Assembly: GCA_023143145.1 (NCBI GenBank)
Contig: JAGLID010000045.1
Coordinates: forward strand, 1-39,626
Direction of reading: 5' to 3'
DNA: 39,626 bases
Origin: Minisyncoccota bacterium
GTDB lineage: Bacteria; Patescibacteriota; Minisyncoccia; JAHIHE01; JAGLIN01
In this document: positions 1-39,626 of the stretch, one piece after another
Position numbering within the stretch: position 1 is the stretch's first letter
How the letters are laid out: the number at the start of each line of letters is the position of its first letter
Program-made: the position numbers and the translations under genes
Notes under the pieces: model-generated
Databases searched by the model: none
The model's input: the letters and a program-made list of their open reading frames with translations, nothing else
Told to the model about the DNA's origin: nothing

Positions 1-362
1 TCTTTGACACCCATTCTTCTTTTCAGGGCAATCATTTCCTCTTCTGAAATTGGAGTCGGCGTAGTTCCTGATCCAACGAAACCAGTTACATTCGGAGTGT
101 TTCGAACAACATACCAAGAATCGTCGTTTACAATCATCTCTACCATAACATATCCAGGAAAGATTCTTTCTTCCAAGACTTTTCTCTTGCCATTCTTAAT
201 TTTTATTTTCTTCTCTTTTGGTACTAATACATCAAATATCTTTTCTTCCATCCCCATTGATTCAATTCTTTGTGTTAAGTTTCTACAAACATTATCTTCA
301 TAACCGGAATATGTGTGCAGAACATACCAATTTCTTCCGAAATCTGCCGTTTGTTTTGGCAT
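1..362 (-). CDS. nusG: Transcription termination/antitermination factor NusG (3' end runs off the window)
   Basis: Manual translation from ATG at 362: MPKQTADFGRNWYVLHTYSGYE...IFPGYVMVEM...WYVVRNTPNVTGFVG, the NusG NGN motifs; lies directly downstream of secE. Absent from the ORF track because it is truncated. Confidence 0.97.
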   Translation of the reverse strand, partial: MPKQTADFGRNWYVLHTYSGYEDNVCRNLTQRIESMGMEEKIFDVLVPKEKKIKIKNGKRKVLEERIFPGYVMVEMIVNDDSWYVVRNTPNVTGFVGSGTTPTPISEEEMIALKRRMGVK

Positions 363-406
363 ATCTTTATATTTAGTGATTAATAAAACTACAACGAAAG
401 TTTATC

Positions 407-595
407 CTAAAATAAACCTTTAACTATCTTGTCTAATGCAAAATCCATACCTCCTAAAAATGAAGCAGTTACCAAACTAATAATAACAACAATAGTCGAA
501 TCTTTTATAGCAGCTTTCCGAGAAGGCCAACTAACTTTCTTTATCTCAGATTTAACTTCAACGAAGTATTTTTTTAACTTTTTAAGTATATCCAT
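407..595 (-). CDS. secE: Preprotein translocase subunit SecE
   Basis: EIKKVSWPSR motif plus one TM helix; secE-nusG synteny. Confidence 0.96.
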   Translation of the reverse strand: MDILKKLKKYFVEVKSEIKKVSWPSRKAAIKDSTIVVIISLVTASFLGGMDFALDKIVKGLF

Positions 596-661
596 TTTCT
601 TGATTTTAAAACAGCCCTTAAAGGCTATTATTGATTTTTAAACTATAGATTATATAAGCTC

Positions 662-690
662 ATAATACTATTAAATTAAATTTTAGTCAA
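662..690 (-). promoter_or_regulatory. Sigma70-type promoter for secE-nusG
   Basis: TTGACT(690-685)-17 nt-TATTAT(667-662). Confidence 0.5.
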
Positions 691-792
691 TAGCCTATGA
701 ATTGAGTCAATATTTTGTTATTTTGAAAATATTTCCATCAAAAAATATACAATATCACTTCTATATAATAGGTTAATAAAAAAATTAGTAAA

Positions 793-1713
793 TTAAATCC
801 ATCGTCGTTTTATCAGAAGCCAAAGAAAAGCCACGGACATAAAGACAATTAATAGTATGACATACAAAAAAGCAAAAGGACTATTGCCAAGTGGCAAAGA
901 AACATTCATTCCATAAATACTAGAGATTATAGTAGGAATCGTCAGAACGATTGTCACAACTGTCAAAATCTTGATTACTCTATTAAGTTCGTTAGTTAGA
1001 ATTGTTGAATAGGCTTCTCTAATGTTCTTGATAGATTTAAGCGCAACTCGCGATATCTCAATCGTCTGTTTGCTGTCCATAAATAAATCTTCTATCTCAT
1101 TTTTATCTTTATCATATATTTTTATATATCTCCCGCTCAATATTCTTTCAAGATTACTGATAATCGGCACAATCGAAGATTCGAAGTCATTTAAAGTTTC
1201 CTCTTCTTGAACAAGGAAGAGAATATCTTTATTATTGAGATTATCAATTTTAATTTTCTTTATTTTAATATCCTTTAATATTCTGTTAAGATATTTATCA
1301 TAACTATTGAAAACTTCAGTTATAATCTTTAATAAAAGACTAGTCTTATGTGTCGTGGAAAAATACGGAAATTTCTTTACAAAATTATTAATAACACAAT
1401 TTTGCCCATTTGAGAGAGTAATTATATTATCTCTTGTAATAACCACAAGCAGAGGCAAAGTAATTATATCTACATCACTTTGAGTAGGAAAACGAATTAT
1501 CATATAAAAAATTCCATTTTTACTTTCTACCCTGGAAAGCTCATTCTCGTCCAAAGCATCTTCAATAATTGTTAAATCCAATTTTAATTCTTTTCCTAAT
1601 CTTTCTATTTCATCTATATCAGGCTCAATCACCGATATCCAGCTTCCTTTTTCAAATGTCTTAATTTTTTTTAATTTTAAATCCTTTAGCGTTTTCTTAT
1701 ATATATCAATCAT
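793..1713 (-). CDS. corA: CorA-family Mg2+/Co2+ transporter
   Basis: YGMN signature between two C-terminal TM helices; 306 aa. Confidence 0.92.
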   Translation of the reverse strand: MIDIYKKTLKDLKLKKIKTFEKGSWISVIEPDIDEIERLGKELKLDLTIIEDALDENELSRVESKNGIFYMIIRFPTQSDVDIITLPLLVVITRDNIITLSNGQNCVINNFVKKFPYFSTTHKTSLLLKIITEVFNSYDKYLNRILKDIKIKKIKIDNLNNKDILFLVQEEETLNDFESSIVPIISNLERILSGRYIKIYDKDKNEIEDLFMDSKQTIEISRVALKSIKNIREAYSTILTNELNRVIKILTVVTIVLTIPTIISSIYGMNVSLPLGNSPFAFLYVILLIVFMSVAFLWLLIKRRWI

Positions 1714-1765
1714 AAATATTGTTTAAAATTATAAAACTACTATAAGTCCACTAAATACTAAACAC

Positions 1766-2818
1766 TTAAAAATTATTTAAATTTGGAGAATCATGAAAAG
1801 CCTTTTTGGCCATATTCCAAATCCGATCATCATTTTTTTCAGTTTTTAACCAATACCACCATTCGCCTCCCCAAAGATAAGCCTCGGAAAACTCGATATC
1901 TTTCACATAATCAATATTTTTCTGAAACTGTTCTGGGTCCATTGACTTATATTGATCTTCTAAAGATGTTTCAATAATCATTTTCGGACCCCATGGTTCT
2001 CCTTGTAGTTCAACTATAACAATCTTATCGACACCAGTTAAAAACATAATAATCGCCGCTTTTAACCTATAAATCACAGAAGGAGTTGGATAATGAATAT
2101 AGCCAATGCTATCATTCCAAACAATTCTATAAAGAGTTGTACCTAGGATATCGGCTCTTTTTCCTGCACTATACCAAGTGCCGAGCTCGCCACTGTCTGA
2201 AATTATAATCGGGCGACTATCCAGTTCACGAACCGTAGCAATTTCTCTATCTAAAAATTTCTTATCCAATTTTGGACATTTCCCATATGGTAAAAATGGT
2301 TCGTTTTCAACCTGCCAATTCGTAATATTTTTTTTATCTTTATAACGATTTACAACTTCAGTAATATAATTTATTAATTCATTTTGCCTTTCTATTTCAT
2401 CTATTTCCATAGCCCATTGCGGAATATGACATTCTGGCCATCTTGGTTGTTTTTGACCCAAAGATAAAACAATTTCCACTCCTCTTTTTTCTGCTTCTTC
2501 AATTTGCCAATCCAAATCTTGATAGAAATATTCTCCTCTTATATTTTCAATTTCATTCCAATATGAAGGCAACCTTACCTTTTTTGCTCCCGCATCATCC
2601 ATAAGTGCAAGATATGTTTCTTTCCAATCAAGACCAAGATGTTGCGCGAAAGATTTGCTAAAAGTTACTCCATAGACAACTTTCATATTTTGTCTTGGCA
2701 TCAAAAGAACAACTATCGTAAAAGCCATGGAAAAAAATATAATAAATAATATTATATTCTTCTTGGTCAATAATTTCCTTTTAATTTTTTTATTCTTTGA
2801 GAATAAATTAAATTTCAT
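1766..2818 (-). CDS. Membrane-anchored clan GH-A glycoside hydrolase (GH5/GH42-like)
   Basis: N-terminal TM anchor; VRLPSYWNEIE, WQVENEP (acid/base) and IVELQGEPW (likely nucleophile) motifs. Confidence 0.75.
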   Translation of the reverse strand: MKFNLFSKNKKIKRKLLTKKNIILFIIFFSMAFTIVVLLMPRQNMKVVYGVTFSKSFAQHLGLDWKETYLALMDDAGAKKVRLPSYWNEIENIRGEYFYQDLDWQIEEAEKRGVEIVLSLGQKQPRWPECHIPQWAMEIDEIERQNELINYITEVVNRYKDKKNITNWQVENEPFLPYGKCPKLDKKFLDREIATVRELDSRPIIISDSGELGTWYSAGKRADILGTTLYRIVWNDSIGYIHYPTPSVIYRLKAAIIMFLTGVDKIVIVELQGEPWGPKMIIETSLEDQYKSMDPEQFQKNIDYVKDIEFSEAYLWGGEWWYWLKTEKNDDRIWNMAKKAFHDSPNLNNF

Positions 2819-2902
2819 AATTTTGATTTATTTATGTTTTTTGATTATTGACATAAGTTTAAATTTAAGTTATGTTTTTTGTAAGTCTAAATAAACGGAG
2901 AG

Positions 2903-3346
2903 ATGAGTTTGAACAATATTATTAAAAAAATATATAGTGAATTTAAACTTGGACTTAGAACAGGCATATCAAAAGGAGCACTTGTAACGATACTTGCTCT
3001 TCTTATGATAAATATGTGGTATATTCTACCTCCCATTAGCACTTCCGACTTTTTGGTAATAGCATTGATTTGGGCAATAATAGGATTTTTTACAACTTTA
3101 TCATTCTACGAATTGTCAGACTTTGATTACTCAAGAAACCTTGCTTTTTTAATGGGGTTAATCGCAACCGTTGTCTCAATGAGTTATATATATCATATGT
3201 TAACATGTGATATACTGCCATATAATTTATTAATGACAGATATATATGTAATATTTGTTCTAATAAGTTTAAGTTCAACTTTTGCTTTTTTTCTAAAAAT
3301 GAGAATGTTGAAAAAAGAGCAAAAGAAACTTCACAGTAGGACCTAA
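2903..3346 (+). CDS. Hypothetical membrane protein (about 4 TM)
   Basis: 147-aa hydrophobic ORF filling the gap between two minus-strand genes; GGAGAG before the ATG; TTGACA-17-TATGTT upstream. Confidence 0.7.
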   Translation: MSLNNIIKKIYSEFKLGLRTGISKGALVTILALLMINMWYILPPISTSDFLVIALIWAIIGFFTTLSFYELSDFDYSRNLAFLMGLIATVVSMSYIYHMLTCDILPYNLLMTDIYVIFVLISLSSTFAFFLKMRMLKKEQKKLHSRT

Positions 3347-3360
3347 CATTCCTACTTTTT

Positions 3361-4266
3361 TTATACACCTAGCAGAACCAATCCAATTCCGATTAATATA
3401 ATCGCTCCTACTTTTTGCATAATTATATTTCCACCAGCTTGTTCGTGATATAATTTTGGAAATTTTTTGGAAAGAATTAGGGCAAATAATAGAAGAAAAA
3501 CATATTGGACAGATTGAAGGGAATTTATAATTACAATATTACTTTCTTCTATTGAAATCGCATAAAAAATCAAAATTGCAGCTACGGCTGCCAAAATTTT
3601 ATTAGGAATAAAAAGATAGGCAGTTTTTTTTGCTACTTTTTCCGGAGTGGAAAATATTTTCTCTCTATTTTGCCTAGATAAAAGCAAAAGCATTGCTCCT
3701 AAAAATCCACCAATTTGAAAAAGAATAAATCCATCAAAGAATGAAATGTGCAAATATAAATATTTTATTAAAGTATAATACAACGCGAAAAGAAAACCAG
3801 CAACAACAGCCAGTAAAAATCCTTTAATCATGGAAAAATGGCTGTGATCTAATTTTGAAGATAGAAAGAATCCGCCAATGACAAAAAAGAGAAAAGCAAG
3901 AAATTGCTTTGCAGCTAAAAGTTCTCCCAAAATTAAATAGGAAAGAAGAACTGTAAAAATTGGAACAGTAGCGCCGACAACGGGAATAACTCTTGACGCT
4001 TCACTTAATTTCAGAGCTTTATAAAAAATCAGCAATGCTAGAATAAATAATATCCCATTCAAAACTCCAAGAATAAAAAATCTAGTTTCTGGAATTGTAA
4101 ATCCCACTATCGGAATGAGTGCAATAAATAATATCTGAAAAACACCTGAATAAAAAGTATAAGCTATAGGTTTTAAAACCGTATTAGAAACAATATGTTT
4201 ATCTATAATACTTACAATAGCATTTAAAAAATGAGCAACAATTGTGATTATGACCCAAAACAGCAT
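3361..4266 (-). CDS. EamA/DMT-family transporter
   Basis: About 10 TM in two repeats; YKALKLSEASRVIP and LLSYLILGE EamA-like motifs. Confidence 0.85.
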   Translation of the reverse strand: MLFWVIITIVAHFLNAIVSIIDKHIVSNTVLKPIAYTFYSGVFQILFIALIPIVGFTIPETRFFILGVLNGILFILALLIFYKALKLSEASRVIPVVGATVPIFTVLLSYLILGELLAAKQFLAFLFFVIGGFFLSSKLDHSHFSMIKGFLLAVVAGFLFALYYTLIKYLYLHISFFDGFILFQIGGFLGAMLLLLSRQNREKIFSTPEKVAKKTAYLFIPNKILAAVAAILIFYAISIEESNIVIINSLQSVQYVFLLLFALILSKKFPKLYHEQAGGNIIMQKVGAIILIGIGLVLLGV

Positions 4267-4292
4267 ACTATTATTTTAATATTTAAATAAAT

Positions 4293-5477
4293 TTATAATG
4301 ACAAACTATTTTCCTTACAAATCTCCGCATAATCATATGCACTTTGACGGATTTTTGCTTCAAACCCATTCTCACAATCAATTTCAATAAGTCCAAATCT
4401 TTTTGCAAAACCGCTATCCCATTCAAAATTATCAAGTAGCGACCAATACATATATCCCTTCACATCCACACCATCTCCAATTGCTTTGTGCATCCACTTC
4501 AAATGTTCCCTGATAAACTCAGGCCTCTTCTTGTCGCTGGCATCAGCAACTCCATTTTCAGTAATATATATCGGCTTATTGTATTTCTTCATATCTTTTA
4601 AGATAAAATATAACCCTCTCGGAAAAATTTCCCAATTCATATCTGAAACCTTTTTATTCTCATTATCTATTTTTATAAAAGGAAAAGAAAAAGGAGTAAT
4701 CCTGATTCTGTTATGAAAATAATAATTAATTCCGATAAAATCAGAATGCTTATTTATAAGTTTTGAAAAAATATGATTTGTTAAGAAATCCGAAATTTTT
4801 ACTAAGCTCTTGTTTATAAAAGATTTCGGATTATGTGCATCTGAATAACAATAGTTCTGTGCTGTTCCTACTTTTGCATTTGGATTAATACTGTGTATCA
4901 TATTATAAGCTTTTTTGTGAACTCTAACGAAATTGACAAAGACTATTAAAGCGAGAAGTGATTTCTTTTTTTGTGGTGGAAATCTGCCCTCAATATAGCC
5001 AAGGGAGAGATAGACCATTGGTTCATTTACTGTGACCCAAAAATCCACAAGATCATCAAGCTCTTCTACGACAAACTTGGTAAAATTTTCAAAATATTCG
5101 GGGAATTTTTTATTATGTAAACCACCCCTTTCAGACAACCACAGTGGCAATGTATAATGCCAGATAGTTACCATTGATTTTATTTTTCTTTTCCTGAGCG
5201 CTAGTAATATTTTGCGATAATGTTCAATTTCTTTTCGATCAAATTTCCCTTCACTAGGTTGAATGCGTGACCATTCCAAAGAAAGTCGATGAACATTATG
5301 ATTCAACTCTTTTGCTAAATCAAAATATTTTTCATATTGATTATAGTAATCACAGGCATTTCCGGCTGGAAATCTTTCTGACCAATTACAATTTTCAATT
5401 CCACCCTCAACCTGATACGAAGAAACAGCCGCACCCCACAAAAAATCTTTTGGAAATTTTAGAACTTTTTTTGACAT
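4293..5477 (-). CDS. Glycoside hydrolase family 1 (beta-glucosidase-like)
   Basis: FPKDFLWGAAVSSYQVEG, TVNEP, YITENG and WSLLDNFEW GH1 motifs. Confidence 0.95.
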   Translation of the reverse strand: MSKKVLKFPKDFLWGAAVSSYQVEGGIENCNWSERFPAGNACDYYNQYEKYFDLAKELNHNVHRLSLEWSRIQPSEGKFDRKEIEHYRKILLALRKRKIKSMVTIWHYTLPLWLSERGGLHNKKFPEYFENFTKFVVEELDDLVDFWVTVNEPMVYLSLGYIEGRFPPQKKKSLLALIVFVNFVRVHKKAYNMIHSINPNAKVGTAQNYCYSDAHNPKSFINKSLVKISDFLTNHIFSKLINKHSDFIGINYYFHNRIRITPFSFPFIKIDNENKKVSDMNWEIFPRGLYFILKDMKKYNKPIYITENGVADASDKKRPEFIREHLKWMHKAIGDGVDVKGYMYWSLLDNFEWDSGFAKRFGLIEIDCENGFEAKIRQSAYDYAEICKENSLSL

Positions 5478-5697
5478 AAAATATTACAATTATAATATCT
5501 ATATTATACACTACATTTGAAATAAAAAAAATGCGAGAAAAAGTTGATAATCATTACTTTTCAAGCAAAACAAAACATCCTATATTTCCTGAAAATTTGC
5601 CATGCTGAACTTACTTCAATTATACAAATCTTACAAGTATCAAAAGATAGAATCTTCCAAAAGAGTTATGCTATGTTTGATTCGGAACGATTCATCT

Positions 5698-5907
5698 CTA
5701 TTTAATCTCTTCATCTTTCAATTCCTTCTTAATCTCCTCAAACTCATTCTCGACTTCTTTCAGCTGTCCTTTGCTTGCTTTGATAAGTTTCACGCCTTCT
5801 CTCACCTTTTCAAGTCCTTTCTCGAGATCAACTTCTTCCTGAGACTCAAACCAATTAACAATACCTTCAAGCTTCTTGAGAGATTCTCCTAAATTTTCTT
5901 TTTTCAT
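5698..5907 (-). CDS. xseB: Exodeoxyribonuclease VII small subunit
   Basis: 69-aa helical protein, LKKLEGIV...LEKGLEKVREGVKLIK pattern. Confidence 0.88.
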   Translation of the reverse strand: MKKENLGESLKKLEGIVNWFESQEEVDLEKGLEKVREGVKLIKASKGQLKEVENEFEEIKKELKDEEIK

Positions 5908-5929
5908 ATATTCATTTTAATTAACAAGC

Positions 5930-7405
5930 TTACTTCAGTTTCCTCTTTAAAATCTCCTCTGCCATTTGTGGATTTGCTTTTCCTTTGCTTTGCTTCATTG
6001 TTTGACCAACGAGAAACTTAATAGCGTTTTCTTTGCCAGCTTTATAATCTTCCACAGATTTCAAATTAGCCTCAACTACTTCTTCCACAATCTTTTCAAT
6101 TTCACCTTCATCGCTCATTTGAGCTAATCCTTTCTCGTCAAGAATATTTGACGGATCACCTCCTGTTTTATACATTTCAGCTAGCATTGTTTGAGCACCA
6201 CTACTTGAAATTTTACCTTCCTGAATAAGTGTAATAAACTCTGCGAAATTTTCCGCAGAAATTTTGCAACAATGAACTGAATGATTTTCGACGTATAGCA
6301 ATCTTTGCAATTCGGTTAATATATAATTTGCCGAAAGTTTTGTAAGCTGATCAATAAGTCCCCCATCAATTCCCTTCGCATCAACCCAAGCATTTAATTC
6401 CGAGACAATATCCTCAAAAAAGTTTGCCAATTCTTTGTCTTCAGAAAATATTTTTGCATTTTCTTCGGCCAGTTTATATTGGTTAATAAAACGATATTTC
6501 TTTGAAAGTGGAAGTTCTGGAATACTATTTTTTATTTTCTCCACATCAAAAACTCCTGCCTCTTTGGTTAAATCAAGAGGAGGTAAATCTGGTTCTGGAA
6601 AATAGCGATAATCGTGCGCTTCTTCTTTTTTTCTTTGTGAATATGTTTCTTGTTTATCTGCATTCCAACCTCTTGTCTCTTGTGAAATTTCTCCACCCTC
6701 ATCCAAAACTTCAGCCTGCCGTTTAATTTCATATTCAATTGACCTTTCAACCGCCCGAAAAGAATTTAGATTTTTCACCTCAACCTTTGTGCCGAACTTC
6801 TCACGTCCAAGTGGTCTAAGACTAATATTCACTTCACATCTCATATGTCCTTTTTCCATATCAGCATCTGAAACGCCAAGGCATCTCACGATAAGTTGAA
6901 ATTGTTTACAAAACTCTTTTGCTTCAGCTGACGATCTGATTTCCGGTTCCGTTACCAGTTCCATCAAGGGTGTACCCGCACGATTCAAATCAACCAAAGA
7001 ATAATCAGCTCCCGCTGGATGCAAAAGTTTCCCCGTATCTTCCTCAAGATGAATTCTGGTTATACCAATTTTTTTATCATTCACAAGGATACTTCCATTT
7101 TCACAAAGTGGTTTGTCATATTGTGAAATTTGATAACCTTTTGGTAAATCTGGATAAAAATAATTCTTTCGATCAAACTTTGAAAATTCAGCAATCTGAC
7201 AATCCATTGCCAATCCAGTTTTGACAACATATTCAACAGACTTTTTATTTGCCACGGGCAATGTCCCAGGTTGACCCATACAAATTGGACACACATTTTT
7301 ATTTGGCTGAATTCCATCAGGATTATTCACACACGAACAAAACATTTTTGAATTAGTTTTCAATTCCACATGGACTTCCATGCCAATTACTGCCTCATAT
7401 TTCAT
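5930..7405 (-). CDS. gatB: Asp-tRNA(Asn)/Glu-tRNA(Gln) amidotransferase subunit B
   Basis: VIGMEVHVEL, FDRKNYFYPDLPKGYQISQ and YRYFPEPDL. Start placed at MKYEAV (7405) instead of the track's 7438 to avoid overlap. Confidence 0.97.
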   Translation of the reverse strand: MKYEAVIGMEVHVELKTNSKMFCSCVNNPDGIQPNKNVCPICMGQPGTLPVANKKSVEYVVKTGLAMDCQIAEFSKFDRKNYFYPDLPKGYQISQYDKPLCENGSILVNDKKIGITRIHLEEDTGKLLHPAGADYSLVDLNRAGTPLMELVTEPEIRSSAEAKEFCKQFQLIVRCLGVSDADMEKGHMRCEVNISLRPLGREKFGTKVEVKNLNSFRAVERSIEYEIKRQAEVLDEGGEISQETRGWNADKQETYSQRKKEEAHDYRYFPEPDLPPLDLTKEAGVFDVEKIKNSIPELPLSKKYRFINQYKLAEENAKIFSEDKELANFFEDIVSELNAWVDAKGIDGGLIDQLTKLSANYILTELQRLLYVENHSVHCCKISAENFAEFITLIQEGKISSSGAQTMLAEMYKTGGDPSNILDEKGLAQMSDEGEIEKIVEEVVEANLKSVEDYKAGKENAIKFLVGQTMKQSKGKANPQMAEEILKRKLK

Positions 7406-7416
7406 AAATTCAAAAT

Positions 7417-7956
7417 TTATTTTATTAAACTTCTCCAATTATTTTTATAATATTCAAATGCATAATTAAATTCCTCCTTTGTACTAATCTTAACTCCCAT
7501 CTTCATCAATTTTTTTTCTAGCTTTGCATATGTAACATCCTCTTCTCCTGCTGACACCATCTTTTCAATCTCAATAATTTTTCCATAACCCATTGTGTCG
7601 TCCAATAAAATTTTCATATCATCTTGTTGAAATTCCAATCTTTTTCTTAGCCATTTAATCTCAAGTTCGTATCCAAGCGTTTCGAATAAATTCTGCATTT
7701 TTTCAAAATCTACTGTTTCAAACTTGATTTCAATCTCCTCTCTGAATTTGTCGTGAAGATTTCCTTTCTTGTAAATAATATATGCATCTTTCTTATTTCT
7801 GCGCAATCTTAAGTCTTTGTCTCCGGAGAAATATATTGTTTCTTCGTTCAATTCTCTAATAAATTCACCGTTAAATCTTAATATAGACAATAATATTTTA
7901 TATTGATCGTCTGTTATAAAACTCCTTACCTCGACTTCAATATTACACTTTTCCAT
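7417..7956 (-). CDS. CYTH-domain protein (class IV adenylate cyclase/triphosphate tunnel family)
   Basis: IEVEVR at the N-terminus, LRLR, REEIEI and GYGKIIEIEK. True start likely 7956, because its own promoter lies inside the track's 5' extension. Confidence 0.85.
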   Translation of the reverse strand: MEKCNIEVEVRSFITDDQYKILLSILRFNGEFIRELNEETIYFSGDKDLRLRRNKKDAYIIYKKGNLHDKFREEIEIKFETVDFEKMQNLFETLGYELEIKWLRKRLEFQQDDMKILLDDTMGYGKIIEIEKMVSAGEEDVTYAKLEKKLMKMGVKISTKEEFNYAFEYYKNNWRSLIK

Positions 7957-7986
7957 TGATTTATCATTGATTAATATTATATTTCC

Positions 7987-8014
7987 ATTATAGCATATTG
8001 CTTTCAGATAACAA
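7987..8014 (-). promoter_or_regulatory. Promoter for the CYTH gene (and probably gatB-xseB)
   Basis: TTGTTA-16 nt-TATAAT with a TGn extension. Confidence 0.55.
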
Positions 8015-8045
8015 AAAAGGGTTAGAACTATTGCAAAGCCTAACC
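8013..8045 (-). terminator. Intrinsic terminator of the small transcript upstream
   Basis: GGTTAGGCT...AGTTCTAACC hairpin followed by CTTTTTT. Confidence 0.6.
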
Positions 8046-8110
8046 AAAAATTTGATTTTTTGAGATTTGCTAACCAGTGTACGCAGCTATGACGCACATA
8101 ATGAAACTGA

Positions 8111-8203
8111 TTAAGTTCTGATTTGTTCAGGCCTGTACACTACGTGGTGCACGTTGAGTCCAATGCAAATCATACTAGATATTTTATCTAGATTGCCCAA
8201 CAT
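8111..8203 (-). CDS. Candidate 30-aa small protein (or part of a structured sRNA)
   Basis: MLGNLDKISSMICIGLNVHHVVYRPEQIRT; GGAGGTGA SD; own TTGACA-16-TATGAT promoter at 8223-8250. Confidence 0.4.
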   Translation of the reverse strand: MLGNLDKISSMICIGLNVHHVVYRPEQIRT

Positions 8204-8410
8204 TTCTATCACCTCCATTATAATCATAAAGTTAAATAACAATCTGTCAAATAAATTATCTGCTACAGAAAAAGCTTTGCAAGATTAATGAATTTCAAAA
8301 ATATTGTGATATCTCTTGCTGACTTTCATCAGTACTCCATAACATTCAAATTCCTTAAAGCTAAAATAAATAAAAAACTACAGATAAAGTCACGATTAAA
8401 ACGCTAGACT

Positions 8411-8479
8411 AGAGCAAGAGCTTCAGCGCGATAATATGCCAAGCGACTTGATGCGAATTCGAGCCAAAACCCTCGCTCC
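8411..8479 (-). repeat. GC-rich long hairpin immediately 3' of aspS
   Basis: GGAGCGAGGGTTTTGG pairs over 16 bp with CTGAAGCTCTTGCTCT when G-U pairs are allowed on the minus strand. Confidence 0.55.
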
Positions 8480-8495
8480 AAAAATAAAATTATGC

Positions 8496-10292
8496 CTAAA
8501 TTTTCTTCAATTTAACTCCCAGTTCATCCAGTTGCTCTTTTCTAACTGCGCTTGGACTATCCATCATCAAATCTCTTCCTTTCCCATCTTTTGGAAAGGC
8601 ATAGATGTCGCGAATCGAATCATAATCACAAAGAGTCATCAAAATTCGATCTACTCCAGGAGCACAACCACCATGAGGAGGTGCACCAAATTTCAAAGCC
8701 TTAATCATTCCGCCAAATTTAGCATCCACTTCTTCTTTCGTATATCCAGCAATTTCAAAAGCCTTATACATAATTTTTGGTTTATGATTTCTAATTCCGC
8801 CACTCAAACATTCAAATCCATTCAAAGATATATCAAATTGATTATTGATAATTTCAAGTGGGTCTTTTGATTCAAGTTCCTCAATCCCACCTCTGGGCAT
8901 TGAAAATGGATTATGTTCAAAATCAATTCGACCCTCTTCAATCTCAGAATAGGCAAACATTGGAAAATCAACTATCCAGCACCAAGCAGCCTTTGAATTA
9001 TCCTTAAGCCCAAGTCTTGTGGCACATTCATTTCGCACAGAACCCAAAGCCGAACAAACTGTTTTCCACTTATCTGCACCGAAAAATATAATATCACCAG
9101 AAACTGCTTCAACTTCGCTGGCAATCTCTTTCGTTAAATCATCACCAAGAAATTTCACAATTGGAGACTGAAATTCTCCACCTTCTTTGACAATAATATA
9201 TGCCAATCCTTTTGCCCCTTTTTCCTTGGCAATTTCCGTCAGCTCATCAATTTCTTTTCGAGAAAATTTTGCACCTCCGTCAATTTTCAAAGCATGAACT
9301 GCGCCGCCCTTTTCGACTGTGTCAGAAAAAACACTAAACCCACAACCTTTTATCAAATCTGAAATTGGTTTGATTTCCAAGTCAAAACGTAAATCTGGTT
9401 TGTCCGAGCCATATCTTTCTAATGCTTCTCTCCATGGAATTCTTTGGAAGCTTTTATCCTCATTAAGTGCAACAATTTTCTTTTTACTAAATTTTTCAGT
9501 GATTTCAACAAACAAAGGTTCCATAATCTCAAAAATATCATCTTGCTCCACAAAACTCATTTCCATATCAATCTGATAGAATTCTCCATAGGCCCTATCC
9601 ATTCGTGGATCTTCATCACGAAAACAAGGTGCAATCTGAAAATATTTATCAAGTCCTCCAACCATCAGAAGTTGTTTGAATTGTTGAGGAGCTTGAGGAA
9701 GAGCATAAAACTTTCCTGGGTGAATCCTAGAAGGAATCAAAAAGTCTCTTGCTCCCTCTGGAGAAGAATTGGCCAAAATTGGTGTTTGAACTTCAATAAA
9801 ATCTCTCGTTTGAAAATAATTTCTTACATGTTGAAATAATTGATCTTTAATCTTTAACATTTCCTGCATTTTCTTTCTACGTAAATCAAGAAATCTATAT
9901 TCCAAACGAATTAACTCATTCGCCTCCTGGCCTTTTTCATCATTAATTTCAAAAGGAGGAGTCTCTGATTCCGACAAGACTTCAATTTCATCCGCCTCAA
10001 CTTCGATCTCGCCAGTTCCAAGTTTTGAATTGATCATACCATTAGGTCTTGAAATTACCGTTCCTGTAATTCTGATCACATATTCGGTTCGAATTTTGTC
10101 AGCAGTTTCCCACGCCGATTTTGACACCTCTGGATCAAATGTAATTTGAGTAATTCCATATCGGTCACGCAAATCGATAAAAATCAATCCACCGTGATCT
10201 CTTCTGGAATTCACCCATCCCGATAAAATAACTTCTTGATTTTCTTCTTTTTTTGATAACACTCCGCAAGTATGAGTTCTATATTGTTGCAT
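8496..10292 (-). CDS. aspS: Aspartate--tRNA(Asp/Asn) ligase, non-discriminating type
   Basis: YRTHTCG, RRDHGG (His typical of ND-AspRS), ALPQAPQQFKQLLM, CFRDED and GAPPHGG. Confidence 0.97.
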   Translation of the reverse strand: MQQYRTHTCGVLSKKEENQEVILSGWVNSRRDHGGLIFIDLRDRYGITQITFDPEVSKSAWETADKIRTEYVIRITGTVISRPNGMINSKLGTGEIEVEADEIEVLSESETPPFEINDEKGQEANELIRLEYRFLDLRRKKMQEMLKIKDQLFQHVRNYFQTRDFIEVQTPILANSSPEGARDFLIPSRIHPGKFYALPQAPQQFKQLLMVGGLDKYFQIAPCFRDEDPRMDRAYGEFYQIDMEMSFVEQDDIFEIMEPLFVEITEKFSKKKIVALNEDKSFQRIPWREALERYGSDKPDLRFDLEIKPISDLIKGCGFSVFSDTVEKGGAVHALKIDGGAKFSRKEIDELTEIAKEKGAKGLAYIIVKEGGEFQSPIVKFLGDDLTKEIASEVEAVSGDIIFFGADKWKTVCSALGSVRNECATRLGLKDNSKAAWCWIVDFPMFAYSEIEEGRIDFEHNPFSMPRGGIEELESKDPLEIINNQFDISLNGFECLSGGIRNHKPKIMYKAFEIAGYTKEEVDAKFGGMIKALKFGAPPHGGCAPGVDRILMTLCDYDSIRDIYAFPKDGKGRDLMMDSPSAVRKEQLDELGVKLKKI

Positions 10293-10327
10293 AATTTTTC
10301 TGATTAAAAAATAAATTAGACTTCACG

Positions 10328-10375
10328 CATTTTAGAAACCTAGCTCCGAAGCTTCGGAGCTAAGTTCCTAAAATG
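10328..10375. repeat. REP-like palindrome
   Basis: Perfect 22-bp palindrome TAGCTCCGAAGCTTCGGAGCTA (10341-10362) extended by 13-bp imperfect arms. Confidence 0.7.
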
Positions 10376-10382
10376 TTCATAT

Positions 10383-10445
10383 AACAAAAACTCCGTTCTT
10401 ATTTAATAAGTGAAAAACAAACTCATTAAATAAGAGCGAAGTTTT
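10383..10445 (-). terminator. Leader terminator/attenuator upstream of aspS
   Basis: 25-bp stem (10445-10421 with 10411-10387; 2 G-U pairs, 1 mismatch) ending in TTTTTGTT; lies between the promoter and aspS. Confidence 0.7.
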
Positions 10446-10497
10446 ATTGATTATTATTATCTAAGTAATTAATTCTCATATTTTTTGCCATTTTCAT
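10444..10497 (-). CDS. Putative aspS leader peptide
   Basis: MKMAKNMRINYLDNNNQ*; ends GAT AAT AAT AAT CAA TAA, with the stop overlapping the terminator's 5' arm. Confidence 0.55.
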   Translation of the reverse strand: MKMAKNMRINYLDNNNQ

Positions 10498-10508
10498 TAA
10501 CTATATAC

Positions 10509-10536
10509 ATAATAACAAAGATATAAAAAAAGTCAA
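10509..10536 (-). promoter_or_regulatory. aspS promoter
   Basis: TTGACT-16 nt-TATTAT with a TGn extension. Confidence 0.6.
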
Positions 10537-10626
10537 AGAAAAACACACAGCCTACATCTTTTCAACGTATCTATCCCTGATAAACTCAATCCATTTATAA
10601 TCACGATCATTATTGATTTAAGTAAA

Positions 10627-10665
10627 TAAAAAAAGAAGCAGAGCCTATATTGGCTAGGCTACTGC
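10627..10665 (-). terminator. Terminator after the multiheme gene
   Basis: GCAG-TAGCCTA...TAGGCT-CTGC hairpin followed by TTCTTTTTTT. Confidence 0.6.
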
Positions 10666-10671
10666 ATTTGT

Positions 10672-11271
10672 TTAGTGGCAAATTCTACACTCACCACTAT
10701 GTTCTCCTCCAGGTCCCTTTCCTGGATTGTCATCATGATGAGATCCATGACAATCATCACAATTTTTATGAAGACTTGTTCCGTGACAAGCTCCACAGTT
10801 TTCCTGATGTATTCCAGAATATCTACTATGGCAAACTATACAACTCCTTTCAGTCGGAGCTGGACTCCCTTTATGGCAAAAAGGATTTATACAGCTGTAT
10901 TCATCAAGAATATCTTTATTATGATGAATCTCTTTTCCATCATGACAGTATTGACATTCATTATGAATGTTTCTGTTCGCTCCGTGACAATCCTCACATT
11001 CACTATGAATGCTTTTTCTACTTCCATGACAATCATCACAATCTTCGTGAAGGCTCGCTATGTGGCAATCTAGGCAATCCTTCTCCATATTATGAGGATT
11101 ACCAACGTCATCTTTGCCAGATTCAACATTACTGCCACTGTTTCCAGTGTCATCAGAACCACTAGGTCCAGGTCCTCTGGAATCACCTTTGCCAGCATCA
11201 ACCGAAACTATGGCAGTCAAGACCAATGACATTAGCACTAGACAAACAATCATTTTTCTATTCATACCCAT
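10672..11271 (-). CDS. Secreted multiheme cytochrome c-like protein
   Basis: Signal peptide; 8 CxxCH plus CINPFCH; extra His just before most motifs; G/P/S-rich linker. Confidence 0.8.
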   Translation of the reverse strand: MGMNRKMIVCLVLMSLVLTAIVSVDAGKGDSRGPGPSGSDDTGNSGSNVESGKDDVGNPHNMEKDCLDCHIASLHEDCDDCHGSRKSIHSECEDCHGANRNIHNECQYCHDGKEIHHNKDILDEYSCINPFCHKGSPAPTERSCIVCHSRYSGIHQENCGACHGTSLHKNCDDCHGSHHDDNPGKGPGGEHSGECRICH

Positions 11272-11426
11272 ATCCTCTTTTTAGAGTATTTCTTAAAAGA
11301 AATACTCTTTTGAAATCTGAAATTTAATTTATAAAATAATTATAACCTAAATTCCAATTAAACAACATCTAAGTTGGTATAATAGTTAAACCTAATCTTA
11401 ATTATTACATCAATAACATAGATGTT

Positions 11427-13172
11427 CTACATTTTTTTCAATGTATCTATCCCTAATAGATCTAATCCATTCTTTATCGTAATCGCGACCGATTTTGATA
11501 AATAAATTCTAGCTTTAGCAACCTGCATCTCTGATTTTATAATAGGTGTAGAACTATAGAAATTATTATACAAAGAAGCAAGTTCGTAAATATACAAAGC
11601 AATCAAATGCGGTAAATTTTCACGAGCAGCATTTTCAATAGCTTCCGGAAATTTAATTAATTGCCTTAAAATATCTTTTTCCATATCCTCTTTAAGCAAA
11701 CCAAAATCCGGCTTATCCAGAATATTGATTCTGTTTAATCTGTAAGCTCTATTATATTTTTCAACCAATGAATTTATTCTCGCATAAGTGTATTGCAAAT
11801 ACGGTGCGCTATTCCCTTCAAAAGAAAGCATTTTATCCCAGTTAAAAGCAATGTCTGTCAATCTATTCTGCGATAGATCATTATATTTTATAGCTCCAAG
11901 TCCTACAATTTTTGCAATCTTTTTTTTCTCCTTATTGCTTAGCTTGGGATTCTTTTCTTCCACGACTTTTTTTGCGATTTCAGTTGATTTTTTGATAAGC
12001 TCGTCAAGTTTCACCGTCTCCCCTTTTCTGGTTGAAAACTTTTTTCCTTCTTCTCCTAAAACCATACCGAATTTGATATGCTCAATTTGAGTATTTCTAC
12101 AAATACCCAATAATTCAAGCGAGGCGAATAATTTCTGAAAGTGCAATGCTTGTTCATTGGCAACTACATAAAGGATCTTCTTAGCTCGAAGTTTTTCTTC
12201 ACGATACTTTGCCGTCGCAATGTCAGTTGTCGTATAAAGATATGCTCCGTCTGTTTTTTTTATTAAAAATGCGGATAGATTATATTTATCAAGAGCGATA
12301 ACAATTGCCCCTTCGCTCTTTGTCGCAATTTTTCTCTCCAAGGCATCATTCACAACTCTTGAAAGCATTCCGTCATAAAAACTCTCGCCTAAAACATAAT
12401 CAAATTTTACACCTAAAGTTTTATATATCTTATTATAGTCTTTCAGACTTTCCTTAATTAGATATTTCCAAATCTTGATATTTTCGGTGTTTTTCTCTTG
12501 AAGCCTTTTTGTCTCATGTCTTGCAAACTCCTCAAGGTCCTTATTCTTCTCAACTTCTTTGTGAAATCTAACATAGAGTTTTGTCATCTCTTCAATGGGA
12601 TTTTTATCAATCTCTTTCTTGTTTCCCCAATGTTTATACGCGTAAATTAATTTTCCAAATTGAGTCCCCCAATCTCCGATGTGATTGTCACCGATAACCT
12701 TATAACCCAAAAAATTATAAATATTATAAAGTGATTGTCCAATTATAGTTGAACGCAAATGTCCAATATGCATCGGTTTGGCAATGTTCGGAGCTGAATA
12801 GTCAATGACAACAACTTTTTCTTTCCCAATTTCTGATGAACCAAACCTATCTTTCTTTCTCAAAACTTTGCACAAGTTTTGCCTAAGCCGTTTGTCGGAA
12901 ATTTCAAAATTTATAAAACCCGGATTTGCAATCGTAACTCCGCTGAAAATCTCTTTATACTCTGCAATCGTATCAATCTTATTTCTAATTTTCTCCGCAA
13001 TTTCCATCGGATTTTGATTCAACTTCCCCGCCGAAACCATCGCCACATTTGAAGCATAATCCCCGCGCCCCTTCTGTTTTGGCCACTCCACCACAAAATT
13101 AGGAATTTCTATATCCTGATATAAATCCTTTATTGCTTTATTTATAATTTCCTTTATTTCTTTATTTAGCAT
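11427..13172 (-). CDS. argS: Arginine--tRNA ligase
   Basis: GDYASN, DYSAPNIAKPMHIGHLRS, GDWGTQFG, FSTRKG and YLQYTYARI. Confidence 0.98.
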   Translation of the reverse strand: MLNKEIKEIINKAIKDLYQDIEIPNFVVEWPKQKGRGDYASNVAMVSAGKLNQNPMEIAEKIRNKIDTIAEYKEIFSGVTIANPGFINFEISDKRLRQNLCKVLRKKDRFGSSEIGKEKVVVIDYSAPNIAKPMHIGHLRSTIIGQSLYNIYNFLGYKVIGDNHIGDWGTQFGKLIYAYKHWGNKKEIDKNPIEEMTKLYVRFHKEVEKNKDLEEFARHETKRLQEKNTENIKIWKYLIKESLKDYNKIYKTLGVKFDYVLGESFYDGMLSRVVNDALERKIATKSEGAIVIALDKYNLSAFLIKKTDGAYLYTTTDIATAKYREEKLRAKKILYVVANEQALHFQKLFASLELLGICRNTQIEHIKFGMVLGEEGKKFSTRKGETVKLDELIKKSTEIAKKVVEEKNPKLSNKEKKKIAKIVGLGAIKYNDLSQNRLTDIAFNWDKMLSFEGNSAPYLQYTYARINSLVEKYNRAYRLNRINILDKPDFGLLKEDMEKDILRQLIKFPEAIENAARENLPHLIALYIYELASLYNNFYSSTPIIKSEMQVAKARIYLSKSVAITIKNGLDLLGIDTLKKM

Positions 13173-13178
13173 AGCCTC

Positions 13179-13206
13179 ATTGTAGCATAATTTTTTAGTT
13201 TTTCAA
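13179..13206 (-). promoter_or_regulatory. argS promoter (leaderless arrangement)
   Basis: TTGAAA-16 nt-TACAAT with TGn; the -10 box ends 6 nt before the ATG. Confidence 0.6.
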
Positions 13207-13224
13207 AAAAATGAAGAGTAATTT

Positions 13225-13497
13225 CTACTCTTCAATACTGTTATCTTTCTTACCAGACTTTGCTACAAAAATTACCATACCAAGTATTATATATAGCAAT
13301 ATGTCTATAATAATTAAGACGATAGAAGCCAATAGGCTCCACCAAAACCAAGCAGTGAATGCTATGGTTAGATTTTCTAACCCTACATAATAGAGCATCA
13401 TAAACATTCCGATTACAACGCCTAAAATTATAATAGCATAGGCAGTCCTATCAGAAATGCATATTATAGCTACTTTTCTTAGATTGTTAATATACAA
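13225..13497 (-). CDS. Small hypothetical membrane protein
   Basis: 90 aa, 2 TM; AGGAGG SD before a TTG start. Confidence 0.6.
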   Translation of the reverse strand: MYINNLRKVAIICISDRTAYAIIILGVVIGMFMMLYYVGLENLTIAFTAWFWWSLLASIVLIIIDILLYIILGMVIFVAKSGKKDNSIEE

Positions 13498-13531
13498 ACA
13501 AATTCCTCCTTTCTAAATATTTTATCTACAT

Positions 13532-13798
13532 TTAACTAAAATCTATCACAAACAAGAAAAATGTCAACAGCAATAACAAAAAACTTTCTTCTTCTGGAAT
13601 TATAAGCTCATCACTATAACGCACAGTATCAGATAAATCTTCCATAAATACCATGGCATTCGTAGAAAAATATATTCCTATTATAATACTAAATAATATT
13701 ATAGCAACTAATATAGTCTTATGTTTTTCTAAGTTTATAAGATCAAACATCTTATCAATTTTTTCTGTAATATGTCCAGACAAATTATCGTCCTCCAT
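13532..13798 (-). CDS. Small hypothetical membrane protein
   Basis: 88 aa with two hydrophobic segments; AAGGA SD. Confidence 0.55.
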   Translation of the reverse strand: MEDDNLSGHITEKIDKMFDLINLEKHKTILVAIILFSIIIGIYFSTNAMVFMEDLSDTVRYSDELIIPEEESFLLLLLTFFLFVIDFS

Positions 13799-13927
13799 TC
13801 ATCCTTTCTATTGTTTAATTTCATTTTTCAATGAGCATTATGCTCTTTGCAAAACTGTCAATTATAATTATGATTTACAAATAATTCTCAACCACTATAA
13901 TGGAGATATAAGAAATTAAATTTAAAA

Positions 13928-15088
13928 ATGTCACCTTATACTCATTACTTAGTGCATGATTTTTTTAAGAAAAAAGAATTTAATGAAATATATATTTCTG
14001 TTTTTATTATGACTTTTGCGGAAAGCCTGATTGAAATCTTTATACCAATTTATCTTTTTCAATTAGGATATTCAATCCCCATAATTATATTTTTCTATTT
14101 CTTAGTAAGTTTATTTTTTATCATATTTTCTCTATATGGTGCTAATATTGTTTCTAAGATTGGAGTAAAACATTCAATTCTCATTTCAATACCTTTTTTG
14201 GCTGTCTACTACATTGCCTTAAATTATATTATTTTTTCAAATTTTATATTCTTTGCCTTGCCAGCACTTCTCGCCATACGAATGATTTTCTATAATTTTG
14301 GTTTTCATTTAAACTATATTAAGCATTCAGACAAAGAAAAAAGAGGCAAGGAATTATCTACCATTGGAATTTTGACAACACTTTCGACTGCTACCGCTCC
14401 AATTCTCGCCAGTATTATTATTATCAAATTTGGTTTTGACATGTTGTTTTTAGTTGGAATCATATTATTAATAATTGGAACGATTCCTCTTTTTTTAACA
14501 AAGGATACTTACGAAAGAATTAATATCAATACCAAAAAAACTATAAGCTATATTTTTGATAAAAAAAGCCTTCCTCGCGCAATGAGCTTTACAGGATATG
14601 CGATTGAATCGATTATAGACAGAATTATCTGGCCGATATTTCTAATAATCTTATTGTTAACCGTTGAAAAAGTCGGAACAGTAGTTTCCTTTAGTCTCTT
14701 ATCTTCAATTCTTGTTTTCTATTTAATTGGGAAACTAACGGATAGACAAAACAAAACGAAACTAATAAAAATTGGAACATTTTTTTGTTTTTTCGGCTGG
14801 ATCGGAAGATTGCTTGTATATAATCAATTTACAGTACTATTAGTTGATTCATATAAAAATGTTTCTTCAAAAATTCTTCAACTACCTTGGTCAGCAAAAT
14901 CATATGACATTGCAGCCAAAGAAGGATACTTCAGCTTCATTGTTACAAGAGAAATAATTTTCAACTTGAGTAGAGTGATAATTTTACCTATCATTATGAT
15001 AATATTTTATATTGATTTTTTCCCATTTATTATCACTTTTATTATCGCGGCAATTTCCACTCTTTTATATCCCCTTCTATCCGAATAA
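13928..15088 (+). CDS. MFS transporter
   Basis: About 12 TM; SKIGVK and GKLTDRQNK loop motifs. Confidence 0.85.
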   Translation: MSPYTHYLVHDFFKKKEFNEIYISVFIMTFAESLIEIFIPIYLFQLGYSIPIIIFFYFLVSLFFIIFSLYGANIVSKIGVKHSILISIPFLAVYYIALNYIIFSNFIFFALPALLAIRMIFYNFGFHLNYIKHSDKEKRGKELSTIGILTTLSTATAPILASIIIIKFGFDMLFLVGIILLIIGTIPLFLTKDTYERININTKKTISYIFDKKSLPRAMSFTGYAIESIIDRIIWPIFLIILLLTVEKVGTVVSFSLLSSILVFYLIGKLTDRQNKTKLIKIGTFFCFFGWIGRLLVYNQFTVLLVDSYKNVSSKILQLPWSAKSYDIAAKEGYFSFIVTREIIFNLSRVIILPIIMIIFYIDFFPFIITFIIAAISTLLYPLLSE

Positions 15089-15107
15089 TAAATAAATAAA
15101 TACTAAA

Positions 15108-15135
15108 AAATCACAGTGAAGATTCGCTGTGATTT
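15108..15135. terminator. Bidirectional terminator between convergent genes
   Basis: AAATCACAGTGAA/TTCGCTGTGATTT inverted repeat with A/T-rich flanks. Confidence 0.7.
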
Positions 15136-15138
15136 ATG

Positions 15139-15162
15139 TTTGTGAGGCGTACAGAATTCTAA
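15139..15162 (-). repeat. Degenerate copy of the tRNA-Lys 3' end (att-like direct repeat)
   Basis: TTTGTGAGGCGTACAGAATTCTAA versus TTTGTGGGGCGTACAGGACTCGAA at 23256-23279; 20/24 identical. Confidence 0.75.
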
Positions 15163-15194
15163 TTTATTTTTTTCTATAAGAATTCAAAAAATAA

Positions 15195-16388
15195 TTATTC
15201 ACTTCTCAACGCATCCACGGGGTCAAGACGGCTTGCTTTTAAAGCTGGATAAAATCCGAAAAATACTCCAACAACAACAGAAAAACAAAAACCTATAATT
15301 GGACCTGTCCATGAAAACGCCAATGCCATAACGTCTAATCTTGAAAGTATTGAAATAGCCAATGAGCCAATAATAATCCCGAGTAGTCCGCCAACCATTG
15401 AAAGTGTTACGGATTCCAGCAAAAATTGCCCCAAGATGTCTCCTTGCTTTCCTCCAATGGCTTTTGATATTCCTATTTCTTTTGTTCTCTCCGCGACCGT
15501 AACAAACATAACATTCATAATTCCAATGCCTGACACAAGTAAAACAATAGCTGCTACAGAAGTTAAAAGAAACGTCATAAGTTCGGCTGAATCTTGAGCT
15601 GCTCCAACCATAGCCCCGGCATCCATTATCTTAAAATCATCCTCTTGACTATCTTTCAGTCCATGTTCTTCTCTCAAAGCTAACACAAGTTCTTCTGACG
15701 CAATCTCAATATTTTCTACACCATCAGCTACTGTAAATATCATTACAGAAGCATTACTTCCTAAAATACTTTTTTCTGCTGTAGTATTTGGCAGATAAAT
15801 AGCATCATCTAAAGAGTTTTTACCCATACTTCTTCCAGTTTCTTCAACTATTCCAATGACTTCAATCATTTTACCATTTATTTTTATAGTTTGACCAATT
15901 ATTTTATCCTTTTCAAAAAATAGTGTTTCTACTATCTCGCTTCCAAGGACCGCGACTCTTTCATTGCCCTCCACATCTTCATTGGTTATCAATCTCCCTT
16001 CGCCAATATCTATACTAGACATTTCAAAATAATTACTCTCAATTCCCATTATATTGAAAGAACCACTTTCAGCTTCAAAAGAAACAGCCATACCACCTTG
16101 TATCACAGCCGTAGCTTTTGGAATATGAGGACAATTTTCTATAATAACTTTAGAGTCAGTGGTTTTCAGCTTAGAACTTTCAATTTTTCCTTTCACTGAC
16201 ATGACAATAATTGAATCGGCAGACAATCCTTGAAATTGTTCATCTACTGCTTTTTGCGCGCCTTGTCCAATTGCAAATACAGCAATAACAGTAGAAACCC
16301 CAATAATTATCCCAAGCATTGAAAGAAATGTCCTTGTTTTATTTGCAAGTAAAGATTCAAAAGACATTTTTATAATTTCTAATTTCAT
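15195..16388 (-). CDS. MacB/FtsX-family ABC permease
   Basis: RTFLSMLGIIIGV, GIGIMNVM...ERTKEIGI and YPALKASRLDPVDALR. Confidence 0.93.
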   Translation of the reverse strand: MKLEIIKMSFESLLANKTRTFLSMLGIIIGVSTVIAVFAIGQGAQKAVDEQFQGLSADSIIVMSVKGKIESSKLKTTDSKVIIENCPHIPKATAVIQGGMAVSFEAESGSFNIMGIESNYFEMSSIDIGEGRLITNEDVEGNERVAVLGSEIVETLFFEKDKIIGQTIKINGKMIEVIGIVEETGRSMGKNSLDDAIYLPNTTAEKSILGSNASVMIFTVADGVENIEIASEELVLALREEHGLKDSQEDDFKIMDAGAMVGAAQDSAELMTFLLTSVAAIVLLVSGIGIMNVMFVTVAERTKEIGISKAIGGKQGDILGQFLLESVTLSMVGGLLGIIIGSLAISILSRLDVMALAFSWTGPIIGFCFSVVVGVFFGFYPALKASRLDPVDALRSE

Positions 16389-16389
16389 A

Positions 16390-17097
16390 TTAGTAATCTG
16401 AAGTTAATTTATAATTGTTGTCCACTACTTTTCCATCTCGCAGGTAAATTATTCTATCGGCATATTTTGCGACTTCTGAAGTATGAGTAACCATAATGAT
16501 TGTTTTATTTTTCTTTTTTAGACCAATAAATATTTTCATTATTTCAAGACCAGATTTAGAATCAAGTGCGCCAGTCGGTTCGTCTGCTAAAATTATATCA
16601 GGATTATTTATAAGAGACCTGCAAATAGAAACGCGTTGTTGTTGTCCGCCAGAAAGCTCCGTCGGTTTATGATTTGCTCTGTCCTCCATATTAACACTTT
16701 TCATAAGACCCATAGCTCTTTGCTCTCTGATATTTTTTGCTTCTCCTGAATATAGCGCTGGCAAAGCAATATTTTTTAATGCACTAAGTCGAGAAAACAA
16801 ATTAAACTGTTGAAATACAAAACCCATTTTTTTATTTCTAATATAAGCTAGTGTATAATCGTCTCTAACTTCTCCAATATTTTCTCCATTCAAAAAATAT
16901 TCTCCATCAGTTAAAGAATGGAGGCACCCTATAATATTTAATAAAGTTGTTTTCCCGCCACCAGATTCTCCCATTAACGCCACAAATTCTCCTTTTCTAA
17001 TATCAAGATTAATACCGTTTAGAACTGGCACTTCTTCGTCATTAGAAAGGTAATATGACTTATGAACATTTTTTAGTTGTATTAATAGTTCTTCCAT
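16390..17097 (-). CDS. ABC ATP-binding protein (MacB/LolD-like)
   Basis: GESGGGKT, LSGGQQQRV and ILADEPTGALD; start probably MEELL (17097). Confidence 0.95.
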   Translation of the reverse strand: MEELLIQLKNVHKSYYLSNDEEVPVLNGINLDIRKGEFVALMGESGGGKTTLLNIIGCLHSLTDGEYFLNGENIGEVRDDYTLAYIRNKKMGFVFQQFNLFSRLSALKNIALPALYSGEAKNIREQRAMGLMKSVNMEDRANHKPTELSGGQQQRVSICRSLINNPDIILADEPTGALDSKSGLEIMKIFIGLKKKNKTIIMVTHTSEVAKYADRIIYLRDGKVVDNNYKLTSDY

Positions 17098-17140
17098 AAC
17101 TTTTAATTTAATTGGAACTCTCTCACTTAATATCATTCTA

Positions 17141-19009
17141 TTAATATATTATTTTCTCACCAGCATCTAGACCTTTTATAATTTCTACATTCTTACCATC
17201 TGTAAATCCGGTTGTAACTGGCAACCACTCTTCGTTAATATTCAATACAGAAGGAACATCATTAATATTTCTAACCGCGCTAACCGGAACAACTAAAACA
17301 TTTTTAGCTTCAGCCGTTACAAAATCAACAAACACAGTCATACCTTCTCTTATTTGATTGTCTGCCTTGTTCATTATTACAATACGAACTAAATATGTAA
17401 CAATTCCTTGACTATTTGTTTTTGAAGTAAGTGAAATAAAACTAACTTCCCCATCAAGCATTAAGCTGTCCATTGCCTCAAAAGTAGCATAAACAGTTTG
17501 CCCGATTTTGATTTTGTTAATATCAGCTTCTTCAATATCCACTTCAATAAACAAAGTATCATTATTTATAATAACTGCTACCGGGTCAATATTTCCACTA
17601 TCTACTATAATATCACCTGTTTTATAATTAAGTCTTGCCACTTCACCATCAATCGGAGATACGATAGTTGCGTTTCCTAATTCATTTTGAGATTTTTCAA
17701 GATTTACAGAAGCGCTAGTTAATCTTGAGCGTGCAGAAGCTTTTTCCGCTTCAGTCAAAGGAGCTAATAGATTATTGTAATCTCGTTTAATTTGTTCAAC
17801 ACTTAATTTTTTACTTTCTACATTAGCTTCTGAGTTTTCAATGCTCCTCTTGGCATCAGCTTTAACATTGACCAAATCTCTTTTAGCATCTTCATAATCA
17901 ATAATATAATCATCAAGACGATCCCTCACATCATCTACTGCTTCAATTTTTGTGTTTATAGATGTAATTTTAGTATTAACGGTTGCTCTATTTGTGTTAA
18001 TTGTTGATATGAAACTGTCAAGTTCTGATTGTGAAAAATCAGATGAAGTAATTGTTGCTTCAAGCATTAAACTCATATAGTACAAATGCGTTTCAAATTT
18101 CTCCAAAGCAAAAACCGCTTGATTTGCCGCCTCGTCAATCTCACTATAAGAACTATTAAAATTTAATAACAGCACTAAAGAATCAAGTTTTTGTAACTCG
18201 TTCCGAGACACTAAATAGCTACTTTTTGCTTGATTTAAAAAAGACATATTTAACGCACCTAAAACATATTCAAAATCATCATTTATAGACTTATCGTCTA
18301 TTCCTACAATTTCATCTGATTCATTTAAGATATTATCTAAGCTTATATTAATTGATTTTATTGTATCCACTAAGCTTTCATAAGCATCACCTACATCTTC
18401 ACTACTAAGCTCATCTTGATTGTCGTCTAATTTCTCTTTAGCGTCATTTATTGCATCTTCAGCATTCTGGATACTTTCTTCAGCAGATTGCCTAGTTCCT
18501 TCCAAACTAATCTCAGCTTGATTTAATAATATTTCCGCTGAAGTAATTCTGTCTTTGGCATTAGCAATTTCCTCATCTGTAGCTCCATCCATTGTTTGAT
18601 TATACTCCGCTAAAACTGATAAATAATTTGAATATGCAGTACGAACATTCAACTCCAGTATTTCTGTTTTGACAGTAGCAATTTTATCACCCTTGCTGAT
18701 TTTATCACCCTCTTTAACAAATACTTCTTCTATCTCCAGATTATCACCGCCAACAGAGAAAGATAATTCAACTCCATCTTCTGCAATCACCTTACCGTCT
18801 GATTCAATAGAGATTTTCAAACTGTCTTTTTTCACTGTCCATTCTTTTTGAGAAACAGCTGTTTCTTTTGTATCTTTTTTGTCAAAATAAAAATAGGCAG
18901 AAATTAAAACTAAAAGAATACTACTTAAAATTATTATTTTCTTTTTAGTTATTTTAAATTTTCCACTATTGCCTCTAGATTTTTTACTTTCTTCTAATAT
19001 AGAACTCAT
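17141..19009 (-). CDS. MacA/HlyD-like efflux adaptor with a very long coiled coil
   Basis: N-terminal TM; lipoyl halves VKEGDKISKGD and IVSPIDG; VDIEEADI; VPVSAV. Confidence 0.9.
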   Translation of the reverse strand: MSSILEESKKSRGNSGKFKITKKKIIILSSILLVLISAYFYFDKKDTKETAVSQKEWTVKKDSLKISIESDGKVIAEDGVELSFSVGGDNLEIEEVFVKEGDKISKGDKIATVKTEILELNVRTAYSNYLSVLAEYNQTMDGATDEEIANAKDRITSAEILLNQAEISLEGTRQSAEESIQNAEDAINDAKEKLDDNQDELSSEDVGDAYESLVDTIKSINISLDNILNESDEIVGIDDKSINDDFEYVLGALNMSFLNQAKSSYLVSRNELQKLDSLVLLLNFNSSYSEIDEAANQAVFALEKFETHLYYMSLMLEATITSSDFSQSELDSFISTINTNRATVNTKITSINTKIEAVDDVRDRLDDYIIDYEDAKRDLVNVKADAKRSIENSEANVESKKLSVEQIKRDYNNLLAPLTEAEKASARSRLTSASVNLEKSQNELGNATIVSPIDGEVARLNYKTGDIIVDSGNIDPVAVIINNDTLFIEVDIEEADINKIKIGQTVYATFEAMDSLMLDGEVSFISLTSKTNSQGIVTYLVRIVIMNKADNQIREGMTVFVDFVTAEAKNVLVVPVSAVRNINDVPSVLNINEEWLPVTTGFTDGKNVEIIKGLDAGEKIIY

Positions 19010-19036
19010 ATAATGTTCAGTTAAAAGTTAAATAAG

Positions 19037-19606
19037 TTAATTAATTATCACAAAATTTGCAATATTCTTGTCCGTGATATCTTTATCGGTCCAAACTAAA
19101 AGCATTTTATCTTTGACAATATCATTTAGTGTAGCTTCAACCATTACTCCGTCTTCATTTTTGAGTATTTTTATTCCAACTGGAATAATAATTTTTTCTT
19201 CTCCTGTACTCATACTTTTCAACATTTCTAACCTTGCGTCAACATCATCATCAGTAGTATTTAATTGAGTACCTCCCATGCCCATGCCCATACCCATGCC
19301 ACCACCCGCACCTGATGATGGTCTTTTCTCTTTCTCATCATCTATATCTTCAACGCTTTCACTTTCTTCAAGTCCATTGTTTTCACCAGACATTTGTCTT
19401 TCAATCTCTAAAATCGTTACTTCATTACCAATAATAGTTTTTACAATCCCCGAGAGATTTGCCTTTTCTTCAGGCTTTTCAAATCCAGCAAATCTACTAT
19501 TCTCTGATGTTTGATTATTCTCATTTTGCTTATTACTATTTTGCCATAGATACCCTAATAAAACAGAAACGAATAACAGACTTATTATTGCTATAACTTT
19601 TTTCAT
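19037..19606 (-). CDS. Secreted/anchored hypothetical protein of the efflux operon
   Basis: Signal/TM segment, GIVKTIIGNEVTI, and a GGGMGMGMGMG tract. Confidence 0.75.
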   Translation of the reverse strand: MKKVIAIISLLFVSVLLGYLWQNSNKQNENNQTSENSRFAGFEKPEEKANLSGIVKTIIGNEVTILEIERQMSGENNGLEESESVEDIDDEKEKRPSSGAGGGMGMGMGMGGTQLNTTDDDVDARLEMLKSMSTGEEKIIIPVGIKILKNEDGVMVEATLNDIVKDKMLLVWTDKDITDKNIANFVIIN

Positions 19607-19646
19607 AATAGTTTTTTATTAAATTATTATTTTTTATACTCTGATT

Positions 19647-20201
19647 TTATATTTTAAACATTTTTTTAAAATATGCCCAGTGCCAGAAAGTATGAAATAT
19701 TGAAATTACAAACATCGCGATGCCGATTTCAACATGCCAAAATAAAGTGTTAAATGGCAAAGAAATTGTTATACCAAAATTAATTTCTATAATCAATAAA
19801 ATCCCCAACAAACCGGAAATTAAAAAAGTAATTAGCAGTAAAAAATTCCAGATCTTTCTGTGATTGATAATACTGATAATTTTTTTCTTAGATAAAATAT
19901 GAGTAATAAAATATATCAAAATTAAAAACAACGAAATTGGTATGAGATGATAATTTGTTTCAGATTGCTTATTATTTATTATTAAATCTTTATCTTCTAT
20001 TTGAGTATTTATTATTTCAGTATTCCTGTCTTCTGGTGCGGGCTGGGAATGGTCGCATATTTCATCGCCGTCTGTATCAATATATCTATTGCAATCTCCA
20101 GGATAAGGAGAATTAACCTCGCCATAAGGACAATTATCCCAAGCCAAAACCGTTGTTGGAATTGAAATTATCAAAAGTAAAGCAAAAATTATTTTTTTCA
20201 T
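19647..20201 (-). CDS. Membrane protein with a Cys-containing external domain and DUF4405-like C-terminal TMs
   Basis: CPYG...[12 protein letters not shown]; SGLLG...WHVEIGI...IFHTFWHW. Confidence 0.7.
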
Positions 20202-20617
20202 ATTGCATTTTGATTTTTTGTTTCTTCCGCGAGATCTTTAATTATCGCTGGAGAAAATTTATATTCCGCGTCTCTTATTTCTTCCAAAATTGTCTCAACA
20301 GTGTAATTCCCCTGCAAATCAAATTCAGCTATAATTTCTAACAAAAGAACATCCGCATTAATTTCCCAAAGATCAGCCACTTTTTGCACAGTCAAAGCTT
20401 TCATCGCGCTTCCTTCAATTTCCATAAAATGATCATGCTCATGTTCTTCGTCGTCTTCATGTTCTTCATGCTTTTCGTTCTCAGAAATAATCTCTTTTGC
20501 CGTATCCTCTTCAGATATATTTTTCTGCGTTGCCAGTTCTATCGTTGAACACTCAATAGTATATCCCACAATTACGCCTAAAACAATAGCAATTATTATT
20601 AAAATTATTTTTTTCAT
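20198..20617 (-). CDS. Anchored protein with a His/acidic tract
   Basis: N-terminal TM; [14 protein letters not shown]; 4-nt overlap with the next gene. Confidence 0.75.
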
Positions 20618-20692
20618 ATAATATTTATATATTTTTTATACTGTAACCAAATAAAGAAGAGGTGCCTCTCCTTTTTCGGCTTTAGCTAATTA

Positions 20693-20906
20693 TTACAAAT
20701 TATCGCAACTACCATCACTATTAGCATTAATAAATTCCCCGCCTTTATTTTGTCCCTTGTTTTCAGCGCTCATTTTTCCACTTCGTTCTCCGTCAACGTT
20801 GTTCTGTCCTTTATATTTAGCTCCAACTTTTTCGCCATTACTAGTTCTCAGACCAAGTTCTTTTCTAATTGCGTCCGCACTGACAACATCTCTTGCTTGA
20901 CCTAAA
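20693..20906 (-). pseudogene. 5'-truncated gene remnant
   Basis: DAIRKELGL...GQNKGGEFINANSDGSCDNL reads like a C-terminus; the track's start codon comes from the adjacent hairpin element. Confidence 0.55.
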
Positions 20907-21054
20907 TTGTAAATAAATATCATTTCATAATTTCGCCAAAATGTGTGCCAGATGTGCTTTTAAAAAGATGAGGAGTAGAATACTATGCTGAAGCTTTTTT
21001 AAAACGCAGATAACGCACAAACCAGATGAAATTTGAAAGGTTATTTATCTACAA
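20907..21054. mobile_element. ~148-bp MITE/REP-like inverted-repeat element
   Basis: Ends TTGTAAATAAATATCATTTCATAATTTC and reverse complement TTGTAGATAAATAACCTTTCAAATTTC; imperfect pairing continues inward. Confidence 0.6.
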
Positions 21055-21134
21055 CGACTTAGTGCTTATATATATTATTACAAATGAAATTCAAATTTAT
21101 TTCATTATTTATTTTTCCACTTCGAAAAATAGCA

Positions 21135-21158
21135 AAAAACCCGCTTAATTAAAGCAAG
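21135..21158 (-). terminator. Intrinsic terminator
   Basis: CTTGCTT-TAATT-AAGCGGG followed by TTTTTT. Confidence 0.6.
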
Positions 21159-21242
21159 TTCTATTTATTGCAAGGATTGGTTTGCAATCTAGCAGGAATG
21201 AGTCTGTAACTCGTTTCTTGTCAGGAACTTGTTTTGTAATTT

Positions 21243-21764
21243 TTATAAAATTCTATAAATACAACGAGTTCTTCCAACATACCAAACTTCTTTGAAATAA
21301 TTTTTACAGGAACTCCAGCCAATATCTTTAGTCGCATCTATTGGAAAATCTCCCATTTGATCATCAAAAAGTAAAAAAATATTATTCATTTCTTTCTCAT
21401 CTTTTCCTTGTTTTTTATACTTTTCTATTTTTGCATTAAGGGCTTTTAAGACCGGTCTCATATCATGTCGGTCTCGTATACTAAATGGTATAGATTCATT
21501 CCGTGTATTAAGTGGTGTAGATTCATAATATTTTTTCGATATTTGAGTTTGAAAACATCCGGTTTTTATATAATCTGCAACCGTAACTTGAATTTTTAGT
21601 TTCTTTCCATTTTTAAAATTAACAAAAACATCAACTACATCTTGTATTTCATTTGGTTTGATTTTAGCATCTTTTTCTCTTTCATTATTTTCCTGACAAT
21701 AATATGACAAAAAACGCTTTACGCAATTTTTTTCTTCTTTCTCTTGGATTTCGCTTCCCTTCAT
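21243..21764 (-). CDS. Hypothetical protein, possible PD-(D/E)xK-fold nuclease
   Basis: EE helix, then VDV...KIQVT, K..KY and LLFDD, a pattern resembling divergent restriction-endonuclease folds. Confidence 0.55.
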   Translation of the reverse strand: MKGSEIQEKEEKNCVKRFLSYYCQENNEREKDAKIKPNEIQDVVDVFVNFKNGKKLKIQVTVADYIKTGCFQTQISKKYYESTPLNTRNESIPFSIRDRHDMRPVLKALNAKIEKYKKQGKDEKEMNNIFLLFDDQMGDFPIDATKDIGWSSCKNYFKEVWYVGRTRCIYRIL

Positions 21765-21788
21765 AAATTTTTCTTATTTTTTTATTCA

Positions 21789-22985
21789 CTATTCCAATAT
21801 TATACCTGTTATATAAGATTCCCGATCAAAACTATTTATTTCATAGATAGAATCTGCATCAAAACCTAATTTTTTCAAAACGCTATTATTTTTTATCAGT
21901 CGTTTTTGCCCAAAATCTCCCTGCGGATATAATCTGTAGATTTTATCATCACCCACGGCACGAACTAATTCAGATGTTTTAAAAGAATTAAGTGTTGATT
22001 GACCTACATTCATCACATCTTCCCATTTTAAATGACCGTAGTTATTGAAAATAGAAGGATTTAGAATTAGTCGTTTGAATTTTTTTGAACCGACATATTT
22101 AACAATGTAAATATCATTATTATTTGCTGTTTTAATTAGAGCTCCTTCGGAAATTTCAATGATTATAGGGATGGCACTTTTAACATTAGAACTTGATTTT
22201 ACTACATCGGGATACCTTTCCTTAGTAATTTGAGCGAATGTCTTCTTGCGATTAGCAGGATCAAGTGTAAGAGATTTAATAACACTATAATCAGCAATCT
22301 CTTTATATTCAGGCATTTCATCTAGTGTTCTATAAAATTCTTTGCTGAACAAAATATTGATTCTGATCATTTTTTCAATAGATGCTTCTGTGCACACTTC
22401 TTTATCTATATCAAATTTACTACCAATTCCTCTTTTTTCTTCGCAATATTCATTCATTTTTATTTGAACATAAACATCTTGTCCGACATCTAATAAAAGT
22501 TTATCATCTTCACTTAGACTAGATTCAAATCTGTCTTTAATAATTTTATCTAGACATGATTGGTAATTTTCTTCAGCTATTTCAGAAAGATTGATACCAG
22601 ATCTGCAAGAGTCCAGCTCAATCTGATTGAGTGTTGAGCAATCATCACTGATTAAATTTCCCATACTTTTTCTAAAACTACAATTAGCTCTTATTTCATT
22701 TACATAATCTAATTTTCTCTGATAGTCTGATTCTTCTCTACAAATTAAAGGCAAGTCATCAACCAAAAAAGATGAACAAGAATTAAATTTACACTCTTCC
22801 GCATCTGTAAAATTAACCGAACTATTAACCCAGCCGTCATTACAAACAACTTTCCCATAAGAAGAAATGCTATTACAATTAACTCCGCCATAATAAGAAC
22901 AAGCGCCACTGGTTGCGTCAGCGGAAAGTGGAATTATAAATAACAAAGAAAATGCAAAGAAAATAAATTTATTTAGATATTTCAT
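21789..22985 (-). CDS. Secreted Cys-rich protein with a CPR-type C-terminal repeat domain
   Basis: Signal peptide; GACSYYGGVNC...VCNDGW; C-terminal GALIKT...DIYIV...KRLI repeated as LVRA...KIYRL...KRLI. Confidence 0.8.
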   Translation of the reverse strand: MKYLNKFIFFAFSLLFIIPLSADATSGACSYYGGVNCNSISSYGKVVCNDGWVNSSVNFTDAEECKFNSCSSFLVDDLPLICREESDYQRKLDYVNEIRANCSFRKSMGNLISDDCSTLNQIELDSCRSGINLSEIAEENYQSCLDKIIKDRFESSLSEDDKLLLDVGQDVYVQIKMNEYCEEKRGIGSKFDIDKEVCTEASIEKMIRINILFSKEFYRTLDEMPEYKEIADYSVIKSLTLDPANRKKTFAQITKERYPDVVKSSSNVKSAIPIIIEISEGALIKTANNNDIYIVKYVGSKKFKRLILNPSIFNNYGHLKWEDVMNVGQSTLNSFKTSELVRAVGDDKIYRLYPQGDFGQKRLIKNNSVLKKLGFDADSIYEINSFDRESYITGIILE

Positions 22986-23226
22986 ATTTTTAATCCTAAT
23001 AATAAATAAAAACTTTACAAAAAAGGTCTCCCGTCGGTGATAAATCTTTCAAATTACCCAATACCCTTTCGTGCAAAGACCTAGAGTATAAGTACTAATC
23101 AAAAGACTGCTTTTATATTCTAGTATTTTGACCATACTCCGAACAAAAAATTCTGAGGTCAGATTGCTAGATTGTCATTCATTTTCTACTAAAAGAATAT
23201 CATATCAAATAAAGAAGTCAGCGACA

Positions 23227-23253
23227 AAAACACAGCTAAATTTGCTGTGTTTT
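23227..23253 (-). terminator. Terminator after tRNA-Lys
   Basis: AAAACACAGC/GCTGTGTTTT inverted repeat. Confidence 0.7.
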
Positions 23254-23259
23254 AATTTG

Positions 23260-23332
23260 TGGGGCGTACAGGACTCGAACCTGTGACCATCAGCTTAAAA
23301 GGCTGTTGCTCTACCAACTGAGCTAACACCCC
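23260..23332 (-). tRNA. tRNA-Lys(UUU)
   Basis: GGGGTGTTAGCTCAGTTGGTAGAGCAACAGCCTTTTAAGCTGATGGTCACAGGTTCGAGTCCTGTACGCCCCA; cloverleaf with anticodon TTT; CCA not encoded; A27-A43 mismatch. Confidence 0.96.
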
Positions 23333-23425
23333 CCACTCAAATTTTCATCTTACTTAATACCTATCCTTTATATCACACTTTTTATTCCGAGGCAATACCT
23401 GAAATTAAAAATCTATAAACAACCA

Positions 23426-23451
23426 ACCAGAGCTTCTTAAAAAGCTCTGGT
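23426..23451 (-). terminator. Terminator after the SPFH gene
   Basis: ACCAGAGCTT/AAGCTCTGGT inverted repeat. Confidence 0.65.
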
Positions 23452-23474
23452 GTTGTTTGTATAATTTATACTCA

Positions 23475-24224
23475 TTAATTTACTTTGTGCTCAAAAGCTC
23501 TCAAAATTTCAAGAGGTACTGCAAAAATAACTGTATTTGACTGATCCGAACTGAGGTCATTCAAGGATTGCAAAGTTCGAAGGTGAAGTGCGCCTGGAGC
23601 TGAAGCTAAAATTCCCGCTGCCTTTGCCATATTATCAGCTGAAACTACTTCTCCCTCAGCTTTGATAATTACTGCTCTTTTTTCTCTTTCTGCTTCAGCT
23701 TGTTTGGCAATAGTTCTTTTCATATTTTCAGGAAGTTCAATGTGTTTCAAATCAACTGAAACAATCTTAATTCCCCACGGATCAGTAGCCTTGTCCACAA
23801 TTTCCTGAATACGAAGTGAAATATCATCTCTGTTAGAAAGTAATTCATCGAGACTAACTTCTCCAACTACATCCCTCATCGTCGTTTGAGCAAGTTGTGA
23901 AACTGCATAGTCGAAATATTCAACCTTCAAAATAGCAGACTCTGCATTTGCTACTTTGTAATATAAAACTGCATTAACATTCAAAGAAACATTGTCTTTT
24001 GTAATAGCATCTTGATCAGGAACATCCACTGCCTTAACCCTAATATCAACTTTTTGATAAGATTGAAAAACAGGAATCACAATTCTCCATCCTGGATCCA
24101 TTGTTCCAATATATTTTCCTATTTGAAATTTGATACCTCTTTCGTATTCATTGATTTGTTTAATACTAATTGCAAGAATAAACACAACCGCCATTATTGC
24201 ATAAAATAAGATTAGTCCAATCAT
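23475..24224 (-). CDS. SPFH/band 7 (stomatin-like) protein
   Basis: EYERG, QDAITKDNV, LAQTTMR, DPWGIK, QAEAEREKRA and ALHLRTLQ. Confidence 0.95.
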   Translation of the reverse strand: MIGLILFYAIMAVVFILAISIKQINEYERGIKFQIGKYIGTMDPGWRIVIPVFQSYQKVDIRVKAVDVPDQDAITKDNVSLNVNAVLYYKVANAESAILKVEYFDYAVSQLAQTTMRDVVGEVSLDELLSNRDDISLRIQEIVDKATDPWGIKIVSVDLKHIELPENMKRTIAKQAEAEREKRAVIIKAEGEVVSADNMAKAAGILASAPGALHLRTLQSLNDLSSDQSNTVIFAVPLEILRAFEHKVN

Positions 24225-24299
24225 AATTTTTGAATTAAAAATGAATTAAAAATGAATTCGACCTTTATTTATTGTTAAATTATTTATAATAATATTACT

Positions 24300-25862
24300 C
24301 TACACCCCCAAAAAAGCATCCATATTCAGCTTCGCATCTCCCGGAATAAGTGGATCATATCCTCCATCAATCTCATCTCCATCAGTGAATCCATCTCCAT
24401 CAGTATCAGGATTATTTATATCAGTTTTGAACATCAACTCCATATCATCGGTCAAACCATCACCATCAGAATCCACTGAACTCGACAAACTACTACTCAT
24501 AGCGCTTTTCATTAAAACCATTAGTAAATTTTCATAATCTTTCGGCTTCTCTATATTAAGCGGTTGATTAAATTCAGACATATTTAATTCAATATTTATA
24601 CTAAAAGAAAATGTGTCTTCGCGAGAATTTACAGAATTATTACTAGAAAGACCCTCAATTTCATCTATCCTTCTTTCCAGATTTTTTAGAGAATCCTCGT
24701 TCATTTCTAAATGAATCTTTACTTTATAAATAAAATTATCATCCTTGCCTATCCACATCTCAATTTTTACTTCATTCGAAAAATCTTTTATTATCTCCCT
24801 ATATTCAGGATTTTCTTCAAATTTATCAATCGCCTCGTCAAAGTCATTCATTAAACCCATAGAAGAAATTTCTCCCTGTTCTTGCATCAACAAGCCCTCT
24901 CTAATAAGTTCAATGTACAAATCGATCAGAGCGTTACTGTCCGCTTCAACACTATAATGGTAGACATCAACATTTCCTAATTTTTCATCCCCTAGATCAC
25001 TTTTAAAATTGAAAAGGTCATACTTTTCATAAATACCCTTGATGTCCAATTTATTTTCTTTCGAACTGTCTATGACATCAAATATCTCTGAGCTCAGAAT
25101 GCCCATATCTTTCAAATCCTTCATTCTTAATTCATACCACTTATTCTTATAAGAATCCAATTGAACCTCTGGGATTGACTCCAATAATTCAGAATCTAAA
25201 TTCTTCAGGTTCATATATATTTCGGCTTCTTCGCCTTTGCCAAAACTCATTACACCTAAATCCAAAAAGAATGAAGTTCTTTCTTGATCAATATCAACTT
25301 CACTATCTATGCCAAAATCATAAGATGCTTTTGGAATGTTTACATCACTTCCATCTTCACTTCCACTAACACTCACTTTGATTGAATTCTCTGAGATCTC
25401 ACCTTTAAAATTCACATCAAATCTCCCATCGAAGTTATACGAGCTAACACCACTCATCGCTTCAAGAGAAGACTTTATAATTTGTTGAGAATGGCTTATA
25501 TCTTCTTTTTTAAAAACATCTTCTTTTTTATTAAAAAAGAAATAATACGCGGCAAATCCAGATGCTGCTATTAAAAAAATAAAACCCATAATAAATAATC
25601 CTAGGTCTTTTTTCTTTTTTTTGACAGAAGGAAAAGTACTCTCTATCTTATTTGAAAATGTTTTTTTCTCAATACCATCTAACTCTGCGTTAATATTGTT
25701 TGAAATATTTTTAGCTATATTGTTTTCAATTCCCTCTTCAGTATTTTTAATATTATTAACAGGACCTTCACTATTTGTATCGTCTGAAGCAATTACTTCT
25801 AATCCTTCAGGATTCGTATTTGTTTCTTCTTTATTTTTGATTTTCTCATTTTCGTTTTCCAT
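24300..25862 (-). CDS. Membrane-anchored surface protein with C-terminal DxDGDG Ca-binding repeats
   Basis: Low-complexity N-terminus, one TM, a beta-rich LppX/LolA-like region, then DSDGDGLTD...NPDTDGDGFTDG; start likely MENENE. Confidence 0.8.
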   Translation of the reverse strand: MENENEKIKNKEETNTNPEGLEVIASDDTNSEGPVNNIKNTEEGIENNIAKNISNNINAELDGIEKKTFSNKIESTFPSVKKKKKDLGLFIMGFIFLIAASGFAAYYFFFNKKEDVFKKEDISHSQQIIKSSLEAMSGVSSYNFDGRFDVNFKGEISENSIKVSVSGSEDGSDVNIPKASYDFGIDSEVDIDQERTSFFLDLGVMSFGKGEEAEIYMNLKNLDSELLESIPEVQLDSYKNKWYELRMKDLKDMGILSSEIFDVIDSSKENKLDIKGIYEKYDLFNFKSDLGDEKLGNVDVYHYSVEADSNALIDLYIELIREGLLMQEQGEISSMGLMNDFDEAIDKFEENPEYREIIKDFSNEVKIEMWIGKDDNFIYKVKIHLEMNEDSLKNLERRIDEIEGLSSNNSVNSREDTFSFSINIELNMSEFNQPLNIEKPKDYENLLMVLMKSAMSSSLSSSVDSDGDGLTDDMELMFKTDINNPDTDGDGFTDGDEIDGGYDPLIPGDAKLNMDAFLGV

Positions 25863-26048
25863 TTTTTTAAAATTAACATTTTTTATTATTAAAACAAAAG
25901 AATATTCATAGTTTAATGATAAAGGCCACACCGCTAGAGATTAACCAGACTCAGCTAAAACAGATAAATATGTTATAAACAACCAAATTATCTGCTACTT
26001 TGCATAATTACAACCATTGTCAATATTATACCACAAAAAAGGAAATCC

Positions 26049-27176
26049 TCAAATTCCTTCTTCTTTCAATTTTTCAAATAATTTTTTTTGACTCTTAGAA
26101 AGTCTTTCTGGTATCACAACCCGAACAACAATGAACATATCTCCCTTTCCTCTTCCTTGAAGATGAGTAATTCCTTTTTCGTTTAATTTAATTATCTTTC
26201 CGCTCTGAATGCCTGAAGGAATTTTCAATTTGACCTCATCTTGTAGGGTTGGAATATTCACCTTGTCTCCGAGCACGGCTTGCGAAATAGATATCTGTAA
26301 ATTATATATAATGTCATCGCCTTTTCTTTCGAAGAAAGAATGCTGTTTTACACGCACTGTAATATATAAATCACCAGCAACTGAATTTCTTTTTCCAGGA
26401 CGAAAACCGACTTCACCTTGACCCGACAAACGAATTGTCTGTCCGTCAGCAATTCCTGCGGGAATTTTAACTTTGATAGTTTTATTTTGCTTCGTCTTTC
26501 CATCGCCTCCACAAACCGAACATTTTTTATCAAATGTTTCTCCTAAACCCTTACAATCTGGACATATTTCATTCTGAGCAAAAGTTCCCAGAATGGTTCG
26601 TCTTTGTTTCGTCACTTGACCACTTCCGCTACAGGTTTTACAAGACTCAACTTTACTGCCCTTTTCTGCTCCGCTTCCATCGCAAGATGAACATAAAATT
26701 GAAATATATATATTTATATCTTTTTCAGTTTCGACTACCGCCTCTTCAAGAGTAATTTCAATATCAACAGATATATCATTTCCCTTTCCTTGATTCTGGC
26801 TTTGATCTCTTCCCTTACCTCCAAAAATATCGCCAAAAATATCGCCAAATCCTCCACCATCTCCACCATCTCCACCAAATTCAAAATTAAATCCATTCTG
26901 ACCACCTCCTTGAAAACCAGAAAAATCAAAACCTCCAAATCCTTGCCCTCCACCTGCCCCAGCCTGATCAAATCCTGAACCAAATTGATCATATTGACCT
27001 CTTTTTTGTTTATCAGAAAGCACTTGATAGGCTTCATTTATTTCCTTAAACTTCACCTCATCTCCTCCTTTTTTATCTGGATGATGTTTGTGAGCCGCCT
27101 TTCGAAAAGCCTTCTTGATTTCATCATCACTTGCATCTTTGGAAACTCCTAAAAGTTTATAATAATCTTTTGCCAT
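26049..27176 (-). CDS. dnaJ: Chaperone DnaJ
   Basis: J domain with HPD, G/F-rich region, four CxxCxGxG repeats. Confidence 0.98.
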   Translation of the reverse strand: MAKDYYKLLGVSKDASDDEIKKAFRKAAHKHHPDKKGGDEVKFKEINEAYQVLSDKQKRGQYDQFGSGFDQAGAGGGQGFGGFDFSGFQGGGQNGFNFEFGGDGGDGGGFGDIFGDIFGGKGRDQSQNQGKGNDISVDIEITLEEAVVETEKDINIYISILCSSCDGSGAEKGSKVESCKTCSGSGQVTKQRRTILGTFAQNEICPDCKGLGETFDKKCSVCGGDGKTKQNKTIKVKIPAGIADGQTIRLSGQGEVGFRPGKRNSVAGDLYITVRVKQHSFFERKGDDIIYNLQISISQAVLGDKVNIPTLQDEVKLKIPSGIQSGKIIKLNEKGITHLQGRGKGDMFIVVRVVIPERLSKSQKKLFEKLKEEGI

Positions 27177-27263
27177 ATATATTTATATTTTTATAATTTA
27201 ATCAATTTACTGAGTTATTTTAGCATCATATCAGTAATTTATCAAGATATATACTTTCTTGAA

Positions 27264-29225
27264 TCAAAACCTCTTCTCCAGCTTCCTTAATTCCAATATC
27301 TCATCTCGCAACATTGCCGCTTGTTCAAACTTCAAATCTTGAGAAAATTTTCTCATTTCCCTTTCCTTCATCTTAATTATTTTTGGAATATTTTCAAAAC
27401 TTTCAATCTTCAAATATTCCTCAGAGACTTTTGACTCAATTTCGTGATTAATAATGCTTTTAATTTTCTTTTGAATCGTGGCTGGTGTAATATTATGAAT
27501 TTTATTATAGGCAACTTGCTTTTTCCTTCTGCGATTCGTTTCATCAATCGCCCTCTTCATAGAACCTGTCATATTGTCGGCATACATAATTACTTTTCCG
27601 GAAACATTTCTAGCTGCCCTACCAATCGTCTGGATAAGTGATGTTTCACTTCGCAAAAATCCCTCCTTATCCGCATCAAGAATTCCAACCAACGTCACCT
27701 CAGGCAAATCCAATCCTTCTCTGAGCAGATTCACTCCCACCAAACAATCAAATTTACCCCTACGCAAATCTTCCAGAATTCTAATGCGATCAAGAGTATC
27801 AACTTCGCTATGTAAATAATTTGATTTAATTCCCATGTCCCGCAAATATTCATCCAAGTCTTCCGCCATCTTTTTGGTCAAAGTCGTCACCAAAATTCTT
27901 TCTTTTTTCTTGGCACGAATTTCAATTTCCTTTGACAAATCATCCACTTGATTTTCAATAGGTCGAACATTAATTTCTGAATCAACAAGTCCAGTTGGAC
28001 GAATAATTTGCTCTACAATTTGCGATGATATTTCTTTTTCATAATCTGCTGGTGTGGCTGAGATATAAATAACATTATTTACCCTCTCTTCAAACTCATC
28101 AAACCTCAAAGGACGATTATCAAAAGCCGATGGCAAACGAAAACCGTGATCTACTAAATTAGTTTTCCGCGCCTTATCGCCCGCATGCATCGCTCTGATT
28201 TGCGGAATTGTGACATGAGATTCATCAATAACCACAAGATAGTCTTTTGGGAAATAATCCATCAAAGTATATGGAGGATCTCCCTTTTTTCTGCCAGTAA
28301 GATATCTTGAATAATTTTCAATACCATTGCAATATCCAACCTCTCGAATCATCTCCAAATCATATTTTGTTCTTCTTTTCAATCGATCAGCTTCCAATAA
28401 TTTTCCTTCTTTTTGAAAAACCTTCAATTTCTCTTTCAATTCCTTTTCAATTCTCCCTAATGATTTCTCCAACAGACCATCTTCCACAATAAAATGTTTA
28501 GCTGGAAAAAACATAAAATCAGAATGCTCTTTGATTTTTTTTCGCGTCAATCCGTCGAATTCTGTAATCCTTTTTACTGTCTCGCCACTCAATTCAATTC
28601 TGATTATATTTTCAATTCCGGGAGGAATAATTTCAATAACATCACCACGCGCTCGAAATCGTCCTCTTTCCAAAACTTCACTGCGCGAATAATGCATATC
28701 AACAAGTTGACTAATAATTTTTTCGCGATTACTCGATAAGCCTGTGCTAATAAAAAGTACTTCATTCCGATAGGCATCTGGTGAACCCAAACCATAAATA
28801 CAAGACACTGATGCCACCACGATCACATCTTTTCGCGACAAAAGTTCGGCCGTTGCTTTATGCCTCAATTTTTCAATTTCCTTGTTAATCTGAACTTCTT
28901 TTTCGATATAAGTATCTGTCGATGACATATATGCTTCCGGTTGATAATAGTCATAATAGGAAACGAAATATTCAACCGCATTATCAGGAAAGAATTCCCG
29001 AAACTCACTCACTAATTGCGCTGCCAATGTTTTGTTGTGAGCAATCACTAATGTCGGTTTCTGGATTTTCTCAATGACATTAGCAACCGTAAAAGTCTTG
29101 CCACTTCCCGTTACACCTAAAAGTGTCTGATGTTGGCTTCCCTTCTTCAGACCTTGATATAATTTCTCAATCGCCACTGGCTGATCCCCATCTGGCTTGA
29201 ATTTTGCTTGTAATTTGAATTTCAT
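27264..29225 (-). CDS. uvrB: Excinuclease ABC subunit B
   Basis: [26 protein letters not shown] and [12 protein letters not shown]. Confidence 0.98.
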
Positions 29226-29357
29226 TTTCTATTTACAATGATTATGTACATAAATAATATAGCACATAATCGTTAAAGTCTAGAATTATTTCAAACTAGA
29301 TATTTGCTAATATTATTTTTTTCGGTTATTATTCTAAAAGTTCATTACAAAAAGGAG

Positions 29358-30413
29358 ATGATATATTTGTCATACAAAAGAATTATCAGGCCGATTATAT
29401 TTTATTGGTCAAGAGAAGATCCAGAAAAAGCTCATGAACTTGTAATAAAAATTCTGTATTATATCGGAAAATATAGACTTATTGCATATTTAATTGAAAG
29501 GTTGTTTTTAGTCAAAGACAAACGCCTTGAAGTAGAGCTTTGGGGATTGAAGTTTAGAAATCCAGTTGGTTCAGCGGCCGGATTTGACAAGGATGGTTCT
29601 GCTCGATATGGCATTAAGATATTAGGCTTTGGATTTGCAAGTTTAGGTTCATTTACTCAATATCAGCAAGATGGAAGCGAACGCCCGAGAACTCAACGCA
29701 TTCCAAAAGACGAAGCTATCGTAAACTGTATGGGATTTAATAATCCTGGAGCAGATCAAACAGCTGAAAGACTATCCAAAAAGAGAAAAATAGACATTCC
29801 AATTGGAATCAGCCTAGGCAAGTCTTTGAGAACGCCTCTTGAAAATGCAGTTGAAGAATATCTATATTCTATTCGAAAACTTTATCTTTACGGTGATTTT
29901 TTTATCGTAAACGTGAGTTCTCCAAATACAGAAAATCTCAGAGAACTGCAAAAGAAAGAATATCTAAAAAATATTCTCGTCCGTCTACAAGAAGAAATTA
30001 TAATTCTGAGCAAGGAGCACGAAACAAACAAAAAGCCCTTACTCCTAAAGATTTCACCAGATTTATCGACGGAACAGCTCCATGATATTTTGGATATCTG
30101 TCTAGAATTAGGAATAAGCGGTATAGTGGCTGTTAACACTACAACATCGAGAGAAGGATTGAATGCTCCAGCGAGTGAAAAAGGAGGATTAAGTGGTAAA
30201 CCACTTTGGCCAAAAGCTATTGAGATAGTAAAACAAATTGACAACTATACAAAAGGTGCGGTACCAATTATCGCAGTAGGAGGAATATCCACACCAGAAC
30301 AGGCAAAAGAGATGCTATCAATAAAGAGTGTGAAGCTTATTAAAATCTTTACGGCAGTTGTTTATGAAGGACCATGGATTATAAAAAAAATAAACAAAGG
30401 TCTTCTCAAATAA
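29358..30413 (+). CDS. pyrD: Class 2 (quinone-type) dihydroorotate dehydrogenase
   Basis: DPEKAH, NPVGSAAGFDK, NCMGFNNPG, NVSSPNT, KISPD, NTT and GGLSG; AAGGAG before the ATG at 29358. Confidence 0.93.
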   Translation: MIYLSYKRIIRPIIFYWSREDPEKAHELVIKILYYIGKYRLIAYLIERLFLVKDKRLEVELWGLKFRNPVGSAAGFDKDGSARYGIKILGFGFASLGSFTQYQQDGSERPRTQRIPKDEAIVNCMGFNNPGADQTAERLSKKRKIDIPIGISLGKSLRTPLENAVEEYLYSIRKLYLYGDFFIVNVSSPNTENLRELQKKEYLKNILVRLQEEIIILSKEHETNKKPLLLKISPDLSTEQLHDILDICLELGISGIVAVNTTTSREGLNAPASEKGGLSGKPLWPKAIEIVKQIDNYTKGAVPIIAVGGISTPEQAKEMLSIKSVKLIKIFTAVVYEGPWIIKKINKGLLK

Positions 30414-30508
30414 ACATAAATCAATATTTCTCACAGGATTATAACCTGCGGGATTTTTTTATTTAAAAAAACTCTCCCAAAAATTAGGAGAGTGCCCAGT
30501 TGAAATTA

Positions 30509-30994
30509 TTATTTCCCTTCGCCAGGTATATATATCTCTCTAACGAAACTATCACTTATTTTTATCACAGAACCAGACAAAAGCATTGGCCATAACTTTG
30601 CAGGTATTTTTTCTGACAAAATTATATAATGCCTCATCGGTCCGTCAGTATATGGTGACCTCAGATATAGATGTACTACTATGGAATCCGCAGCTCTTTG
30701 AAAATCAAACTTATCTATGATTTCAAAATGTTGAAGGCAAAATGATTCTTTTCTTTCTCGAATTTCTACAATTGGGAGACCAATTATTTGGTAATCTCCA
30801 TCTCTTAATTTTGTTGCGATTTTATGTCGATCTTTTTCAAATTCAATCATTCCAAAAATCGTGAGATAGAAACCTAACAATACTAATGATGCAAATATTA
30901 TGAACATTAGAATTTCCTCTTTTGCACCAAAGTATAATAGTCCAGCAATAGTGGGTAATAGATACCCTACAAAAGTTTTATTATGACTTTCCAA
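30509..30994 (-). CDS. Hypothetical membrane protein
   Basis: Two N-terminal TMs; GGAGGG SD before a TTG start. Confidence 0.7.
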   Translation of the reverse strand: MESHNKTFVGYLLPTIAGLLYFGAKEEILMFIIFASLVLLGFYLTIFGMIEFEKDRHKIATKLRDGDYQIIGLPIVEIRERKESFCLQHFEIIDKFDFQRAADSIVVHLYLRSPYTDGPMRHYIILSEKIPAKLWPMLLSGSVIKISDSFVREIYIPGEGK

Positions 30995-31152
30995 CTTTTT
31001 ATTCCCTCCAGAAATTGCATTGTTAGCAATTTATATATACGACTATAGTATACATAGCCAATAAGACAGCATAATTCATATAATAAATATTGTCAAGTCT
31101 GAGAATCAAATAAATATGCACATTCAACGATCTAAATGTGCACGATTGCTCT

Positions 31153-31282
31153 TTATCTTTTATTTTTTATATATTGATCCACTAATTTTGGATATGCGAG
31201 AATTTCTTGTCTTACCTCCTCCGTTATAAATCTTTCTTTAATATAAATCTCAAGAATTTCCGCGAGGGTTAATAACCTCCAC
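31153..31282 (-). pseudogene. Probable orotate phosphoribosyltransferase (PyrE) C-terminal remnant
   Basis: LLTLAEILEIYIKERFITEEVRQEILAYPKLVDQYIKNKR* directly after pyrF; SD and GTG start are out of frame with it. Confidence 0.45.
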
Positions 31283-31328
31283 TACTCACCTCTTCGAAAA
31301 ATTTGTGGCTGAGATAATCTCAGTCGGT

Positions 31329-32309
31329 TTATTCTAATAATTTTCCCGCGCGTCTTCGTGCTTCGTTCAGTTCATTGTTTGAAAATTCTGCTGATTTTGC
31401 AGATGCTTCTGCATAATCATAAGGGCTGCATTCGAATGAACCTTTCAGATATGCACCGGAAATTCCTCGAGAAGAATTAACAACTCCAAAGCCATCGTTA
31501 TTAATTCCAGTGATGGCTGCATCTGCTCCGCCTCCTTGTCCAGCGCCATATCCCGGTATCAGAAACAAACAATTTTCGCCCATGATTTGACGCATAATAA
31601 CGGCATCTTCAGGATATGTTGCTCCCATCACAACGCCAACATTACTATAACCAAGTTCTCCTTCTGCTCCCTTTCCCCAATCAAGAGCAAGTTTGGCAAG
31701 ACCTTGCCATACTTTAGTGTCATCACGGAGTGTCATCTGCTCAATTTCAGAATTTGGCTTAAAGGATGTCTTATCGACAATAAATATTCCTTTGCCGCAT
31801 TCTTTTATGACTTTCACAAATTCATCTATGCAAGATGATCCGATATAGCCATGAACTGTCATTGCATCTAAATTGAAAGATGGAACTTTTACAACCTTTT
31901 TTTCGTTTCCATCCCATTTTTCCACCACTCCAAGATGTCCGCTTGCGTATGCCTCAGCTGTTGCTCCTCCATCACCGCGCTTAGCGTCTTCAATGACGAT
32001 AAAACCAACTTCTTCGCATATTCTTTTAGTTTCTTCAAATGCCCAAACACCCCAAGCACCATACTTTTCATAAAAAGCCATCTGTAGTTTCGCAAAAGTT
32101 GCAAATGGGACTGTAGACCTTGCTATTGCGGTATTAAAAATAACAAAAGCTCTGGCAATTGGTTCAAATCCCGTTTTATCTTTTGCCTGTTTCCAGCCTT
32201 CTTGAAGTACATGTTCTGGTATATGCTTTAATTGAGGATCAAATCCTACGCATAGGACACTATTTTTTTTAATTATGCCCTTTATTGCTTTATCTGAAAA
32301 AAATTCCAT
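31329..32309 (-). CDS. pyrF: Orotidine-5'-phosphate decarboxylase (subfamily 2)
   Basis: LCVGFDP, KLQMAFYE, DAKRGD, GVVMGATYP, LIPGYGAGQGG and NSSRGI. Confidence 0.93.
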   Translation of the reverse strand: MEFFSDKAIKGIIKKNSVLCVGFDPQLKHIPEHVLQEGWKQAKDKTGFEPIARAFVIFNTAIARSTVPFATFAKLQMAFYEKYGAWGVWAFEETKRICEEVGFIVIEDAKRGDGGATAEAYASGHLGVVEKWDGNEKKVVKVPSFNLDAMTVHGYIGSSCIDEFVKVIKECGKGIFIVDKTSFKPNSEIEQMTLRDDTKVWQGLAKLALDWGKGAEGELGYSNVGVVMGATYPEDAVIMRQIMGENCLFLIPGYGAGQGGGADAAITGINNDGFGVVNSSRGISGAYLKGSFECSPYDYAEASAKSAEFSNNELNEARRRAGKLLE

Positions 32310-32362
32310 AGTTTCTCACCTTCCATTCATTCTATTCCAAGAGAATCCGTCTCTTATCGTTA

Positions 32363-32491
32363 CTAATCCTTTTTACCACAAGAACACTGACCATTTCTAG
32401 CACAATCAACACAATGTACTTCTTTCCCAAAAAGAACATTTAATTGATTAAAGCCAGAAACTTCCTCTTCAAATCCTTCTGAATCACACAT
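32363..32491 (-). CDS. Unannotated 42-aa Cys-rich small protein
   Basis: MCDSEGFEEEVSGFNQLNVLFGKEVHCVDCARNGQCSCGKKD; GGAGGTGA SD. Confidence 0.6.
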   Translation of the reverse strand: MCDSEGFEEEVSGFNQLNVLFGKEVHCVDCARNGQCSCGKKD

Positions 32492-32581
32492 ATATTTTCA
32501 CCTCCCTTTTATTTTATTTTCAATGATCAAACCTCTCTTTGTAAGATTTTAACTCTCCAAATTGTTCAATCCTAAACAAAA

Positions 32582-32623
32582 AATAACAGTAAACGTTGGT
32601 TATGTCAACAATTTACTGTTATT
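32582..32623 (-). terminator. Terminator after the tig-clpP unit
   Basis: AATAACAGTAAA/TTTACTGTTATT inverted repeat followed by a T-run on the minus strand. Confidence 0.6.
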
Positions 32624-32705
32624 GTATATCTTGAAAATAAATTAAGTTTCCAACGCATATACTAAGTATCCTCGTAAGCATCGAAACTTGGATATTATAT
32701 CATTT

Positions 32706-33281
32706 TTATTTCACAATCTTATCAACAATTCCATACTTCTTAGCTTCTTCGGCATTCATATAGTAATCACGATCAGAATCTTTTTCAATTTTATCAAGCG
32801 ACTGTCCAGTATTCTTTACTAAAATTTTATTCAGCTTTCCCTTAATTTTCAAAATATGACGAGCCGAAATTTCAATATCGCTTGCTTGACCCTCTGCGCC
32901 TCCCATTACTTGATGAATCATTATTTCAGAATTTGGAAGTGTCAATCTTTTCCCTTTAGCTCCCGATGAAAGAAGTAAAGATGCAGCCGAGGCAGCCATT
33001 CCAATGCAAACCGTCGAGACATCACATTTTACATAATTCATTGTGTCATAAATCGCCAAGGCCGAAGTCACAATTCCACCTGTAGAATTTATATAAAGCA
33101 TCACATCGGCTTTTTCATCTTGTTTCTCCAAAAATAAAAGTTGAGCAATGATATTATTTGCTACACTATCATTGATTGGACCACCAAGAAAAACAATCCG
33201 ATCTTTAAGAAGTCGTGAATAAATATCATAAGCTCTCTCACCGTCTGAAGATTTTTCGATTACCGTTGGTATTAGATTCAT
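32706..33281 (-). CDS. clpP: ATP-dependent Clp protease proteolytic subunit
   Basis: [22 protein letters not shown] and DSDRD. Confidence 0.98.
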
Positions 33282-33326
33282 ATATTTTATATTAATACTT
33301 AAAATTTAATAACGATAATTTAGATT

Positions 33327-33872
33327 CTACCGTTTCTTACTCTTGCCACTTAAATCCAACATCTCTTTGGTGTTTTTCATTATATTCTTAAACGGTAATC
33401 TTTCTGATAATATTTTCACAAAATTGAACATTATATCAGAATTACAACGCAACCTGAATTTGTGCTTTTTTTTATTTTCAATAAAGATGATATCACCAAA
33501 CATCTGAGCGGTCATATAAGTAATAAGATTTTTAGGTTTTACGTAAAAGCATTCCATTTCAGACCAAGCGACTGTCTTTGTTGTATTGAAAATAAGATTA
33601 TTAATCGTGAATCCATTATTTGTTATTCTGTATCTTTCAACTATTTCATTAATATCTATGTTATATCGACATCTTTTCTGGATATTTATATAGTATTTAG
33701 CCACTAAATATAAAACCACCAATAATAATATTACTACTATCCAAAAATTAATAAAACTTCCCAAGGAAATAAGGACTAACAAAGACAGGAAAAGCAAAGC
33801 ATGAAAATCTCTCTTGATATTAATACATGATTTATGCATATTCCATTCCAATAATATATTTTCACCTTGCAT
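33327..33872 (-). CDS. Hypothetical membrane protein (2 TM plus possible PH-like domain)
   Basis: TM hairpin followed by YRITNNGF...VAWSEM. Confidence 0.7.
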   Translation of the reverse strand: MQGENILLEWNMHKSCINIKRDFHALLFLSLLVLISLGSFINFWIVVILLLVVLYLVAKYYINIQKRCRYNIDINEIVERYRITNNGFTINNLIFNTTKTVAWSEMECFYVKPKNLITYMTAQMFGDIIFIENKKKHKFRLRCNSDIMFNFVKILSERLPFKNIMKNTKEMLDLSGKSKKR

Positions 33873-33895
33873 AATATATTTTATTGAATTAAGAT

Positions 33896-35182
33896 TTATT
33901 TTCCGTTCTTTTCAGCGATATTTTCCAAAACTTCAAAAACTTTTTCATTCATCATAATTCCTGCAATGTAATTTTTATACTTTTCTGTATCCATATTTTT
34001 TGTCATTTCTTCCGCATTCGGATAATGTCTTAAAGTTTCATTTACTCTTTCTCGAATCTCGTCTTCCTCAATTTTGATTTCCTCTTTATTAGAAATTTCT
34101 CGCATCACAAGCCCAGTCTTCACTCTTTTCTCAGCCATTTCCCTCCATTCAACTTTTAATTTTTCAACACTCGTATTTACACTAATAAGATAGTCTGCAA
34201 ATTCAATACCAGAATATGTAACATTATTTTCAAATTCCTTGAGCATATTGTCCAACTCAGAATCAATCAAAACATCTGGCAAGTCAATTGTTGATTTCTC
34301 ACTTACTTGGTCAATAAGTTTATTTTTAAGTTCTTCCTTGGCTTTATTTTCATTCTCTGTCATCATTCCATCTTTGATACTTTTCTTAAGACTATCTAAG
34401 TCTTCAAATTTTCCAAGACTTTTAGCAAATTCATCATTCACTTCGTCCAACTCAACCTTTTGAATTATTTTCATCTCAACTTTGAAATCAGCATTTTTTC
34501 CTGCTAACTCTTTTTTATATTCTTCTGGAAAAATTACACTAAATTCTTTGATATCATCCTTACTCATTCCAACGAGATTTTCCTCAAACCCCGGAATGAA
34601 TTTTCCTTCTCCAATAACCAAAGGATGATTTTTACTTTCCCCTCCTTCAATTTTCACACTGCCAACTCTTGTCTCAAAATCAATTTCAACTCGATCTCCC
34701 TTTTCGGCTTTTGTATCTTTTGTGATATATTTTGCTCTTTTCTTTTGAATCATCTCTAATTCTTTTTCAACTCGGCCAGCTTCAATTTCTTTGATTTCAA
34801 TTTTTCCAGAAACTTTTGTATAATCCCCCAACTTCACTTCTGGAAGCACAGAAATTATAATTTTATACTCCAAAGAATTTCCAATCGCTGTTTTTGTGAT
34901 TTCAGCTTTTGGATGACCAATTGGATTCAATTTATTTTTTTCGATAACTTCTAAATATGATTTCTCAATTGCGTCATGTGTTGCTTCTTCAAAAATAGCT
35001 AAATCTCCAATTTGTTTTTTTGCGACATCTTTAGGAACTTTTCCCGCACGAAATCCATCAGCTTTAACATTTTTTGACATTTTATCCAAAGCCTTCTTCA
35101 TATATTTTTCCATTTCTTCAACGGAAATCTCAACACTAATTTCTTTTTGTGATTTTTCTAAATCTTTAATCTCACTTTTCAT
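33896..35182 (-). CDS. tig: Trigger factor
   Basis: GFRAGKVP ribosome-binding motif and FIPGFEE FKBP domain. Confidence 0.97.
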   Translation of the reverse strand: MKSEIKDLEKSQKEISVEISVEEMEKYMKKALDKMSKNVKADGFRAGKVPKDVAKKQIGDLAIFEEATHDAIEKSYLEVIEKNKLNPIGHPKAEITKTAIGNSLEYKIIISVLPEVKLGDYTKVSGKIEIKEIEAGRVEKELEMIQKKRAKYITKDTKAEKGDRVEIDFETRVGSVKIEGGESKNHPLVIGEGKFIPGFEENLVGMSKDDIKEFSVIFPEEYKKELAGKNADFKVEMKIIQKVELDEVNDEFAKSLGKFEDLDSLKKSIKDGMMTENENKAKEELKNKLIDQVSEKSTIDLPDVLIDSELDNMLKEFENNVTYSGIEFADYLISVNTSVEKLKVEWREMAEKRVKTGLVMREISNKEEIKIEEDEIRERVNETLRHYPNAEEMTKNMDTEKYKNYIAGIMMNEKVFEVLENIAEKNGK

Positions 35183-35234
35183 TAATTTTTATTGTTAATG
35201 TATTATTTATTAAATTTCCTCGTTTTCGTTTTTG

Positions 35235-36167
35235 TTATTCTCCTAATTTATTCATCAATGGTGGAACCAATTGTTTTTTTCTAGAAACTACTCCCTTTAG
35301 AGACATTAGACTTTCTCTTATATTGCCTGAAAATACTTTTTCAGCCAATTTCTCTTCTTTGTTTTCAATTACATATAAATCAGAATTATTCTTCACAATA
35401 TCAACTACTGCAAAAAACATATAATCCATTTTTGCCTGACCTTTTTTCTCTATAAGAGATTGAATAATTTTGTCCTTTTGAACATTCACTGTTCCGGGAT
35501 TTGTTGTTTCCCAGACTCCGATTCCAACTTTATATCTACCCATATCAAACTCCTTGTAATCTTTGCTAATTATATCATCCACAGAAATTCCTTTCAAGCT
35601 TGATTTTGCAGCAAATATTTCGCTGACAAATTTTTTCATATCTAGCTTTGCAATCTTATTCAACTCTGAAAATATTTTCTTGTCATCAATAGTGCTTGTT
35701 GGAGAATTAAAGTTAATAGTGTCTGAAATAATACAAGTAATCATCAACTCAGCCGAAGCTTTATCAATCTTGATATTTTTTTCCTTCAAAATTTTATATA
35801 TCACGGATGCTGTACATCCAATTGCTTCAATGCGTGTAAAAATCGGCTTTGATGATTTCAATCCACCCAGATTATGATGGTCGATAATTGCCATCAAATT
35901 ATCCTCCGTTAATCCATCAATAATTTGAGATGGCTCAGTTGTGTCGACAAGAACAACAACTTCATTTATAATTGCTTTTAAAATTCGAGGTTTTTTTATC
36001 TTTAACTTCTCTAGAATATATTTTGTTTCATTATTTATCTCACCCGCCACGACTGGTTCAATTTCAAAACCAAATATTCTTTTTCCAAACCGCGAAACCA
36101 AAAAAGCAGATAAAGCAGAATCTGTATCAGGATTTTTATGACCAATAGAAATAATTTTGTTTTTCAT
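35235..36167 (-). CDS. ppaC: Mn-dependent inorganic pyrophosphatase (family II)
   Basis: GHKNPDTDS, IDHH, ISDT and SRKKQLVP. Confidence 0.95.
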   Translation of the reverse strand: MKNKIISIGHKNPDTDSALSAFLVSRFGKRIFGFEIEPVVAGEINNETKYILEKLKIKKPRILKAIINEVVVLVDTTEPSQIIDGLTEDNLMAIIDHHNLGGLKSSKPIFTRIEAIGCTASVIYKILKEKNIKIDKASAELMITCIISDTINFNSPTSTIDDKKIFSELNKIAKLDMKKFVSEIFAAKSSLKGISVDDIISKDYKEFDMGRYKVGIGVWETTNPGTVNVQKDKIIQSLIEKKGQAKMDYMFFAVVDIVKNNSDLYVIENKEEKLAEKVFSGNIRESLMSLKGVVSRKKQLVPPLMNKLGE

Positions 36168-36213
36168 TTAGTTAAAATTAAATTTTATTTTATAACAAGA
36201 ACACTATAGGAAG

Positions 36214-37518
36214 TTATTTCTTATCTGCCTTTTTATCAATCTTTTTCTTTTTCTTTTTTACTTTAGTTTCTTTTTCAACACCTTCTTCTTTTTCTGATTT
36301 TTCAGTGTCAGTTTCCTTGGAAGTTTCTTCTTTCTTTTCAACCTTTTCTTCGATTTCTTTTTCGTCTTTATCATCTTCTTTTGTGATTTCCTCTACTGCT
36401 ATTTTTTTCTTGTCTTCTAAAATATCAATTTTCCAACCAGTTAATTTTGCGGCTAGACGAACATTTTGTCCTTGCTTTCCAATCGCAAGAGAAAGCTGGT
36501 CTTCTTCAACATAAGCGACAGCATGCATTTTCGCTTCATCAATATCAAGATGCACAACCTTTGCAGGAGACAAAGCATTCTGAATAAATTTACTTGAATT
36601 ATCACTCCACTCTGTAATATCAATTTTTTCACCGCCAAGCTCATTGATAATTGTTTGAATTCTTGAACCTCTCTGACCAACACAAGAACCGACTGGATCT
36701 ATACCATCTTCATTAGAAAATACTGCAACCTTTGTTCTTGAACCAGCTTCACGAGCAATGGACTTTATTTCCACTGTTTTTGAAAATATTTCTGGAACTT
36801 CAAGCTCAAAAAGTTTTTTGATAATTTCCGAATTCGTTCTTGAGAGAACAAGATTTGCTTCTTTTGCTTCTCTATCAATTCTGACAATAAATACTTTTAG
36901 TCTTTGTCCAATATTATATCTCTCTCCAGCAATTTGTTCCACTGGATAAATAATACCCACGGCTTTTCCAATATCTACGAAAACATTTCTTCCTTCAATT
37001 CTCTGAACAACACCGTTAGCAACCTCCCCTTCCTTGTCTTTAAACTCATCAAAAATTGATTCCTTTTCTGCTTCTCTTATTTTTTGAATCATCACTTGTT
37101 TAGCAGTCTGAGCTGCAATTCTTCCAAAATCATCTTTAGGTGGTAATGGAATTTCAATTTCATCATCAATCTCAGGATTTTTCTTATATTCTTTTGCCTC
37201 TTCAATTGTTATATTCTTATCAACACTAAATTTCCTTTTAATAATTCTTTCTCCATTCTCATCTAACTCATCTTCTGTAATCCCATCTTCATTCTCATCA
37301 CTCTCTTCATCTTCATCTGCAACAACTTTGATTTGAAAAACCTCCATGCTCCCAGATATTTCATCAAAATTAACCTTAATTGTTTGACCTTTTTTCCCAT
37401 ACTCTTTTTTATAAGCAGCCGCCAAAGAAGCTTCTACAATCTCAATTGCTTTTTCATTTGAAATCGCCTTTTCTTCACATATCTGCTCAATCGCCGATAC
37501 AAATTGTTTATGTTCCAT
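36214..37518 (-). CDS. nusA: Transcription termination factor NusA
   Basis: FGRIAAQTAKQV, AREAGSRTK, CVGQRG and AIGKQGQNVRLA. Confidence 0.98.
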   Translation of the reverse strand: MEHKQFVSAIEQICEEKAISNEKAIEIVEASLAAAYKKEYGKKGQTIKVNFDEISGSMEVFQIKVVADEDEESDENEDGITEDELDENGERIIKRKFSVDKNITIEEAKEYKKNPEIDDEIEIPLPPKDDFGRIAAQTAKQVMIQKIREAEKESIFDEFKDKEGEVANGVVQRIEGRNVFVDIGKAVGIIYPVEQIAGERYNIGQRLKVFIVRIDREAKEANLVLSRTNSEIIKKLFELEVPEIFSKTVEIKSIAREAGSRTKVAVFSNEDGIDPVGSCVGQRGSRIQTIINELGGEKIDITEWSDNSSKFIQNALSPAKVVHLDIDEAKMHAVAYVEEDQLSLAIGKQGQNVRLAAKLTGWKIDILEDKKKIAVEEITKEDDKDEKEIEEKVEKKEETSKETDTEKSEKEEGVEKETKVKKKKKKIDKKADKK

Positions 37519-37569
37519 TGTTTTAATTTATTTACTTAAATTATTAAGAGAGTTGCTTGCCTATCTTTT

Positions 37570-37598
37570 AAAAAAACCTGTCCATTTCTGTGGCAGGT
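37570..37598 (-). terminator. Weak terminator in the nusA 5' leader
   Basis: ACCTGCCA-CAGAAA-TGGACAGGT followed by a T-run. Confidence 0.6.
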
Positions 37599-37625
37599 AA
37601 TCAATCGCATCCTCAATATAAATAT

Positions 37626-37653
37626 AGTATAGCAGAAAATATATTCCTGTCAA
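37626..37653 (-). promoter_or_regulatory. nusA promoter
   Basis: TTGACA-16 nt-TATACT with TGn. Confidence 0.7.
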
Positions 37654-37713
37654 CAACGAAAACAAAACACTCCTAGAACGTTTTTTTTATAACTATAAAT
37701 ATTCAATCAATTT

Positions 37714-39168
37714 TTACAACCCGCCTAAATCCAAAACCTCATCAATTCTAATTTGTTCGATAAATTCTTCCATGTGGCTCACAATAATCATTGTTCCTTC
37801 ATACTTACTCAACGCCTTAGCAATAACTGGAATGTGACGGAAATTAATGTGATTTGTTGGTTCATCAAGAATTAGAAGCCCTGGTTGCATCATTACCAAA
37901 CGAGCAAAACTCAGAAGTCCCTTTTGCCCTTCAGATAAGGCTGAAACTTTATGAGCCATAAGTTCACCAGTTATTAAAAATCCAGCTGCAATAGATCTCA
38001 TCTTCTGAATATCATTTTCTCCAATCATTGCATCAGAGAGAGAATCCATTACGGTTTGATCATAGTCCAAAGTAGAAAAATCTTGACTATAATAACCCAC
38101 ACGAACGCCTTCCAAAATTTTATGATCTAGTGAATTGCCAGAAATCAAGCTTTTCAAAAAAGTACTTTTGCCAACACCATTTGGACCGCTAACTAAAACA
38201 TGAGTATCTTTTCTAAGAGTCAACTCTCTCTCTTTGGTCACTTCCTCACCATTTATCAAAGCTTTCACAGAGCTAATCTCAACAATCTTACCAACAATCT
38301 CTTGAGTCGGAATTGTGAAATCTCTAATTGTCTTGTCTTCTTTTCTAACATCAACTTTACTTTCTTCATCTTCTTCCAATTCTTCTTTCATCTTCTTAGC
38401 GAGTTTTCTCATTTTTCCTCCTTTATGGGCAAAGAAATTTACTTTTTCTTTTCGATCTTGAATATTTCTTTCCAATTGTGCATTTTTCTTTTTTTCTCTT
38501 TCAATCCGATTTTCAATTTCTGTCATTACAGAATAATAATCACCCACGTACTGCTCTGTCTTGTGCGTGAAAACATCAAGATAGATAACTCCATCTGTAA
38601 AACAATTTAAAAAATCAGCATCGTGTGAAATCACAATCACAGTTTTTTCATACATCATTAAAAAATTAATCAGATGCGCAATTCCATCTTCATCAAGATT
38701 ATTTGTTGGCTCATCTAGTAAAAGAATGTCTGGTTTTTGAATCAAGGCAAAGGCCAAAAGTAATCGTGCTTGTTGACCACCAGAAAGATCTTCTACCTTT
38801 TTTTCAATTGGCACATTTAAATTTACTGCATCAAGAACTTTTTTTATTTCACCGGGAGCATTATGCGGAACTTCATCATAAGATTTTTCAAAGTATTTTT
38901 GAACTGAAAATTTTAAATCACTTTTTTCAATTACCTGTTTGGCAATTCCGATTGTGACGCCACCAGTAATTGAAATTTGACCTTTGATTGGTTTCAGCTT
39001 TCCTGTAATCAATTCAAACATGGTACTTTTCCCCGCACCATTTTGTCCCATTAAGGTAATTTTTGACCCGTCACGCACTGAAAAACTAGCCTCCTGATAG
39101 ATAGGTTTCTTGTGTAAATATTCAAACGAGACTTCATCAAATCTCAAAATAACATCACCTTTTGACAT
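37714..39168 (-). CDS. ABC-F family ATPase
   Basis: Two NBDs (GQNGAGKS/LSGGQ/LDEPTNNLD and GPNGVGKS/LSEGQ/LDEPTNH), no TM; start likely MSKGDV. Confidence 0.93.
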   Translation of the reverse strand: MSKGDVILRFDEVSFEYLHKKPIYQEASFSVRDGSKITLMGQNGAGKSTMFELITGKLKPIKGQISITGGVTIGIAKQVIEKSDLKFSVQKYFEKSYDEVPHNAPGEIKKVLDAVNLNVPIEKKVEDLSGGQQARLLLAFALIQKPDILLLDEPTNNLDEDGIAHLINFLMMYEKTVIVISHDADFLNCFTDGVIYLDVFTHKTEQYVGDYYSVMTEIENRIEREKKKNAQLERNIQDRKEKVNFFAHKGGKMRKLAKKMKEELEEDEESKVDVRKEDKTIRDFTIPTQEIVGKIVEISSVKALINGEEVTKERELTLRKDTHVLVSGPNGVGKSTFLKSLISGNSLDHKILEGVRVGYYSQDFSTLDYDQTVMDSLSDAMIGENDIQKMRSIAAGFLITGELMAHKVSALSEGQKGLLSFARLVMMQPGLLILDEPTNHINFRHIPVIAKALSKYEGTMIIVSHMEEFIEQIRIDEVLDLGGL

Positions 39169-39251
39169 AATTATTATATTTATCAATTACCAAAACATAT
39201 TACCAAAAATTTAGTAAAAAGTAAAGCCTTCAAACAATAATACCTCTGATA

Positions 39252-39288
39252 ATAAAAGAATCTTATTACTTTAATAAGATTCTTTTAT
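39252..39288. terminator. AT-rich 17-bp hairpin after the FKBP gene
   Basis: ATAAAAGAATCTTATTA-CTT-TAATAAGATTCTTTTAT. Confidence 0.6.
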
Positions 39289-39298
39289 GAAATATTTT

Positions 39299-39625
39299 TT
39301 ATTGAATTCCGATTAATTCAATATCAAACATTATAGTAGCATTTGGTGGAATTGCACCAGGAGCCCCAGCTGCTCCATATCCCAACTCAGCTGGAATTGT
39401 GAGCTTTCTTTTTTCTCCAACTTTCATATCTAATGTTCCCTGTTCCCAACCTTGAATAACTTGTCCCGCTCCAATTGTAAATGAAAACGGATCATTTCGA
39501 TCGACGCTTGAATCAAACTTCGAACCATCTTCCAATGTTCCTGTATAGTGAACTGAAATTGTATCGCCTTTTTTTGTCACGACATCTCCAATGCCCTCTT
39601 GTAAAACTTCAATTTTTAATTCCAT
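39299..39625 (-). CDS. FKBP-type peptidyl-prolyl isomerase (may extend beyond the window edge)
   Basis: VHYTGTL, FDSS, VIQGW and IPPNAT. Confidence 0.95.
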
Positions 39626-39626
39626 T

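Follow-up and report, generated by a model that had tools for sequence, protein, structure and literature searches.

The minus strand of the analyzed DNA, a stretch of 39,626 nt referred to below as the window, carries argS, a 199-aa gene, aspS, a CYTH-type gene and gatB, in a genome of about 32% G+C. The identity of aspS is supported by the NCBIfam aspartate--tRNA ligase model, which it matches with 798 bits against a cut-off of 443. The initial annotation had placed a promoter, a small upstream ORF, a terminator and aspS in that order on this strand, and all four were recovered where it had put them (Table 1). As the upstream 199-aa gene ends in a terminator-like hairpin of its own, the leader of aspS is taken to be a separate transcription unit. 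Its promoter matches the consensus at 10 of 12 positions and contains the TG of the extended -10 element, with a transcript start predicted near 10502; comparable TTGAC-type promoters were recognized by eye before 13 of 13 homologous leaders. The 231-nt leader is predicted to fold with -67.8 kcal/mol, compared with a shuffle mean of -35.6 (z = -8.45). Downstream of aspS, promoter-like and terminator-like sites occur in the window before the CYTH–gatB pair, and regulation is for this reason claimed for aspS alone. A 90-aa ORF, a terminator and a promoter precede argS in the window, and no similar leader was found there.

Table 1. Features of the aspS locus in the window, listed in minus-strand order.
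Feature	Position	Strand	Details
argS	13172-11427	minus	
199-aa gene	11271-10672	minus	no family match; own terminator-like hairpin at its end
Terminator-like hairpin and T-run closing the 199-aa gene	10630..10660	minus	stem 10660-10642, then CTGCTTCTTT
Sigma-70-type promoter	10536-10509	minus	TTGACT 10536-10531, 16-nt spacer, extended -10 TG-n-TATTAT 10517-10509
Leader ORF	10497-10444	minus	in-frame ATGs 10497, 10491, 10479; stop TAA 10446-10444
Control codons GAT AAT AAT AAT (Asp Asn Asn Asn)	10450..10461	minus	
Intrinsic terminator	10386..10444	minus	5' arm 10444-10421, loop 10420-10412, 3' arm 10411-10388, U-tract 10390-10386
Second hairpin	10327..10376	not assigned	perfect palindrome between terminator and aspS
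aspS	8496..10292	minus	bacterial-type AspRS with GAD domain
CYTH / class IV adenylate-cyclase-like gene	8097-7417	minus	
gatB	7438-5930	minus	

A scan of the whole window with Rfam at gathering scores returned a tRNA-Lys only. Neither a T-box nor any other Rfam family was detected in the leader at threshold, and no T-box appeared between 10150 and 10750 even at E-values up to 10, in line with the initial remark that no T-box motif is visible. The leader matches obtained at E up to 10 were hairpin-shaped noise, for example miRNA precursors and Phe_leader.

The leader ORF encodes the peptide MKMAKNMRINYLDNNNQ, which contains five Asn residues and one Asp and closes with DNNNQ just before the stop codon; this composition, as well as the three in-frame ATGs, had been reported initially and was borne out. 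The 17-codon ORF counted from the first ATG also exists as written, but the alignment with the ATG and GTG starts of relatives falls on the third ATG (10479), which is probably the homologous start of the leader peptide and gives a product of 11 codons, MRINYLDNNNQ. No Shine-Dalgarno sequence precedes the ORF in the window, an uninformative result given that SD-like motifs show no enrichment before long ORFs of the same genome (29/511, compared with 32/511 in a control region). Taken singly, the codon run is weak evidence, since 31 of 9332 short intergenic ORFs in the genome hold at least four Asn/Asp codons in five; the initial annotation had cautioned that AAT runs arise easily in AT-rich DNA, and it is the comparative data that show more than chance.

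To place the element among relatives, aspS genes were taken from 40 of them, and the upstream DNA was compared for 22 bacterial-type orthologs, the window's own included. Thirteen of the 22 possess a two-part element consisting of a small ORF that ends in Asn/Asp codons and, directly after it, a homologous hairpin with a U-tract. A covariance model built from these 13 leaders (R1) matched 13 of the 24 genomes in this Patescibacteria family (9 of 15 genera), each of them once and each time 5' of aspS, and none of eight genomes that belong to the order but to different families. A search of 148 more genomes from the class, under stricter filters, gave one 38-bit match, which was rejected as an unrelated terminator.

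An exact pattern of the upper stem was also searched in a collection of species genomes, where 11 of 20 matches were aspS leaders, with record titles reading Patescibacteria group, Candidatus Paceibacterota and similar. The other nine matches were not aspS leaders. Six of them represent one locus in records labelled Bacilli or Tenericutes, with no T-run after the stem and flanks that look coding when inspected untranslated; the remainder comprise one more Bacilli site, one in Pedobacter and one in Parafilimonas. In metagenome contigs the same pattern yielded 10 aspS leaders among 22 matches, the other 12 lying elsewhere than in aspS leaders. The total came to 19 distinct leader variants, which are related, so that counts over them overstate independence.

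The element is missing in 11 of the 24 family genomes and patchy on the AspRS tree, and is therefore dispensable. Both branches of that tree's deepest, fully supported split include carriers, and the distribution requires at least three gains or losses (six by parsimony). The split corresponds to about 54% AspRS identity and is deeper than the flanking ArgRS suggests (64-79%, from partial alignments); for this reason the AspRS tree may differ from the species tree. Of the 22 loci, 17 have gatB downstream of aspS and 17 have argS upstream.

Within the genome of the window, a search for a second attenuator covering 411 hairpin-plus-T-run candidates and 108 ORF/terminator pairs found none. Among the upstream ORFs that abut such candidates, the one before aspS is alone in having a non-hydrophobic codon run. 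The other run-bearing ORFs are Leu- or Ile-rich and mostly start with TTG; the two that were opened (C87 and C93) lie in coding-like sequence.

Across the variants, the small ORF behaves as a coding sequence with a preserved ending. All 19 ORFs begin with ATG or GTG and close with an in-frame stop after 7-13 codons. Asn and Asp account for 87 of the 211 codons (AAT 55, AAC 13, GAT 17, GAC 2), against a genome baseline of 11.6% for both residues in 511 long ORFs, and each variant carries three to six of these codons near the ORF end. Relatives' peptides include MKIIRLDDNNNQ, MIVDYLKNDNNQ, MFYQKNNNDNNQ, MEFRNDNNNRF, MVFSWNNNNNRS and MESQRNNN. The variation inside the run consists almost entirely of T/C changes at third positions, A/G changes at first positions (turning Asn into Asp) and insertions or deletions of whole codons; other codons that break it are rare, with AGT, ATC and GAA occurring once each. 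In the near relatives L018, L021 and L025 the 5' arm of the hairpin is identical and the runs differ, yet they are still Asn/Asp. Asn is found in every variant, and Asp is absent from some (L011, L084, L087 and L091).

The initial annotation had proposed that a genuine sensor would show up in relatives' aspS leaders as Asn/Asp runs with synonymous changes at a fixed distance from a terminator. This is the pattern obtained: the run is kept, AAT/AAC and GAT/GAC changes are seen, and the distance to the terminator is nearly fixed. For comparison, 17 aspS leaders without the hairpin (nine from the family, eight from the class) were scanned for small ORFs with at least three Asn/Asp codons in five. 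Three such ORFs were found, each with exactly three in five; one runs into aspS, and none adjoins a hairpin of this kind. Judged by this comparative record, the Asn/Asp run is more than a product of chance.

The hairpin that follows was initially described as a 25-bp terminator overlapping the stop codon. Both the hairpin and the overlap stand, but the stem in the window amounts to 23 pairs (10444-10388), followed by UUUUUGUU, and where the stem overlaps the stop codon it consists of A-U pairs formed with the U-tract. Strong pairing begins with a C-G (10441 with 10391), located 5 nt past the T of the stop codon. RNAalifold of 13 sequences recovered 23 pairs, five of them showing compensatory changes. 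In an alignment of the 19 distinct sequences, fitted to the covariance model and hence favouring the structure, 99.8% of 437 cells were paired and four pairs (25 cells) had changed on both sides; none of 500 shuffles equalled the observed values, and slid controls gave 43-61% pairing. The stem is followed by four to six U residues across the variants. The loop is U-rich and varies in sequence and length, and the 5' strand of the upper stem shows no variation in the 19 sequences. By free energy, the window hairpin ranks 12th among the 411 hairpin-plus-T-run candidates of its genome. That candidate set is made up mostly of long imperfect A/U hairpins (median 19 pairs), which renders a comparison of hairpin lengths uninformative. 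In loci with a short spacer, the aspS ATG follows the U-tract at 40-50 nt, and inspection by eye revealed no usable promoter in between; aspS at these loci would thus depend on read-through.

No RNA structure competing with the terminator was detected. When the 19 leaders were folded up to the loop without the 3' arm, all 19 folded no better than mononucleotide shuffles and had no common helix, and for the 124-nt leaders (the region from promoter to U-tract) the terminator was the sole conserved helix that RNAalifold gave. The initial suggestion that no separate antiterminator is needed agrees with this outcome. The spacing is also tight. In 17 of 19 variants, 4-5 nt are all that separate the stop codon from the first strong pair, a gap without room for a classical segment 2; in the other two the distance is 11 nt. 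The last Asn/Asp codon is 7-17 nt from the stem base (median 13), and the first codon of the terminal run 16-25 nt; in the window, the last Asn codon begins 11 nt ahead of the first strong stem pair. These run-to-stem distances are kept even where the stop codon has shifted, as in L091 (NNN*) and L011 (NNNN*). The U-tract ends 58-68 nt after the stop codon.

Measurements in Escherichia coli provide a scale for these distances. In the experiments of Li et al. 2016 (PMC4824070), termination at tR2 dropped from about 90% to below 10% when the stop codon was brought from 28 to 5 bp upstream of this terminator; with the stop codon 17-18 bp before a terminator, efficiencies lay between 0.12 and 0.8; and the repression had faded at about 30 bp, beyond which termination was again full. 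The authors argue there that the last pairs close only if at least 10-15 nt of RNA are free between the A site and the hairpin. Set beside these data, the 7-25 nt found here would put a ribosome on the Asn/Asp run within the range in which it blocks a hairpin, and by the same analogy a ribosome at the first run codon (16-25 nt from the stem) may block partly. The initial annotation had a stalled ribosome masking the 5' arm. Taken literally, this applies if the ribosome occupies the final control codon or the one before it; from earlier codons a steric block would be needed, of the kind that the E. coli results support (PMC4824070).

Gene content offers an explanation for the preference for Asn. 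AsnRS (TIGR00457) was above cut-off in none of the 24 family genomes, as opposed to 6 of 14 control genomes. The only carriers of the class IIb domain PF00152 in the genome of the window are AspRS and LysRS, and GatA and GatB are both present. From this content we infer that AspRS is non-discriminating and also serves tRNA-Asn. With no AsnRS in the family and GatA/GatB at hand, Asn-tRNA(Asn) would be made through AspRS and GatCAB, and Asn codons would consequently report the output of the very enzyme that is regulated. No tRNA-Asn gene was found in the assembly, which is 92% complete and contains 35 detected tRNAs.

Taken together, these features suggest a ribosome-mediated attenuator of aspS that reads the supply of Asn- and Asp-tRNA, with the stalled ribosome itself acting as the block on the terminator; on the sequence evidence we consider this reading likely. 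That the leader is a leader-peptide attenuator, of whatever wiring, appears highly probable, and, granted such an attenuator, direct occlusion of the hairpin is a reasonably likely way for it to work. We infer that the ORF is translated, which way the response runs and that occlusion blocks the terminator. More tentative, and in our estimate somewhat short of an even chance, is the full proposal of a two-part attenuator without antiterminator RNA, in which a ribosome on Asn/Asp codons 7-25 nt behind a long hairpin is the antiterminator and the 60-nt hairpin a delay line, and by which Patescibacteria lacking AsnRS tune a non-discriminating AspRS to the charging of tRNA-Asn, with which the two-step indirect route ends.

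In such a device, the primary signal would be the supply of Asn-tRNA(Asn), with Asp-tRNA(Asp) second. Transcription would begin at the leader promoter, and the leader would be translated while RNA polymerase crosses the 59-nt hairpin. With no ribosome near the ORF end when the polymerase meets the U-tract, either because the ORF is not being translated or because translation was fast and the ribosome is gone, the hairpin would close and transcription would stop about 90 nt before aspS. A ribosome held on the Asp/Asn codons, 7-25 nt from the stem base, would keep the last pairs by the U-tract open and permit read-through into aspS; as there is no antiterminator helix, the ribosome itself would be the antiterminator. 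While the polymerase covers the 58-68 nt that run from the stop codon through the U-tract, an unhindered ribosome would have time to terminate and depart. Since a ribosome positioned at the stop codon is 4-5 nt from the stem and would obstruct the terminator no less than one stalled in the run, the regulation would rest on a kinetic race between ribosome release and polymerase transit.

Four other readings of the leader were weighed. It could be a classical four-segment attenuator of the trp/his/pheST type whose antiterminator helix was overlooked: the invariant 5' strand of the upper stem could have two pairing partners, Rfam gives a weak Phe_leader match at 10334-10449 (22 bits, E = 0.29, gathering score 55), and, to our knowledge, the well-studied codon-sensing leader peptides all employ a 2:3 antiterminator. 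We regard this as unlikely, because the 19 leaders without the 3' arm fold at or above shuffle means and have no common helix, RNAalifold yields the terminator alone, the loop is variable, and the 4-5 nt between stop codon and stem offer no space for segment 2. Control independent of translation, by a protein (e.g., AspRS itself) or a tRNA that binds the hairpin and perhaps the A-rich run, would make the small ORF incidental. It would suit the upper stem, whose invariance is, on the alignment, greater than a plain terminator needs and is not accounted for by occlusion; the arms also form an inverted repeat on DNA, a possible operator, and autoregulation of an aminoacyl-tRNA synthetase through leader binding is known from ThrRS, which acts on its own thrS leader. 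However, the run changes codon-wise with Asn/Asp kept, a start codon and an in-frame stop are retained in 19/19 variants, the loop, where an anticodon mimic would be expected, is not conserved, and no T-box was found, all of which makes such binding improbable.

The logic could also be reversed, such that only a ribosome reaching the stop codon blocks the terminator, stalling on Asn/Asp leads to termination, and aspS tracks overall translation capacity. No control codon comes as near to the stem as the stop codon does (4-5 nt), and repression in E. coli was strongest at such distances (PMC4824070). Under this scheme, however, AspRS would fall just when Asp- and Asn-tRNA are scarce, an anti-homeostatic, runaway loop; the choice of codons for the enzyme's own products would be left unexplained; and in L091 and L011 it is the stop codon that shifts while the run-to-stem distance stays. 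We consider it very unlikely. Finally, the leader might exert no control in cis on aspS, being either an independent gene for a small RNA or small protein or a chance AAT run beside an ordinary terminator. Terminated leaders can serve as small RNAs, and AAT runs are common enough in the genome (the 31/9332 short intergenic ORFs noted above), but the element's linkage to aspS is strict across 13 genomes and 10 contigs, the short-spacer loci show by eye no usable promoter from terminator to aspS, and no other hairpin-abutting upstream ORF of the genome has a non-hydrophobic run. This last reading is extremely unlikely.

The textbook mechanism of leader-peptide attenuation has been documented mainly from Proteobacteria and Actinobacteria, and for few amino acids. 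As is generally known for pheST (pheM) and the trp, his, leu, thr and ilv attenuators, a promoter-proximal short ORF rich in cognate codons is followed by an intrinsic terminator, and the aspS leader shares this plan; pheST in addition provides the precedent of an aminoacyl-tRNA synthetase under leader-peptide control. The logic proposed for aspS, a hungry ribosome leading to read-through, is likewise that of pheST, trp and his. In contrast to these systems, neither an antiterminator nor a pause hairpin was found in the aspS leader, and its stop codon abuts the terminator. Asn and Asp would be sensed, the target is aspS, and there is no sequence relation, the Phe_leader match being below threshold. 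A leader ORF after a promoter, enrichment in cognate codons and an intrinsic terminator before the structural gene were thus all found, and a 2:3 antiterminator was not; owing to this lack, we file the element as a variant acting like leader-peptide attenuators rather than as a classical member.

The features expected of ribosome occlusion, an ORF end within a few nucleotides of the hairpin and no alternative helix, are present as well. In pyrBI and pyrE, the signal is the speed of the polymerase (UTP-sensitive pausing) and not codon starvation. The aspS leader differs from them in having a cognate codon run as the evident sensor and a much longer hairpin (23 bp), and its conserved cognate codons point to tRNA sensing rather than nucleotide-sensitive polymerase pausing. 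What it has in common with pyrBI/pyrE, and with the ribosome-repressed terminators of Li et al. 2016 (PMC4824070), is that a ribosome close behind the hairpin would prevent its closing with no alternative helix; its stop-to-hairpin distance of a few nucleotides agrees with the strongly repressed range that Li et al. measured for tR2. The T-boxes of Firmicutes before aspS or hisS-aspS serve the same gene and purpose, with uncharged tRNA raising synthetase expression through a terminator. Unlike in a T-box, the sensor of the aspS leader would be a translated ORF rather than tRNA binding, and no T-box match was obtained. In the accessible part of PMC2659441, the aspS 5'UTR of Shewanella appears simply under the label "tRNA synthetase leader", and a terminator is predicted for it but no leader peptide is mentioned. 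A full-text literature search, in a collection that includes few subscription journals, found no description of an Asn/Asp leader peptide, of an aspS leader peptide or of attenuation in Patescibacteria/CPR.

Patescibacteria (CPR) are not cultivable alone, and almost nothing is known of their gene regulation. If the proposed reading is true, it would mean that reduced genomes retain homeostatic control of a synthetase serving two tRNAs. The leader would then be a natural sensor pared down to an ORF and a terminator, informative on how near a ribosome has to be to act against hairpin closure, and a very compact part for synthetic use.

The second hairpin, between the terminator and aspS, does not figure in the initial annotation and is missing at the other 12 attenuator loci. 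Neither leader hairpin is repeated elsewhere in the genome of the window. Matches to the second one were obtained on several contigs each of G005 and G006, and on two contigs each of G009 and G010; in G009, a copy precedes an aspS that has no attenuator. By its distribution in these sequences, the second hairpin represents a dispersed palindromic repeat and lies outside the conserved attenuator.

The hairpin that lies between the attenuator, i.e., the leader ORF with Asn and Asp codons and its terminator, and aspS is a perfect palindrome of 50 nt and belongs to a palindromic repeat that is dispersed among related genomes. Matches were found on several contigs each in two genomes of relatives (G005 and G006) and on two contigs each in two others (G009 and G010), and the genome from which the window derives carries a single copy. 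In G009, a copy occupies the equivalent position 5' of aspS, where the attenuator is absent. The aspS upstream regions of L016, L017, L018, L020, L021, and L025 contain different palindromic inserts of the type gtcattctgaa...ttcagaatgac, located 5' of aspS and downstream of the leader or promoter, and in several relatives such inserts lengthen the aspS leader to 250–370 nt. These inserts look like REP- or MITE-like elements with a preference for the aspS-leader site.

In the relatives L007, L008, L011, L014, and L017, the stretch that separates argS from the aspS promoter contains recurring hairpins of another kind, which are preceded by a promoter, bear C-rich loops (type CCCCCACCCCCACTC), and are absent from the window. 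They matched no Rfam family at gathering scores and may represent an undescribed small RNA.

Downstream, a gene for a CYTH/class IV adenylate-cyclase-like protein separates aspS from gatB in 8 of the 22 bacterial-type loci (the window, L005, L006, L007, L010, L013, L014, and L021). A possible small transcription unit lies on the minus strand between aspS and this gene; it consists of a promoter match, the highest-ranking one in this region, a short ORF, and a hairpin with a T-run (see the table). The SD-like motif preceding its short ORF is unusual, given that SD-like motifs are not enriched in this genome: they were detected at −18 to −4 of 29 of 511 long ORFs, against 32 of 511 in a control region, the start being taken as the first ATG of each ORF, which blurs the test. 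Because of this lack of enrichment, initiation in the genome is suggested to be largely SD-independent.

Features of the window between the attenuator and gatB
Feature	Position	Strand	Details
Palindromic hairpin	10327–10376		Between attenuator and aspS
Possible small transcription unit	about 8010–8250	minus	
Promoter match	8250–8223	minus	TTGACA, 16-nt spacer, TATGAT
ORF of ~30 codons	ATG near 8202	minus	Strong GGAGGTG motif upstream
Hairpin with T-run	near 8045–8010	minus	
CYTH/class IV adenylate-cyclase-like gene	7417–8097		TIGR00318, 61.8 bits (cut-off 57.95)

The AspRS proteins of the one family (aspS orthologs L004–L025) fall into two clades that share only about 54% identity, compared with 64–79% for ArgRS, which is encoded beside aspS. 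Xenologous replacement is a possible origin of this split, as is an accelerated evolution of the aspS gene in one of the clades. The LysRS of the window's own genome (contig C108, about 1208–3358, minus strand) is extended at its C-terminus by about 220 aa, with a match to an HDIG domain (31.7 bits; cut-off 27.6).

Follow-up and report, generated by a model that had tools for sequence, protein, structure and literature searches.

The CPR/Patescibacteria are usually described as fermentative organisms without haem or respiratory chains. The question raised by this locus of a Minisyncoccota bacterium (contig JAGLID010000045.1; the window analysed here is the whole stretch of 39,626 nucleotides) is whether such an organism encodes a multihaem cytochrome c in the space between aspS and argS and, if so, how the haem might be supplied and attached. 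The question is of wider importance. Genes for c-type-cytochrome-like proteins recur in CPR, both in the genomes examined here and in the available text of PMC5220378, without visible haem synthesis or attachment, and the gene described below is the cleanest test case: its product is 19 kDa, soluble and stand-alone, is encoded in native codons and consists almost entirely of attachment motifs. Were it to bind haem, then haem c proteins could be made with none of the three known maturation systems, or from haem scavenged outside the cell, and a new lower limit would be set for polypeptide per haem, a matter of relevance to designed haem wires. Were it to bind zinc or another metal, it would stand as a warning that CxxCH counting, the usual metagenomic indicator of extracellular electron transfer (e.g., the available portions of PMC6730927 and PMC5520028), can yield false positives.

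The open frame lies on the reverse strand and extends to an ATG at 11271, giving 199 aa, with the stop codon at 10672-10674. The product is likely the 197-aa protein starting at M3, because the Shine-Dalgarno sequence is spaced just 1 nt from the first ATG (see Table 1 for its spacing to the second), and because identical 197-aa gene calls are found in the databases; residue numbers below follow the 199-aa frame. Eight CxxCH motifs start at residues 66, 78, 92, 106, 144, 159, 171 and 195, and a single Cx4CH motif (CINPFCH) starts at residue 127; the protein ends on CRICH. Together the nine motifs take up 134 residues, an average of 14.9 for each, all 18 Cys residues of the mature protein lie inside motifs, and hydrophobic residues make up just 16% of the repeat domain. 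Given the Cys (1.0%) and His (1.4%) content of the genome, 0.0002 motifs would be expected by chance per 140 aa; shuffling the 142-aa domain 200,000 times at the same composition gave a mean of 0.30 CxxCH and a maximum of four, with no shuffle reaching eight. Among the 4,497 stop-to-stop frames of the whole genome that reach 60 aa or more, 4,473 contain no CxxCH and 23 contain one, the sole frame with more than one being the ORF at 10672-11271 (-). Eleven His residues lie outside the nine motifs, enough to provide a distal ligand at each site, and a His is found 3-4 residues upstream of 6/9 motifs, or of 7/9 if a His six residues before the first motif is included. Multiple motifs and a supply of spare His are both features of class III c-type cytochromes. 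The initial annotation, made from the sequence of the window, had described these motifs, the CRICH terminus and the spare His ahead of most sites in a gene of its own between aspS and argS, and our counts bear it out in each respect.

Table 1. Features of the locus, in coordinates of the window.
Feature	Position	Strand	Basis or remark
Secreted Cys/His-repeat protein CDS	10672..11265	-	197 aa from SD-supported ATG at 11265
Sec-type signal peptide, residues 3-25, predicted cleavage between VDA and G	11197..11265	-	Sequence; AlphaFold2 helix
Low-complexity Gly/Ser/Asp/Pro linker, residues 26-57	11101..11196	-	Sequence; pLDDT <50
Cys/His repeat domain, residues 58-199	10675..11100	-	8 CxxCH, 1 Cx4CH, 11 spare His
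42-bp (14-codon) tandem repeat, 2.1 copies, 80% matches	10954..11040	-	Repeat search
Shine-Dalgarno AAGAGGA	11273..11279	-	7 nt upstream of ATG 11265, read from sequence
Perfect 12+12 nt inverted repeat, directly 5' of SD	11283..11308	-	Repeat search
TATAAT, candidate -10 box	11344-11339	-	By eye; signal-scanning program did not flag it
Intrinsic-terminator-like hairpin and T-run	10642..10660	-	12 nt past stop codon
Functional argS 3' end, proximal copy of bounding direct repeat	11427..11507	-	ORF list; local alignment
Decayed, frame-broken relic of the final ~80 nt in argS, distal cassette boundary	10552..10627	-	Alignment score 59

The signal peptide, flexible linker, Shine-Dalgarno sequence and terminator listed in that annotation were each recovered (Table 1). 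A Sec-type signal is predicted at the N-terminus, as expected of a c-type cytochrome, with the n-region MNRK and an 18-residue hydrophobic stretch ahead of the cleavage site; it is not a lipobox, since in a natural variant (C10Y) Cys10 is replaced by Tyr. The inverted repeat occurs once in the genome and may be either a hairpin of the 5'-UTR or an operator. Structure prediction, which had been proposed as a check, recovered the signal helix but no fold: in the single-sequence AlphaFold2 model (mean pLDDT 40.5, pTM 0.17) a helix at residues 5-25 (pLDDT 83) is the sole confidently modelled part, and the Atlas model has a pTM of 0.15, with structural neighbours (TM ≤0.38) that are meaningless.

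The gene sits in a cassette of ~0.8 kb, with argS (11427-13172, -) and aspS (8496-10292, -) as its neighbours; the borders of the cassette are the genuine argS 3' end and a degenerate duplicate of that end. The score of this relic compares with a mean of 21.5 and a maximum of 34 in 200 shuffles, and the relic is absent from the argS-aspS spacers of 4/4 relatives. The position of the cassette between two copies of the argS 3' end suggests that it arose by insertion or duplication. The duplication was local, since both bounding copies carry lineage-specific argS residues (IYL... and GIDTLK, where relatives have VTL, IEM or IAL, and GIDVL). Neither paralogues nor additional cassette copies occur elsewhere in the genome. 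The order argS-aspS is conserved in the loci of seven relatives, none of which has a comparable ORF (by tblastn for all seven, and by ORF lists for four); direct repeats at the borders and absence from syntenic relatives are the marks of an insertion scar. In the relatives the spacer varies from 247 to 1,104 bp, its only alignable part being the aspS leader, and no remnant of a proto-gene could be identified in it. A chimeric contig, one way in which the observation might have been explained away, was dismissed: aspS, the gene and argS are bridged by independent contigs from two studies, and the frame is intact in contigs of five runs from these two studies and in eight database contigs. The assignment of the host to the CPR also stands, as the closest relatives of its AspRS come from Patescibacteria, Paceibacterota and Moraniibacteriota MAGs at 88-70% identity, and genome sizes among relatives are 0.5-1.9 Mb.

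Homology searches, also proposed at the outset, indicate that the protein is a true orphan confined to one species. Two protein searches at the billion scale returned no relatives beyond twins of 99-100% identity; the one that covered 1.84 billion cluster representatives (~15 billion proteins) otherwise gave motif-level matches and no homologue, and none of 60 relatives carries the gene. The genome contig collection yielded 15 pattern matches and no true relative, and no homologues were found in viral contigs or in phage records. Two candidate loci in metagenome contigs were rejected, both being unrelated high-GC frames, as were P0003 and P0004, which are low-complexity repeat proteins. NCBIfam gave no match, and none of the profiles for cytochrome families (PF02085, PF14522, PF14537, PF09699, PF13447) recognised the protein, the best being Cytochrome_C7 (PF14522; E 1.1, 9.6 bits against a cut-off of 24.8). 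A weak transitive link is provided by P0005 (E 7e-4 library-wide; E 9e-10 by pairwise BLASTP), which is itself a Cytochrom_CIII/C7 protein according to Pfam. The literature searched contained no account of a CPR orphan protein with densely packed CxxCH motifs, and CPR cytochromes are not treated in the available portions of PMC11495043, PMC6730927 and PMC5520028.

Comparison of its units indicates that the array arose as a 14-residue H-x2-C-x2-C-H unit was duplicated within the gene. In the 42-bp tandem repeat this amplification is still visible, and at 10744-10792 there is a third copy of the 42-bp unit, which has diverged. Among the eight CxxCH units C, C and H are invariant (8/8), every other column being conserved in at most 4/8, and these invariant residues are encoded by both synonyms (TGT/TGC and CAT/CAC); the units have diverged to ~63-80% DNA identity with all motif Cys and His retained. 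Contigs of the sampled populations show two substitutions within the ORF, too few for dN/dS, and the sole substitution in the repeat domain across runs is synonymous and falls in a motif Cys codon. The invariance of C/C/H despite mixed codons, together with the synonymous-only change in the domain, suggests selection on the motif Cys and His after duplication.

A tandem-repeat origin would also suit a young, species-restricted gene of no established function, in which replication slippage multiplied a short Cys/His unit within a rapidly evolving hotspot between genes and the product is tolerated, or not made, rather than used. The gene has the distribution of such a newcomer (one species, 99-100% twins alone, no occurrence in the 60 relatives), it lies in a spacer that varies in length and is unalignable save for the aspS leader, and the two substitutions across populations are too few to measure selection. 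It is nevertheless equipped with a full set of signals (Shine-Dalgarno sequence at ideal distance, Sec signal, terminator, native codon bias), its frame has stayed intact wherever it was sampled, its diverged units have kept every motif Cys and His in synonymously differing codons, and its motif count is unmatched in the same-composition shuffles. We consider a young gene of this kind unlikely.

Our preference, a tentative one that we would place slightly short of an even chance, is for an extracellular haem-binding cytochrome-c-like protein acting outside any respiratory chain; haem binding, covalent attachment and a role of this kind are what we infer. Haem is favoured because all nine Cys pairs directly precede a His, in company with a Cx4CH variant and a Sec signal; because each unit comprises two Cys, one proximal His and at least one spare His; because the motif residues appear selected after duplication; and because the only non-trivial sequence neighbours are cytochromes (c554, P0005 and c7/c3 clusters). 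The Cx4CH variant is typical of class III cytochromes. Like the class III cytochromes c3/c7 (PF02085, PF14522, PF14537, PF09699), the protein is small and acidic with little hydrophobic core, is predicted to be Sec-exported, and has clustered CxxCH motifs with an occasional Cx4CH and about one spare His per site for bis-His ligation; its local site density is similar to that of the c3-like protein of a genome of the same class (G192), which has four motifs in 46 aa. Unlike them, it sustains 14.9 residues per site over nine sites, as against 19-30 in the multi-site comparators measured, has a regular 14-residue H-x2-C-x2-C-H period from tandem duplication, and resides in a host without maturation system, haem synthesis or redox partners. 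The best sequence match with a solved structure is cytochrome c554 of Nitrosomonas (PDB 1bvb/1ft5; E 0.017, 18.3 bits), in an alignment that rests on three CxxCH sites and neighbouring His; c554 carries its four haems on 211 residues with a genuine protein core, and a shared fold is not indicated. The ten best neighbours in a language-model search are all of c7/c3 families (score 0.87-0.90), with no zinc finger among them, and share just 147/256 features, an overlap of the size that chance or distant matches also give.

This chance-like overlap and the lack of any Pfam or NCBIfam cytochrome match count against haem, as do the absence of a fold in AlphaFold2, the restriction of the gene to one species, a site density above that of all multi-site comparators and a hydrophobic content of 16%, close to the 18% of the DnaJ finger. 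If the orphan were instead a metal-binding repeat protein free of haem, every unit could provide one Cys2His2 (or paired Cys4) site for Zn, Ni, Cu, Co or Fe. The secreted product might then sequester or buffer metals in the pore water of the seep, which is sulfidic and metal-rich, or work as an extracellular thiol-redox or chaperone-type zinc-finger array. This reading requires no machinery absent from the genome, each unit has exactly two Cys and about two His, and thioredoxin (Trx)-CcdA proteins could hold the exported thiols reduced. With the DnaJ zinc finger (PF00684, PDB 1exk) the orphan shares repeated CxxC knuckles ~14-17 residues apart, often as CxxCHG, and low hydrophobicity; in the DnaJ CR domain there are 15.2 residues per CxxC, and the CxxCHG form found at 4/9 sites of the orphan occurs in the E. 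coli DnaJ alignment too. The matches themselves are weak, with PF00684 at E 0.24 (12.1 bits against a cut-off of 32.7, residues 66-98 only), 1exk at E 0.31 and the DnaJ encoded in the window (26049-27176) at a pairwise E of 0.033; an origin from the zinc finger of this DnaJ was rejected, identity being found at the motifs only.

Adjacent Cys and His rarely ligate the same non-haem metal, this being the defining geometry of haem c, and here a His adjoins the second Cys at 9/9 sites. The DnaJ pattern, CxxCxGxG four times over, is not followed at any site, the second Gly being missing at 9/9; no J or DnaJ_C domain that would provide a chaperone context was matched in the orphan, which would be exported whereas the DnaJ-type protein is cytoplasmic; and the DnaJ of the window has no spare His, compared with eleven in the orphan. 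A repeat of this kind is absent from the known secreted families in Pfam, NCBIfam and the protein library, and the language model placed cytochromes, and no zinc fingers, in its ten best neighbours. We therefore regard a haem-free metal binder as rather unlikely, if a serious competitor.

The main difficulty for the haem-binding reading is supply and attachment. The initial annotation had seen no maturation genes in the window, and a search for ccm, ccs and hem genes across the whole of the 92.21%-complete genome (168 contigs) also found none: there is no match for CcmC/F/CcsA, ResB or CcmE (PF01578, PF05140, PF03100), nor for ferrochelatase, ALAD, HemN_C/HemW or a FecCD importer, and no WWD-like motif in any frame. 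Quinol dehydrogenase, cytochrome b and a haem importer are likewise missing from the genome, and neither cytochrome bd nor a haem-copper oxidase was found in it, which is why we place the action of the protein outside a respiratory chain. A second multi-CxxCH protein is not encoded either, so that a partner of the NapC/NrfH type is absent. The genome as a whole thus presents neither the maturation system nor the haem supply expected for a c-type cytochrome, and across the class CcmF/CcsA (PF01578) scores above the cut-off in 0/401 genomes. The missing maturation and haem-supply genes argue against haem, together with the lack of a redox partner and of a membrane anchor. Haem captured outside the cell would require none of these genes for synthesis or uptake.

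The objection that had been drawn from the absence of Ccm/Ccs is weakened and is not decisive, since three members of the same class (G056, G092 and G192) encode Pfam-recognised multihaem cytochromes and yet have no PF01578, PF05140 or ALAD, a precedent that favours haem. The chemistry can be read in both directions. Uncatalysed thioether formation between an apocytochrome and ferrous haem under reducing conditions is documented in the available text of PMC3601427, which, with the encoding of Trx-CcdA-type exporters of reducing power in the genome, speaks for haem; the same text states that thioether bonds do not form spontaneously in cells under physiological conditions, which speaks against it. 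CcdA-type proteins occur in 28/31 of the genomes searched and have no tie to the orphan gene, and we rejected them as a specific lead to maturation.

A conventional explanation would be a canonical multihaem cytochrome of respiration or extracellular electron transfer, recently acquired from a metal- or sulfate-reducing donor, with ccm/ccs genes in the unassembled 8% of the genome. The incompleteness of the assembly leaves room for this, the repeat-bounded cassette is as it would be after an insertion, and the organism was found in five runs, none of them listed as RNA and all labelled as cold-seep metagenome; seep habitats are rich in metal- or sulfate-reducing donors. The gene does not, however, look foreign: its GC3 of 0.245 compares with 0.26-0.32 for four of its neighbours, its codon choice matches the genome, no homologue that could mark a donor is found in the 1.84 billion cluster representatives beyond motif-level matches, and the lineage-specific argS residues of the bounding repeat indicate a local duplication. 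The missing CcmF/CcsA throughout the class, and the failure to find a cytochrome bd, a haem-copper oxidase or another multi-CxxCH protein in the genome, add to this, and we hold such a transfer to be highly improbable. The horizontally acquired, wire-like cytochrome suggested by the initial annotation is likewise not borne out, in view of the native GC3 and codons, the missing homologues and the internal duplication of units.

For the extracellular haem-binding protein that we prefer, the cold-seep origin of all five source runs is a further point in favour. In this proposal a secreted acidic protein of ~19 kDa, nearly devoid of a hydrophobic core, would have its fold held by cofactors at nine C-x2(4)-C-H sites and by the eleven extra His, the cofactor being most likely haem. 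The apoprotein would be exported by the Sec route and would capture, outside the cell and by bis-His ligation, haem scavenged from a haem-rich, reducing seep community; thioether bonds might then form uncatalysed, or by a route other than System I or II. The protein could serve as a haem or iron sink, as an extracellular redox buffer, or in contact with the cytochrome matrix of a partner. A bolder version, which we think decidedly improbable, is that a CPR episymbiont carries nine bis-His haems on ~140 residues, in the densest cytochrome yet, a peptide-threaded stack that is loaded extracellularly with scavenged haem, cross-linked without System I, II or III, and used in tapping or adhering to the extracellular cytochrome network of the host. 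If this were true, the orphan and its class-mates without maturation and haem-synthesis genes would imply an undescribed route of c-type maturation in Patescibacteria.

The only report of multihaem proteins in CPR that we found concerns Parcubacteria of the 'Candidatus Parcunitrobacter nitroensis' type, with an HAO-like nonahaem protein and a NapC/NrfH tetrahaem protein (Castelle et al., 2017; PMC5220378); the word "maturation" does not occur in its available text, and its supplementary tables may list biogenesis genes. Those proteins are members of recognised families of enzymes and quinol dehydrogenases and lie in a respiratory cluster with cytochrome b, whereas the orphan stands alone without partners, and its similarity to them is at motif level only (BLASTP E 5e-4 over 65 residues). 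Two of the class-mates, G056 and G092, each encode an HAO-like protein with nine motifs, an NrfH-like tetrahaem protein and cytochrome b; their loci resemble the Parcubacteria cluster in the available text of PMC5220378, in CPR hosts of the same class-level group.

The 39.6-kb window is one entire contig of a genome of 1.28 Mb in 168 contigs (92.21% complete, 3.94% contaminated), and around the focal gene lie ordinary housekeeping genes of bacteria: argS, aspS, one for a CYTH protein, gatB, uvrB and dnaJ. The closest AspRS sequences, at 88-70% identity, come from one-genome-per-species GTDB contigs titled Patescibacteria group, Candidatus Paceibacterota and Candidatus Moraniibacteriota; relatives by genome taxonomy have genomes of 0.5-1.9 Mb, and the order argS-spacer-aspS(-CYTH)-gatB is common to the genus and family. 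The surroundings of the focal gene are thus syntenic CPR DNA. Eight database contigs carry the same protein, the longest of 125 kb and 106 kb, and the stretch recurs in cold-seep metagenomes (five runs, two studies). Leaving aside the run that may be the source, three runs contain single contigs that span aspS, the focal gene and argS with 2-6 differences (X2 record 1, X3 record 10, X5 record 26); they exclude a chimeric join, which the initial annotation named as a refuting condition.

The features of the gene and of the loci compared with it are collected in the table; frame, motif counts, Shine-Dalgarno sequence (SD) and terminator match the initial annotation at every point. The last residues of the protein are CRICH. 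All 18 cysteines of the mature protein sit inside haem-type motifs, the second cysteine of each of the nine sites is directly followed by histidine, and of 20 histidines nine belong to motifs and 11 are spare, about one per site. This motif count is far above chance: 200,000 shuffles of the repeat domain gave a mean of 0.30 CxxCH per shuffle and a maximum of 4, the amino-acid frequencies of the genome predict 0.0002 motifs per 140 residues, and a single CxxCH occurs in 23 of its 4,497 frames with 60 aa or more, and more than one only in the focal ORF, which is equally unique with a threshold of at least 50 aa. The third codon is the start in database gene calls, and from this and the SD spacing a 197-aa product, a 19-kDa protein, is most likely.

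Features of the focal gene, its surroundings and the cytochrome loci of class-mates
Feature	Position	Strand	Details
Focal ORF	window 10672-11271	-	199-codon open frame
Signal-peptide-like N-terminus	focal protein start		positive charge, then 18-residue hydrophobic stretch ending VDA/G
Gly/Ser/Asp/Pro-rich linker	between N-terminal hydrophobic stretch and residue 58
Cys/His repeat domain	from residue 58		142 residues
CxxCH motifs (n=8)	residues 66, 78, 92, 106, 144, 159, 171, 195
CINPFCH (Cx4CH, n=1)	residue 127
SD AAGAGGA	7 nt upstream of third-codon ATG at 11265		1 nt upstream of first ATG
Terminator-like hairpin and T-run	10660-10642		after focal stop
Tandem repeat, 42 bp (14 codons)	10954-11040		80% matches; third copy 237 bp away
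Decayed, frame-broken copy of last ~80 nt of argS	10552-10627		just downstream of focal terminator; compared with 11427-11507
Cytochrome locus L102 of class-mate G056	G056:C1:80032-83136
Cytochrome locus L105 of class-mate G192	G192:C40:1454-4564

The protein is an orphan, as initially described, with a near-identical twin and otherwise only motif-level or low-complexity matches. A word search of 5.8 billion clusters returned the 99% twin alone, and an exhaustive HMMER run against 1.84 billion representatives returned this twin, two low-complexity repeat proteins and P0005, a 289-aa protein (E 7e-4) that is itself a Pfam class III/c7 cytochrome and whose alignment is carried by the H...CxxCH pattern. 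None of 60 relatives gave a match, and the genome, metagenome, viral and phage collections held no relatives; two metagenome loci returned as matches proved spurious. In Pfam and NCBIfam the protein falls into no family (DnaJ_CXXCXGXG E 0.24, Cytochrome_C7 E 1.1). Its best solved-structure match is cytochrome c554 (E 0.017), and its non-trivial neighbours, by sequence or language-model features, are all c3/c7/c554-type cytochromes. We found no paper on such a protein in CPR, the main text of PMC5220378 being among those examined.

The gene has a native composition, with a GC3 of 0.245 where four neighbouring genes range over 0.26-0.32, and it shares the genome's codon choice for Cys, His, Asp, Gly, Asn, Glu and Lys. 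Among the eight aligned CxxCH units C, C and H are invariant (8/8), every other column reaches at most 4/8, and both synonymous codons are used for the invariant residues; the array was built in place. In relatives the argS-aspS spacer measures 247-1,104 bp; the part that aligns to the window is limited to the aspS leader (its last 80-170 nt), and the spacer holds no ORF comparable to the focal gene. The argS relic has an alignment score of 59 (200 shuffles: mean 21.5, maximum 34) and is present in none of four close relatives tested. Both copies of the argS 3' end hold residues peculiar to the argS of this lineage, which points to a local origin: the ~0.8-kb cassette (leader, gene, terminator) arose in this lineage by duplication or insertion at the argS 3' end. 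Import from a distant respiring donor was rejected. The initial interpretation thus holds in part. Its CPR host, missing machinery and orphan status stand, whereas the wire-like cytochrome it inferred is no recent import, given native GC3 and codons, no homologues in the collections searched, an array made in place and the local argS duplication. Restriction to one species and a hotspot location would also suit a young gene without a settled role, but expression signals are complete and C/C/H was strictly retained after the units diverged, and we consider this reading quite unlikely.

The search for ccm, ccs and hem genes proposed initially gave no matches in this 92.21%-complete genome. Cytochrom_C_asm (CcmC/CcmF/CcsA), ResB, CcmE, ferrochelatase, ALAD, cytochrome bd and haem-copper oxidase gave no matches, control genomes answering as expected; HemN_C/HemW and FecCD likewise gave none, no frame of the genome contains a WWD-like motif, and the Pfam cut-off for Cytochrom_C_asm is reached by 0/401 class genomes. 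A canonical transferred respiratory cytochrome whose ccm/ccs genes lie in the unassembled part is very unlikely. Thioredoxin-fold/CcdA fusion proteins, exporters of reducing power, are present in the genome; with an occurrence in 28/31 genomes searched, they are not specific to the focal gene. Two secreted copies (DsbD_TM; G000:C140:5525-6592 and G000:C20:956-1966) share 85% identity, with further paralogues on C121 and C90, and reflect either genuine paralogy or mixed strains in the bin, whose contamination is 3.94%.

A DNA pattern of three clustered CxxCH, run over 400 class-mates, found three other genomes (G056, G092 and G192) besides the focal gene, and the reversed control none. G056 and G092 encode a 325-aa, HAO-like protein with nine CxxCH (Pfam Multi-haem_cyto, E 5e-18), a NapC/NrfH-like tetrahaem protein and cytochrome b, a cluster resembling that published for 'Ca. 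Parcunitrobacter nitroensis' (PMC5220378). G192 encodes a 133-aa class III (c3-like) cytochrome (E 2e-10) with four motifs in 46 residues; directly upstream lies a gene for a 223-aa signal-peptide protein with no assigned family (L105 592-1263). PF01578 (CcmF/CcsA), PF05140 (ResB) and ALAD have no matches in these three genomes (94-100% complete). Unquestionable multihaem cytochrome genes thus occur in the class without known maturation or haem synthesis, and therefore Ccm/Ccs absence alone cannot disqualify the focal protein as a haem binder. On paper it resembles class III multihaem cytochromes, but it lacks both a profile match and a maturation system and is not counted as a member.

With 16% hydrophobic and 3% aromatic residues the repeat domain cannot fold alone, and cofactors must organise it, which fits the featureless AlphaFold2 model obtained when the suggested structure prediction was made. 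That the protein binds haem is the reading we favour, tentatively and at a little under an even chance. Histidine after the second cysteine at 9/9 sites, the one Cx4CH, predicted export, about one spare histidine per site and non-trivial neighbours that are all c3/c7/c554-type cytochromes argue for it. Sulfidic seeps are reducing and probably rich in extracellular cytochromes, a setting that would count for haem as well. Under reducing conditions, thioether bonds are documented to form uncatalysed between apocytochrome and ferrous haem, although in cells this is not regarded as physiological (PMC3601427). Against haem stand the absence of maturation, haem-synthesis and oxidase genes from the genome, the lack of family membership and of a redox partner, and a site every 14.9 residues, a density sustained over the domain and unprecedented beside 19-30 in multi-site comparators. 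The main rival, a Cys2His2-type metal-binding repeat, can do without the missing machinery and agrees with the domain's DnaJ-like spacing and composition, but leaves the invariant Cys-His dipeptide and the cytochrome-only neighbours unexplained; we think it somewhat unlikely. The haem question bears on the wider puzzle of whether Patescibacteria load haem c at all and, if so, by what route.

Elsewhere in the window, a 25+25 nt hairpin in the aspS leader (10387-10445) is kept in sequence in the relatives G001 and G004 as well as, at DNA level, in three further relatives (L014, L016, L017); it belongs to no Rfam family at gathering score and may serve this family of bacteria as an aspS leader or attenuator element. 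A 48-nt near-perfect palindrome, its arms without gap, is inserted in the same leader (10328-10375), absent from relatives' spacers and unique in the genome. Summed contig depth peaks there in two runs, up to ~2,000 in run X4, so all or a portion of the palindrome may recur in other members of the community. No Pfam family matches at E <=1e-5 any of six ORFs (139-543 aa) that lie consecutively or close together at 19037-22985 and 24300-25931. Glycoside hydrolases of GH5-like and GH1 type (1766-2818 and 4293-5477) adjoin CorA and EamA transporters, which is ordinary sugar-scavenging equipment for the clade.
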